48,306 bases of DNA. Origin: Prasinococcaceae sp. CCMP 1430 (Eukaryota; Plantae; Prasinodermophyta). Location of the stretch: assembly GCA_013416795.1 (NCBI GenBank), contig RQSC01001337.1:7593-55898 (forward strand), written 5' to 3'. Shown here one piece after another: positions 1 through 48,306 of the stretch. Both the position numbers and the translations under genes were made by a program. The notes under the pieces are model-generated. The model worked only from the letters and a program-made list of their open reading frames with translations, had not been told where the DNA came from and searched no databases. Every line of letters starts with the position of its first letter. Position 1 is the stretch's first letter.

Positions 1-290
1 CCGCGCCGCTCGCCGCGGCGGACGTCGCGCGCGCAGTGCGCAGCGCCGAGGCGCGCGCGAAACCCGCAGGGCGGGGCGGGAGCGGGGGGATAGGAGAGGG
101 GGCGGCCAGCGCCAGACAGGTGAGCACATGCGCGCACACACACGCGCACGTGCGCACGCGCTTGCACACACACACGCGCGCGCGCATGGCGTGCGCGCGA
201 GAGAGCGCAGGGGCATGTGTGCGCGCACACGCAGGGACTGACAGGGACCCGCCTGCACGTGCTCCTACGCATGCACACACGCGCACAAAG

Positions 291-2739
291 GAGGGAGGCG
301 ACGGCGGGGTGGCGGCCGGGGGGAGCGCAGAGGGCGCCGACGGCGGCGCCGACGGCAAGGGGGAGAGCGGCGGTCCCGTCGCGGCGGAGATCGCCGAGGA
401 GGTCGTCACCGCGGCGCCCGCGGAGGAGCTCGAGGCGCTCGAGGCGGCGCTCGCCGAGGCCACGCGCGCGGCGGAGTCGGAGGTGGGCGATGTGGAGGGT
501 GGCGGCAAGACGCACCCGCTGGTGCCGCTGCGCGCGCAGCTCGCGGCGCGCTGCGGCGTCGCGCGCTGGAAGGNNNNNNNNNNNNNNNNNNNNNNNNNNN
601 NNNNNNNNNNNNNNNNNNNNNNNNNNNNNNNNNNNNNNNNNNNNNNNNNNNNNNNNNNNNNNNNNNNNNNNNNNNNNNNNNNNNNNNNNNNNNNNNNNNN
701 NNNNNNNNNNNNNNNNNNNNNNNNNNNNNNNNNNNNNNNNNNNNNNNNNNNNNNNNNNNNNNNNNNNNNNNNNNNNNNNNNNNNNNNNNNNNNNNNNNNN
801 NNNNNNNNNNNNNNNNNNNNNNNNNNNNNNNNNNNNNNNNNNNNNNNNNNNNNNNNNNNNNNNNNNNNNNNNNNNNNNNNNNNNNNNNNNNNNNNNNNNN
901 NNNNNNNNNNNNNNNNNNNNNNNNNNNNNNNNNNNNNNNNNNNNNNNNNNNNNNNNNNNNNNNNNNNNNNNNNNNNNNCGGCGCGCGCGTCGTCGTGCGT
1001 GCCGAGGCCACGCCGTGGCTGTACCGCCCGCTCGCACTGAGCGGCCTCGCGCTCGCGTTTTCCGCGCTCGCGTGGCTGGCATTCTCGCCGCCGCCGTCGG
1101 GCACCGATGACGACGCCAAAGTACGGAGCGAACGCGGGCGCGAGGCGTGGCCGATCGAGCGCGCGCCCGCGAACGTGCGCACGCGCGCTCGCACGTGCAC
1201 GTGTACGCGCACGCATACCGCATGCGTCGGCGTGCGCACGCGCTGACGCGCACGCACGCGCACGCACGCGCACGCGCACGCACGCGCACGCACAACCACG
1301 CACACACCCACTCACTCACTCACACTCGCACTCGCACACACGCACACACACAGGTGCGCCGCGGACTGTTGGGTGCCTCGATCGCCTTTTTGACGTTCTG
1401 CGGCTTACAGCTGCGCGTCACGTCGTACCGCCGCCCGCATCCCGTCATTTGGCGCGTGCTGAAGGGCTGCGAGATCCTGTACCTGCTGGGCGTCACCTAC
1501 CTCCTCATGCAGACGCCGCACGACGCGCGCATGGCGCTGCGCGTGTTCGACGCCGAGCTGGGCGTCCTGCCCGAGGAGAACTTCAGGACGTACGCCGCCG
1601 ACTGCCGGCTGTACGCGCCCGAGCTCGAGGTGTGTGCGCGCGGACGCGCGCGCGGATAGCGCTCCGTCACGGTCGCTCGCTCACCCTCTCCCTCGCGCGC
1701 ACACGCGCGCGTGCACGCACGCGCGTTCGAACGCACACACATGCACTCTCACACACGTACGCACGCACTCACCCACCCCCAGGATCCGTGGGCGAACGTG
1801 CGCGATAGTGCGGACGTCTTCGTGCTCGCACACATCTTCGGTTGGGTTGTCAAGGCGTTCATTGTACGCGACTGGGCGCTGTTGTGGGTGTGGTCGCTCA
1901 CGTGGGAGCTGGTCGAGGTGTCGCTGCAGCATGTGCTCCCCAACTTCAAGGAGTGCTGGTGGGACCACTGGGTGCTGGACGTGACCACGTGCAATCTTAT
2001 TGGCGCCGCCATCGGCATGGCGCTGTGCAAGCACTTCGAGGGGCGCAGGTATGACTGGATGGGCCTGTCGTCCACCCCCTTGCCGCGCGGCAAGCTCATG
2101 CGCGTGATCGCGCACGTCACGCCCTTCCAGTGGATGTCGCACCGCTGGGCGGTGCTCTCGAGCTGGCGGCGCATGCTCTACGTCATCACACCGATAGTGG
2201 TTGGCAACGTCATGGAGCTGCTGCTCTTCCTGCTCAAGTTCAACCTATGGCTCACGCCAAGCCACCCCGTGGTCGTCGTGCGCATGGCCGTCGTCGCCAA
2301 TTACCAGATGCTCGCCATGCGCGAGTGGTACGACTACATGGTCGGCAACGAGGAGGCGGCCCTCGGCAGACGCGACAGGGACACGGTGCGCATCGGATCT
2401 GACACGTTGCTGTCATTTGCCGCCACCGGTGTGGAGGCGCTGATGATGCTCAAGTTCTGGGTGCTCGACCCCGATCAGTACGGCGCCGTCGCCAGGTACA
2501 ACCCTGCGGCGGCCGCGCGCCCGCACGTCCCCGCGCCGCGCACGGTGGCGCGCTGCTGGGCCGTGTCGCTAGTCGCGTTCGTGGCGTGGGCGTTCGCCTA
2601 CTTCGGCAGCGGCGGCCAGGCCCCAAAGCCGCCGCGGTCGCGCCTCGCCAGGGCCGCGGTCAACGCGCTCCTCGCCGCCAGCGCGGCGCCGCTGCTGCTG
2701 CTCTACGCACTCGACTTCGCCGACACTTTCGCGCTCTGA
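291..2739 (+). CDS. PSS1: Base-exchange-type phosphatidylserine synthase (PSS1/PTDSS-like), spliced; 5' end interrupted by N gap
   Basis: Exons ~979-1120, 1354-1629 and 1783-2739 join in phase through GT-AG introns 1121-1353 and 1630-1782. The product has WLYRP, YAADCRLY, DVFVLAHIFGW, LPNFKECWWDHWVLDVTTCN and multiple TM helices typical of the PSS family. Exon ~291-573, before the gap, is a probable but unproven N-terminal part. Confidence 0.88.
574..978. other. Assembly gap (N run)
   Basis: Run of N; further gaps at 5517-6482 and 9123-9271. Confidence 1.
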
Positions 2740-2982
2740 GGGCCGACGAGGCGACGGCGAGCGCGCGAGCGTGCGAGAGCGCAGCGACTCCGACTCGCGC
2801 CGGCACTGCTTGTGAGCGCGCGCGCCCCATTTTGATCATAACAATTCCAAATGAGCTGCTCGCAAGCGTGCACGGCACCGCGGCGGCTCGCGAGCGTGCG
2901 CTCGCACTGCGACACCTCGCGTGGTCGCAAGTATCTGTACACATTATTCATGATGCAAAATATGCCCCGCGCGCGGCATGGC

Positions 2983-3226
2983 TCAGGCGGCACCGGCACC
3001 CGGTGCGGCCACCTTGCGTGGCCGCCCGCGACCGCGCTTGACGGGCACGACCACCTCGGCGCCGGCTTCGACCTTGCCTGCGAGCCCCTTGGGAAGGCTG
3101 CCGGCCATGGCGGCGACGGAGAGCTTGCGCCGCTGCTGCGCCTGCTCGGCGGGGCTTGCGGTCGACGACGAAGCGGCGGCGCTGCCGCTCACGTACTCGC
3201 GCAGGACGCCCGAGCGTGTGGGCTGG

Positions 3227-3261
<35 letters not shown>

Positions 3262-5465
3262 AATGCGCTCGCGCGTGAGCGCGAAGGCATCGCCGATGTC
3301 TTCGAGCGTGTGCATGACGCCGTCCTCCAGGCCGTAGCGCAGACGCAGCACGTCGCGCTCACGCGGGGCCAGCGTGTTGAGCACACTCTCGATGTCCTCG
3401 CGCATCATCATCGACAGCGCGCCGCCGTCACCATCCTGGCTCTGCGCGTCCTCGGTCACCGCCTGGTCCATTATCGTCTGCGAGCGCCCCCCGTTGACGC
3501 TCGCGCTCGAGCCACCGCCGCCGCCGCGCCCTCCGATCTCCTGATCGAGGCTCATCGTGTCCTCCGCCGCCGCGAGCACGCTCTCGAGCTTGGTCTTGGG
3601 AACGCCCACCTCCTTGGCCAGCCACTGCGTGCTGGGCTCCACGCCCGTGCGCTCCGTCTCCTCCCGCCGAATGCGATTGACCCGCTGAAGAAGCTCCACG
3701 AGATGGACTGGCAGGCGGATGATGCGCCCCTGGTCCGCGAGCGCGCGCGTGACGCTCTGCCGCACCCACCAAGTGGCGTACGTCGAGAACTTGAAGCCCT
3801 TGGAGCCGTCGAACTTCTCGGCGCCGCGGATGAGCCCGAAGGTACCCTCGATGATGAGGTCCTCCAGCGTCAGCCCCTGCCCCTGGTAGCGCTTCGCCAC
3901 GCTGAACACAAGTCGCTGGTTCGCGTTGATCATGCGCTCGCGGCAGCGCGTGCCGTGCTCGAAGCGGGCGTGGAGCTCCTCGACACTCAGCTCAGCGTGC
4001 GCCGCCCACGACGCGTCGTCCAGGCGCGCGAAGGCCTCCTCGCGCAGCGCCCTCAGTTCGCGCCCTGCGCGCCCGCGCGCCGTGGGCTCGTCGTCTTCGT
4101 CGATCGCGCCGGCCCCCTTGGCCTTCGGAAGGAGGCCAACGGCGCGGCACGCGCGCAGGCGCGCCTTGCGCAGCCGCACCAGCTCTGCGATGCCCTGGCT
4201 GAGCTCCACCTCTTCCTGCGCCGTTAGCAAGCCGTCGTTCGACACGTTGGCCATGAACGCCTTGATGGGCTCGTTGTTCTGCTGAGAGACGGCGGAGCGA
4301 ACCTTGGCTGCCTGCTCCTCCTCGGCGGCCGTGAGCGGTCGCCGGTCTGCCACATTCGGCGACGGTGCGACGGCCACGGCGGCCACGCGCCCGCCACTGA
4401 GCGCGGGAGCGCGCCGGCGCTGCTGCGAGGCGGTCTTCCTGCCGCTTCGGCGCCGGCGCCCCACCGCACCGCCACCCGCACCACCAACACCCCCCCGCGC
4501 AGCCAAGCCGACCGGCAGGCCCACGCTACGCACCGCAGCGACGCGCGCTGCCTCCGCGTCAGCATCCGCCGCCGCGTGCTGTGCCTTCCCCGCGCCATCG
4601 CCGTCCTCCGCCACCGTCTCCTCCAGCTCGCGCGCATTGAGCGCGAGGCCCTCGGTCTCGACCGCCCCGATCAGAATGGTCAGCAGCGCGCCGCGCTCGG
4701 CCTCCTTGGCGGCCTTGGAGCGCGCGCTCAGGGAAGAGTCGATGGACTCGGCGGCGGCGGACACGTCCACGCCCGCCTGCTTCGACACGTGCCGCAGCTC
4801 TTCCAGGCCCATCGCCCGCAGCGGGCGCTGGTACAGGGGAAGCTCGCCGCGCGCGACCAGCACCGTCTCCGCGAGGTCGCCCTTGATACCCGCGGCGGGC
4901 ACCGAGGCCTCGGCGAGCGCTGAGCGCAGGTCTCCCATTGAGACGCGCAGGAGCGCAGCGAAGGACTTCGGCAGGTGCGCGAGCGGGCCGCGCTCATCGG
5001 GGGGGAGCACCACGAAGTCGGGGAGGTCGTCTGCCGCCTTTGGCGCCCGGGCGCGCGCCGACCGCGCGGGCCCTCCGCGCACCGCCGCCGGCAGCTTGAA
5101 GTCGTCGTCTGCGTCGCCATCCGGGCGCGACTGTGGCCTCGCCGCTCCGTCCTGCGCCACCGCCCTGTCCACCTCAGCGTACGCCCGCATCGCCGCCTGC
5201 GCCTCCGCGAGAAGCGATGCAATGTCATCCGCTCCCGCTCCCGCCGCCGACGCGTCCGCGCCTGACGCCTGCTCGGCCGCGTCGCGCGCGCCGCCCGGCA
5301 CCGCCACCTCGCCCGCGTCGAGCTCGAGGTCGGTCGCCCAAGACGCCAGCGCGTGCGCACTGCTGCCGCCGCGCAGCGCGGGCGCGGCCTTCTTCACCTT
5401 GGACGAGCGCCGCACGCGCGCCCGCGCGCCCGCTTCGCCGCCCGCGGCGCTGCACCATGTCGCAG
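2983..5465 (-). CDS. SIG1: Nucleus-encoded plastid sigma-70 factor (SIG/RpoD-like), main 3' exon; upstream exons in or beyond the gap 5517-6482
   Basis: Region 2 ([16 protein letters not shown]...[26 protein letters not shown]), region 3 (GRIIRLPVH) and region 4 HTH ([12 protein letters not shown]...[28 protein letters not shown]). The acceptor CTGCAG at 5466-5471 is preceded by a polypyrimidine tract. The SIG1 versus other SIG subtype is not resolved. Confidence 0.93.
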
Positions 5466-6653
5466 CTGCAGGGACGGAGAGAATGGGGAAGGGGGGGGGG
5501 GGGGGGGGGGGGGGGGNNNNNNNNNNNNNNNNNNNNNNNNNNNNNNNNNNNNNNNNNNNNNNNNNNNNNNNNNNNNNNNNNNNNNNNNNNNNNNNNNNNN
5601 NNNNNNNNNNNNNNNNNNNNNNNNNNNNNNNNNNNNNNNNNNNNNNNNNNNNNNNNNNNNNNNNNNNNNNNNNNNNNNNNNNNNNNNNNNNNNNNNNNNN
5701 NNNNNNNNNNNNNNNNNNNNNNNNNNNNNNNNNNNNNNNNNNNNNNNNNNNNNNNNNNNNNNNNNNNNNNNNNNNNNNNNNNNNNNNNNNNNNNNNNNNN
5801 NNNNNNNNNNNNNNNNNNNNNNNNNNNNNNNNNNNNNNNNNNNNNNNNNNNNNNNNNNNNNNNNNNNNNNNNNNNNNNNNNNNNNNNNNNNNNNNNNNNN
5901 NNNNNNNNNNNNNNNNNNNNNNNNNNNNNNNNNNNNNNNNNNNNNNNNNNNNNNNNNNNNNNNNNNNNNNNNNNNNNNNNNNNNNNNNNNNNNNNNNNNN
6001 NNNNNNNNNNNNNNNNNNNNNNNNNNNNNNNNNNNNNNNNNNNNNNNNNNNNNNNNNNNNNNNNNNNNNNNNNNNNNNNNNNNNNNNNNNNNNNNNNNNN
6101 NNNNNNNNNNNNNNNNNNNNNNNNNNNNNNNNNNNNNNNNNNNNNNNNNNNNNNNNNNNNNNNNNNNNNNNNNNNNNNNNNNNNNNNNNNNNNNNNNNNN
6201 NNNNNNNNNNNNNNNNNNNNNNNNNNNNNNNNNNNNNNNNNNNNNNNNNNNNNNNNNNNNNNNNNNNNNNNNNNNNNNNNNNNNNNNNNNNNNNNNNNNN
6301 NNNNNNNNNNNNNNNNNNNNNNNNNNNNNNNNNNNNNNNNNNNNNNNNNNNNNNNNNNNNNNNNNNNNNNNNNNNNNNNNNNNNNNNNNNNNNNNNNNNN
6401 NNNNNNNNNNNNNNNNNNNNNNNNNNNNNNNNNNNNNNNNNNNNNNNNNNNNNNNNNNNNNNNNNNNNNNNNNNNNNNNNNNCGCGCGGCCCGCGCGCGC
6501 GCGCGAGCGAGCGAGGGCTCCCGAGCCCCCGTGCGCGCGCGCGCGCAACGCGCCTGCTTTTTAACATCCTCGTCGGCCGCGTGCTTCCACACCTGCTTCC
6601 ACGCCCCCAGGCTCAAACTGACCTTCAATCTTTCGCGTGCGTCCCGACCTCAC

Positions 6654-6857
6654 CCGCGCGCGACGCATGCGCCCGAACACCGGCCGCCGCGCGCGAGCGC
6701 GCGCGGCCGCCGCGGGGGATGAGGCCGCGGCGGCGTGGTGTGGTGACGTGTGTGTGCGGGGCAGCGCACGTGCGGCGACGGCCGGGGGTCGGTACGGACA
6801 AAGGGGGGAGGAGGCGCGGCGAGGGAGGGGGGAGCTCCCTCGCTTGGGCGGCGGCAT
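6654..6857 (-). CDS. Possible first exon (transit-peptide-like) of the sigma factor
   Basis: ATG at 6857 gives an Ala/Arg/Ser/Pro-rich peptide with no acidic residues (MPPPKRGSSP...ARARRPVFGRMRRAR) ending at a GTGAG donor (6653). The link to the sigma exon cannot be checked across the gap. Confidence 0.3.
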
Positions 6858-7379
6858 GACCCGGCCGGGGGCACCACCACGACCGCCACGGCGCTCGCGG
6901 CGCTCGCGGGCGGCCAGCCGGCCAGGGCCGACGGCAGCCACCCACACACCGCCCACTCAGCGGGCCAGCCGCCGGCGGTGACGTGGGCCGCCGAGGGGGC
7001 GACGGCGGCCCAGGGGCGCCTCGCGCGCGGCGGAAAAAAGCGCACGCCGGGAGGGCGTGCGTTTTGACGCGATGGCGTCTGTGGTTGAGAGTCTCTCGCG
7101 AGGAGGCGACGCGCGAAGCGGCGACGACGCGCGGGAGCGACGGATTTATGAGAGGCGATTTGAAATGAGAAAATGTGTGTTTGAGTGTTTCGTGAAGGTA
7201 GCCCGAGGCGCGCGAAGGCGTCGGCCAGCCCGCGGTCGACCCCGGTCTGCGGGCGTGCTCACCGGGTCTTTCCCCTTCGTGTGTCCGACTCAGGGGCGAA
7301 AGCGCGCGCGAATACGAGAATAGCGCGGGCAGCCCCGGGGTGCTGCTGCTGCTTCGCACGCCCACGCCAGCTTGGCAGT

Positions 7380-8562
7380 TCACACAACGAACTTTTGCAG
7401 GACGTCGTTTCTGGTGACGAGCCCACGGAACTCGTCGAAGCTGCGCGCGTGGCGGGCGTCAGCGGCGCGCGAGCACGATCACGAGCACGACGCGCAGAAG
7501 CACGAGCACGATCACGAGCACGCGCAGACGCACCTGAGCTTTCCGTCGCCGTCCTTGTCGTTGTCCTCGATGGCGGCGGCCACCATCGCGGCGACCTGCG
7601 ACGCGCTGAACTGCCGCCCGAAGAGCATGCCGATCATCACCGAGAGCTCGCGGCGGTCCACGAAGCCGTCGCCTGCGCGCGACGCGCGCGTCGGGGCGCG
7701 GGTGAGAGAAAGAGAGACACAGAGAGAGAGAGAGAGAGTCAGGCGCAGTCGCATCGCCGAGCGCCGCCCACATGACTGCCCAGTGTTCGGGCGCGCCGGA
7801 GCTCGCGCGTGCACACACGCACAAACAAGCGCGCGCGTGCACACACGCACGCACAAGCGCACGCGCGCACACGCGCGCACAAGCGCACGAGCATGCATCC
7901 GCACACGCGCGCACATGCTCGCGCGCACATGCCCTCGCACATGCACACGCGCACGCGTACAGCTCTCCACACTCGCGTGCGAGCAGAGCCGCGCTCGCGC
8001 GCCCGCCCACAACGCACCGTCCAGGTCGTACACCTTGAAGATGAGCCTGCGCTTCTGGTCCATATTGGTGACGTCCCTGAGCGAGCCTAGCGCGTGGGCG
8101 AACTCGAGGAACTCGATGCGGCCGTCGCTGTTGCTGTCTATTGTGTGGTGCGCGCGCGCGTCTATGTGTGTTAGTGTGCGAGCGCGCGCGATCATGTGCG
8201 CGAGAGCGTGTGCGCATGCACCTGTGTGCGCGCTTTTCGCGGGCTCCGCGCTGCACGCACCGAAGAGCTCGAAGACGCGCTGGGCGAATGGGTTGCCCGC
8301 CATCTCGGGCAGCGCGGCGAACTCGTCGCGCGTGATGTAGCTGTCCGCCCCGGCAATTGCGGCGAAGCGCCTGTGTGCACGCGTGTCAGTGCGCGCTCGA
8401 GCGCGCGCTCAGGGGCGCGAGCGAGCGGAAGAGCGACAGGGTGAGTGCGCGCGGGCGCCCTCACTTCTTGAGCCTCGCCATCTCCTTGGGGCTGAGCTCC
8501 GCGCCCTTGGCGCGCACAGCCTCCACGTCGCCCTTGTTGGCCTTGCTCCCGCCGCCGCCCAT
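7380..8562 (-). CDS. Calcineurin B / CHP-like EF-hand protein, 175 aa, 5 exons, N-myristoylation motif
   Basis: Exons 8562-8465, 8370-8261, 8137-8018, 7672-7534 and 7440-7380 total 528 nt in frame, all GT-AG. The product starts MGGGGSK and has NPFAQRVFELFDSNSDGRIEF, KVYDLDGDGFVDRREL and DNDKDGDGKLSFDEF. Confidence 0.85.
7469..7533. repeat. Short tandem duplication (~33 nt unit) in CnB-like intron 4
   Basis: CACGAGCACGATCACGAGCACG(A)CGCGCAGA occurs twice. Confidence 0.8.
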
Positions 8563-8793
8563 CGCCGCGCGCCGCGCGCCGCACCGCGCGCGGGCGCGCG
8601 CGCGCGGTGTGCCGAGCACGTACGCACGCCCACGCCCACGCAAGTTCTCGCACGCTCGCGTCAGTGCGCACGCGCGCCACGCGCGCTGCGCGGGCCACGC
8701 TCGCGTAGCCGGTCCCCCCCCCCTCCCCCCCCCTGCCCGTCACTACGCGCGCGCCAACGCGCTGGGAACGCAACGCAACTTGAACGGGCATTT

Positions 8794-8883
8794 GGATTCC
8801 TGGATTCCACTCTTTTCCCTCCTTATCCTGAGGATTCCAAGTCCGATTCAATTAGGACATACTCATCGTCCCATTGGGATTCC
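8794..8883. promoter_or_regulatory. Cluster of four GGATTCC motifs in the divergent CnB/RAD16 promoter region
   Basis: GGATTCC at 8794, 8802, 8832 and 8877 in an AT-richer intergenic core, plus CCTTATCC at 8821. Function is inferred only. Confidence 0.4.
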
Positions 8884-9271
8884 ATCCAGAGCGTCGCGCG
8901 CGCGCGCGCGGCTCGCCCGCGCGCTTGAAACGGAAACCGCGGCCTTCAACACGGCCTCTCTGAGTCTCAAAACATGGTACAGTATGCGGTACGCGGATCG
9001 AAATGCGGTGCTCTCCGCGAATGATTCGCGAGGTGTTCGGGTCATGTTTAGGGTAGGGTTGCGATCGCGCGCGCGCGGGTGCGCGCGAGGCGCGCCACAC
9101 GCGCGCGGAGGCGCGGGGCGCCNNNNNNNNNNNNNNNNNNNNNNNNNNNNNNNNNNNNNNNNNNNNNNNNNNNNNNNNNNNNNNNNNNNNNNNNNNNNNN
9201 NNNNNNNNNNNNNNNNNNNNNNNNNNNNNNNNNNNNNNNNNNNNNNNNNNNNNNNNNNNNNNNNNNNNNNN

Positions 9272-12200
9272 GGGCCGCGCCGCTCGGGCCGCGTCGCGCT
9301 GTCCGCCGCGGCCGAAGCCGATGCCGCCGCGCCGCGGCCCAAGCGCCGCAAGAAGACGGCCGCCGGCGGGGACAGCGACGACGAAGACTACGACCCCGGC
9401 GCGGCGGAGGACGCGAACGGAGTGATAGTGCTCGACGACAGCGACGACGAGGACGACGCCGACTTCGTCGAGGAGGAGGCGCCCCCGACGGGCAGGAAGC
9501 GCCGCACGCCCGCGTCGGCGAAGAAGGAGCGGGCCGCCAAGGCCAAGGCACAGAAGCAGGCGGAGAGGAAGGCCGCAAAGCAGACGGCGGCCTCCAGGCG
9601 CGCGAGCGGTGGGAGCGCGGCCGACCCCGTCGAGATTGGCGACAGCGACGAGGGCGACGCGCCCGCGGATGACCCCCACGCGCTCTCGACGGCGCTCGAG
9701 GGCGAGCTGGGCGTGACGGCGCGCTCCGGTGGGCGAGCCGCCGCCGCGACCTGCGGTCCGCCGCCGCAGGCCGAGCAGCCCAAGGACCTGCTGCTGCCGC
9801 TGCTGCCCTTCCAGCGCGAGTTCCTCGCGTGGGCGCTGGCGCAGGAGGCCGGCGAGGTCAAGGGGGGCGTGCTGGCCGACGAGATGGGCATGGGCAAGAC
9901 GCTGCAGTCCATCGCGCTCGTGCTCTCCAATCGGGGCGAAGTGGGTGCGGAGACCCAGGGCGCGTCCACCAGCGCGGGCCCGGCGGCGACCAAGGGCAAG
10001 GGCAAGGGCAAGGGCAAGGCCAGCGCCTTCCCGGTGCGCAACCCCACGCTGGTCGTGTGCCCGACCGTCGCCATCATCCAGTGGCGCGGCGAGATCGCGC
10101 GCTACGTGGCGCCCGGCGCCGCGAAGGTGCTGCTGTGGCACGGCTCGACGAAGACGCTCGACCCCGACGAGTTGCGCTCGGCGGACTTCGTGCTCACCAC
10201 GTATGGCACGCTCGAGGCCGAGTACCGCAAGCATCTCATGCCTGAGAAGGTCACGTGCACGTGGTGCAACAAGAAGTACTACCCGGACAAGCTGCCCCTG
10301 CACCTCAAGTACTTCTGCGGGCCCATGGCCGAGCGAACGGCCGCCCAGGCCAAGCAGGAGCGCGGCGGTGGCCACGGCGATGACGACGACGAGGGGGGCG
10401 GTCGCAAGGGGAAGAAGGTCAACTGGGCGCGTGCGACCTCCAAGGCCGAGAGCGCCAAGCTTGAGAACATGATGAAGCGGGCGGCGGCGCGGGCGGGGCT
10501 TGAGGTCAAGGGCGACGCCGAAAAGGGCAAGGCCAAGGGCAAGACCAAAGGCAAGGGCAAGGCGGCGGACCCGAAAGGCAAGGGCAAGGCGAAGGGCAAG
10601 CGCAAGGCCGACGAAGCGGACGAGGACGACGATGACGACGAGGACGACCCGGTCAACAAGGCGGTTATGGACCTGCTCGCGTGCGCGGCCAAGGTGGCGG
10701 CGCGCGCGCCCGTGAACGGCGGCGGGGACAGCTCCAAGAGCGTCATGCATTCGGTGCATTGGCACCGCGTGATCCTCGACGAGGCGCACGCCATCAAGGA
10801 CCGCTCGTGCAACACCGCTCAGTCCGTCTTCAACCTGCGCGCCACCTACCGCTGGGCACTCAGCGGCACGCCGCTGCAGAACCGCGTGGGCGAGCTCTAC
10901 TCGATCGTGCGCTTCCTTCGGGCGGACCCGTACGCCTTCTATTTCTGCAAGAAGTGCGCCAAGGAGGGCAAAGAGTGCAAGAGCCTGTGGGAGATGGGGC
11001 CCGACGGCAACTGCCGACACTGCGGCTGCCACAAATTCAACCACTGGTGTTGGTGGAACCGCAAGGTGTCCAACCCCATCAAGTACCACGGCTACGCGGG
11101 CAAGGGGGCGGACGCCATGAACCTGCTGCGCGACGAGGTGCTGCCCGCCACGCTGCTGCGGCGCACCAAGGCGCAACGCGCGGACGACCTGGCGCTGCCT
11201 CCGCGCCAGACGGTGGTCCGCCGCCTGGCGATGGACTCGCGCGAGAAGGACTTCTACGAGGCGCTCTACACGCAGTCGCAGGCGCGCTTCAACACGTTCG
11301 TGTCGGGGGGCACCGTTCTCAACAACTACGCGCACATCTTCGATCTGCTCGTGCGCCTGCGGCAATCCGTGTGCCACCCGTATCTGGTGGTGCACTCGGC
11401 GACCAACAGGGCAAGCAGCGAGGATGCGGACGCCGCGGCGGCGCCCAGCGAGAGCGCGCCTGCCGCGCTGTGCGGCATCTGCTACGACGCTGCGGACGAC
11501 CCCGTGACCACGGCCTGCGGCCACGCCTTTTGCCGAGCGTGCATCCAGGGCATGCTCGAGATGCACGCGTCGCAGGCAGGTGCCGCCGGCCCTGCCAAGT
11601 GCCCCACGTGCTCCAACGCGCTCAGCGTGGACCTCAGCGGTGCGGACGCGGAGGACAGCCCCGGCAAGAGGGGGGGCAAGGGCAAGGCGAAGGCCGCACC
11701 GGCTCAAGGTGCGATGGGCGCTGGTGCTGCCGCGCGCGTGCGTGCGTGCGCGCTTGCGCCCTGGACCACTGTTTGCTGACTCGCGCGCTCTGCTTGGTCC
11801 GCATCCGCACGCGTGGCCGTGCGCCCCTTAGTCGCGTCGAGCGGGCGCGCGCGCAAGTCCATCATGACGCGCGTGGGTGCCACGGCCTTCCAGAGCTCCA
11901 CCAAGATCGAAGCGCTGCGCGAAGAGCTCTTCGAAATGAAGCGCATCGACCCGAGCGCCAAGGCGATCGTCTTCTCGCAGTTCACGTCCATGCTCGAGCT
12001 CATGCAGCACCGACTGACGCTCGCAGGGCTCACGTGCCTCCGCCTCGATGGCAGCATGTCGCTCAAGAAGCGCGATGAGGCCATCGACCGCTTCACGAAC
12101 GACCCGGACGTCAGCGTCTTCTTCCTCAGCCTCAAGGCTGGCGGCGTGGCGCTCAACCTCACGGCTGCGAGCCACGTCTTCCTGATGGATCCTTGGTGGA

Positions 12201-12532
12201 ACCCGGTGCGTGTGCGCGCGCTTGTCCGCCGCGCGTGCGCGACGTCGTGCGCGGAGCTTGGTTCGCTGCTGGCTGACGCGTGCGCGCGCGTGCTTGCCCG
12301 GGCTCTCTCGCGCGTCCGTCAGGCGGTCGAGCAGCAGGCGAACGATCGCATCCACCGTCTGGGCCAGTACAAGCCGATCAAGTGCGTGCGCATCATCATC
12401 GCCGGCACCATCGAGGAGCGCATCATCGCGCTGCAGGACAAGAAGCGCATGATCTTCGAGGCCACCGTCGGCAGGGACGATGCTAGCCTCGGAAAGCTCA
12501 CTGCGGAGGACATGGCCTTCCTCTTCAGCTGA
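9272..12532 (+). CDS. RAD16: RAD16-like SNF2 helicase with RING finger (global-genome NER); start codon in gap
   Basis: Motifs GGVLADEMGMGKT, VILDEAH, WALSGTPLQN, RING CGIC...CGHAFCRAC...CPTC, KAIVFSQFTSML, LSLKAGGVALNLT and QANDRIHRLGQ. Introns 11709-11831 and 12206-12322 are phase-compatible. Confidence 0.9.
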
Positions 12533-12674
12533 CTTGGTGTGCAGTGGCTTATATACAGTGTACCTTATACTCCCGCGGCCCAGGCGAAGGCGCGCGCGCG
12601 CGATAACACACCTGGAGTGTTTTTTTTTCTTGGCGTCTGCAAGCGTCGCGTGCGCGTCGAGCCCACCGCGCCGC

Positions 12675-14186
12675 TCACTCGCAGCACGCCTCCGCGACCA
12701 CGTTGAGGGCAGCGCGCAGCTGGCGCGCCGCCGGGAACGACATGTCGCGCGGAACGCCCACGCGGTCGCGCAGGTAGAGCGCTGAAGCGACGGCCGCGTC
12801 GCCCGGTAGGGAGGCGGCCGCGTTGCCGGGGCGCACCGCTGCGGCGACGCCCGCGGGTGAGGCGTGCGTGCCGACGGTGCCGTCCGCGACGTCGGTGCCC
12901 GCGCCCTTGGCTGCCGCCGCGAGCAGGACGGCCGTCGCGTGCCGCAGGGCTGCGTCCGCGGCCCCTGCCTGCGCCTCGCTCGCGCCCCTCACATTCGCGC
13001 GCGGGTCGCACAGGCGCGCGCCCACGCCGCCCATGCCACTACCCGCCGCACCGCGCAGGGCAAACTTCGCCACGTTCGCGTGGTTTCCCAGCAGCGAGCG
13101 TGCAGCTTCGAGGCGCGCGGCCACCGGGCCGCCTCCGGCGACGCCGCTGACGTCGCTCGGGTACACCAGGGCCTCCTTTGTTACCCCCACGAGCGCCGAA
13201 TGGCCCTCCGCCTCCGCTCCCGCGGTCAGCTGGCCCCAGCCGAGCCCGGCACCGTCCACCTCGTCCCTGTACTTCGCCCCGGCGTCGACGGCCGCGCAGC
13301 CGCCCAGCTGCGGCGGCAGGTCGTGCACGTGCGTGTAGTAGTCCGACTTCTGTCGACGATACGTGTCGCGCGACTCCATCGCCTCGAACCAGGCGTTGAT
13401 GGCAGGCCAGCGGCCGTCGTCGCGGCCGCGCACCACCATGCCTTTGTAGTAGGGGACGCTGGCGGCGATGCGCTCCAGGAAAGGCGTGAAGGCAAGGTCG
13501 ACGTAGCTGATCTCCTCGCCCAGGAAGTAGGGCCCCGCGCTCACGACGGTCAGCGCATCGTTGGTGGCGTCCATGACGTCCTCGAAGTCCTCCATCCCTT
13601 GCTCGTGCGCCCAGCCGCTCGTGAGCCACTGCAGCCACCTCCCGAAGAGCTGGCGCTCCAGCTTGAGCATCTGGTCCGCCAGCGCGCGCTGCTCGCTGCC
13701 GGGCGGCGGCAGCATGGGCGACTTGTCCGGAAAGGCCTCTTCGATCCTGCGCATGATGACGTCCGACTCGGTGACCAAGCGGCCGTCCAGTTCCATGACG
13801 GGCAGCATGCCGGAGGGCACCTTCGCCAAGAAGGACGCGGGCTTGTCGCCGTAGCAGCGCAGGGGCGCCTTGATCACGCGGTAGGAGATGCGCTTCTCCT
13901 CGAGCTGCAGCCAGACCTTCTGGCAGTACGGGCACCAGGCGGCGTGGTCACGGTACAGCGTGACGCGCACGTCTGACTCGCTGTCGCCGTCGAAGAGCCG
14001 CAGCATCGCGCGCGCCGAGAGCGGTCCGCGCGCGTCACCGTCGGCGTGCCCACCACCGGCCCCGACGCCCGCGGCGGCCTCGACGGCCTCGAGCGTGGCC
14101 TGGAGGTCGTCCCACGACGCCTCGGCATCGGCGATCGCTGTGGCTGCGTCGACGCCCGCGGGCGTCGCCGCGGTTGCGCCGCGAGC
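12675..14186 (-). CDS. Cys-type glutathione S-transferase family protein (CPYC active site), probably plastid; 5' end unresolved at the N at 14187
   Basis: GST N-domain LYRDHAAWCPYCQKVWLQLEEK...VPSGMLP...ESDVI and GST C-domain GPYFLGEEISYVDLAFTPFLER. The frame is open upstream of the annotated Met as far as 14186. Confidence 0.85.
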   Translation of the reverse strand, partial: ARGATAATPAGVDAATAIADAEASWDDLQATLEAVEAAAGVGAGGGHADGDARGPLSARAMLRLFDGDSESDVRVTLYRDHAAWCPYCQKVWLQLEEKRISYRVIKAPLRCYGDKPASFLAKVPSGMLPVMELDGRLVTESDVIMRRIEEAFPDKSPMLPPPGSEQRALADQMLKLERQLFGRWLQWLTSGWAHEQGMEDFEDVMDATNDALTVVSAGPYFLGEEISYVDLAFTPFLERIAASVPYYKGMVVRGRDDGRWPAINAWFEAMESRDTYRRQKSDYYTHVHDLPPQLGGCAAVDAGAKYRDEVDGAGLGWGQLTAGAEAEGHSALVGVTKEALVYPSDVSGVAGGGPVAARLEAARSLLGNHANVAKFALRGAAGSGMGGVGARLCDPRANVRGASEAQAGAADAALRHATAVLLAAAAKGAGTDVADGTVGTHASPAGVAAAVRPGNAAASLPGDAAVASALYLRDRVGVPRDMSFPAARQLRAALNVVAEACCE

Positions 14187-14374
14187 NCGTCTGCGCGTGC
14201 GTGCGTGCGTGCGTGCGTGCGTGCACTTCTGCCTCTGTGTGCGTGTGTGCGCGCGTACGCGCGCGCGAGCGCGTGTGGCGCCGCGCGGCGCGTGCCAAGC
14301 ACGCCTGCGGCGCGCGCTTTTTCTCGGCTGGGGTTTCGGGCGATTTAATTTGGAAAATTATTTTGTTTCGTGCG

Positions 14375-15021
14375 TCAGATCGCATTGTAGGAAGGCGCGC
14401 CCGACGGATAAATGGGGCGAAAAGTGCCTTTTTTGGCGGTCCGACGAGGGCCGCCGGCGCACGCGCGGAACAGAAGGCTCCTCGTGGTGACTCGTTCGCT
14501 GGAAATTGTTCTCCCGGCGTCTGCTGCGTCTCTCAGCCTTTCCGTCGCCCCGCGCTGCGCATTCAGGTGAGCTGCGTACACGCGCGCGACGCGCGCGTCG
14601 CGCTCAGCGCACGCGGCATCGAGCGCCGCGTCGTCCGCCGCTTGCGCCTCGGGCAGTGCGGCCGCCTACGCCGTTGCGACGCGCGCGACCGCAGCAGCGC
14701 TGCGCGCGTCCGCCACGCGCGCGGCGGCACCGGAAGGGTGGAATCGTTCCCGCAGCTCTCGCAGTCCGCGGCGCGGCCGCAGCGACAGCACGGCGCCGCA
14801 CCAACGGCGGGTTGTACCTCTCCTCCCCGTGATAGTCGAAGGCGTTCGCGTCGTCCGCCTTGGACAGGACGATAGTCGGGGTGGGCTCCGTAAGGTCACT
14901 AGTACAATAAGTGGCTGCACATCTTGCAGTAGTGACAGTAGTGCTTGCTTTCGCGTGAGTTCCTGTCATTGCCCCAGCTGCCGGCCAGGCCGCCCGAGCT
15001 GGCGCTGCCCCAGCTGCCCAT
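14375..15021 (-). CDS. Putative small spliced gene with a U1/matrin-type zinc-finger-like start (KHYCHYCK ... DYH)
   Basis: ATG at 15021 gives MGSWG...ESKHYCHYCKM. Downstream segments ADDANAFDYHGEERYNPPL and AAALPEAQAADDAALDAACAERDARVARVYAAHL join by a phase-0 GT-AG intron, but the first junction could not be made in phase. Confidence 0.25.
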
Positions 15022-15562
15022 GTGCCTGGTATTGTCGTCTTAGCCGTCGGTCACCGCCTGTGGGACCAACATCATATAGGCGGTTAGCAGCCTCGCGGGT
15101 GCGCAGTCGTCCGCACGCATTGGGCGGAACGCGTGCGCACAATCTCCGCACACTGCTCCACGAACTGCTCCAAAATGTCTGGTGCGAACGCGGAGGTCGT
15201 GCGCCCGTACGTGCCATTTGTATCGTGCAAGCGGAGCAAGGGCGCAGTGGCCGCTGGCACTGGTCGGAAACCTCGCAGCACGGAAATCTCGCGTACGGCC
15301 AATTCGCCATTCCCCTACATATACCTACCCCTATCAAAAAGTCCCGGCCGGGCCCCCGGCGCATCGCCCTTGCATTTTGATGGCAGCGCACGCATTTTGA
15401 TGGCGCCGCGCCGCCGCGCGTGACTTGGCGCGGGCCGCGGCTGGGAGGCGAGCTCGGCCGCGCAGGGAGGCCGGCAGCGGGTCCGCGCGCCGCGCGCGCA
15501 TCCCGCCCATTCGGAACCCATGCATTGATAATTTGTAATACGCATGTGACGGAACCTTGAAT

Positions 15563-15589
15563 TGGATTCCATTTTTGAAATGGAATCCA
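15563..15589. repeat. Perfect 12-bp inverted repeat with 3-nt loop
   Basis: TGGATTCCATTT-ttg-AAATGGAATCCA. Confidence 0.9.
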
Positions 15590-16387
15590 TCCTTATCCGC
15601 GCGCGCGACGAATCTTTTGCCTCCGCGTGGCGCGCGCACCCGGGGTTGGGAACCTCAGAGTGGGTGATTTCGATCGGCACTCCGGATTATGAGAGGTCAA
15701 ATATCAAAAAATCGATTGGAATAGTATGCCGTCGATTGGTGATATTCCGCGTCGGGGGCGCGCGGGCGCCGTGCGGGCGGGGGCGGGGAGGCTGGAAGGA
15801 GGGGGGGAGGGGGCAGCTGGGGATGAGGGGGGGGGCGCGCCAGACTGCCATCTTCGCGCGGCGAACCCTTTCCCCCTCACACACAATGGCCTGCACCGAC
15901 CGCGCCGCACCCACCATACGCCCTGTGGCACGCGCACCCCTCCTCCACCACCTCCCCCGCACGGCGTCCCCGCCACGGCAGCGGTTCGAATGCGAGCGCG
16001 AGGACGACACGCCGTCAAAAAAAAAAAAACTCCCACTGCCAGACGCATTGCGTTCCCACTTCTCAATCGTTTTTCGCTTGTGTGCCACCGTCCGTCGCAG
16101 GTGTGAGAGATTGAGTGTGGTCTCCCAAATCAAACTCCGGAACACATTTTTGGCTTTTTTTCCTTTTTTTTTGTTTTGCCCGCGTGGTGGTCGTCGGCAG
16201 GGCGGGCTGTTGCCGCGCGAACGGCGCTGCCGCGCTGCGCCCCCCGCCGCTGCGCCACAGAGCGCGCTCGGCGCGCGTGCCGGCGCCTGTCCGCCCCGCC
16301 TCGCTCGCCGGGATCCAGCGCGGAGGGACGGCGAGGGAAGAGGGCGGTGTCGGAGACGAGGGGGAAGTGGGGCAGGCGCGCGGCCGC

Positions 16388-17239
16388 ATGTCGGCCGACG
16401 GCCGCCGCGCGGCGCTGCTCGGCGCCGTCACGCTCGGCGTGGGTGCGCTCGCTGGCAAGGTGCGCGAGCGCGAGCGCGAGCGCGGAGCGGGGTTCGTGAT
16501 CCGAAAGGGTTGAGGGGCGCGCGACGTGGGCTCGCGCGTCATAGGAACGCCCTCGCGCCATGGGGACGCCCTCGCGCCCGCGAGGCCTGGAGTGAGCGCG
16601 ATGCGCCGACTCGCTGACGTGCGCTTGTGCGCTCCCGCTCGCTCGCGAAGGCGTCCGCCGAGGAGGAGGCCGCCGCCGCCGCCCCGGAGAACCCGCTCAT
16701 CGCCGCGCTCCTCGAGCGCTCGGAGGCGAACAAGGCGCTCAACGACAAGAAGCGCCTCGCCACCTCGTACGCCAACCTCGCGCGCTCGCGCACTGTGACC
16801 GACGGTGCGTCTGCCCGCGCGCGGTGCGCGCCGCCACCGCCACACGCTGCAACGCGTGGACGCTCGTGCTCTGCTACCCGCCCACCCGCCAAACGCACTT
16901 CGCCGCATCCAGGCGCGCGAACACACTCGCGCACATGCTTTCGTCTCGCCGAGAGTCACGGCGCGCCGCTGACGCTGCCCTGCCTCCTCCCGCCCCCAGG
17001 CACCTGCGCGTTCCCGGACAACCTCATTGGGTGTGAGAACATGGCTGAGATGGGCGGCGTCAAGTGGATCTCGGACGACCTCGCGCTCGAGTGCGAGGGT
17101 GTGCCGGAGGGCGAGATCTGCGCGTCCAAGGTGGGTGGCGTGCGCGCGTGCGCGCGTGCGCGAGCGAGCGACTGCAGCGCACGCGCGGGCGTTTCTAGAT
17201 GTGTCGTGTGAAGCCAAGCCGAGCCAATGCACACCAGCG

Positions 17240-17291
<52 letters not shown>

Positions 17292-17424
17292 TTCCCCTCC
17301 TTACGCGCTCGCTGACTCGTCAATGCTTCCAACCCCGGCGCCACCGCCACACACCATCGCCGCTGCCCTGCTCTACGTGCGTGCATAGGCCAAGGGCTCG
17401 TTCCCCAGCTTCCTGGGCGTGTAA
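16388..17424 (+). CDS. PSAN: Photosystem I subunit PsaN precursor (twin-arginine lumen signal); extreme 5' transit exon unresolved
   Basis: Exons 16388-16459, 16651-16804, 17000-17130 and a probable last exon 17389-17424 (AKGSFPSFLGV*), all in phase. LERSEANKALNDKKRLATSYAN, TCAFPDNLIGC and ISDDLALECEG match PsaN; the signal reads RRAALLG...ASA. Confidence 0.88.
17240..17291 (+). repeat. Poly(C) homopolymer (~52 nt) inside the last PsaN intron
   Basis: Directly visible run of C. Confidence 0.9.
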
Positions 17425-18109
17425 GACGTAGGCCAGGGAAACCCAAGTACCATAACACATACACATGCGTACGCACTGATGGCGCGCGGAGCGGAGCATG
17501 CACGCACGCCAAGCATTTCGCGCGAGATCCCCCCACACTCTAGAGAGCGCAGCCACGGCGGCCCCTCGTGGCACTCCCGTGCCCTTGCCCTCCAGTCTCG
17601 CTGCATTTGCGTGCGCGATGTCGGCGCAGCTCGTCCAACCCTGGCTCGTGAGCTCGCGGTCCCAGCGCCACTGGAGGCGTCGGACGCATTGACGCGTGGT
17701 GCGAAGGGCTGGGCGCGTTCCGCGTGGTCCAGCAATGCGACGCACCTGAAGCACGTTATCACCAGGAGGCACGCCAGCGCCGGCGCGTCGCGTCGTCCGG
17801 GCACGGCACACCTCCGATACCCACGGGATACTAGAAATGCGTGCGTTTTAAGCTCACATTTTATCGGAATAATTTAGCTTCACATACCGTTTTTATAGAT
17901 GCAATTTTAGAGTCGATTTGATTTTTCCCGCAATTGTCCGCGCGGGCGCCGCGTCGTCGCGGCGCCCGGGCCAGCCGCCGGCGCAGCCGCCAGGCAGCAG
18001 CGGCGGCGGCAGCCGTTTCGGCGGCGGCACCGCCGGCGGCTGAGACAAAGGTCGACGCCGAGGGGGCCGCGGAGGCGGCGGAGGCGGGGGCGCCCTCTCG
18101 CGCGCCGCC

Positions 18110-19412
18110 ATGCAGCACGACGAGGTGATATGGCAGGTGATAAACCAGGGACACTGCTCTTTCAAGGTCAAGACAGTCACGCAGAACTTCTGCAAGAATG
18201 AGATGAACGTCACCGGTCTGTGCAACCGTTCGAGCTGCCCGCTCGCCAACTCGCGCTATGGTGCGTGCGCTCGCGCGTGCGCCGCACCACCTGGAGTGCA
18301 CATCCGAGCGTCGTGCGTGCGTGTGTGTGCGGCGATGCCTCGTGGGGTCCGCAGAGCCACCCCGCGAAGCGCCCGTGCCGCGTCTGACGCTTCCGCGCCC
18401 TGCCGCATCCGCAGCCACCATCCAGGAGGACAAGGGCCGGCTCTACCTGTGCACCAAGTCCATCGAGCGCGCGCACCTGCCGTCGCGGCTGTGGGACCGC
18501 GTGCGCCTGAGCCGCAACTACGCCAAGGCGCTCGAGCAGGTCAGCGACGCGCTTGAGTTCTGGCCCAAGTATCTAGTCCACAAGAACAAGCAGCGCCTGA
18601 CAAAGATGACGCAGATGCTCATCCGCATGCGCAAGCTCGCGCTGCGCGCCATGCCCAAGCTCGTGCCCGTCAGCGCCAGCCGCGAGGCCAAGGAGCGCCG
18701 CAAGGAGGCCAAGGCACTCCAGGCGGCCAAGGTCGACAAGGCCATCGAGAACGAGCTGCTGCAGCGGTTGCAGCAGGGCACCTACGGGGAGATCTACAAC
18801 TTCCCCATGCAGCAGTTCGGCAAGGTGCTCGACCGTGAGAAGGTTGCCGACAAGGACGCCGACGACCTCGCCCGACGCATTGCCGAGGAGGAGGAGGATG
18901 CGCAGGCCGAGCTCGATGCCGAGGAGGCGGAGGCAGGCGAGGGCGGCGAGGCGGGTGGCAGCGGCAGCGGCGGGGCGGACTTCTTCGAGGAGGCGTACTC
19001 GGACGAGGAGGACGAGGAGGACGACCTTGACCTGAACTTCGGCGGCGCCGACTCGGACCAGGAGCCCACCGACTCGGACGACTACAACTACACCGATTCT
19101 GAGGAGGAAGACGCGGATAGCCAGAGCGACGAGGAGGGCGGCGTGTCGGGTGACAGTGACAGCGACGAAGAGGAAGAGGAGGACTTCGAGGCCGCGCGCA
19201 AGGGCAAGGGCAAGGGCAAGCGCAAGGCGCCCGCGCCCGCTGGTGACAAAGCCAAAGCCGCGGCACAGCCGGTCAAGGCCAAGGCAAAGCCTGCCAAGAA
19301 GAAGGCGAAGCGCACGGGCGGCGGGCGGCCGCACATGGAGGTCGAGTATGAGGAGGAGCGCGAGGCACAGGGAGCACGCGGCGGCGGCTCTCGGGGCTCG
19401 TTCGACTTCTAG
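18110..19412 (+). CDS. MAK16: MAK16 60S ribosome biogenesis protein
   Basis: [19 protein letters not shown]...[21 protein letters not shown]; intron 18261-18414; [26 protein letters not shown]; acidic tail and C-terminal EVEYEEE. Confidence 0.95.
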
Positions 19413-19527
19413 TCATTCGGGAAGCCTCAGGCGGCGTTGGGACGCGCGCTTTTCGCGACGTGTGAGCGCGCGCCGGAGACATAATAATTACACCACATTG
19501 ATATTACCTGAGCCGCCGGCGCTCTTC

Positions 19528-21249
19528 TTAGAGGGGGCTGTGCCGCAGCATGTCGCGCGGGCGCACGCGCAGCGCGGAGCATTCGCAGCCCCCGCCGTCG
19601 CACTCGGCGCGCTCGCCCGCGCCCGCGCCCCACGGCAGCGCTCGTGACTCCAGGCGCGCGCGCGCCGAGCCTGCGAGGAGTCGGAGACGCGCGACAGCGC
19701 CACCGAGCGCATCGCGCGCGCTGGCTAAGCGAGGGCCCCACACGCTGCCGTCATCTGCTCGTTCGCGCGTGAGTGCTAGCGTGGGCGACGGTAGGGATGC
19801 CGGCTCGCTGGAATCGTTCGCACGAGCGGTGAGGGCAGCGCACATCAGCCCTCGAAGCCTCAGCCACTCGCCATCGGGACCTGCGCCAACGAGCGCTCCA
19901 ACGGTGCCCCCAAGCAGCGCGTGTGCCTTGGCGACGTCTAGCAGCTCGCGTGCGGTGCTCGCGTGGAATGCGCGCAGGTCGGAGCCGACGCTGCCACGTT
20001 CCTCCCTCGCACGCACATCGGCGGCGAGTGCGGTGCGCACGGCCGGCTCGAGCGCGTGCCACGCGAGGCGCTTGGCGGCGCGGTCGCTCGCGAACAGCAG
20101 CGCGAAGTAGTCCAGCTCGTGGGCAGACACACCCAACTCAGCAGCGGCGCCACGCGCGCGCCCCGCATCTGCCTCGCCGAGAGCTGCCCACAGCGCGGCG
20201 TACGCACGCCTCACGCCGACTGGCAGCTCGCAGTATGCGCCGTGGTCCAACAGCACCACCTCGTGCGCAGCGTACGCGCGGCCGGCCTTGTCGCCCTCCC
20301 ACCTGCGGTCCTCGCCCCCCCTGCGCCGCACGAGCACGTTCCCAGGATGCATGTCGGCGTGCAGTCGCCCGGTGACGAAGAGCATCTCGCCGAGCGCGCC
20401 GCACATTGTGCGCGCGACCGCGCGCGGGGAGAGCCCCGCGGCGCGCAGCGCATCCGCGTCGTCGGGCCGGGCGCCGGCGACGGCCTCCATCACCAGCAGC
20501 CGCCGCGTGGTGAGCGCGTCCATCACGGCGGGCACGGTCACGTTGGCAATCGCACCGCCCGCCCGCGCCGCGGCGCTCTCGAAGTCGGCCTTGCAGCGTC
20601 GGGCGTTGCGGGCCTCGACGCGGAAGTCGAGCTCCTCGCGGAGGCGCGCTCGCATCGCGCGCGGCACCCACGCGAGCGCCGCGCGCTTGGTGTCGCCCCC
20701 CTTGCCGCTGTACATGAGCTTGGCGGCCACGTCACCGAGGAGCACCATCAGCGCAAGGTCGGCACCCATTTGGGCGCCGACGCCCGCGTGCTGCACCTTG
20801 ATTGCGACCTTGCCGCCGCCGAGCGCGGGCGCGAGCGTGGCGAGGTGCACCTGCGCGAGGCTGGCGGAAGCGACGGGCGCCTCATCTATGTGCGCGAAGA
20901 CGGCGTCCACCGACGCGTGGCCATGCGCGCGAAGCTCGGCGCGGAGTACGCGCTCGGCGTCGCGCCACGGGCGCGAGGGAGCTGAGTCGGTGAGCGGAGC
21001 GAGCGCCTGCGCCCACTCGGGCGGCAGCACGCCTGACGCAGAGCAGAACTGTGCAGCCTTGATCCACACGCCGCCGTTGGCTGCGCAGAGCTCCGCAGCG
21101 GCCGCAGCGCACCGCGCGTGCGACGCCGCGAGCGCAGAGGCTGCCGCCGCGTCTGCAGGGTCTCTCTCCAGGCGCGGCTCGTACTCCCTCGACGCCCGCG
21201 CGTGCGCCGCTGCCGTCGCCGCTGGGCGCCGACGTGATACTGAGCGCAT
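19528..21249 (-). CDS. ABC1/UbiB atypical kinase (ADCK1-like)
   Basis: GGVWIKAAQ, PVASASLAQVH, VAIKVQH, ELDFRVEARN, LHADMHPGNVLV and VLLDHG motifs in an uninterrupted ORF. Confidence 0.88.
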   Translation of the reverse strand: MRSVSRRRPAATAAAHARASREYEPRLERDPADAAAASALAASHARCAAAAAELCAANGGVWIKAAQFCSASGVLPPEWAQALAPLTDSAPSRPWRDAERVLRAELRAHGHASVDAVFAHIDEAPVASASLAQVHLATLAPALGGGKVAIKVQHAGVGAQMGADLALMVLLGDVAAKLMYSGKGGDTKRAALAWVPRAMRARLREELDFRVEARNARRCKADFESAAARAGGAIANVTVPAVMDALTTRRLLVMEAVAGARPDDADALRAAGLSPRAVARTMCGALGEMLFVTGRLHADMHPGNVLVRRRGGEDRRWEGDKAGRAYAAHEVVLLDHGAYCELPVGVRRAYAALWAALGEADAGRARGAAAELGVSAHELDYFALLFASDRAAKRLAWHALEPAVRTALAADVRAREERGSVGSDLRAFHASTARELLDVAKAHALLGGTVGALVGAGPDGEWLRLRGLMCAALTARANDSSEPASLPSPTLALTRERADDGSVWGPRLASARDALGGAVARLRLLAGSARARLESRALPWGAGAGERAECDGGGCECSALRVRPRDMLRHSPL

Positions 21250-21554
21250 TGCGCGAGGGGGCGCAGGACGATGCGGCGCTGCTGCCGCTGGCGGAGGAGC
21301 GCGCCGAGGAGGTCATCGCCGCAGAGGTGCTGCGGCGCGGCGCCAAGCGCATCGAGCGCGTGCGCCAGCACGAGCTCGAGCGCGCGGAAAGCAAGGGCTT
21401 GGAGGGCGACGGAGGGGAGATCGTGGGCACAGAGGGCCCCGCGCCGCAGTACGCGGTCAAGACCGCCACCGGCCGCGCGCTGGACGCGTCATCGCACGAC
21501 CTCGCCATCGCGCTCTAGCACGCGTCGCTCTCGCGGAACGTCGCGGAAACGAGC

Positions 21555-24500
21555 ATGGCCGCCAAGGCCGCATCGGAGACGGTGCTGGCGCGCGCCGAGG
21601 CGGAGCTCACGCAACTGCGCAGCGAAACCGCTGCGCAGGCAGAGGAGCTCGGCAGGTTGCGCACAGAGCGCGAGCACCTCACGGCGAGTATGGCCGAAGC
21701 CACCGCCGCCGCAAACGAGAGTGTGGCCGCCGCGCGCATGCAGGTGTCAGCGCTGACGCGCGAGCTGGAAGCCGCGCTGAAGGAGCGCGAGAGCGAGGCG
21801 GCGGCAAGCGCGGCCGCTGGCGCGCGTTCGAAGGGCCAGCTTCGCACCGCGCGGCAGGAGCTCGCGCGGCTCGATGCGTCGCTGCGCGCGAGCGAGTGTG
21901 AGCGGTCCTCCGCGCAGCGGAAGCTCGCCATCGTCAGCTCGCAGCTGGAGGCGCTGCTGGCAGATGAGGCGACCTCGCGGGCCGAGGTCGAGCGCATCAT
22001 CGCCGCGCTGCGCGCGCAGGTCGAGGAGAGTCAGACGCAAGGCGCTGCTGAGAGCAGCCGAGCCGCCGACAGGATCGAGGAGCTGGTGCGCGCCAAGGGA
22101 GCAGCCGAGGAGGCCCTGACTGCTTGCAAGGCCCAGGCCAGTGCCGAGCTCGCGAGGACAAAGGCAGACATGCAGGCGGCGCACGAGGAAACGAAAGCGG
22201 AGGTGACCGCTGCGCGCAACGAGGCTCGGCGCGCGCGCGAGGAGGGTGCGTCCATGTCCGCCAGCTTTGCCCACCGTAACGCGGCCGCCGACGAGACCCT
22301 GCAGCGCTCCATGGATGGGCGCCTCGCGCTGGAGGCCCGGTGCACAAACCTTGAGGCCGAACGCGCGCGCTCGGCAGCCCTCGCCGATACCGCGAAGAGA
22401 GAGGCCGATGCCGCAAAGCGCAAGGCCGACGATGCAATGCACCGCGCCGAACAGTATCAGAATGATCTTCTCGCTGAGCGTCGCGCGCGGCAGGAAGAGG
22501 AGCTGCGGCGCCCGAATCCAGCCGAACTGTTCGATGCCGACGCGGTCGAGGCGCGAGTGCGCGCCGCCACCGCCGAGAAGGAGCTGCAACTAAAGGTCGC
22601 GCACATGGCCGAGCTGGCGACCACACGCAATGAGCTCGAGGCGCTCGTCCAAGAGAGGGTGAACGAGGCGCTCGAGACTGCAGGTGAGCGCCACGCGAAG
22701 GAGCTCCAGGCGGCCGAGGGACGCGTGGAGGAGGAACGCGCGCGGGTGCAGGAGGCGCACGACCGCATTGCGGAGGAGGAAGAGCGTGGGAAAAGGGGTC
22801 TGGAGGAGCTCCGCGAGCAGGCGAATGGGGAGCTCGATGCGGCGCGCGAGCGGCTGGCAGCTCAGGCAGCGATGTCTGAGGAAAAGCTTGAGGTCCAGGC
22901 AAAGGCTTTTGAGGAGAAGCTGTCCGTTGCTGCCGCGGCGAGCTCAATCGAGCAAATTGAGCTACGCGACACAAGGAAGGCGCTTGCGGACGCGCGGAGC
23001 GAGAACGTGCACCTGCGAGCGGAAGTTGCGAGCGTCACGCAAGCGCTCTCGTCTCTCGAAACGAAGTACGCGGAGAACACCTCGGCGTTCAAGGGGGAGT
23101 GCGCCGAGCAACGAAGCGAGCTGCAGCGGACGCGCAAGGAGGCACAGGAGGTTCTCGAACGCACGCGCAGTGTACTCGAGGATGACATGGCGCGTGTGCG
23201 CAAATCCCACTCAAGCGAAGTCGCGCGCGTGCGCGCTGATCACGCGGACGAGCTTTCACGGGTGCGCGATGAGATGGCCGAGCTGCGCGAGGCACTGGAG
23301 AGGGCGCGGCAGAGCGCGGAAACGCAGCGGAAGGACTTCGAGGCCGAGCGCAAGGTGATCGCCGCAGATGCCGAGGCAAAGGCGACGCACCTTCTCGAGG
23401 AGGCCGGCGAGAGGGAGGCGGACTTGCGTTCAGAGCTCAAGCACGCCAAGACGCAGCAGACTAGCGATGAGCTTACCAACTCGCAGCTATCGACGCAGCT
23501 CAGTGAACAGTTGGCCAAAACGCGCGAGGCGAAGGCTGAGGCTGACACTTTGAAGGCACGCAACAAGACGCTCGAGGCTCGCCACGTTCGCACTTCGAAG
23601 GCCCTGATGAAACTGAATGCTGGCATCGTCATCCAGCTCCGAGAGCTTAAGGCGCAGCTCGCCGAGCTCGAGAGCACGGTCCAGATTGAGGTCACGCGCG
23701 TCATGGCAGACTTTGAGCGGCAAATGGACGCCTTCAAGTGGACGTACAAGGGCATTCTCGAGCGCGAGACCGCTGATGCGGGAGAGGACGCACAGAGCGC
23801 CGCGCGCGACGCTGTGGCGTCCCTACGAGCACGCCACGAGCAAGAGACTGCCGAGTGCAAGGCCGAGTTTCACCGCGCGATTTCCACCGCCACAGACGCG
23901 TTGGTCGTCAAAGAGAAGGAGCTCGAGGAGCTGCGGAGAGACTTGGATGTCCACAAGCTGCGCGTTGCGGAGTTTGAGCAGCGTGAAACCAGCCGTGCGC
24001 CTATGGATGAGAGCGTCAAAACGCTCAAGACGCAACTTCACGCCTCGGAGATGCAAGTGACTGAGCTCACGCGCTCGTTGGAGGGGAAGAACGAGTGCGT
24101 GGCGCTGCTTGGAACGGTGGTTACATCCTACTTCGAGGTGCCGGAGTCTTACGCGGAGAGCCTGAAGTTCGCCACCGACCGCACCGCTTTCATGATGGCA
24201 GTGCAATACCTCGGGCAGCGCATGGGCGAATCGGCCGATCAAGCATCTAAGGGCAAGGGGGTGGACAAACTCAAAGAGCGCGTGCTGGAGCTCTCAGAGG
24301 AGAACGCGGCCCTGCGTACGCGCGCTACAGTGCTGGAGGGCAAAGTCGAAGTGGCGACGCTCGAGCACGATCGTGAGCTCGGGGCCGCGCGCGACGCGGC
24401 CGCTGCGCACATGGAAAATGTGCTCGCGGAGGCGCGCGAAGAGTGGCGCGGCACCTTGCTTGCGATGCGCGGCGAGCTCGCGGCGCTCGATAGCTCCGTC

Positions 24501-24578
24501 GCCATGGTTGCCGCGGAGGCGGCTGCCGAGGAGGTGGACGTGGCTGCGCAGGCCGTCTCTAGCGATGCACTAGCATAG
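21555..24578 (+). CDS. Large intronless coiled-coil protein (1007 aa) of unknown function
   Basis: A 3 kb ORF rich in E/A/R/K/L with heptad-like periodicity throughout and no recognisable globular domain. Confidence 0.8.
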   Translation: MAAKAASETVLARAEAELTQLRSETAAQAEELGRLRTEREHLTASMAEATAAANESVAAARMQVSALTRELEAALKERESEAAASAAAGARSKGQLRTARQELARLDASLRASECERSSAQRKLAIVSSQLEALLADEATSRAEVERIIAALRAQVEESQTQGAAESSRAADRIEELVRAKGAAEEALTACKAQASAELARTKADMQAAHEETKAEVTAARNEARRAREEGASMSASFAHRNAAADETLQRSMDGRLALEARCTNLEAERARSAALADTAKREADAAKRKADDAMHRAEQYQNDLLAERRARQEEELRRPNPAELFDADAVEARVRAATAEKELQLKVAHMAELATTRNELEALVQERVNEALETAGERHAKELQAAEGRVEEERARVQEAHDRIAEEEERGKRGLEELREQANGELDAARERLAAQAAMSEEKLEVQAKAFEEKLSVAAAASSIEQIELRDTRKALADARSENVHLRAEVASVTQALSSLETKYAENTSAFKGECAEQRSELQRTRKEAQEVLERTRSVLEDDMARVRKSHSSEVARVRADHADELSRVRDEMAELREALERARQSAETQRKDFEAERKVIAADAEAKATHLLEEAGEREADLRSELKHAKTQQTSDELTNSQLSTQLSEQLAKTREAKAEADTLKARNKTLEARHVRTSKALMKLNAGIVIQLRELKAQLAELESTVQIEVTRVMADFERQMDAFKWTYKGILERETADAGEDAQSAARDAVASLRARHEQETAECKAEFHRAISTATDALVVKEKELEELRRDLDVHKLRVAEFEQRETSRAPMDESVKTLKTQLHASEMQVTELTRSLEGKNECVALLGTVVTSYFEVPESYAESLKFATDRTAFMMAVQYLGQRMGESADQASKGKGVDKLKERVLELSEENAALRTRATVLEGKVEVATLEHDRELGAARDAAAAHMENVLAEAREEWRGTLLAMRGELAALDSSVAMVAAEAAAEEVDVAAQAVSSDALA

Positions 24579-24793
24579 CCACAGAGGCACACGCGCGACA
24601 CGTCCTCGCCTTGGCAGTGCCTCGGCCCCGTTCCCAGCGCCCTGCTCAGGTAGATGGGTGGGTGGCGACGTGCGAATTCAGCAACCCACGCCACAGCAGG
24701 GCGTGGGGATCGCATCGCAAAAATCACAATTGTTACAGTACATTTTTTATCCTCCACCGCTTGCTCTACCGACGCCCAGCGCGACAGCTCGAG

Positions 24794-27700
24794 CTAGTCG
24801 CCTTGCTCACCGATCGAAAAGAGCCGGCGCAGGTCCTGTGTTCTCGCCTTGGCGGCTTCCGCGGGGGACAGCTTCCGCAACGCCCCGGAGCCGATAGCCG
24901 CCTTGGCCTCCTGCAGCTCCAACAGCTTCTCTTCGAGAGTGTCCTCGGTCACTGCGCGCCCGCGAGGAAATACGTCAGTGTGCGACCGGGGAGCGCCGAG
25001 CACGCTTTGCGGCGTGAATGGCTTGAGCGGCTAAGCGCCGTGCGCGCGCGCGCCCGAATGCGAAGGGCGCTGCATCAGGGATGACGCACCGAATCTCGTG
25101 ACCGTGACTGGGAGCGTCTGCCCAAGGCGATGGACTCTATCCCAGGCTTGCGCTTCCACCGCCTCGTTCCACCACAGGTCCATCATAAACACCCGATTGG
25201 CCGCAGTGAGGTTGAGGCCTTGTCCGCCAGCACGCGTAGAAACCAGCAGCACGCGCGCAGTACCGTCTTGCAGCGCATGCATCGCGGCTGCACGCTGTTC
25301 GGCAGTGCGCGAGCCATCGATGCGCGCCGTGGTCCAGCGCTCGGATTTTAGGCTGGCCTCAATGATGTCCAAAAAGCTAGTGAACTGGCTGAAAACCACA
25401 GCCCGCTTGTCAGGCCCCTCCGCACGCATGCCTTCTAGGCACTCGAGAAGCGCCGCGACCTTCGGCGGCGTGGTCTCGCTCGCCGCCGGAGGGCCTTCTG
25501 CTCCCGTCCCCGCCCCAGCGGAGCCGTCGTTGGCCACGCGTCGCTTCTCGAGCTCGGCAATAGATAGCAGGTCGCCGAGGCGGAAGTCCTGCCGGCACAT
25601 TGGACAGCGCGCCGTTTGCTGCTTGCGGCGCGGGTCGACGTCCATGACTCTCATGATACAAGGCTTGCAGAACGAGTGGGAGCAATTTCGCAAAATCCGA
25701 ACCTCAACATCGGACTGCGGCTGCAGACAGATGGCGCACTCGAAGTCATCCTCGCCGTCATCGAGGGCGCTCTTAAGCCGCGTAAATAGGTTTGCTACTT
25801 CCTCTTTGGAGAGATCCGGGGCTCCACCGCTCGCGCGGCGTGCCTTACCTGCAGCGGCGAGCATTTTTGCCGCAACGTCCAGGCGCTCGGGAGGCACCAA
25901 AGAGCGCGCGCAGCACGCCTGGCGCAGTCGCATGATGCATTCGAGAATGGACATGTAGTGCTCTGTCGCAGTGCCCAACTCAATCGCAGCGGCGATGGCC
26001 ACCCTCGCGCTGTCGAAGAGCGTCGAATAACTTTCGCGGTGCGGCGGGTCGAACACAACCTTCTGGACGACGATGGTCTTTGGAGGCAGTTCAGCTCCCA
26101 GCACGCTCTTCGGCCTGCGCAGGCTGATGGTCTTAAGCAGGAGCCGCAGGCGCGCCAGTCCGGCTCGGTCACCTTCGCGGATCGGGCGCGCAACCGCGCG
26201 ATTGAAGATCTGAGGCTCGTTGAGTGGCTGAGCTCCAAGGAAGGCCAGAACGCCGTACACATCCCCCGCGCTGTTCTGAATCGGCGTTCCAGTGAGCGCC
26301 CACCGCAGGCGGGCGTGCAGGGCACAGACCGCCTTGAAAGCCTTGGTTTGCCTGTTGCGTACAGTATGCGCCTCATCGAGAACGGCTCGGTGCCAACGCA
26401 CGGACAGAACGCCTGGTGGTGGCGCCGGCTTTGCGCCGAGAGAGCACGCGTCCAGGTAAGCCTCGTGGTCGGCCAGCTCTCCACTGAGGGTGCTGTACGA
26501 GGTGATCACCACGTCAGCTTCGCGCAGCCTAGGCGCGAGCGCATGCCTGCCCGGTCCGTGCCAGACCACAACTGTCAGAGTACCGTGAGCGATGTGCTCC
26601 TCTATCTGCGTCGCCCAATTTTCCAAGACGGACACAGGCGCGACGATCAGCGTGCCTCGGGCACACGCAGCGGCTGGGGCTGTCGTAAGCCGTTTGGCCC
26701 TCCCCGTGCTTTGAGCGCTCGTCTTTCGTCGCTTTGCCGTCGGCTGCAGCTCCCTAAGCCGCGGCGCTACAGCATTGCCAGCGTAGAGCGCCGCCGTCCC
26801 CCCCGCCGCGTCGAGCGCGGCCCACGCACGCGCGGCGAGAGCGTCCTTGTTCCCGGATTTGCTCACGCACGACACTACACACAATTCGCGTAGCTGATTC
26901 ACCTTGAGCAAGAGCAGGTCACGCTCTGTAGAGAGCGCGCGTCCCCACAGTTCTCGCGCACGGTCAAGCATCTGCACCCACGTTTTGATGAACGGGGCAT
27001 TAGACTGACACTCAGATGCACCCTCGAGGAGCGACGCCGGCCCACCAACCTTCGCGAGGGCAGCCCACGCGCGCGCGGCCAGAGCGTCCTTGTTGCCAGA
27101 CTTTGACACAGCCGACACCTGACAGAGCGTGCGAAGTTGCGCCAGCGTGAGTGCAGTCTGAAGGTCGCACGAGTCGGATGCCACTCGTCCACAAACCTCG
27201 CGTACTACTGAGAACATCTCGCGCCATGTGCTGGCAAATGCGGGCGCAAAATTCGAAAGAGCCAGCTCCGACGAAGTCGTGGCAGTGGGCACAGGGGCAT
27301 CTTCTTCGCTGCCCTTCGCGTCTGCGATAGCAGCAGCGTGACCAGGAGTCTGAGCGGCTTCGCTCAGAGTGGCCGAGGGGCACTCGTAGACCACACCTGT
27401 GGGCGGGTTGGACAGAATGACTGCAAGCGTTTGTAAGGTCTTGCCGTTGCCCATGTCGTCTGCGAGGAGACCTCCAAATACCGGCGATGGCCGCGCTGTG
27501 GTCGAGGTACTGGTGACAGAGTTGTAAAAAACCTGCCTGCCCAACTCTAGTCGCTCTTCAAAGAATGTCGGCAGGACGCTCGGGGCCTGCCGCTCGCGTG
27601 AGAGCATCCAAGCAACGCCTCTTTTCTGGTGCTCTCGAAGGGATGACGTGAGTTGCGGGGGCTCGACGAAACTGTCGGTGGATGCGCCCTCCTGCTCAGA

Positions 27701-28924
27701 AGCCAGCTTGTCGAAGAGTTCATCCAGTTCCCTTTGAGCACGGGCAGGGTTGAACTCGTACGAGACGCCCAAGGCGCCGCGCCCGCCGCCGCCCTCGGTG
27801 CTATCATATGCGCCGCTCCCGCTCGGCCCGCCGGGCAGTGCCGCGCCCCCCCTCCGCAACACATGGCCAGCCAGCCGTAGATTTTCCACAACCCACGACA
27901 TATCGCCCGGCGTCCCGTACAGCGCGAGCGTGACGGGCATCGTGAAGATATTGCTCAGATCTCGCGGGATCGTGGCCTCCACCCGCGGCCCCCCGGACGC
28001 GGTATGGTCCAAAATCCGGCGCAGCGCCGCGGCGGTGCCGCGCTTGATGTGGCCAACCTGCTTTCCGTCGAAGTTATCCACGCGGACGGCATTCGGATCA
28101 TACGGATTGTTCGGCTCTCTGACGAGGGTGACGTACTCACCCGCGTGGGCAATGCCCTCATAGTATCGGCAGCCTACCACAGCCGCTTCGAATTGCCCGT
28201 AGAAGACCTCGCGCGAGAACTCATCCCCGAGGTCGTCTGCAGCCATATGCTGCGTCTCGTTGACGGCGGCATCCGCCCGCGCGCTCACGCCTGCAGCAAG
28301 CGCGGCAGGCGCAGGCGAGCGTAACGACGCCGAGGGCGGCAGAGCTGCGGGCGCAGGTGCAGGTGGCTCCGCAGGCTCCGCGCCAAAAGTGAGCGAGGAG
28401 CATTGGGGCGACCGCTGCCGTATGGCCTCGCGGATGGACGAGGGCAGCCGCCCGTACCCTGGATGTTGGCCACGCGGAGCGCGCGCGTGTGCGAATTAGC
28501 GCGAAGGAGAGGCAGTGACATCGCGTGCGCGATCGAGAGCGTGTTCGCACGCATCGCACGCACCCTCGAAGTTCTTTGGGTTGCCGTTGCGGTGGCACGC
28601 AAAGTGCCGCCATTGGAAGTACTCGCCCCAGTCGCCATGCGCCTTCAGCAGCTCGCGCAAAAAATGGCGCCAGCGGTCAGCGTCGGTGCGCAGGGACGCC
28701 GTATGTGCGTGCGTGGCGGCGTTTCCACCCTATGCGTGCGCGCGTGTTTGTGTAGGTGTGCGGGGCGGTGTGGGATGGGGTAAGGGAGGGAACTCGCACA
28801 GCGTGCTCCCGGCCCCGCTACGCACCTCAGTGCCCACGCGCACCGAGCCGCGCGCAATATTGGACCCGCACGAGCGGCAGCGCGCGCGGCCGCTCGCCGC
28901 GAGCTCCACGCGCTTGCGTGGCAT
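24794..28924 (-). CDS. HLTF/RAD5-like SNF2 helicase-E3 ligase: zf-PARP-like finger + HIRAN + SNF2_N (two SAP-motif inserts) + RING + helicase C; about 1234 aa
   Basis: Exons 28924-28826, 28642-28564, 28458-25090 and 24951-24794 total 3705 nt in frame. HIRAN (VVGCRYY...LVREPNNPYDPNAVRV...QVGHI), GGLLADDMGNGKT, VLDEAH, ALTGTPIQN, RING CAIC...CSHSFCKPC...CPMC, VVFSQF and QAWDRVHRLGQ. Confidence 0.9.
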
Positions 28925-29381
28925 CCCTGCTGCCGCGCGCCGCCGCCACTGCGCAAGCGCCCCCGCCGTGCGCGGGGTGCGCGCGGAACGGGGTGGGGGT
29001 GGGGTGCGGGGGGGCGGGGGGAAGGGGGGCAGGGCACCCCGCCCAGCGTCTGGCAGTGCCACTCGCGCGTTGCTGCGCTGCTGCAGAGAGCTCGCCGTGA
29101 GCCGTTTCGAAAGCGCAATGCAATGTGATGGCGAACATCCATCCGGACGTCAAAATGCATTGAGGCGGAGAAAAGCCGCGGGCGCGCGCGAGCGCCGGCG
29201 CGACACACGGCGTGCGTGCGTGCGCCGCGTGGGCACAACTCCTCGTACTGGCGTCGCGCGACCTGCCCCACGCCTGCGCCTGCTGCGGCGCCCGGGCGCT
29301 GGCTTCACGCGCGTGAGGCGCACGAGCTGGTGACGGGCCGGACGCCCTCGGCGTCCGCGTCCGCGTCGGCGTCGGCGCGAA

Positions 29382-30616
29382 ATGCACGGCTCGCAGCGGC
29401 CCGGCCAGCAATCTGCGCAGCGAGCCACGCATGAGGCCCCATCGCAGCAGCCCACGCAGCAGCGGGCGCACGCGCGGTTGGCGGCGCTGGCGAGGCCCGA
29501 TGAGACCCTAGCAGATGCTAGGCGGCGAGCAACAGGTGTGTGGCACGCCCGTTCGTGCGCCCACAAAAACGAAAACATCATCTCGCCGGGACAAGCGCGT
29601 GGCGCTGTGCGCCGCAGCTCGGGCGGCTCGAGTGTGTGTGGGCGTTCACGCGCACCCCTGCGGCTGACGCTTCTGCGCACACTCGTGCATCACCAGCCGC
29701 GCGGCGGCCGCTTCCGCGCACGGGCTTGCCTTTTATCGACGGCGCTCTCTCGGGGGGTCTTCGCCCCCACGACGTGCTGGAGATTGTCGCCGACGCGGGG
29801 AAGGGTGGCGCAGGCACCGGGGGAAAGGCGCGCGCCAGCTCTGCGCTCGGATCTGCGGCAGACTCGGCTGCGACGGCCTCGCTGCTGCATGCGGCGGCGG
29901 CCGCCGCCGTCGCTGGGGTCGTCTCGGTGTACATCGATTGCGCGGGTCGGACGGGTGCGACCTCCGTGGAGGGCGCCGTGCGTCGGAGGCTCGCGGAGGT
30001 TGGCGCGACGCACCTCTCCACAAGGCGCGTGACCTCACGCGTGCTCATGCAGCGCTGTCACAGCTCTGCGGCACTGCTGCTCGCGCTCAAGCGCCTGCCG
30101 CGGGTGGTTGCCGACGCCGAGGCGGTGCACGGCGAGGGCTGTGTCCGCATGCTGCTCATCGACTCGCTGGGCGCGTTCTACTGGACGGACCGCGCGGCGG
30201 CCGCGAGCGGCACCAGCGCGGCGGCAGCGCCCGGCGGCGGTGGCGCATACTTTCCGAGCGCCCAGACCGCTGCAGCAGCGCGCGCGTTCCCGCCACTTGC
30301 TCTCCACTCAATTTATCCGGCGTTGGCTCGAGAAGTGGGCGAGGTCGCCCGCATGCTTCGCCTTGCCGTGCTTGTTTCGCGTGTGGCCGTCTTCGCACGC
30401 AAGCAGCGCGAGATCGAGGGGGGTGCTCTTTACGCGGAGTACCTGCCGACACGCTGGCAGGAGTGCGTGTCGCATAGGCTAGTCATCAGCGAGACCGGCA
30501 GCGGGCCGGCTAGCGACGGCGACCAGGCGTACGTGGCGTCGTGGGAGCGCCCGACCCGCCTGCCACCGCGGCGCTTTGCCTTCGATGACCTTTCTGGGGC
30601 GGTGCGCATGCGCTAG
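29382..30616 (+). CDS. XRCC2: XRCC2-like RAD51 paralog
   Basis: Exons 29382-29535 and 29697-30616 (phase 1; CTGAC branch site). Motifs RPDET, TGLPFIDGAL..GLRPHDVLEI, VYID and a Walker B region LLIDSLGAFYWTDR characteristic of XRCC2. Walker A is degenerate and the start codon is tentative. Confidence 0.75.
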
Positions 30617-30849
30617 TCGGCCTGGCCCTCGCCCCGGCATTGGCACGCGCGCACACACACACACATAATATCGCGCACGCCCTGCCTGCGCGCAGGCGTG
30701 CGCAACCCTTCCCCCCAGCAAGGCGGTAGGCGCCGCCATAATGAGACGAGGGGTGCAGCCCGCTCCACGAGCGAGGAGTTCAGGTGCCGCTATGAGAGGA
30801 GACACGAGCGGCACTGGCGGGACGTAATGAGTTTGTTGCAACCGATTCG

Positions 30850-31968
30850 ATGTTCCAAACGCGCCACAGACCGCCCCGCGCGTGCGCTCCCCACAGCCTC
30901 CGCGGGGCCCCTCTCCGCCCCACCTCACTCCGCCCCCACCGCTGCGCCCGCACGCTGTCCTCGATGCGCTCTTTCCTCAAGGGGAAGGCCAATGAGGCGC
31001 GACGCGCGCTGGCGGAGCGGCAAGACGCCAAGGAGGTGGCGCGGCGTGCGCGCTGGCGCGAGCGGGTAATCGAGGGGGATGTGCCCGTGGCGCAGGCATG
31101 CGAGGAAGCCGTGCCGCCACCCGTCGCCTTCCTCGCGTTCGATGCATGGAAGGCGGCCTTCGAGCCACCGCTGGGCGCGCGCGCCGGCGTGGATTCGCAC
31201 ATTGAGCGCGCGGGCGACGCGGTGTTGCGGCGCGCCCTCGACATGGTGGCAGACGCGCTCGCTGCGGCGGCAGTTGCGGGCGCGCTCGAGGCGGCTGCAC
31301 GCGCACTGCATACTGCTGGCCGTGGCACCGATGGGGACCTCGCCGGCGCCATCAACGCGCTCATGGGGCTTGTGTGCGCCTTCCGCTTCGGAGGCCGCCC
31401 CGGGGACAAGATCAAGGGCGAGACGGCCGCGCGCGGCGCGTACCTGCGCGAGCTCGCCGCCTCGGCGCTCGTGGCGCGCCTCGATGGCCTCGCAGCCGCA
31501 GGCGCTGGCAGTGACGTGCTTGCAGACGCGCTCGTCGCGCGGCTCGATGACGCAAGCGATGACGCCACTGAGGCACTGCGCGCACTCCCCGTCGCCACGC
31601 TCGCCAAGAGCGCCCTCGGCGAGGCCGCCACCGCCGCGGGGGGGCAGGCTGCTACTGATGCCGTCGACGTCCTGCTCCAGGCAGCGCGCGCCTACCTCGC
31701 CGGCGCGGGTAAGGCCCTCACGCGCCGTCTTGGCGCGGCCGTGCGGGCTGTGCTGGCGGCCTACGACGACAATGCTGGGGGGGAGGGCGCTGAGACGGAC
31801 GCAGAGAAGCGCGCAGCACGGGCGAACGCGCTCCTGGCAGCGTGCGAGGCGCAGCATGAGGCGGCATACAGTACAGCGCGCGCCGTGTCGGGAGCGGTCA
31901 CAGGCTTCCTCGGCCACTTGGCGAAGGGGGGCGGGGATCGCGGCGGAGGCGGGGAGGAAGAAGAGTGA
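30850..31968 (+). CDS. Hypothetical Ala-rich helical protein with possible organellar transit peptide
   Basis: 372-aa ORF with GC3-rich coding-like codons and an Arg-rich N-terminus lacking acidic residues. TGTAA lies 26 nt after the stop. An alternative start is at 30964. Confidence 0.65.
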   Translation: MFQTRHRPPRACAPHSLRGAPLRPTSLRPHRCARTLSSMRSFLKGKANEARRALAERQDAKEVARRARWRERVIEGDVPVAQACEEAVPPPVAFLAFDAWKAAFEPPLGARAGVDSHIERAGDAVLRRALDMVADALAAAAVAGALEAAARALHTAGRGTDGDLAGAINALMGLVCAFRFGGRPGDKIKGETAARGAYLRELAASALVARLDGLAAAGAGSDVLADALVARLDDASDDATEALRALPVATLAKSALGEAATAAGGQAATDAVDVLLQAARAYLAGAGKALTRRLGAAVRAVLAAYDDNAGGEGAETDAEKRAARANALLAACEAQHEAAYSTARAVSGAVTGFLGHLAKGGGDRGGGGEEEE

Positions 31969-32065
31969 GGCCCCGGTTGGGGGGCTGGCACGATGTAATG
32001 AGTGACACGCACAGGCTACAGATGTAGTAGGAGATGAGATGCTGCGACATTTACAGACCGCCGAC

Positions 32066-33467
32066 CTACGCCATGGCGCCGGCCGCCAGCACGTCCATCA
32101 TGTTGAAGACCTTCTTGTCGCCGCCCTCGGCCATGCGCGCTGCCAGGAACACGGCCGCGTCTACCGAGCCCTCGGCGTAGATGGAGCGCCCGCACACGTT
32201 GTGCTGGAACTGGAAAGTGACGGTGCCATCGGGTGCCGTGAGCTCATATGTGTGATACGCGTGGCCGGAGAGGGCGTCCTCGGGAACGCCCATGCGCGAG
32301 ACCTGCTCGGAGGGCTCGCGCACCATCTCGATGTCGGCCACGTCGAAGCCAGCGCCCAGTCCGTTGAAGCTCTCCACGAGCGCCTTTGCCGTGCCGCTGG
32401 TGTCGACCTTGGTTGACTGGTGCGACTCCACGACCGTCATAGTGTAGCCCTTGAAGGCGTCGGGAAACGCCGACGCCATGTGCGCCAGCCCAGCCTGCAG
32501 CGCGACGATCTGCTTACCCATCTGTGGTGCGATGACAGCGTGCAGCCCCGCCGCGTCGACGTCGGCGAAGAGCTTGTCGCGGTCGCCGCCGGTCGTGCCC
32601 ATCACGAAAGGGGCACCCGCCTCGCAGTACACCTGTGCCATGTCGTTGACCGCCTCGGGCAGCGTGAAGTCGATCACGATCATGCCCGGGTAGTCGGCCA
32701 TTGCGCGTTTGAGCGCGCTCACGCGGTCCTCGTCAGCGCCGACCATCGTGACCTCCACCCCGCTCACGTCAACGGCGGTGCCGCCGCGGCCAGCGCCCGT
32801 GAGCGCGACCGGCACCAGCGTCCCGCCACGCCCCATCAGCACCTCCACGATGGCCTCGCCCATCTGAAGAGGGCAGAGAACGGAGAGAGGGTCGCGATGG
32901 CGGGCGGCCGAGGGAGGGATGCGAGTGGGCGGTCGAGGGAGGGATGCGAGTGAGCTGCGGTCAGCGCAGCTGTTCGCATCGAGGCGGGCGAAGGCCCCGT
33001 GCACGATCACGCGTGCGCGCGCAATCACGCCTGCGCACGCGTGCACACAAGGGCCCGCGCGCGCGCGTGGACGGGGCCAAGGCGCACAAATCCCTGCACG
33101 CGGCAATGGGTAGCTCGCTCACCTTGCCGCGGATGCCGTTGACCATGATGGGCGGCAGCGCCGCATCGCCGGCCATCACCGCCACCGCGCGTCCGCCGGT
33201 GCACGCTCGCTGTTGGCCGTGGCCCTCTACCACAGCCGCCGGCACGGCCGCTAGCGCAGCCGCCGGCGCGCACGCGCGCCGCTGCCCGCGCACAGGCCAT
33301 CGCTCCCTGCCCACCCACGCGCCTGATCGTGCAGAGGGCGCCCGGTGTGCCACGCCCGACCTGACGCGCCGCCGCCCCCTCCATCCCCCACCCTCTCTCG
33401 CGCGCACGCAAGCCCTCGCTGCCAGACGGGCCGCCGGCACTCCCGAATACGCGTACGTTACGTTCAT
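32066..33467 (-). CDS. DAPB: 4-hydroxy-tetrahydrodipicolinate reductase (plant-type DapB), plastid
   Basis: IMVNGIRGK|MGEAI across intron 33122-32864, then PFVMGTTGG, APQMGKQ, ESHQSTKVDTSGTAKA, GHAYHTY and FQHNVCGRSIYAEG. The start codon is uncertain. Confidence 0.92.
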
Positions 33468-33779
33468 TTTGACCTATTCTCCAGCATTCATACGCTTCAG
33501 TCTCCCGTTTTCCCATATTAGGAAGTATCAAATGAAGTATCCCGCAGATCCTAATGCCTTAGGGAGTGATTGAAAACGCTACAAAACCTTTTAAAACCGT
33601 AAATATATCCATGAAACCTTAACCTCAGCACTGCGCCGTCGGGGCGGCCGCCGGTGGCTGCGCGGCGCGCCGCGCCAGAGCCCCCCCCCCCCAGCCCGCG
33701 GGCGCACGGCTGCGCCCACGCCGCGCTCAGTGCGCGCGCTGCGCGCGGGCGCACGGCTGCGCCCACGCCGTGCTCGGCC

Positions 33780-35104
33780 ATGGTAGTCGGCGAGGGTGCA
33801 GGTGATGCAGGCGTTGCCTCGGCTGCAGGCGGCGACGGCGGCGGCGGCGGGGACGTCGGCTGGGTGCTAGAGGAAATGCGAGAGGTGTCCCCGGCGGTGT
33901 TCGATAGGTGCGATGAGCGCGCCTGGAGGGGCGCGGCGGGCCTCTGGACGCGCATGTGACTCACGTGCGAGTGTGTGCTGACGCGCCTGGCGCGCTCGCG
34001 CGCAGGCATGCCGAGCTGCTCGAGCGCTGCGCGCGCTGCATCCCGCGATGGAGGGAGCGCTACTGCGGCGTCGGCGACGCTGCCAGAGGCGAGCAAGGCG
34101 GCGGCGAGGACGACGACAACGGCACCAGGGGCGTGTGGCAGCGCCTTATGAAGAAGGGTCCCGGCGGCGTGACGAAAATGCTCAAGGAGGTTGTCGAGTG
34201 CGCGCCCGTCATCGCCGCGGCGCTCGCCACCGTGGAGGCGCTGCCCGAGGGCGAGCGCGCGACCATCGTCGACCTGTGCTGCGGCAAGGGCTTCATGTCC
34301 ATGTTCCTCGCCGAGCTGCTGCCCGCGCACAAGGTGCGCCGCTGCGTGCTCGTCGACAAGTGCTGGCCAATGCACGGCGAGGCACCCGGGCCTCGCCATA
34401 TCTCGCCGGAGCACATCTACTTCGAGTCGCAGACAGGCGCGGGCGAGGCCGAGCCATCCGCCGCGACCAAGCCATGGCCGGTGCCCATGGAGTGTGTCAA
34501 GCGCAACCTCAAGAAAGGCCGCGAGCAGGAGCATTTACGTACTCACGTCATTGACTCGCCGGCAGACGATGCGGGGCCTACCATCCTGCTCGCGGTGCAC
34601 CTCTGCGGGCGCCTGGCGGTGCACGCCGTGAGGCTCTTCAACGAGTCGCCGCATCGTGTTTCACTCCTTGCGCTCAAGCCCTGCTGTCTGCCCGCTGCAC
34701 AACGCAACGACGACCGCGAGTTCATCGCCATCGGGGGGCATCGCTTCTGCGTCGGCGACGTCTCGTGCCACGGGCGCTTTGTCAAGGGGCAATGGCGCGG
34801 CGAGACGCGGTCGCACCTGCGTGATCGCTTCGAGAGCTGGTGCGACCACCTGCTGGCGGGGATGGACGTCACTGGCGAGCAGACGCTGGCGTCGGGGGAC
34901 AGGCGAGCGGACGGCGATGGAAACGGCGCGTCGGAAAGTGGTGGTGAAGGTCAGACCGAAGGCGATGCCTTTGAGGGCGCACGGGGTGCCAAGGACATTG
35001 TGACCGAGCAGTTGCAGACGGATGGAGGCTATCAGAACGAGTACCTCTTTGCGAGGCGCACGCGTCTCGCGCCTCGGCGGCCGCCGGTGCGCCCGCGCGC
35101 ATGA
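33780..35104 (+). CDS. SAM-dependent methyltransferase (Methyltransf_32 / METTL25-like motifs)
   Basis: Exons 33780-33907 and 34006-35104 are in phase. Motif I TIVDLCCGKG, plus LAVHLCGRLA and LKPCC motifs. Confidence 0.7.
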
Positions 35105-35321
35105 CGAGGCGTGGCTCAACAAGCCGAGCGCAGCGACTGGGAATAATAATAGGTTAATTGCGCATTTGATTCTACGCTCTCGCTCTCGCTCAGGTCTGGC
35201 GCTGTCGTGCACGACGCGTGTGCGATGAGTGGGGGCTGCTGGCGCAGGCGCGGGCGCGCGGGCGCGTCCAGCGGTGCGCGTCTGCGATCGTCACCGCGCC
35301 ACTGCTGCCCGCGTCGTCGAC

Positions 35322-36342
35322 TCACTTGGTGCACTTGAAGCCGTTGCACGCAATCATGAAGATGACGAAAATGACAGTGAGCAAGATGAGCGCAACGATG
35401 AGCTTCATCTTGAGGTTCTGCCACCACATCTTGCTGCGCAGGCGACGGCCCTGGTGGGGCCAGCGCGCGAGTTCGGCGCCATGCGCGCGGAAGAGTCAGC
35501 GGGCAGGCACGTGCACGGACGGGCCAGCTGCAGCGGCCATCCGCGGCGCGAGTTTGGCGCGCACGCACCGTGCGCTGGAAGGCGTCCGCCTGTGTGCGAA
35601 GGTTCTCGGTCTTGTCGACGAGCAGCTCGATCTTCTCGCCGCGGTCGAGCACCTTCTCAATGTTGTCCATCATGACGTTCTTCACCTCCGACACCTGTTT
35701 CTGCACCATCGCCACCTTGGAGAGCTCTTCGGGCTTGTCTGCGGCAAACTGCATGTGGCGCTTCAGCTGTGGCCCAAAGCTCTGCTGCAGCGAATGCGAG
35801 CCCGCCGAGCCGCCAGCGCCGGCCATGGCGTTTGCCATGAAGTCGTCCCGGACGCGCTCCAGGAACGCGAACGGCTACACGGGCGGGCGCGCGGGCGGGC
35901 GCGCGTGGGCGAGCGCAGCGGGCAGCAGCCGAATGGGCACGGCCCGTTCTGTCAGCACAGGCGCGCTCTCCCTCTTTCATTCGCGCGCGCATTCGCCTCC
36001 TCTCTGTGCGCATTGGCCCGACGCGTTGCGTCGCGGAGCCGACCGGGGCGCGGGCGGGCGGGCGCCCCGGCGCTGCCTGCGTGCGGCGCACCCGCATGCG
36101 CCACTCACCACCTGCCGGCCGTAATCCTCGTCCGCCACCGCCAGGAACGCAAACCCTCCGTGGCACAGATAGTTGAACGTGTGGCGGTCGCACGTGTACG
36201 TCATGCGGCAGGTCTCGCTCGCCGGCAGCTTCTCGAGGCACTGCAACGCCACCACGCTGAAGTTGCCGCTGTACGCCGTGTGGTCGCACAGGACCGTGCT
36301 GGGGCGGCGCGCCACAAAGGCATAGATGAGCCCCTGCGCCAT
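35322..36342 (-). CDS. VAMP72: Longin R-SNARE, VAMP7/VAMP72 family
   Basis: Exons 36342-36109, 35874-35569 and 35450-35322 total 669 nt. Longin domain (LIYAFVAR...[10 protein letters not shown]), SNARE motif ([30 protein letters not shown]), MWWQNLKMK and a C-terminal TM helix. Confidence 0.95.
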
Positions 36343-36695
36343 TGCGAGCTCCCCGAGGCGGGGTCGGCCGGGGTCGGCCGGGGGGTAAGGGAGGGGGACG
36401 GGGGTGTCCGAACGCAGCTCGCGCGTGCGGGGTGCGTGGCAAGCTCGCGGGGGGCCGCGCGTGCGCCCTGCTGCCCGCCCCGGCCCGTGCGCCTCGCTCG
36501 GAGCACGCAATTCAAATTTTTAGTGGCGGTGGGGCTTGGTGCGTGCGGGCCGCAGGCGGCGGGGCATGAAGGACGCGCCGGCGCGTGCTAACTAGCGCCC
36601 GCGCCCCGGTACTTCACCCCCCCCTCTTCCCCCCCCGATCCTCCCTTCCCGCTTTCCGCCCCTGTTACAACGCCCGTGCACTCGCGCTCCTGCAG

Positions 36696-36858
36696 GAAGG
36701 GCCCCCCGAAGCCCAAGAAGAAGAAGGCGAAGAAGGCCGCCAAGAAGCCCAAGAAGAAGAAGGCGAAGAAGGTCAAGAAGGCCAAGAAGGCCAAGAAGGC
36801 GAAGAAGGCCAAGAAGGCGAAGAAGGCCGCCAAGAAGCCCAAGAAGGCCAAGAAGTAA
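36696..36858 (+). CDS. Lys/Ala/Pro-rich histone-H1-tail-like basic peptide, last exon; start not resolved
   Basis: After the acceptor CTGCAG (36690-36695) the frame reads KGPPKPKKKKAKKAAKKPKKKKAKKVKKAKKAKKAKKAKKAAKKPKKAKK*, with AAG/GCC/CCC codon usage. Confidence 0.6.
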
Positions 36859-37120
36859 GCAGGACATCCCCGCACGTCCTTCTTCCAGCCGGCCGGCCAG
36901 CTGGCTGGCGGGCCGGCCCTCTGCGGGGCGCTCATATGCGGCGTCCCCGACTACAAAACTGGTGTTTCAAAAACACCACCGATCCTCGAGAGCCCCCCTC
37001 CCTGCACGCCCTGCCCCGCACGCCGCCCGCGCCAGCTGCGCAGCGCTCGCGGCTCACGGCCGCGAAGCCAAGCCCCGCTCCGCTTCGTCTCGGAGGGTGC
37101 ATTACTTCTCGCGCGCGCCC

Positions 37121-38453
37121 TCATTGGTAGTGCGGCCGTCGTCCACCGCGCTGCGCTGCGCGCAGGCGCGCGTGGCGCTGCTGATACTCCAGTGATTGCT
37201 GCTTGATCGCCGTGCGTAGCACAACGTACGCGCCGCCGGTCGCGGTGCCGTAGAGGGCGACCAACGCGAAGAGGATCATCGACAGCGCCGAGAAGAGTGC
37301 GACCACGTAGAAGAGCATGCCTGCGTGGTGCGGGGGGGCGAGGCGGCGGCGTGAGGACGCGCACCAGCACGGTCGCAGCGCGTGCGGCAGGCCGTCGGCG
37401 CGAGTGCGCGCGGGTAGGAACGCGCGCCGAGCGCGCGGGTGCGAATGCTCGCGCGTGGGCGTGGGCGCGGCTGGAGGCAGAGGCGGACGTACCCGTGACC
37501 ACGTTCGGGTCATAGCTGGTGACAACGCCCCACAGCGCGAACGCGAAGTAGATCGCCGCGCCGAGCATCCCGAGCGTGAAGTTGATCGCGATGGTGAACA
37601 TCCACTTGATCGCGAAGCCCACCCAACTTTCCTCCTGCCGGGAGTACAGCACGGTGTTGACAGCGTCCCAGAAGGTCTGCCGCTGTGCAAAGACCTTGCC
37701 TTTCTCGAACGATTGCTGCGGGACGGTGCGGAGCGGGCGTGAGCGCGGGCGCACGCATCCACGGGCGGGCACGCCGCCGTCAGCGCTCGAGCGATTGGCG
37801 CGGGCAGGCCTCGCCCACTCAGCCACGGCAGGGGCGGCGCAGCGGCGTTGGCTGTGCGCTGCGCCGTACCCAGAAGGCATTTCGGCTCTCGGTGACGCCG
37901 TCTGTGCTGAAGATGCCCAACTCGCGCTTGGCAGCCGACACGATGGCCGCCTCCCGTTTGCGCATGCCGCGCAGGTCACGCAGCGCCGCGTCATGCTCGC
38001 GCTGCGCGGGCGGCACGAGCGAGCTGTACGGCGTGCGAAAGCGCCAGAACCAAACCTGTGGCCGCAGCGCGAGGCGCGGGAGGGCGAGAGCGAGAGCGTC
38101 GCAGGGTCAGCGGCGGCGATGGGGCGCGCAAACGGACACAGTGGTCGCGACGCAATACGCGTGCGCACCTTCACAGCTTCGAGGTCAATGCGGGCAGCCT
38201 CGTAGTTGCTCGTGACGGCCATGTATTCGTCGACAAAGGCCGGTGCATCGAGCCTGGCCATCTGCTCAGCATAGGCTTCCTTTGCCGCTGCGCTAGGTTC
38301 GTACCCGCGCGCGCCGTAGCACGCGAGCACGCCAACGAGCCACAAGCCTACTGCCGCCTTCGCGCGTGGCGGAGATCGCTGCCACGCGCGCGCGACGACC
38401 GAGATTGCGCCGCCGCCGCCCGCGTGAGCGGCCACCTGGCCCCGCCGCGACAT
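37121..38453 (-). CDS. Uncharacterised multi-pass membrane protein (297 aa, 4 exons)
   Basis: Exons 38453-38169, 38055-37870, 37715-37493 and 37320-37121 total 894 nt in frame, all GT-AG. It has an N-terminal hydrophobic helix, a charged helical region and two or three C-terminal TM helices. Confidence 0.75.
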
Positions 38454-39039
38454 GCCGCGCCTCGCTTCCTCCTGTCCTCCGCCCCGCTCCAGTTCCCCCG
38501 CCGCCGCCGCCTCCTCCTCCCTGCTTCGCGGCGCGGCGCGCAACGCCCTGAGCACCAACCGTGCCGTGGACAGCCTGCCCAAGAGCGCGGCAAGCGACCC
38601 GCCCCTGGCTCTCTGGGCCCCCGACCCCCTGCACCGCACCGTCCCCTCCCGCGCGCGCTGTGGCGGCGGTTGTCGCGGAAGCGCGCCGCGCCGGCTGCCC
38701 GCTTCTTATGCATCATATAAAAACACATCACATGTAGCCACGGCGTAGCCATGCCTCTCAAGTGCCATGGATGGCGACGCGCCACGCGAGGCGAGCCCAT
38801 GAGCCCGGTCTGTGACGGGGAAGAACCGATTTAAATCCGTGATGGTGACGAGGTGTGCATACGGTTCCATGCGCGTCACCCGGGATTAGACCCGGGCGAA
38901 ACTGGGGGACGGGTGGCAGGGTTTTTGCGTGTGGATAGCGCTGAGTCACTGCGCGCTCGCGAGGCGTGTGTGGGTGGCGGGCGTCGGCGTCGGCGCGTGG
39001 TGCCTCCGAGGGGAAAGCGCGTGCTCGGGGATCGAGACG

Positions 39040-40328
39040 ATGGCGGCGATCGCTGCTGCGCCGCGCGCGGCGGCCGCCGCTGCTGGCGCGTGCGCACTGC
39101 CACCCACGCAACAACTCGCTCAGTCACTCTACAGGCCGTCCCGCGGCCGCGTCGCTCCCTCGCGTGCGAGGCCGCTCGGACGACCGGGCGCTCGACGGCG
39201 CCTCGCACCTCGCGTGGACCTCGCGTCGCGATGCCCAGCCACCGGTGGGGCGCGCGCGCGGTCACCCCCGCTGCCGCCGCCGGCAGCGCCGCGTGTGCGT
39301 CGCAGTGCCCGTGTGCGCGCTGGCGCACGCGACGATACCGACGTCGAGGAGCTGCCTGCAGGCGCCGCCGAAGCCGGCGCCACCGATGGCGCGCAATCGA
39401 CTGAGCTGCTCTTGTGGGTTGGTGGCGCGGCGCTCTTCGGCGCGGGCATATTCGCCGTGCAGGGCGCTGACCCCGCCGCCGAGTTCTTCGCGGGCTACGT
39501 CCTCGAGCAGGCGCTGTCGGTGGACAACCTGTTCGTGTTCATATTGGTGTTCTCGTACTTCAAGGTGCCGCCGGCCGCTCAGGAGGTCGCGCTCAAGTAC
39601 GGCATCGTGGGTGCCGCCGTACTGCGCGGCGTGTTCGTGCTGGCCGGTGCGGCCGTGCTCGAGCGTTTCGAAGGCGCGCTGGGTGTCTTTGCGCTCATCC
39701 TCATCTACTCGAGCTACAAGCTGCTCACTGAGGAGGAGGACGAAGACGAGAGCCTCGAGGACAACGCACTGGTCAAACTCTGCTCCAAGTGCGTCCTTTG
39801 CTCGCCTTACGTGTGTGTGCCCGCGCTTTTCTCGTGCCATGCGCTCACATCTCGCGACCTGCCACCCTGCATCACTCTGTCCGCGCCCACGTCTATTGCA
39901 GGTATATCGACACAGTGCCGGAGTTCGACGGCACCAAATTCTTCACTACGCTGTCCGACGGCGCACGCGCGGCCACGCCATTGCTGCTCGCAACCGCTGT
40001 GATCGAGCTGAGCGATGTTGTGTTCGCTGTTGACAGCATCCCCGCGGTCTTCGGCGTGACGCGTGATCCCTTCATCGTGTACACCTCCAACATCTTTGCG
40101 ATCCTGTCGCTGCGCGCACTCTTCAGCTTCGTGCAGGGCGCGCTCGCCGAACTGCGCTATTTGCAGCCCGCGGTGGCCGTCGTGCTCGGATTCATCGGTG
40201 CCAAGATGCTCGCTGACCTCGCTGGCTACCACATCGATACCACCACCAGCCTCGCGGTGGTCGCGGGGCTCGTTGGCACCGGCGCGGGCGCCAGCCTGCT
40301 GCTGCCGGAGGAGGACGATGAGGCGTAA
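39040..40328 (+). CDS. TERC: Thylakoid TerC-family integral membrane protein
   Basis: FFAGYVLEQALSVDNLFVF, LKYGIVGAAVLRGVF, IELSDVVFAVDSIPAVFGVT and IVYTSNIFAILSLR; intron 39789-39901; transit-peptide-like N-terminus. Confidence 0.93.
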
Positions 40329-40493
40329 ATCCACAGGGCAAGCGCACAGGTGCACGGGGCGGCAATTGATGCATGCGATAAGAAAGTGTGTGCGCAGAGC
40401 GGCACGGGGGTCCCGCGCGCGAGCGAAAAAGGGCGCAACAGAGAAAGGGCGGTGTAGTTGCAGGTGATAGGAGGGCGCCCCCTTGTCCGCGAT

Positions 40494-40498
40494 TTACA
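40494..40498 (-). terminator. UGUAA polyadenylation signal after the Nup85-like stop (one example of several)
   Basis: TGTAA on the sense strand 40 nt after the stop. Similar sites occur at 19488 (ABC1), 24733 (HLTF-like), 31994, 32051 (DapB) and 43178 (TAD3). Confidence 0.6.
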
Positions 40499-40537
40499 TG
40501 CGATGACTGCCGCGGCGGTAGCGTGCACGGCGCGCAT

Positions 40538-42068
40538 TCAGTGCGTGCGCGTGGCCATGGCTTGGCGCAGGCCATCACAGACCGTGGGGCATTTCTGCAG
40601 GTATGGCTCAGCCAGCTCGCCGGCTGCGCCCGCTGCCCCAAGCGCGAGCACGTGTTGCGTGCGCAGGCATTCGGGCAGCGTGGCGCCCAATGGACCGTTG
40701 AGCGCGCGAGAGAGTATGACCGCATCCTGCCCGTCGCCAAAGGCGTGCAGCAGCTCTGCGAGGTGCACAGCGAACACTGGTGGGAACGCAGCACCCGCGA
40801 CGCGGATGGCAGTTTGCCCGTCCTGCATGACGCACGCGCGCATGAACGACTCCAGCGCGCCCGCAACGCCGCGCTCCTCTTCAGAGCCTTTCGCGCCGCC
40901 CTGGCCAACCGCCCTGAGTACCTCCGCTGCGTGGGCAGGGAGGTCTGTGGGTGCTGCTAGCGCGGGCCACGCGTGCACCGCACTCGCGACCATCGCGTCG
41001 AGCCAGCCTCCGCCCCCCGCTGTTAGCAGGGCGTCGCGCTCGCCCGCCAGCACGCGCAACACAGCACGCAGACCCTCGCGCTCGCGCTCGTCAAGCGCTC
41101 CCCAGCCATGGCTCGAAGCGAAGACACCTGCAACTTGCTGTCGCCACGCCTCGCGGTAGTGTGCGGCTTGATGTGCGCGCGCGGCGGCGGTCGACTCATC
41201 GTCTGCGGGCGCCTCATCGTCTGCGAGCACACGGGGTGAGCGCCGACGTGTCAGCTGCGCGGCCGCCGCCTGGCCCGCAAGAGCACGCGCGCGACGCACG
41301 TGCGCGCGCACCTTCGAGCTTTGGCACGGCTGTGAGGAGCGTGCTGACCGGTTCGAGCGCCTCGAGGCGCGCGAGCACCTCCGGCGTGTGCGGCTGCTCC
41401 CACACCGAGTGCAGGCCGAGCAGCTCGAGCGCCTGCGCATGCCAGCCGAGCGCACAGCACGCACACACGGCCGGCCAGTACGACGCGTGTGCCTCCGCAG
41501 GCACGCCTGCATCCTTTTCAGCGTCCTCGGCAAACGCGGCGATCGAAGTGAGCGCGCGCGACTGCCCGCCGCGCAGCGCGGGTGCCCAGTCACGCAGCCA
41601 GGCGCTCAGGGCAGCGCGTACGCTGCCGGGCGCGATGCTCGCGCGTGCGAAGCATACATCAGCGAATGCCCACGCCGCCGCAAGCGAGCGAAGTGTGGCG
41701 TGATCGTCGCCACGGCCTTGTGATCCTCCACCGCTGCCGATTAGCCACCTCTCCCCTCGCAGCGCTGCCGCGGCCGCGCGGTCAGCGCCGGCCGCGCCCG
41801 CCCACTCCGCGCTCAGCGCCTGCAGCGTCGCGCGGGAGAGCTCCGCCGCCGCTGCTGCTACGCCGCCGCCACCTCCGCTGCCCCCCCCGCCGCCGGCGCG
41901 CGCGTGCACGGCGTACGCGTTGGAAAGCCCGCGCAGCACGCCTTCGGGCAGGGGCGCGCGCGCCGCCCCGTAGCTCAGCGCAACGGCTGCCGTGCCGCCC
42001 CCGCCTGCGATGACCTCGGCGGGCGCGCCGTACGCAGCGCGGAACGCGCCGCGTTTCACCGCTGCCAT
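40538..42068 (-). CDS. NUP85: Nucleoporin Nup85-like (apparently lacking the C-terminal third)
   Basis: Exons 42068-41312 and 41220-40538. Recognisable segments YWPAVCACCALGWHAQALELLGLH, LRVLAGERD...WLDAMVA, FAVHLAELL and YLQKCP match Nup85. The start is uncertain because of the N at 42370. Confidence 0.7.
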
Positions 42069-42600
42069 CGCTCTCCCTTTCTCCCTCGTGCGCGTGCGCG
42101 GGGCCCGGGCCGGGGCGCGCGCACGTCGCCGCCGACGGCACCAACTCCTGCGGCCCCTCCGCCGCCCGCTGCCCCTCGCACGCTCCGCGCCCCGCCCCCC
42201 GCCTCGCAACTCCGGGCCCCATCCGCGGGCTCCTTCCCCTTGTTCTTGCCCTTGCCGCCGCCGCTCGAGTCGTCGTCCTTGCCATGCTTGGAGGACGCCG
42301 GCGCGCGCCCGCGGCCTGTGCCCCCGCCGCCGGCCGCCGAGCCCAAAAAGGCGCTGTTGTCCTTGTTGGNGCCGCGCGCGCGTGCCTGCGCGCGGCCGAG
42401 CCGCGCGCGCGCGGATCTCGAAGTGCGCGCAGCCACACGGGTCGGCGCAGCCGGTCAGCGCAAGTGAGCGGGTGGGCAGACAGCGCCGCGGGCGCGCCCT
42501 GTGAGCACATCTCGCGGCGTGCGCTGAGAGGCTGTGCCACCGACTGACCGCGCGGCACCTCTGCATCGCTTGCTCCTCCTCCTTCCCCTCGCCTGCGCAG

Positions 42601-43137
42601 CTCTTCAGCGTGAAGGAGAAGCAGAAGAAGGAGGCCGCGGCCGCCAAGGAGGGCGTCAAGAAGCAGAGCGCGGGTGAGCTCCGCGTGCAGAAGGACATCG
42701 GCGAGCTCAACCTCGCTTCGACTACCTCCATTGCCTTTCCAAAGGGACCCGACCACCTGCTTGACTTCGAGGTCACTATCAAGCCTAACGAGGGGTACTA
42801 CCGGGGTGGCACCTTCCTCTTTTCGTTCAGCGTGGCGCCCACGTACCCCCACGAGGCGCCTAAGGTCAAGTGCCTGACGCAGTGCTACCATCCGAACATC
42901 GACCTCGAGGGCAACGTGTGCCTTAACATCCTGCGCGAGGACTGGAAGCCCGTGCTGTCCATCAACACGCTCATCTACGGTCTGCAGCACCTCTTCATCG
43001 ATCCCAACCACGAGGATCCGCTCAACCAGGACGCGGCGAAGGTGCTGCGCGAAGACCCGCGGCAATTCGCGAGCAACGTGCGGCGCGCGATGCAAGGGGG
43101 ATACGTGGGGGGCACACACTTTGCGAGGCACATGTAA
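42601..43137 (+). CDS. UBC12: NEDD8/RUB-conjugating enzyme UBC12 (RCE1); first short exon missing, probably at the N at 42370
   Basis: Acceptor GCGCAG at 42600, then [33 protein letters not shown] and [21 protein letters not shown]. Confidence 0.95.
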
Positions 43138-43255
43138 CTGCGCGTGCACTCGCTCAATTGTTATCATACAGAGATTTTTACACGAGTGAGTCTTTGCCAC
43201 GTGCCCCGCCTCAAGGCATGCGGGCGCGAGCCAGCGGGTCGCGTTGCTACGCCCA

Positions 43256-44758
43256 CTACCTCTCTCCCTCGGCCTGCCCAACATCTGGCGGCGGCGGTGC
43301 ATCCATCTGAAACACTTCGTATCGGTGATTGATGGTCTTGGCGCCATGCAGCCGCACGCCTCCGCAGCTACCACCGCTGAGCACGCCGTCGCCTCCAGCC
43401 GTGGGGTGCTCGAAGAACACGCGCCGCACTCGCGAGTGCAACAGCCCCATCGCGCACATGGTGCAGGGCTCGTGGACGACGTACAAGTCCAGGCCCGTGC
43501 AGAGGTACATGTTGCGGCCGACTGCAACCGAGGGCGCGGTGCTGCCGTCGATGCGCCGGCGCTTGCACGCGCCGTCGTCCACGCACGCGTCGGCGCACTC
43601 CTCCGCGCACGGTTCCTCGTAGTCCTCTCCAAGTGCTACTGCCGCCCCAGCTGCCACCACCTCCATGCACGCGTGGGCGAGCGGGTGCGGTGGCCGCCCA
43701 CCCCGTCGTGGCAGCCGCGTGCAGTCAATCGCGCGCGCGATGGCGAGGCCGCTGGCCGGGTCGACGAGCGCTGCAGCGTTTGCGCGTCCGCCCCGAGCGC
43801 GCGCTGCCTCGGCGAGCGCGCGCACGCCCTCCATGTGCACGTCCGCAGTCGCGATTTCGGCATCGGTAAGCGCTGCGACGGCGTCCTCACCTGTGCCCTT
43901 GGCGGGCTTTAGGAACGTGAGCGGCCATGTGACGGCGGCGCTCGTGCTCCAAGCATCGAATACCGCGCGCGTGGGTGGGGGCTCGGCGGGCACGAGCTCG
44001 ACGCGCGCGCGCAGGCCGAAAGACTGCATTGCGGCCACCACGGCGTCCGGGGGCGCATCGAAGGTGCTCAGGTCTGCGCCCAGCGAAGCCGACCAGCAGG
44101 TGGGCGCGCGACAGCACGAGCGTATGAGGAGAGAGATACGGGCATTAGCAGGCGTGGTCGGTGTCAGTGTGAGCGCAACGCGCGCAAGAGTGGGCGCGAG
44201 CGGGTGTAGCGCGCGTGGCAAAATCTGTGGAGTCTAACTATGAGCGCCGGCATACTGCGGGGAGGCGCCGAATGAACTTCGGCGGCCTGCCGCGCCAACC
44301 CGGGCTCAACTCAATCCTCCAGTCGTGATGTGCACAGTGGCGGTGGCGCGTCCGCGCTCGCGGCGTATGCATCCTCCCGTACGCCTGCACGACGCACCGA
44401 TTGTGTCTGCCGGCGGGGCGTCCGCGGCCTCCCACACGCAACGCTCGCTGCCGCGCGAGAGCTCGCAGAGCAGCACGCGCAGCGTGGGACCACCGTCCCT
44501 CGCGCCACCCTGCTCCCTACGCACGCGCTTGAGGTGCTGCAGGTATTGCGGCAGCCGCGGCAGCTCGCGCATGAGCGCGCCGCCGTCACGCGCGGCCGCG
44601 TCGGCGGCGAGCGCCGCGCACAGCGGCGGGGAGGGGTGTGTGCAAGGAGCTGGCGGCGGGCTTGGCGGCGGCGGTGGCGGCGACGGCCTCCGCCAGATCA
44701 GCAGGGCAAAAAAACACGACAAAATGCGTGCACTCCCATCACCATCAAACGCCTGCAT
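43256..44758 (-). CDS. TAD3: tRNA adenosine deaminase subunit TAD3/ADAT3
   Basis: LQHLKRVR in exon 1, intron 44397-44074, then [13 protein letters not shown] (pseudo-active HxV/C), [31 protein letters not shown] and INHRYEVF. The start is uncertain. Confidence 0.88.
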
Positions 44759-45191
44759 GTCGTTCTCGTCCCCTGCGTCGCCTGGTCATTTTTTTCTGCG
44801 CTCCTCATCGGAGGCATTGAATGCTGGGTAGAGTCAGTGGGGCCGTCGTGGCCACGCTCGCCGGGGCGGCGTGTGGCGGGCACGTGCCAGTGTGGCCGCC
44901 ACACCGCCGCAGGGGCGGGGAGGGGGCGCAGGCGAGGTCAGGCGCGGGCGCCGCGGGGGCGAGCGCGCGGTGGGGCCCGTGGGGGCGGATGGCGGTGAAT
45001 GTCCCGTCCCGACCCGTGGGGGCGGCAGGCGGGCCGGCCGGCCGCCGCGGCGGCGGGCGGCGCGCTGCAAAAGGTCTGGGCCGTCCGGTCGAGCAGCAAG
45101 CTCGTAACGTAACGTCTCCGAGTCTGGTAGTTCTGTCTGCCTGGTGGACCTCGAGCCTCCGTCATCGGCGCCGGCTGCTGGGTGCGCCGTG

Positions 45192-47263
45192 ATGGGAAGT
45201 GGGCTCTCGCGCCTGTCGCTTCTACTGCTCGGGGCGCTGGCGCCGGCCATTGCGAGACTTGTCGTCGCTACGGCGACGGATACTGACTCGGCGGCCAGCC
45301 ACGTTCGTGGCATCCTCGCCCTGCGCGACGTGTCAGAGGTGAACCAGGCCGTGCGGGGGAGAGCCGTGAGCATGGGCTGGGCCGTGTACAGCGAACGCCA
45401 CGTCCTGCGCATGCTCGAGAGATGGAACGCCGCCCCAAACACAACAGGCACAGGTAGCGACGGCCTGGCGAGGATACCTCCGATCATCATGTGGTACGAC
45501 AAACAACAACGTCATTTCAAGCACTACAGACACAGCCCGGACAGATACCTGCAAAATATGCGCCCGGGCGTCGACATGGTGCGCATTGGCATGATGACCG
45601 ACAACGATTCAAGAGCTACACGCACGGCGCTCGCGTGGAACAAGGCGCGCCAGTACGCCGCACTTAACAGTTGGGCCAAGCGTCACCTGCCTGAGTGTCC
45701 AGATGACGGCACCACCTTCCAGACCTATTACCTGTACAACACGACCCAGTGTGGAGACTTCCTGGCCGATGTAGCTGCACACCCGCGAGGAAAGTGGTTG
45801 TTCAAATTGGTAAACGGCGCTGCTGGCAAAGGAATACAGATCTGGATGCCCTCCCAGGCCGCCGGGCACAACGAGGATGAGAGCGGCAGGTTGGTCAACG
45901 GGAGCGTGGGCAGTGGGTCTGATCAGGACCCCAACGATCACACGTTGCCGGGCATCGCCGCGGCGATCGCGGGTAAGCAGAGCGCGAGGAACCTCAGCAG
46001 GAATGATGCTTTCCTGAGCATGCCGAGCTACATGCGGAAACGCTACTTCCACGGTCTGTCAGAGACGCTTCTGTGCCCAGGCAGAAAGTACCTGGCACAG
46101 TCGTACCTCGATCGTCCCCTGCTCATCAACGGCGGGCGCAAGTTCGACGTGCGCTACTACGTGCTGCTCGCGAGGTGGGACCCGCCTTTGGCATTCTACT
46201 GCCCTGGGTATACAAGGCAGACGCTGCATCCGTACGAGGTGCGTGTGGAGCTCGCTGAAGCAATCGCTCGTTGAAGCAATCGCTCCAGCATTGGGACAGC
46301 ACGGTGCACGTGCAGCGTGTGCGGAAAGTGCCCGCCACCGCACCGCCCTCAACCGCTGACACCAACGCGCGCGCGCTTCGAACGCCGACGCTTTGTCGCC
46401 GCTTTCCGCCTACGCTCGCCAACGTGTCACGGCGCCGCGTCTCATGTCACGTTAAAGGGGCCAGACAGCACGGCGCTGGACTCAGGGTTGACAAACGTGC
46501 ACGTTCAGAAGAAATTGCCTAGACCGGATGGTACCTTCGCGGCCAACAGCTCAGATTATGGCAACCAGTTTTGGTCCATGGACCAGCTGCGCGCGCATCT
46601 GCGCGAGCGCAGTGTGCAGGGCGACGTCTCTGCGGGGCGCGTTGCCGCAAAGCTGGAAAACGACGACGCCCTAAAGCGGGTCCAGGCGAGGGCGATTGCG
46701 GCGATGTTGCCGCGAGGCGGCGGCGACGAAGCTGACTTCGAGCCCGTGCCGGGCGGCTTCGACGGTGCGTGTGTGGTTTAGCGCGGGATGCAGGTACATG
46801 TGTGACACGCGAACTGCTTAATTATTAGAGACATGACACATGCGTGGGGAGGAGAGTGCTGACACTCGCCCGGATCTCACTGCCCTCGCTCGGATCCGCA
46901 TGCGCGCTGGCTCTCTGCAAACGCGCTCCCCGGGTCGCCTACTACGTGGGGCGCTCGAGCGTATTGGCAGTGCTTGGGTGCGACCAGATGATCTCCGAGT
47001 CGGGCGACTTCTATTTCCTCGAGTGCAACAAGCGCCCGATGACCAGCACGATATTTCAGCATCCATTTCACAACCGTTGCATGGCGAGCATGGTCGATGT
47101 GTTGGCGCGCCTGAGCGAAGCGCGCGCGGTCTCGGGGGCTGGCGCGGGTCACGGCGAGCTGGCGGGCACGAAAAATGACAGCCTCACGCCCATCGTGGAC
47201 GGCGACTGGTTCTACCCAGGTACGTTCGAGTGCGACGGCGCCTCGGTGGGGGCGTCGAGGTGA
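45192..47263 (+). CDS. Tubulin-tyrosine-ligase-like ATP-grasp protein with N-terminal hydrophobic signal or anchor
   Basis: Exons 45192-46238, 46458-46764 and 46971-47263 are in phase. TTL motifs WLFK...GAAGKGI, AQSYLDRPLLINGGRKFDVRYYVL, LTNVHVQK and VLGCDQMI...FLECNKRP. Confidence 0.8.
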
Positions 47264-48306
47264 GGGCGTGAGGCAGGGCGGATGGCGCCGATGGGCGGAC
47301 GACAAGTCACAAGTGGGCGTGGGCGGACAGACGGGGCAGCTACGCGCGCAATGCGAAGGTGCCGTAACCATTCGCGTCGTCACGCCCGCGCACGTGCGCG
47401 TCCCCTCGTCCGGGCGCCGGCGCAGCAGTGCAGGCGCGCCCACACACCGCCGCGAACTGCCGCGCAGACCCTGCGCCGATACCCTTTTCGGGGCGTCGGC
47501 GCAGCGCGGCACGCGGCGTGTCCCCGGCGGGTGAACGCCGACCGGCCGACCCCGGTGCGTGCGCGCAATGACCGGGGACACTCCGGCGCACACACCCGTG
47601 TTCGCGGGCGGCGCTGCATCCCCCGAACCGGGGTCTCCCGGTTTCGCGCGGGGCCGCCCCCAGCCCGCGCGGCCCGCCCCGGCCGGCGGCTGGCGCCGCT
47701 CGGCGGAGGATTGTGCGCGCCGCCCGATCCGCCGTCGCCCGTCTGAGCCCTTTTTTTTAAAACTCGCTCGCCGGGCACCGCACAAATTTCATACCCGTAA
47801 AATGTGCGCGACCTCAAGGCACTCGCAACGAATGCCTCATCGAAAATGTCACGCGCCTCAGCACCAATGTGATGAAATGCGCATCGCGCGGCGCACAAAA
47901 CGGCAACCGCGCGCGAATGTTTCATGGGGTGCGGCAGACGTGCGGAAGTCCTTCGGTTGGGATGGCCAATCTGCGAATTTTCTTCCTGTTTTTCTTCCGC
48001 TTTTTCCGTGGTGGCCGCACTCAAAATCGAAACCTTTGCGAAGCTTGCCTCGTTTTTTTTTTTTTTTAAACGCCGCGCTAGCGGCGCCTGCGCGCGTGAC
48101 CTCGCCCACCCCCCTTTCCCCACCGCCCAAGTCTAAATCTACGTGCGCATGCATGCAGTGACCGAATTTCAGACAATTCCAAGTGCAAACCTGAATCTGC
48201 ATCCGCGTTGGCCTCCGGGCGTGTGGCACACGCCCTGCATGCGCCACACCGCGCGCGCGCGCGCGGCGGGCCTCGCCGGCGCGGGGCGCTGCGGTGGTCG
48301 CCCGAG

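Follow-up and report, generated by a model that had tools for sequence, protein, structure and literature searches.

A predicted SAP-like module in the N-terminal extension of a plastid-type sigma factor of Prasinoderma

The sigma-factor gene and its transcripts

The window analyzed here, a stretch of 48,306 nucleotides, is scaffold sequence of 69% GC interrupted by assembly gaps and carries on its minus strand a gene for an RNA polymerase sigma factor with a long N-terminal extension (Table 1). A word-index search matched the open reading frame at 100% identity to UniRef entry P0001 ("RNA polymerase sigma-70 domain-containing protein", Prasinoderma coloniale, 831 aa) and recovered a single ortholog, P0002 (817 aa, Logan assemblies). 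Residues are numbered below as in P0001, which is the residue number in the open reading frame minus 12. As only these two orthologous sequences are at hand, every profile and multiple alignment derived from them is shallow.

The gene is spliced and nuclear, with an intron acceptor at 5466-5468. RNA contig X1 (2621 nt, from a culture run) aligns to positions 2942-5467 with zero differences and zero gaps and continues beyond 5467 with 93 further letters that are absent from the window and, when reverse-complemented, end in ATGGCGGCGAG; contig X2, from a marine metatranscriptome, has its loose end at the same position. This overhang, together with the pyrimidine tract and the CAG, places exon 1 and the start codon within the adjoining N gap. 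The protein begins with MAARAATWCS, as in P0001, and its N-terminus is rich in Ala, Arg and Ser and, on the sequence alone, transit-peptide-like in composition. The whole N-terminal extension shares an uninterrupted exon with the sigma domain and is fully covered by an mRNA contig. Since the RNA contigs are unbroken over 2942-5467, the SAP-like motif described below and the sigma domain reside on one mRNA; the RNA runs are stored as contigs and therefore report presence, with no expression level.

Table 1. Features of the sigma-factor gene, with positions in the window and residues of P0001 unless stated otherwise
Feature	Position	Strand	Evidence
Open reading frame, 843 residues	5514 to 2986	minus	Translation
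Exon 1 (5'UTR + ATGGCGGCGAGAG)	inside assembly gap 5517-6482	minus	
Intron 1, 3' end: pyrimidine tract (26 C, then TTCCCCATTCTCTCCGTCCCT)	5466..5516	minus	Sequence read directly
Intron 1 CAG acceptor	5466-5468	minus	Contigs X1 and X2 leave the window sequence at 5467
Exon 2 CDS, residues 5-831	2986..5465	minus	ORF, 100% UniRef match, RNA contigs
Most conserved extension block, residues 141-170	4969..5058	minus	Identity to P0002, dN/dS
Motif 1, SAP-like helix-extended loop-helix (predicted), residues 171-215	4834..4968	minus	Pattern, ESM Atlas, AF2, dN/dS
SAP core within motif 1, residues 179-206	4861-4944	minus	Regex match
Motif 2, possible second HeH-like unit, residues 219-292	4603..4824	minus	AF2, atlas, PDB list
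Low-complexity linker, residues 293-400	4279..4602	minus	Translation, charge count
Sigma-70 core overall, ORF residues 429-764	3223..4230	minus	
Sigma region 1.2	4180-4230	minus	Pfam PF00140, weak, E 0.01, below cut-off
Sigma region 2	3724-3933	minus	Pfam PF04542, 1.4e-19
Sigma region 3	3526-3696	minus	Pfam PF04539, 6.5e-08
Sigma region 4	3223-3384	minus	Pfam PF04545, 8.9e-18
C-terminal AT-hook-like motif	3007..3039	minus	Pfam AT_hook PF02178
Stop codon	2983-2985	minus	

The best NCBIfam matches are cyanobacterial RpoD profiles (PRK07406, 1.3e-91; TIGR02997, 3.4e-82), both below their equivalog cut-offs, and the cyanobacterial RpoD profile aligns only from position 69. Sigma70_r1_1 found no match in the Pfam and NCBIfam scans of whole proteins and pieces from both orthologs. 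Judged from these domain matches, the protein is clearly a sigma-70 factor of the RpoD-like group 1/2, probably of plastid type, with an N-terminal extension of about 400 amino acids. At the other end of the protein, the AT-hook-like sequence KRGRGRPRK is conserved in both orthologs and scores 15.0-15.1 bits (E ~0.02; 0.022), below the cut-off of 17.4.

Conservation, sequence pattern and distribution of the N-terminal module

Conservation between P0001 and P0002 is unevenly distributed along the extension, with 41% identity over residues 1-140, 80% over 141-170, 76% over motif 1 (171-215) and 55% over 216-292, where two conserved helices are separated by a variable loop. The corresponding dN/dS values are 0.13 for the block at 141-170, which lies directly upstream of motif 1, 0.33 for motif 1 and 0.54 for residues 216-292; that of the sigma core is 0.22. 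Marine metatranscriptome contigs contain 16 variants within the coding sequence; 14 of these are synonymous and fall on third codon positions, among them both variants in motif 1 and the one in motif 2 (L225). This preponderance of synonymous variants, together with the low dN/dS, indicates that the extension is coding and constrained and is not a chance reading frame in GC-rich DNA; by these substitution patterns it is under purifying selection.

An earlier note on this DNA had read a SAP-like motif and a second, related segment in the extension. The peptides it cited lie where it placed them, on the minus strand and in the sigma reading frame (LLRVSMGDL... starting at 4953, MGLEELRHV at 4812 and ERGALLTIL ending at 4672), and the SAP spacing it described (L1, L5, hydrophobic 10, G14, K16, L19, hydrophobic 23) is exact when counted from L184. 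The SAP domain spans only about 35 residues and its pattern is degenerate. We give the rarity of a stricter SAP-core expression, h.h..h...h....h...G.[KR]..h...h, which calls for hydrophobic residues at consensus positions 4, 6, 9, 13, 18, 27 and 31, Gly22, and Lys or Arg at 24. Across all six reading frames of the window (96,608 codons) it matches once, and when the 400-aa extension was shuffled 20,000 times it occurred in a fraction of 5e-5; these figures are somewhat post hoc because the pattern was composed from the Pfam consensus after the sequence had been seen. The ortholog P0002 matches at the identical position, residues 179-206. The composition of motif 1 is balanced (K+R 5, D+E 5, net charge 0), with K199 alone retained of the positions at which DNA-binding SAPs are usually basic, and the module as a whole is neutral to acidic (pI 5.1-7.1); by charge count, motif 1 fails to present the basic surface expected of a SAP domain.

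Profile searches, which the earlier note had proposed as a check, did not bear out its assignment: Pfam SAP, Rho_N, LEM and HeH gave no match at E<=10 in either ortholog, whether whole or in pieces. The gathering threshold of Pfam SAP (PF02037) is 23.9 bits, and two SAP repeats in an HLTF-like helicase encoded in the same window, which served as a positive control, were detected at exactly that score. Aligned by hhalign to these helicase SAPs, motif 1 reached a probability of 0.3, which is not significant, and motif 2 was likewise not significant. An hhalign match between motifs 1 and 2, considered as a possible internal repeat, proved to be an artefact of a 9-residue overlap between the two alignments. 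The word-index search with the N-terminal region found nothing beyond the protein itself and its one ortholog, and an exhaustive profile search with residues 160-292 against 1.84 billion representatives returned the protein itself and two false matches only (P0003 and P0004), both due to repetitive sequence. Sequence searches of the PDB with alignments A2, A3 and A5 gave nothing meaningful; these blanks have no power for a domain of 35 residues, since the control alignment of the Pfam-positive helicase SAP (A4) was blank as well.

Distribution was surveyed in the best 120 of 7996 sigma-domain relatives, which include sequences from Sphagnum, Marchantia, Riccia, Micromonas, Mesostigma, Chlorokybus, Pelagococcus and cyanobacteria. 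Precomputed SAP or Rho_N domains were found in none of these 120, which agrees with the statement of the earlier note that bacterial sigma-70 factors lack SAP. The same 120 were also without the SAP-core pattern; the earlier note had suggested a survey of this kind for algal SIG1 proteins. An unfiltered local hmmsearch of the module against them yielded nothing above 5 bits, and its top two sequences, P0063 and P0066, had no SAP pattern on inspection. The module thus appears, on present data and by sequence comparison, to be restricted to Prasinoderma. Literature searches found no description of a SAP-sigma fusion or of a Prasinoderma sigma factor, and the survey in a preprint on the plastid-encoded polymerase (PEP) of Chlamydomonas (10.64898/2026.06.23.732312) does not include Prasinoderma.

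Predicted structure of the module

Structure prediction with the ESM Atlas model of P0001 (whole-protein mean pLDDT 0.55) associates motif 1 with SAP domains. With residues 168-216 as the query, all ten structure rows were SAP-type (SAP, SAP_RNF34_RFFL, Ku70 and SDE2), with TM scores by query of 0.69-0.80 over 41-49 residues, and for residues 165-295 eight of the ten nearest clusters carry PF02037, in addition to a Ku70 cluster. A helical fragment does not by itself draw SAP in this search: residues 219-285 gave a mixed list with HeH/LEM in one of ten rows. Language-model feature matches for 168-216 also named SAP, HeH/LEM and Rho_N, at scores of 0.79-0.81, a range that one shuffled protein in three also attains; taken alone, these scores are not significant.

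The AF2 models were built from a two-sequence alignment. In that of the 133-residue module (mean pLDDT 60), the helices of motif 1 (22-31 and 43-50) enclose an 11-residue loop that holds the conserved G.K, and the helix-loop-helix boundaries fall where SAP expects them, at a pLDDT of 50-70. Seven of the ten atlas rows for this model were SAP, Rho_N or SAP_RNF34, mostly aligned to motif 2. Foldseek against the PDB returned nothing, and a PDB-wide structural list named Rho 1-47, the SAP domain of Hcc-1, the LEM domain of emerin, the C-domain of CDNF and FAN1 462-516, at Z scores of 4.2-4.7, no higher than noise reaches for helical models. For motif 1 modeled alone (mean pLDDT 62.6; helix 6-25, loop 26-36, helix 37-44), neither the atlas nor the PDB returned a SAP or HeH neighbour, all Z scores being below 3.6.

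The earlier note had let its reading depend on a predicted HeH/SAP fold and on conservation in relatives, and the outcome is divided: the motif is conserved in P0002 and is SAP-type in the ESM model, and the AF2 model of motif 1 is without SAP neighbours. The SAP reading is therefore partly supported, by pattern, conservation and one predictor family; profiles do not confirm it and AF2 does so only in part. On balance we lean towards motif 1 being a divergent helix-extended loop-helix of the SAP type, with the fold itself a prediction.

Motif 2, which the earlier note had described as a second helix-extension-helix segment, is laid out as a helix, a variable loop of 10-19 residues and a long helix, the first helix having a pLDDT of ~79 in the AF2 model. 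In the PDB list of that model, motif 2 and the long helix superpose on residues 1-47 of the Rho N-domain (1a62, Z 4.7, rmsd 2.4, 46 residues) and on emerin LEM (2odc, Z 4.2, 47 residues); the CDNF C-domain (9i5y, Z 4.5) and FAN1 462-516 (Z 4.2) are listed with them, and Rho_N families dominate the atlas neighbours. Compared with the Rho N-domain, LEM and HeH, however, the loop between its helices is longer and poorly conserved. The proposed segment is HeH-like in the AF2 model and barely so in the ESM model, and it matches no Pfam family among Rho_N, LEM and HeH. We regard an HeH with an unusually long loop as possible, with somewhat more doubt than confidence. Between this region and the sigma core, the low-complexity linker runs from an acidic stretch through a Gly-rich to a strongly basic one, with a pI of ~11.8.

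Possible roles and comparison with known systems

The reading that we put forward, and to which we give about an even chance, is that of a maintained plastid-sigma extension that combines a SAP-type motif 1, a second HeH-like unit, a basic linker and an AT hook, from which we infer contacts with DNA. Residues 171-215 would fold as a divergent SAP-type helix-extended loop-helix, placed between the conserved block at 141-170 and the second, less certain HeH-like unit, and a flexible linker of ~110 residues with a very basic patch would tether both units to sigma region 1.2. The SAP-like module, the basic linker and the AT hook could then make additional sequence-unspecific contacts with AT-rich plastid DNA, in the nucleoid or around promoters, to the benefit of the sigma factor and, through it, of the polymerase holoenzyme of the plastid. 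The same role is filled in trans by SAP-bearing subunits, namely PAP1/pTAC3 in land plants and PEPS1 in Chlamydomonas. DNA binding by the module is, in our estimate, less likely than not. Nucleoid or DNA anchoring by the sigma factor, the function envisaged in the earlier note, is a conjecture that suits the AT hook at the C-terminus, the basic linker next to the module and the SAP domains known in pTAC3/PAP1 and PEPS1.

A serious alternative, to which we assign a smaller yet considerable share of the probability, is that the block at 141-292 is a lineage-specific helical module kept for a role other than DNA binding, its likeness to SAP being at most that of a shared small fold. Such a module could dock a kinase, an anti-sigma-like regulator or a polymerase-associated protein, or it could stand in for sigma region 1.1, which is acidic and autoinhibitory and is missing from the sequence of this protein. 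The zero net charge of motif 1 gives this alternative its weight, as does the neutral to acidic module, which resembles region 1.1 and differs from typical SAPs; so does the fact that some HeH folds bind proteins and not DNA, such as LEM and the C-domain of CDNF/MANF, both classes of which figure among the HeH-class PDB neighbours. Also in keeping with it are the missing Sigma70_r1_1 match and the late start of the RpoD profile alignment, the position of the best-conserved part outside the SAP core, the failure of Pfam SAP and the AF2 model of motif 1 with its lack of SAP neighbours. Against it stand the exclusively SAP-type result of the ESM structure search for 168-216 and the fact that P0002 keeps the SAP spacing exactly, with its G.K turn, and no region 1.1 structure is prominent in the PDB list.

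The likeness could also be accidental, an Ala/Leu/Arg-rich amphipathic stretch from a 69% GC genome having fallen into a short, loose motif within a largely disordered linker. The degenerate pattern, the missing profile match, the low pLDDT of both AF2 models and the repetitive junk that was all the exhaustive HMM search found by way of relatives would suit this explanation, but the rarity of the core pattern in the window and in shuffles, the identity of its key positions in an ortholog whose first 140 residues diverge so strongly, the dN/dS of motif 1 and the contrast between its uniformly SAP neighbours in the ESM model and the mixed list of the adjacent segment make it improbable. Least likely of all is that motif 2 represents a degenerate Cro/C1 (XRE) helix-turn-helix and not an HeH. 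A weak hmmsearch match of alignment A5 to the anti-CRISPR-associated Aca2 (7vjo_B, E 0.94) and one ESM atlas row, HTH_26 at a TM score of 0.52, point that way; the E-value is not significant, the would-be recognition helix is the least conserved stretch and Gly-rich in P0002, and the AF2 neighbours are mostly Rho_N/SAP.

The reading as a DNA-contacting SAP-like extension bears on the question of how the plastid polymerase, cyanobacterial in type, came by its eukaryotic accessory parts, among which SAP recurs (pTAC3, PEPS1). Among green lineages, the one that includes Prasinoderma diverged first. A SAP-like module and an AT hook in cis on the Prasinoderma sigma factor, if borne out, would offer a simpler route to extra unspecific DNA contacts and add a third mode of SAP attachment to those known for the chloroplast RNA polymerase. 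The combination of SAP and AT hook on a sigma-70 factor would be an architecture absent from the best 120 of 7996 relatives and from the literature searched. More speculatively, and in our estimate unlikely, plastid RNA polymerases may have recruited SAP at least three separate times and on different carriers (PAP1/pTAC3 in land plants, PEPS1 in Chlamydomonas and the sigma factor in the deep-branching Prasinodermophyta), with the cis-fused SAP pair and AT hook of Prasinoderma enabling sigma to fasten itself to the nucleoid or to upstream DNA unaided, in the manner of an alpha-CTD/UP-element contact. Should the module not bind DNA, a key regulator would still contain a conserved domain that lacks annotation.

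Among sigma factors, the Prasinoderma protein has regions 1.2-4 in common with the nuclear-encoded plastid factors (SIG1-6 of plants, RPOD of Chlamydomonas) and the cyanobacterial group 1/2 sigma-70 factors, and it is 40-49% identical to its plant, algal and cyanobacterial relatives. Like other plastid sigma factors, it has a long N-terminal extension that is not conserved among them. Unlike its 120 nearest sigma relatives, it contains the conserved module at 141-292, which has no counterpart there, and its AT hook is C-terminal, whereas that of many algal relatives is N-terminal. With the SAP family PF02037, represented by SAF-A/B, Acinus, PIAS, Ku70 and the plant ARP endonuclease, motif 1 shares the hydrophobic spacing and the invariant Gly and following Lys between the helices; it differs in the lack of basic residues at consensus positions 16, 23 and 30 and in its net charge of 0, stays below any Pfam threshold, and AF2 does not reproduce the SAP match.

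The closest parallels are found on plastid RNA polymerase itself. As the earlier note stated, pTAC3/PAP1 of land plants carries a SAP domain, being listed with it and with DNA-binding ability (PMC4080259), and PEPS1 of Chlamydomonas is reported to have four N-terminal SAP domains, a fragment of which binds 16S promoter DNA in EMSA (2026 preprint 10.64898/2026.06.23.732312). In all of these a SAP-type element, predicted in the case of Prasinoderma, is tied to the bacterial-type RNA polymerase of plastids, and there is no sequence homology between PAP1/pTAC3 or PEPS1 and the Prasinoderma sigma factor. In PAP1/pTAC3 and PEPS1, the SAP domains reside on separate, stably bound accessory subunits, whereas in Prasinoderma the predicted element would be fused in cis to an exchangeable sigma factor. 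SAP on a plastid RNA polymerase is thus already known, and what the Prasinoderma gene would add is a predicted SAP-like module in cis on the plastid sigma factor.

Expression and 5' end of the plastid sigma factor gene

Transcripts nearly identical to the Prasinoderma sigma gene (window 2942-5467) were found in marine metatranscriptomes from two studies (runs X2-X4 and X6-X8), with 95-99% identity and differences that are mainly synonymous. The gene is therefore expressed at sea, in populations that resemble Prasinoderma. Exon 1 of the gene, comprising the 5' UTR and the start codon, is absent from the assembly; RNA contigs run 74-93 letters past position 5467, and those letters occur nowhere in the window. 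The CAG acceptor of the intron is preceded by a run of 26 C.

Features of the sigma gene and of a helicase in the same window
Feature	Window	Strand	Protein residues	Basis
C-terminal AT-hook-like KRGRGRPRK	3007-3039	-	P0002 802-814	Pfam AT_hook score
Top-conserved block of the N-terminal extension, [27 protein letters not shown]	4969-5058	-	P0001 141-170	
Intron 3' end with CAG acceptor	5466-5516, beside gap 5517-6482	-		RNA contig ends and sequence
Two tandem SAP repeats in an HLTF/Rad5-like HIRAN-SNF2-RING helicase	26801-27172	-		Pfam SAP

Surroundings of the SAP-like core and SAP repeats of the helicase

The highest conservation within the entire N-terminal extension of the sigma factor (P0001) lies directly upstream of the predicted SAP-like core, in a block with a dN/dS of 0.13 for which a family match was sought and none was found. 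This block may be a portion of the domain of the SAP-like core or else a separate short motif. The helicase repeats, both inserted within the SNF2 domain of an ORF at 25034-28288, served as an in-genome positive control for SAP detection and scored 23.9 bits, exactly the Pfam gathering score.

AT-hook-like motifs of algal sigma factors

The C-terminal KRGRGRPRK is kept in both Prasinoderma sigma factors (P0001 and its ortholog P0002) and scored 15 bits, slightly below the Pfam AT_hook cut-off of 17.4. Of the 120 closest relatives among sigma factors, 27 (P0020, P0024, P0026, P0037, P0041, P0069 and about 20 more, one of the 27 being from Pelagococcus subviridis) have a conserved AT-hook-like motif, TGIT..(K/R)RGRPKG(A/S)(R/K), at residues ~75-275, and on this count AT hooks seem to be common on algal sigma factors. 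Their placement differs, being N-terminal in these algal relatives and C-terminal in Prasinoderma.

What the first reader, a model, noticed from the sequence alone, without database searches (positions are those of the whole stretch)
24794..28924. Hidden PARP-type zinc finger fused to a HIRAN-SNF2-RING (HLTF/RAD5-like) helicase
Seen in sequence: the ORF track starts this gene at 28288, but two small upstream exons (28924-28826, 28642-28564) splice in phase into it, with GT-AG ends and CTGAC/CTAAT branch-like sites. They encode MPRKRVELAASGRARCRSCGSNIARGSVRVGTE-AHGDWGEYFQWRHFAC...NFEGYGRLPSSIREAI. Established: this fits the zf-PARP pattern (VE.A.SGRA.C..C...I....R.G...W.H..C followed by the G...L helix), the break/nick sensor of PARP1 and DNA ligase III. 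HIRAN binds 3'-OH ends at stalled forks. Inference: one polypeptide combines nick sensing, 3'-end binding, fork reversal and ubiquitin ligation. I do not know this architecture for canonical HLTF or Rad5, so it may be a lineage-specific fork-repair machine.
Basis: partly seen in the sequence, partly recalled or inferred. Interest (0 to 1): 0.85.

Follow-up and report, generated by a model that had tools for sequence, protein, structure and literature searches.

The report
PARP zinc finger on HLTF-like helicase
The two small upstream exons are real and put a PARP-type DNA-break-sensing zinc finger on the front of an HLTF/Rad5-like fork-repair enzyme, but this exact protein is already in UniProt and the same design is common, though unstudied, in mushrooms and several algae.

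Summary
Confirmed. The minus-strand gene has four exons (28924-28826, 28642-28564, 28458-25090, 24951-24794).

The 1234-aa product is 100% identical to UniProt A0A7R9Y7S4 of Prasinoderma coloniale, an early-branching green alga. The genome annotation model (1263 aa) uses another acceptor that puts 29 residues inside the finger.

Domains:
- zf-PARP above Pfam's cut-off, with the C-C-H-C zinc ligands and a PARP1 Zn1-like fold
- HIRAN, with the HLTF 3'-end pocket residues as I recall them
- an SNF2 motor interrupted by two SAP-like modules
- RING and Helicase_C

The "lineage-specific" idea fails. All 120 listed hits (of 253), nearly all named Agaricomycete fungi, carry zf-PARP and HIRAN on an SNF2 protein. 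So do Aureococcus, Rhizochromulina, Hemiselmis and marine metagenome proteins. I found no paper describing it.

Most likely this is a damage-tolerance fork remodeller and PCNA ubiquitin ligase whose finger adds recognition of nicks, gaps or junctions. That function is inferred, not shown. The first-stage scan also noted this stretch and its SAP duplication. Interest is modest.

The parts
28826..28924 (-). Exon 1 (33 codons): start codon and first half of the zf-PARP finger, with the CxxC pair (C16 at 28879-28877, C19 at 28870-28868).
   Evidence: Sequence. X1 transcript contig reaches 28917 and joins to exon 2. Homologues start at the same Met.
28643..28825 (-). Intron 1, 183 nt, GTGCGT...AG, with CTGAC about 34 nt before the acceptor. 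An in-frame alternative acceptor (exon would start at 28729) is used by the public genome annotation model.
   Evidence: Joint 28642/28826 in the X1 contig, absent from DNA run X8. The 29-aa insert in P0450 maps here.
28564..28642 (-). Exon 2 (79 nt): the DWG loop and the HxxC pair of the finger (H46 at 28606-28604, C49 at 28597-28595).
28459..28563 (-). Intron 2, 105 nt, GTGCGT...AG, with CTAAT about 37 nt before the acceptor.
   Evidence: Joint seen in X1 and X2 contigs.
25090..28458 (-). Exon 3 (3369 nt): C-terminal helix of the finger, a Pro/Ala-rich linker, HIRAN, the SNF2 motor with inserts, RING, and most of Helicase_C.
28412..28924 (-). zf-PARP domain, about aa 1-75, encoded across exons 1-3.
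   Evidence: Pfam PF00645 at 48 and 41.1 bits against a cut-off of 39.3. phmmer to PARP1 Zn1, E 3e-8, with ligands aligned. The AF2 model of the most similar homologue found (P0002) matches only PARP1 and LIG3 fingers.
27950..28201 (-). HIRAN domain, aa 146-229.
   Evidence: Pfam 69 bits. E 3.5e-24 to the human HLTF HIRAN structures, with RYY, NNPYD, GH and FTMP motifs conserved.
25901..27631 (-). SNF2-related ATPase N-lobe, aa 336-912. Walker A (GNGKT) at 396-400, DEAH at 754-757, TGTP at 782-785. A roughly 250-aa insert lies between motifs I and Ia.
   Evidence: Pfam 230 bits. Motifs. Insert alignment.
26780..27265 (-). Tandem duplication of an ~81-aa module, each copy with a SAP-like helix-extended-helix motif (starting at aa 496 and 577), inside the motor's lobe 1.
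   Evidence: One search shows the repeat. SAP is below threshold here (18.3 bits against a cut-off of 23.9). It sits at the same insert position as the above-threshold SAP of relative P0132 (35.9 bits). Relatives P0002 and P0003 have one copy.
25595..25738 (-). C3HC4 RING finger, aa 967-1014, between the two motor lobes.
   Evidence: Pfam RING models at 22-29 bits. Cys/His pattern intact.
25121..25462 (-). Helicase_C lobe, aa 1059-1172, with motif VI (DRVHRLGQ).
   Evidence: Pfam 76 bits..
24952..25089 (-). Intron 3, 138 nt, GTGCGT...AG, with CTGAC about 25 nt before the acceptor.
   Evidence: Joint 24951/25090 in X1 and X2 contigs, absent from DNA run X8.
24794..24951 (-). Exon 4: conserved C-terminal tail of the Rad5/HLTF motor, and the stop codon.
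   Evidence: The tail aligns with homologues.

Best explanation
This is the Prasinoderma coloniale member of the HLTF/Rad5 family. It is one 1234-aa polypeptide with the domain order zf-PARP, HIRAN, SNF2 motor (with two SAP-like inserts), RING, Helicase_C.

Shown here: the gene model, its splicing, the domain identities, and the intactness of the zinc ligands, ATPase motifs and RING, plus the conservation of the motifs I recall as the HLTF 3'-end pocket.

Inferred from what is established for HLTF, Rad5 and the PARP1/LIG3 fingers: the enzyme acts in DNA damage tolerance.
- HIRAN captures the free 3'-OH of the nascent strand.
- The SNF2 motor translocates on duplex DNA to regress or remodel the stalled fork.
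- The RING, with an Ubc13-Mms2-type E2, extends ubiquitin chains on PCNA.
- The N-terminal finger gives the same molecule a second sensor of DNA discontinuities (nick, gap or ss/ds junction).
- The SAP-like modules add duplex DNA affinity.

Together these would load or hold the enzyme at stalled forks or at post-replicative gaps. The finger joined this family at least once long ago and is kept in distant lineages, which argues that it is functional and not decorative.
For: Gene model and splicing. Identity to UniProt A0A7R9Y7S4.

zf-PARP:
- Pfam score above the gathering cut-off.
- Best PDB sequence match is PARP1 Zn1, with C16/C19/H46/C49 aligned to C21/C24/H53/C56. The two Arg I recall as the phosphate grip (R13 and R29, matching R18 and R34) are conserved.
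- C, C, H, C and the second Arg are invariant, or nearly so, across 15-18 algal and fungal homologues.
- An AF2 model of the most similar homologue found has pLDDT 85.5. All 28 significant PDB fold matches are PARP1 Zn1/Zn2 or the LIG3 finger, TM 0.63-0.78.

HIRAN: E 3.5e-24 to human HLTF HIRAN, with conserved RYY, NNPYD, GH and FTMP motifs.

Motor and RING motifs are intact.

Conservation of the whole architecture.

Context from papers: human HLTF physically interacts with PARP1 at damaged forks (PMC7719709 abstract). Per the abstract of PMC3435320, the gene for the fission-yeast PARP-finger protein Hpz1 is in many fungi fused in frame with that of Rad3, the ATR homologue. Pairing a PARP finger with replication-stress proteins therefore has precedent.
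Against: - No biochemical or genetic data exist for any member with this architecture.
- The finger is atypical. Its loop between the ligand pairs is 2 residues shorter than in PARP1 Zn1. The Pfam match covers only the first 53-71 of 87 profile positions. The full-length score (41.1) clears the cut-off (39.3) narrowly.
- A single finger may bind DNA weakly. PARP1 uses two fingers, and LIG3 uses its finger together with a DNA-binding domain (my knowledge).
- SAP assignment in this protein is below threshold.
- The transcript's 5' end was not captured.
Confidence: 0.7

Rival explanations
1. The finger is a real zf-PARP fold but does not sense breaks. It serves as a general DNA or chromatin tether, an autoinhibitory lid on HIRAN or the motor, or a protein-contact module.
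For: The inter-ligand loop is shortened and the Pfam coverage is partial. The Cys spacing varies in the family (CX2C in algae, CX5C in fungi), so the domain tolerates drift. The long low-complexity linker to HIRAN would allow intramolecular contacts.
Against: The two Arg I recall as contacting DNA phosphates in PARP1 Zn1 are conserved. A hydrophobic or aromatic residue followed by Gly is conserved at the loop tip, where I recall the base-stacking residues of PARP1 lying. Every characterised zf-PARP finger binds DNA discontinuities (my knowledge of PARP1, LIG3 and plant ZDP).
Confidence: 0.2
2. Two isoforms are made by alternative 3' splice sites in intron 1 (28642 or 28729). The longer one carries 29 extra residues inside the finger, so splicing would switch the sensor on and off.
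For: Both acceptors are in frame and follow AG. The public genome annotation (PRCOL_00006629-RA, 1263 aa) uses 28729.
Against: The only transcript contig across this intron uses 28642. The MMETSP-derived UniProt protein equals the short form. All homologues lack the insert. Contigs drop rare variants, so a minor isoform is not excluded.
Confidence: 0.07
3. The finger exons belong to a separate small gene or are a chance ORF, and the helicase starts at the internal Met (aa 131, 'MAADD...').
For: ORF-style gene calls in public assemblies start there (P0001 and P0451).
Against: A single contig links exons 1, 2 and 3. The Pfam score is above the cut-off. The N-terminus is contiguous in homologues from transcripts and from other phyla.
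Confidence: 0.02

Closest known systems
Human HLTF (SMARCA3)
   Same: HIRAN, SNF2 motor with an embedded RING, and Helicase_C, in the same order. The HIRAN domains match at E 3.5e-24 with the RYY, NNPYD, GH and FTMP motifs conserved. Animal HLTFs are 35-36% identical over about 46% of the query.
   Different: HLTF has no N-terminal zf-PARP and no SAP modules in lobe 1. In humans the link to a PARP finger is in trans, through binding to PARP1 (PMC7719709), not in cis.
Saccharomyces cerevisiae Rad5 / S. pombe Rad8
   Same: Same family and same HIRAN-SNF2-RING logic. Presumed role in error-free damage tolerance and PCNA polyubiquitination.
   Different: No PARP finger. I know of no Rad5-type N-terminal Rev1-binding region here and did not test for one. 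No ascomycete Rad5 was available for the tree, so orthology to Rad5 rather than HLTF is not resolved.
Agaricomycete 'SNF2 family N-terminal domain-containing' / 'DNA repair protein rad5' proteins (e.g. Coprinopsis cinerea CC1G_01912, Schizophyllum commune, Serendipita indica G4TAY3)
   Same: Identical domain order: zf-PARP, HIRAN, SNF2, RING, Helicase_C.
   Different: The fungal fingers have CX5C spacing and match the full Pfam profile at 64-67 bits. They have no SAP insert. In the tree they sit with animal and chlorophyte HLTF, not with the algal clade, though one common clade is not rejected (p-AU 0.07).
Algal homologues: Aureococcus anophagefferens 'helicase', Rhizochromulina marina A0A7S2SCS7, Hemiselmis andersenii A0A7S1DN32
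   Same: Same clade (99 SH-aLRT) for Aureococcus and Rhizochromulina; Hemiselmis was not in the tree. Same CX2C finger, and the DWG loop in Aureococcus and Rhizochromulina. Aureococcus has a SAP-like motif at the same insert position.
   Different: One SAP-like module or none, against two here. Only 34-47% identity.
PARP1 Zn1/Zn2 and the DNA ligase III zinc finger
   Same: Same fold and the same C-C-H-C zinc site. The Arg I recall as gripping DNA phosphates are conserved.
   Different: A single finger, with a loop 2 residues shorter, attached to a motor-ligase rather than to an ADP-ribosyl transferase or a ligase.
S. pombe Hpz1 and the fungal Hpz1-Rad3(ATR) gene fusions (PMC3435320)
   Same: A PARP-type finger, free-standing or fused, paired with a replication-stress protein.
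   Different: A different partner (a kinase, not a SNF2/RING enzyme).

Membership tests
zf-PARP (PF00645) | Profile score above Pfam's gathering cut-off | tested here: met
   48 bits on the 82-aa N-terminus and 41.1 bits on the full-length protein, against a cut-off of 39.3. Only profile positions 1-53 or 1-71 of 87 are matched.
zf-PARP (PF00645) | C-C-H-C zinc ligands with roughly 26-30 residues between the pairs | tested here: met
   C16, C19, H46 and C49 align with PARP1 C21, C24, H53 and C56. The spacing is 26 residues against 28 in PARP1 Zn1. The ligands are invariant in 18 homologues.
zf-PARP (PF00645) | PARP1/LIG3 finger fold | tested here: met
   AF2 model of P0002:1-85 (57% identical to the window's finger), pLDDT 85.5. 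All 28 PDB matches at E <= 0.001 are PARP1 Zn1/Zn2 or the LIG3 finger. The test was on the homologue, not on the window's own residues.
zf-PARP (PF00645) | Binding to DNA nicks, gaps or ends | not testable with these tools
   Only the conservation of R13, R29 and the loop-tip W38-G39 is seen.
HIRAN (PF08797) | Profile score above the cut-off, and the 3'-OH pocket residues of HLTF | tested here: met
   69 bits against 24.7. RYY, NNPYD, GH and FTMP align with HLTF R71/Y72, N90-D94, H110 and F142. The residue roles and numbering are from my memory of the HLTF structures.
Rad5/16-like SNF2 ATPases (HLTF/Rad5 type) | Intact ATPase motifs I, II, III and VI, with a RING inserted between the two lobes | tested here: met
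   GNGKT, DEAH, TGTP and DRVHRLGQ are present. The C3HC4 RING at aa 967-1014 lies between SNF2-rel_dom and Helicase_C.
Rad5/16-like SNF2 ATPases (HLTF/Rad5 type) | Groups with HLTF-type proteins in a tree, apart from SHPRH and proteins without HIRAN | tested here: met
   Quick IQ-TREE of 30 rows. The algal clade, fungal finger clade, chlorophyte HLTFs and animal HLTFs fall within one group of 26 rows (SH-aLRT 82, drawn open). That group also holds the long-branch, HIRAN-less Zopfochytrium row. SHPRH and two other HIRAN-less rows lie outside. Taxon sampling is thin.
Rad5/16-like SNF2 ATPases (HLTF/Rad5 type) | Fork regression, dsDNA translocation and PCNA K164 polyubiquitination | not testable with these tools
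   Needs biochemistry.
SAP (PF02037) | Profile score above the cut-off | tested here: inconclusive
   18.3-18.6 bits against a cut-off of 23.9 for copy 1. No hit at E <= 0.01 for the isolated modules. The homologous insert of P0132 scores 35.9 bits and aligns at the same place.

The most novel reading that the evidence does not exclude
The zf-PARP-HIRAN-SNF2-RING design is ancestral to a large part of eukaryotes. It is kept in Prasinodermophyta, stramenopile and cryptophyte algae and in mushroom-forming fungi. On this reading, animals, land plants and yeasts lost the cis finger and replaced it with recruitment through PARP1 in trans. The finger would then mark an original coupling of nick or gap sensing to fork remodelling. 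The algal and fungal proteins would be natural single-chain models of the human HLTF-PARP1 partnership.
Probability: 0.15. Interest if true: 0.55.

Novelty: new variant of a known kind. Interest (0 to 1): 0.35.

Why it matters
HLTF and Rad5 are central to error-free damage tolerance. How they find the right DNA structure is still debated. A conserved natural fusion of a PARP-type discontinuity sensor to HIRAN, the motor and the RING works as a 'Rosetta stone' hint. It suggests that nick or gap sensing and fork remodelling belong together, which echoes the reported HLTF-PARP1 interaction in human cells (PMC7719709).

Because the same architecture exists in genetically tractable mushrooms (Coprinopsis, Schizophyllum), the idea can be tested directly.

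For genome annotation, the case shows two things:
- ORF-style gene calls lose the finger.
- The published P. coloniale model splits the finger with a wrong acceptor.

It is not a new kind of machine, and the sequence itself is already public.

Tried and rejected
1. From the first named hits (Aureococcus, Rhizochromulina) I took the window for an ochrophyte. This was wrong. The exact-sequence cluster look-up shows Prasinoderma coloniale. The GC content of 69.8% given in PMC7455551 fits the window.

2. 'Lineage-specific architecture' is rejected.

3. I tried to decide between one origin and several for the finger.
- The tree separates the algal and fungal finger-bearing clades.
- The fingers differ in Cys spacing.
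- The AU test does not reject a single clade (p 0.07), and parsimony is tied.
- The question is left open.

4. Literature: five term sets pairing HIRAN, HLTF, Rad5 or SNF2 with PARP-finger terms found no description.
- The single 'HIRAN' + 'PARP-type' hit was the author name 'Hirano'.
- A Toxoplasma SNF2 survey lists zf-PARP and RING in a figure legend without saying which protein carries them. This is a lead only.
- The two P. coloniale genome papers do not mention the gene.

5. SAP: the isolated modules give no Pfam hit, so I do not file them as SAP members.

6. I did not hand the spliced protein to the structure tool, because it accepts only unaltered references. The most similar homologue found, P0002, was folded instead.
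Full report
**1. What is in the sequence.**
On the minus strand an ATG at 28924 opens a 99-nt exon ending at 28826. It is followed by GTGCGT. A 79-nt exon (28642-28564) and the long ORF (from 28458) follow, behind AG acceptors. A further 138-nt intron (25089-24952) splits the 3' end, and the stop codon ends at 24794. Joined, the four exons give 3705 nt, or 1234 codons, with no internal stop. All donors read GTGCGT. CTGAC or CTAAT motifs lie 25-37 nt upstream of the acceptors.

**2. Transcript evidence.**
I laid contigs of four public runs on 24600-29300.
- A 2583-nt contig of run X1 covers 26050-28457, 28563-28641 and 28825-28917.
- X2 shows the 28458/28564 joint.
- X1 and X2 both show 24951/25090.
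- DNA run X8 holds the stretch in one unspliced piece and shows none of these joints.
- X1 and X2 are marked 'RNA?' by the tool. Their intron-less contigs are what one expects of cDNA.
- The X1 contig ends 7 nt inside the CDS, so the 5' UTR is not defined. Homologues from other organisms begin at the same Met.

**3. Whose gene it is.**
The 90%-identity cluster of the nearest database protein contains UniProt A0A7R9Y7S4 of Prasinoderma coloniale, 1234 aa. It is identical to my spliced model at every residue. P. coloniale belongs to Prasinodermophyta, a phylum of green plants. Its genome has 69.8% GC (PMC7455551), in line with the window.

The 'hidden' finger is therefore already in a public protein. 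The genome annotation model PRCOL_00006629-RA (1263 aa) differs only by 29 residues inserted after residue 33. That corresponds to an in-frame acceptor that would start exon 2 at 28729 and places the insert between the two ligand pairs of the finger. The transcript contig and all homologues support 28642. ORF-style calls in public assemblies start at the internal Met and lose the finger altogether (P0001 and P0451).

**4. Domains.**
- *zf-PARP.* Pfam gives 48 bits on the isolated N-terminus and 41.1 bits on the full-length protein, against a cut-off of 39.3.
  - Against PDB sequences the best match is PARP1 Zn1 (E 3e-8). C16, C19, H46 and C49 fall on C21, C24, H53 and C56. R13 and R29 fall on R18 and R34. 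The loop is two residues shorter.
  - The ligands and the second Arg are invariant, or nearly so, in 15-18 algal and fungal homologues. The DWG loop is invariant in the five closest algal sequences aligned.
  - An AF2 model of the most similar homologue found has pLDDT 85.5. Foldseek finds only PARP1 Zn1/Zn2 and the LIG3 finger at E <= 0.001, 28 hits, TM 0.63-0.78.
- *HIRAN.* Pfam gives 69 bits (aa 146-229). It matches human HLTF HIRAN structures at E 3.5e-24, with the RYY, NNPYD, GH and FTMP motifs conserved.
- *SNF2 motor.* Pfam gives 230 bits for SNF2-rel_dom (aa 336-912). Motor motifs I, II, III and VI are intact.
- *RING and Helicase_C.* Several RING models match aa 966-1015, where the C3HC4 pattern is intact. 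Helicase_C scores 76 bits (aa 1059-1172).
- *SAP-like modules.* Between motifs I and Ia lies a roughly 250-aa insert holding a tandem duplication of an ~81-aa module with a SAP-like motif.
  - SAP is below threshold here (18 bits against 23.9).
  - It aligns with the above-threshold SAP of relative P0132 (35.9 bits) and sits where P0004 and P0005 have precomputed SAP hits.
  - The nearest relatives have one copy, and the fungal proteins have none.

**5. How common the architecture is.**
- A region search with the finger-plus-HIRAN part of the most similar homologue found returned three Aureococcus anophagefferens 'helicase' models and marine metagenome proteins carrying PF00645, PF08797 and PF00176.
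- A profile of finger plus HIRAN against 1.84 billion representatives found about 15 clusters (at 50% identity) with both domains in one stretch. Pfam confirmed the domain set (zf-PARP, HIRAN, SNF2, and RING where the protein is complete) in nine of them, though three fingers and one HIRAN score below Pfam's cut-off.
- Names include Rhizochromulina marina, Hemiselmis andersenii, Coniferiporia weirii, Serendipita indica and Tulasnella.
- A region search from the Coniferiporia protein gave 253 hits. All 120 listed carry zf-PARP and HIRAN on an SNF2 protein, most also with RING and Helicase_C. Nearly all are named Agaricomycetes, spread across many genera, among them Coprinopsis cinerea, Schizophyllum commune, Trametes, Suillus, Amanita and Serpula.
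- The architecture is therefore frequent in databases, under automatic names only.

**6. Phylogeny.**
I built a quick IQ-TREE of 30 proteins with the finger region cut away wherever the HIRAN motif could be located.
- The Prasinoderma protein falls in a starred clade (99) with Aureococcus, Rhizochromulina, Cladosiphon and marine metagenome proteins.
- It does not group with the chlorophyte HLTF-like proteins (Gonium, Chlorella).
- The fungal finger-bearing proteins form their own clade (100), joined at 93 to the chlorophyte and animal HLTFs.
- Fungal fingers have CX5C spacing and algal ones CX2C.
- Holding all finger-bearing clades together costs 5.2 log-likelihood units, p-AU 0.07. A single origin is not rejected.
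- Two gains, or one gain plus one loss, are equally parsimonious. I leave this open.

**7. Mechanism.**
The shown part is the anatomy. The inferred part rests on HLTF, Rad5 and PARP1 knowledge.
- HIRAN holds the nascent 3' end.
- The motor regresses the fork.
- The RING extends ubiquitin on PCNA.
- The finger adds recognition of a nick, gap or junction, and the SAP-like modules add duplex affinity.

Two papers give context. Human HLTF binds PARP1 at damaged forks (PMC7719709). Per the abstract of PMC3435320, the gene for the fission-yeast PARP-finger protein Hpz1 is in many fungi fused in frame with that of Rad3/ATR.

The main rival is that the finger has another role, as a tether or a regulator. 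The shortened loop and partial profile match keep that alive.

**8. Literature.**
No paper in the searchable library combines HIRAN, HLTF, Rad5 or SNF2 with PARP-finger terms in a way that describes this architecture. A Toxoplasma survey of SNF2 ATPases lists zf-PARP and RING among domains drawn in a figure, without comment.

**9. Verdict.**
The domain reading is supported. The claim of an unknown, lineage-specific architecture is not. This is a catalogued but uncharacterised variant of the HLTF/Rad5 family, and the window's protein is already in UniProt. Interest is modest. Its value lies in a testable hypothesis and in an annotation correction.

Noticed in passing
window 28643-28729 (minus strand): The public genome annotation model of this gene (PRCOL_00006629-RA, 1263 aa) uses an in-frame acceptor that would start exon 2 at 28729. 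This puts 29 residues between the CxxC and HxxC halves of the finger. The transcript contig and the UniProt protein use 28642.
   Followed up: partly
window 26780-27265 (minus strand): Tandem duplication of an ~81-aa SAP-like module inside motor lobe 1. The nearest relatives (P0002, P0003) have a single copy and the fungal homologues none, so the duplication is recent and specific to this lineage.
   Followed up: partly
window 28985-29045: A long C-rich tract (minus strand; G-rich on plus) lies just upstream of the start codon. Many unrelated DNA contigs of run X8 match short pieces of it, so it looks like a low-complexity motif repeated in the genome. It could be a promoter or 5'-UTR element.
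   Followed up: no
window 29235-29275: A 40-nt stretch (29236-29275) is shared with otherwise unrelated contigs in runs X1 and X11. In DNA run X8 the main contig differs here by about ten substitutions and four small deletions (29235-29266). This looks like a variable or repeated element upstream of the gene.
   Followed up: no
tree (proteins P0012, P0013, P0121, P0131, P0004 and others): The Prasinoderma (green lineage) protein groups with stramenopile proteins, not with the chlorophyte HLTF-like proteins. This could be old paralogy or gene transfer between algae.
   Followed up: partly
P0126, P0128, P0138 (representative library): Some proteins have many PARP-type fingers in a row. The tool reports 11 matched stretches in the 1376-aa P0126 and 5 each in P0128 and P0138. 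Their origin and function are unknown.
   Followed up: no
P0003 (ENA, 858 aa) and P0289 (Serendipita indica model): Their N-termini begin in the middle of the finger's C-terminal part, so gene callers have probably missed upstream finger exons there too. The architecture is likely under-counted in databases.
   Followed up: no
P0301, P0305 (Sanghuangporus 'ARC19'): These fungal homologues also carry PF05856 and are named after it. That looks like two neighbouring genes merged into one model.
   Followed up: no
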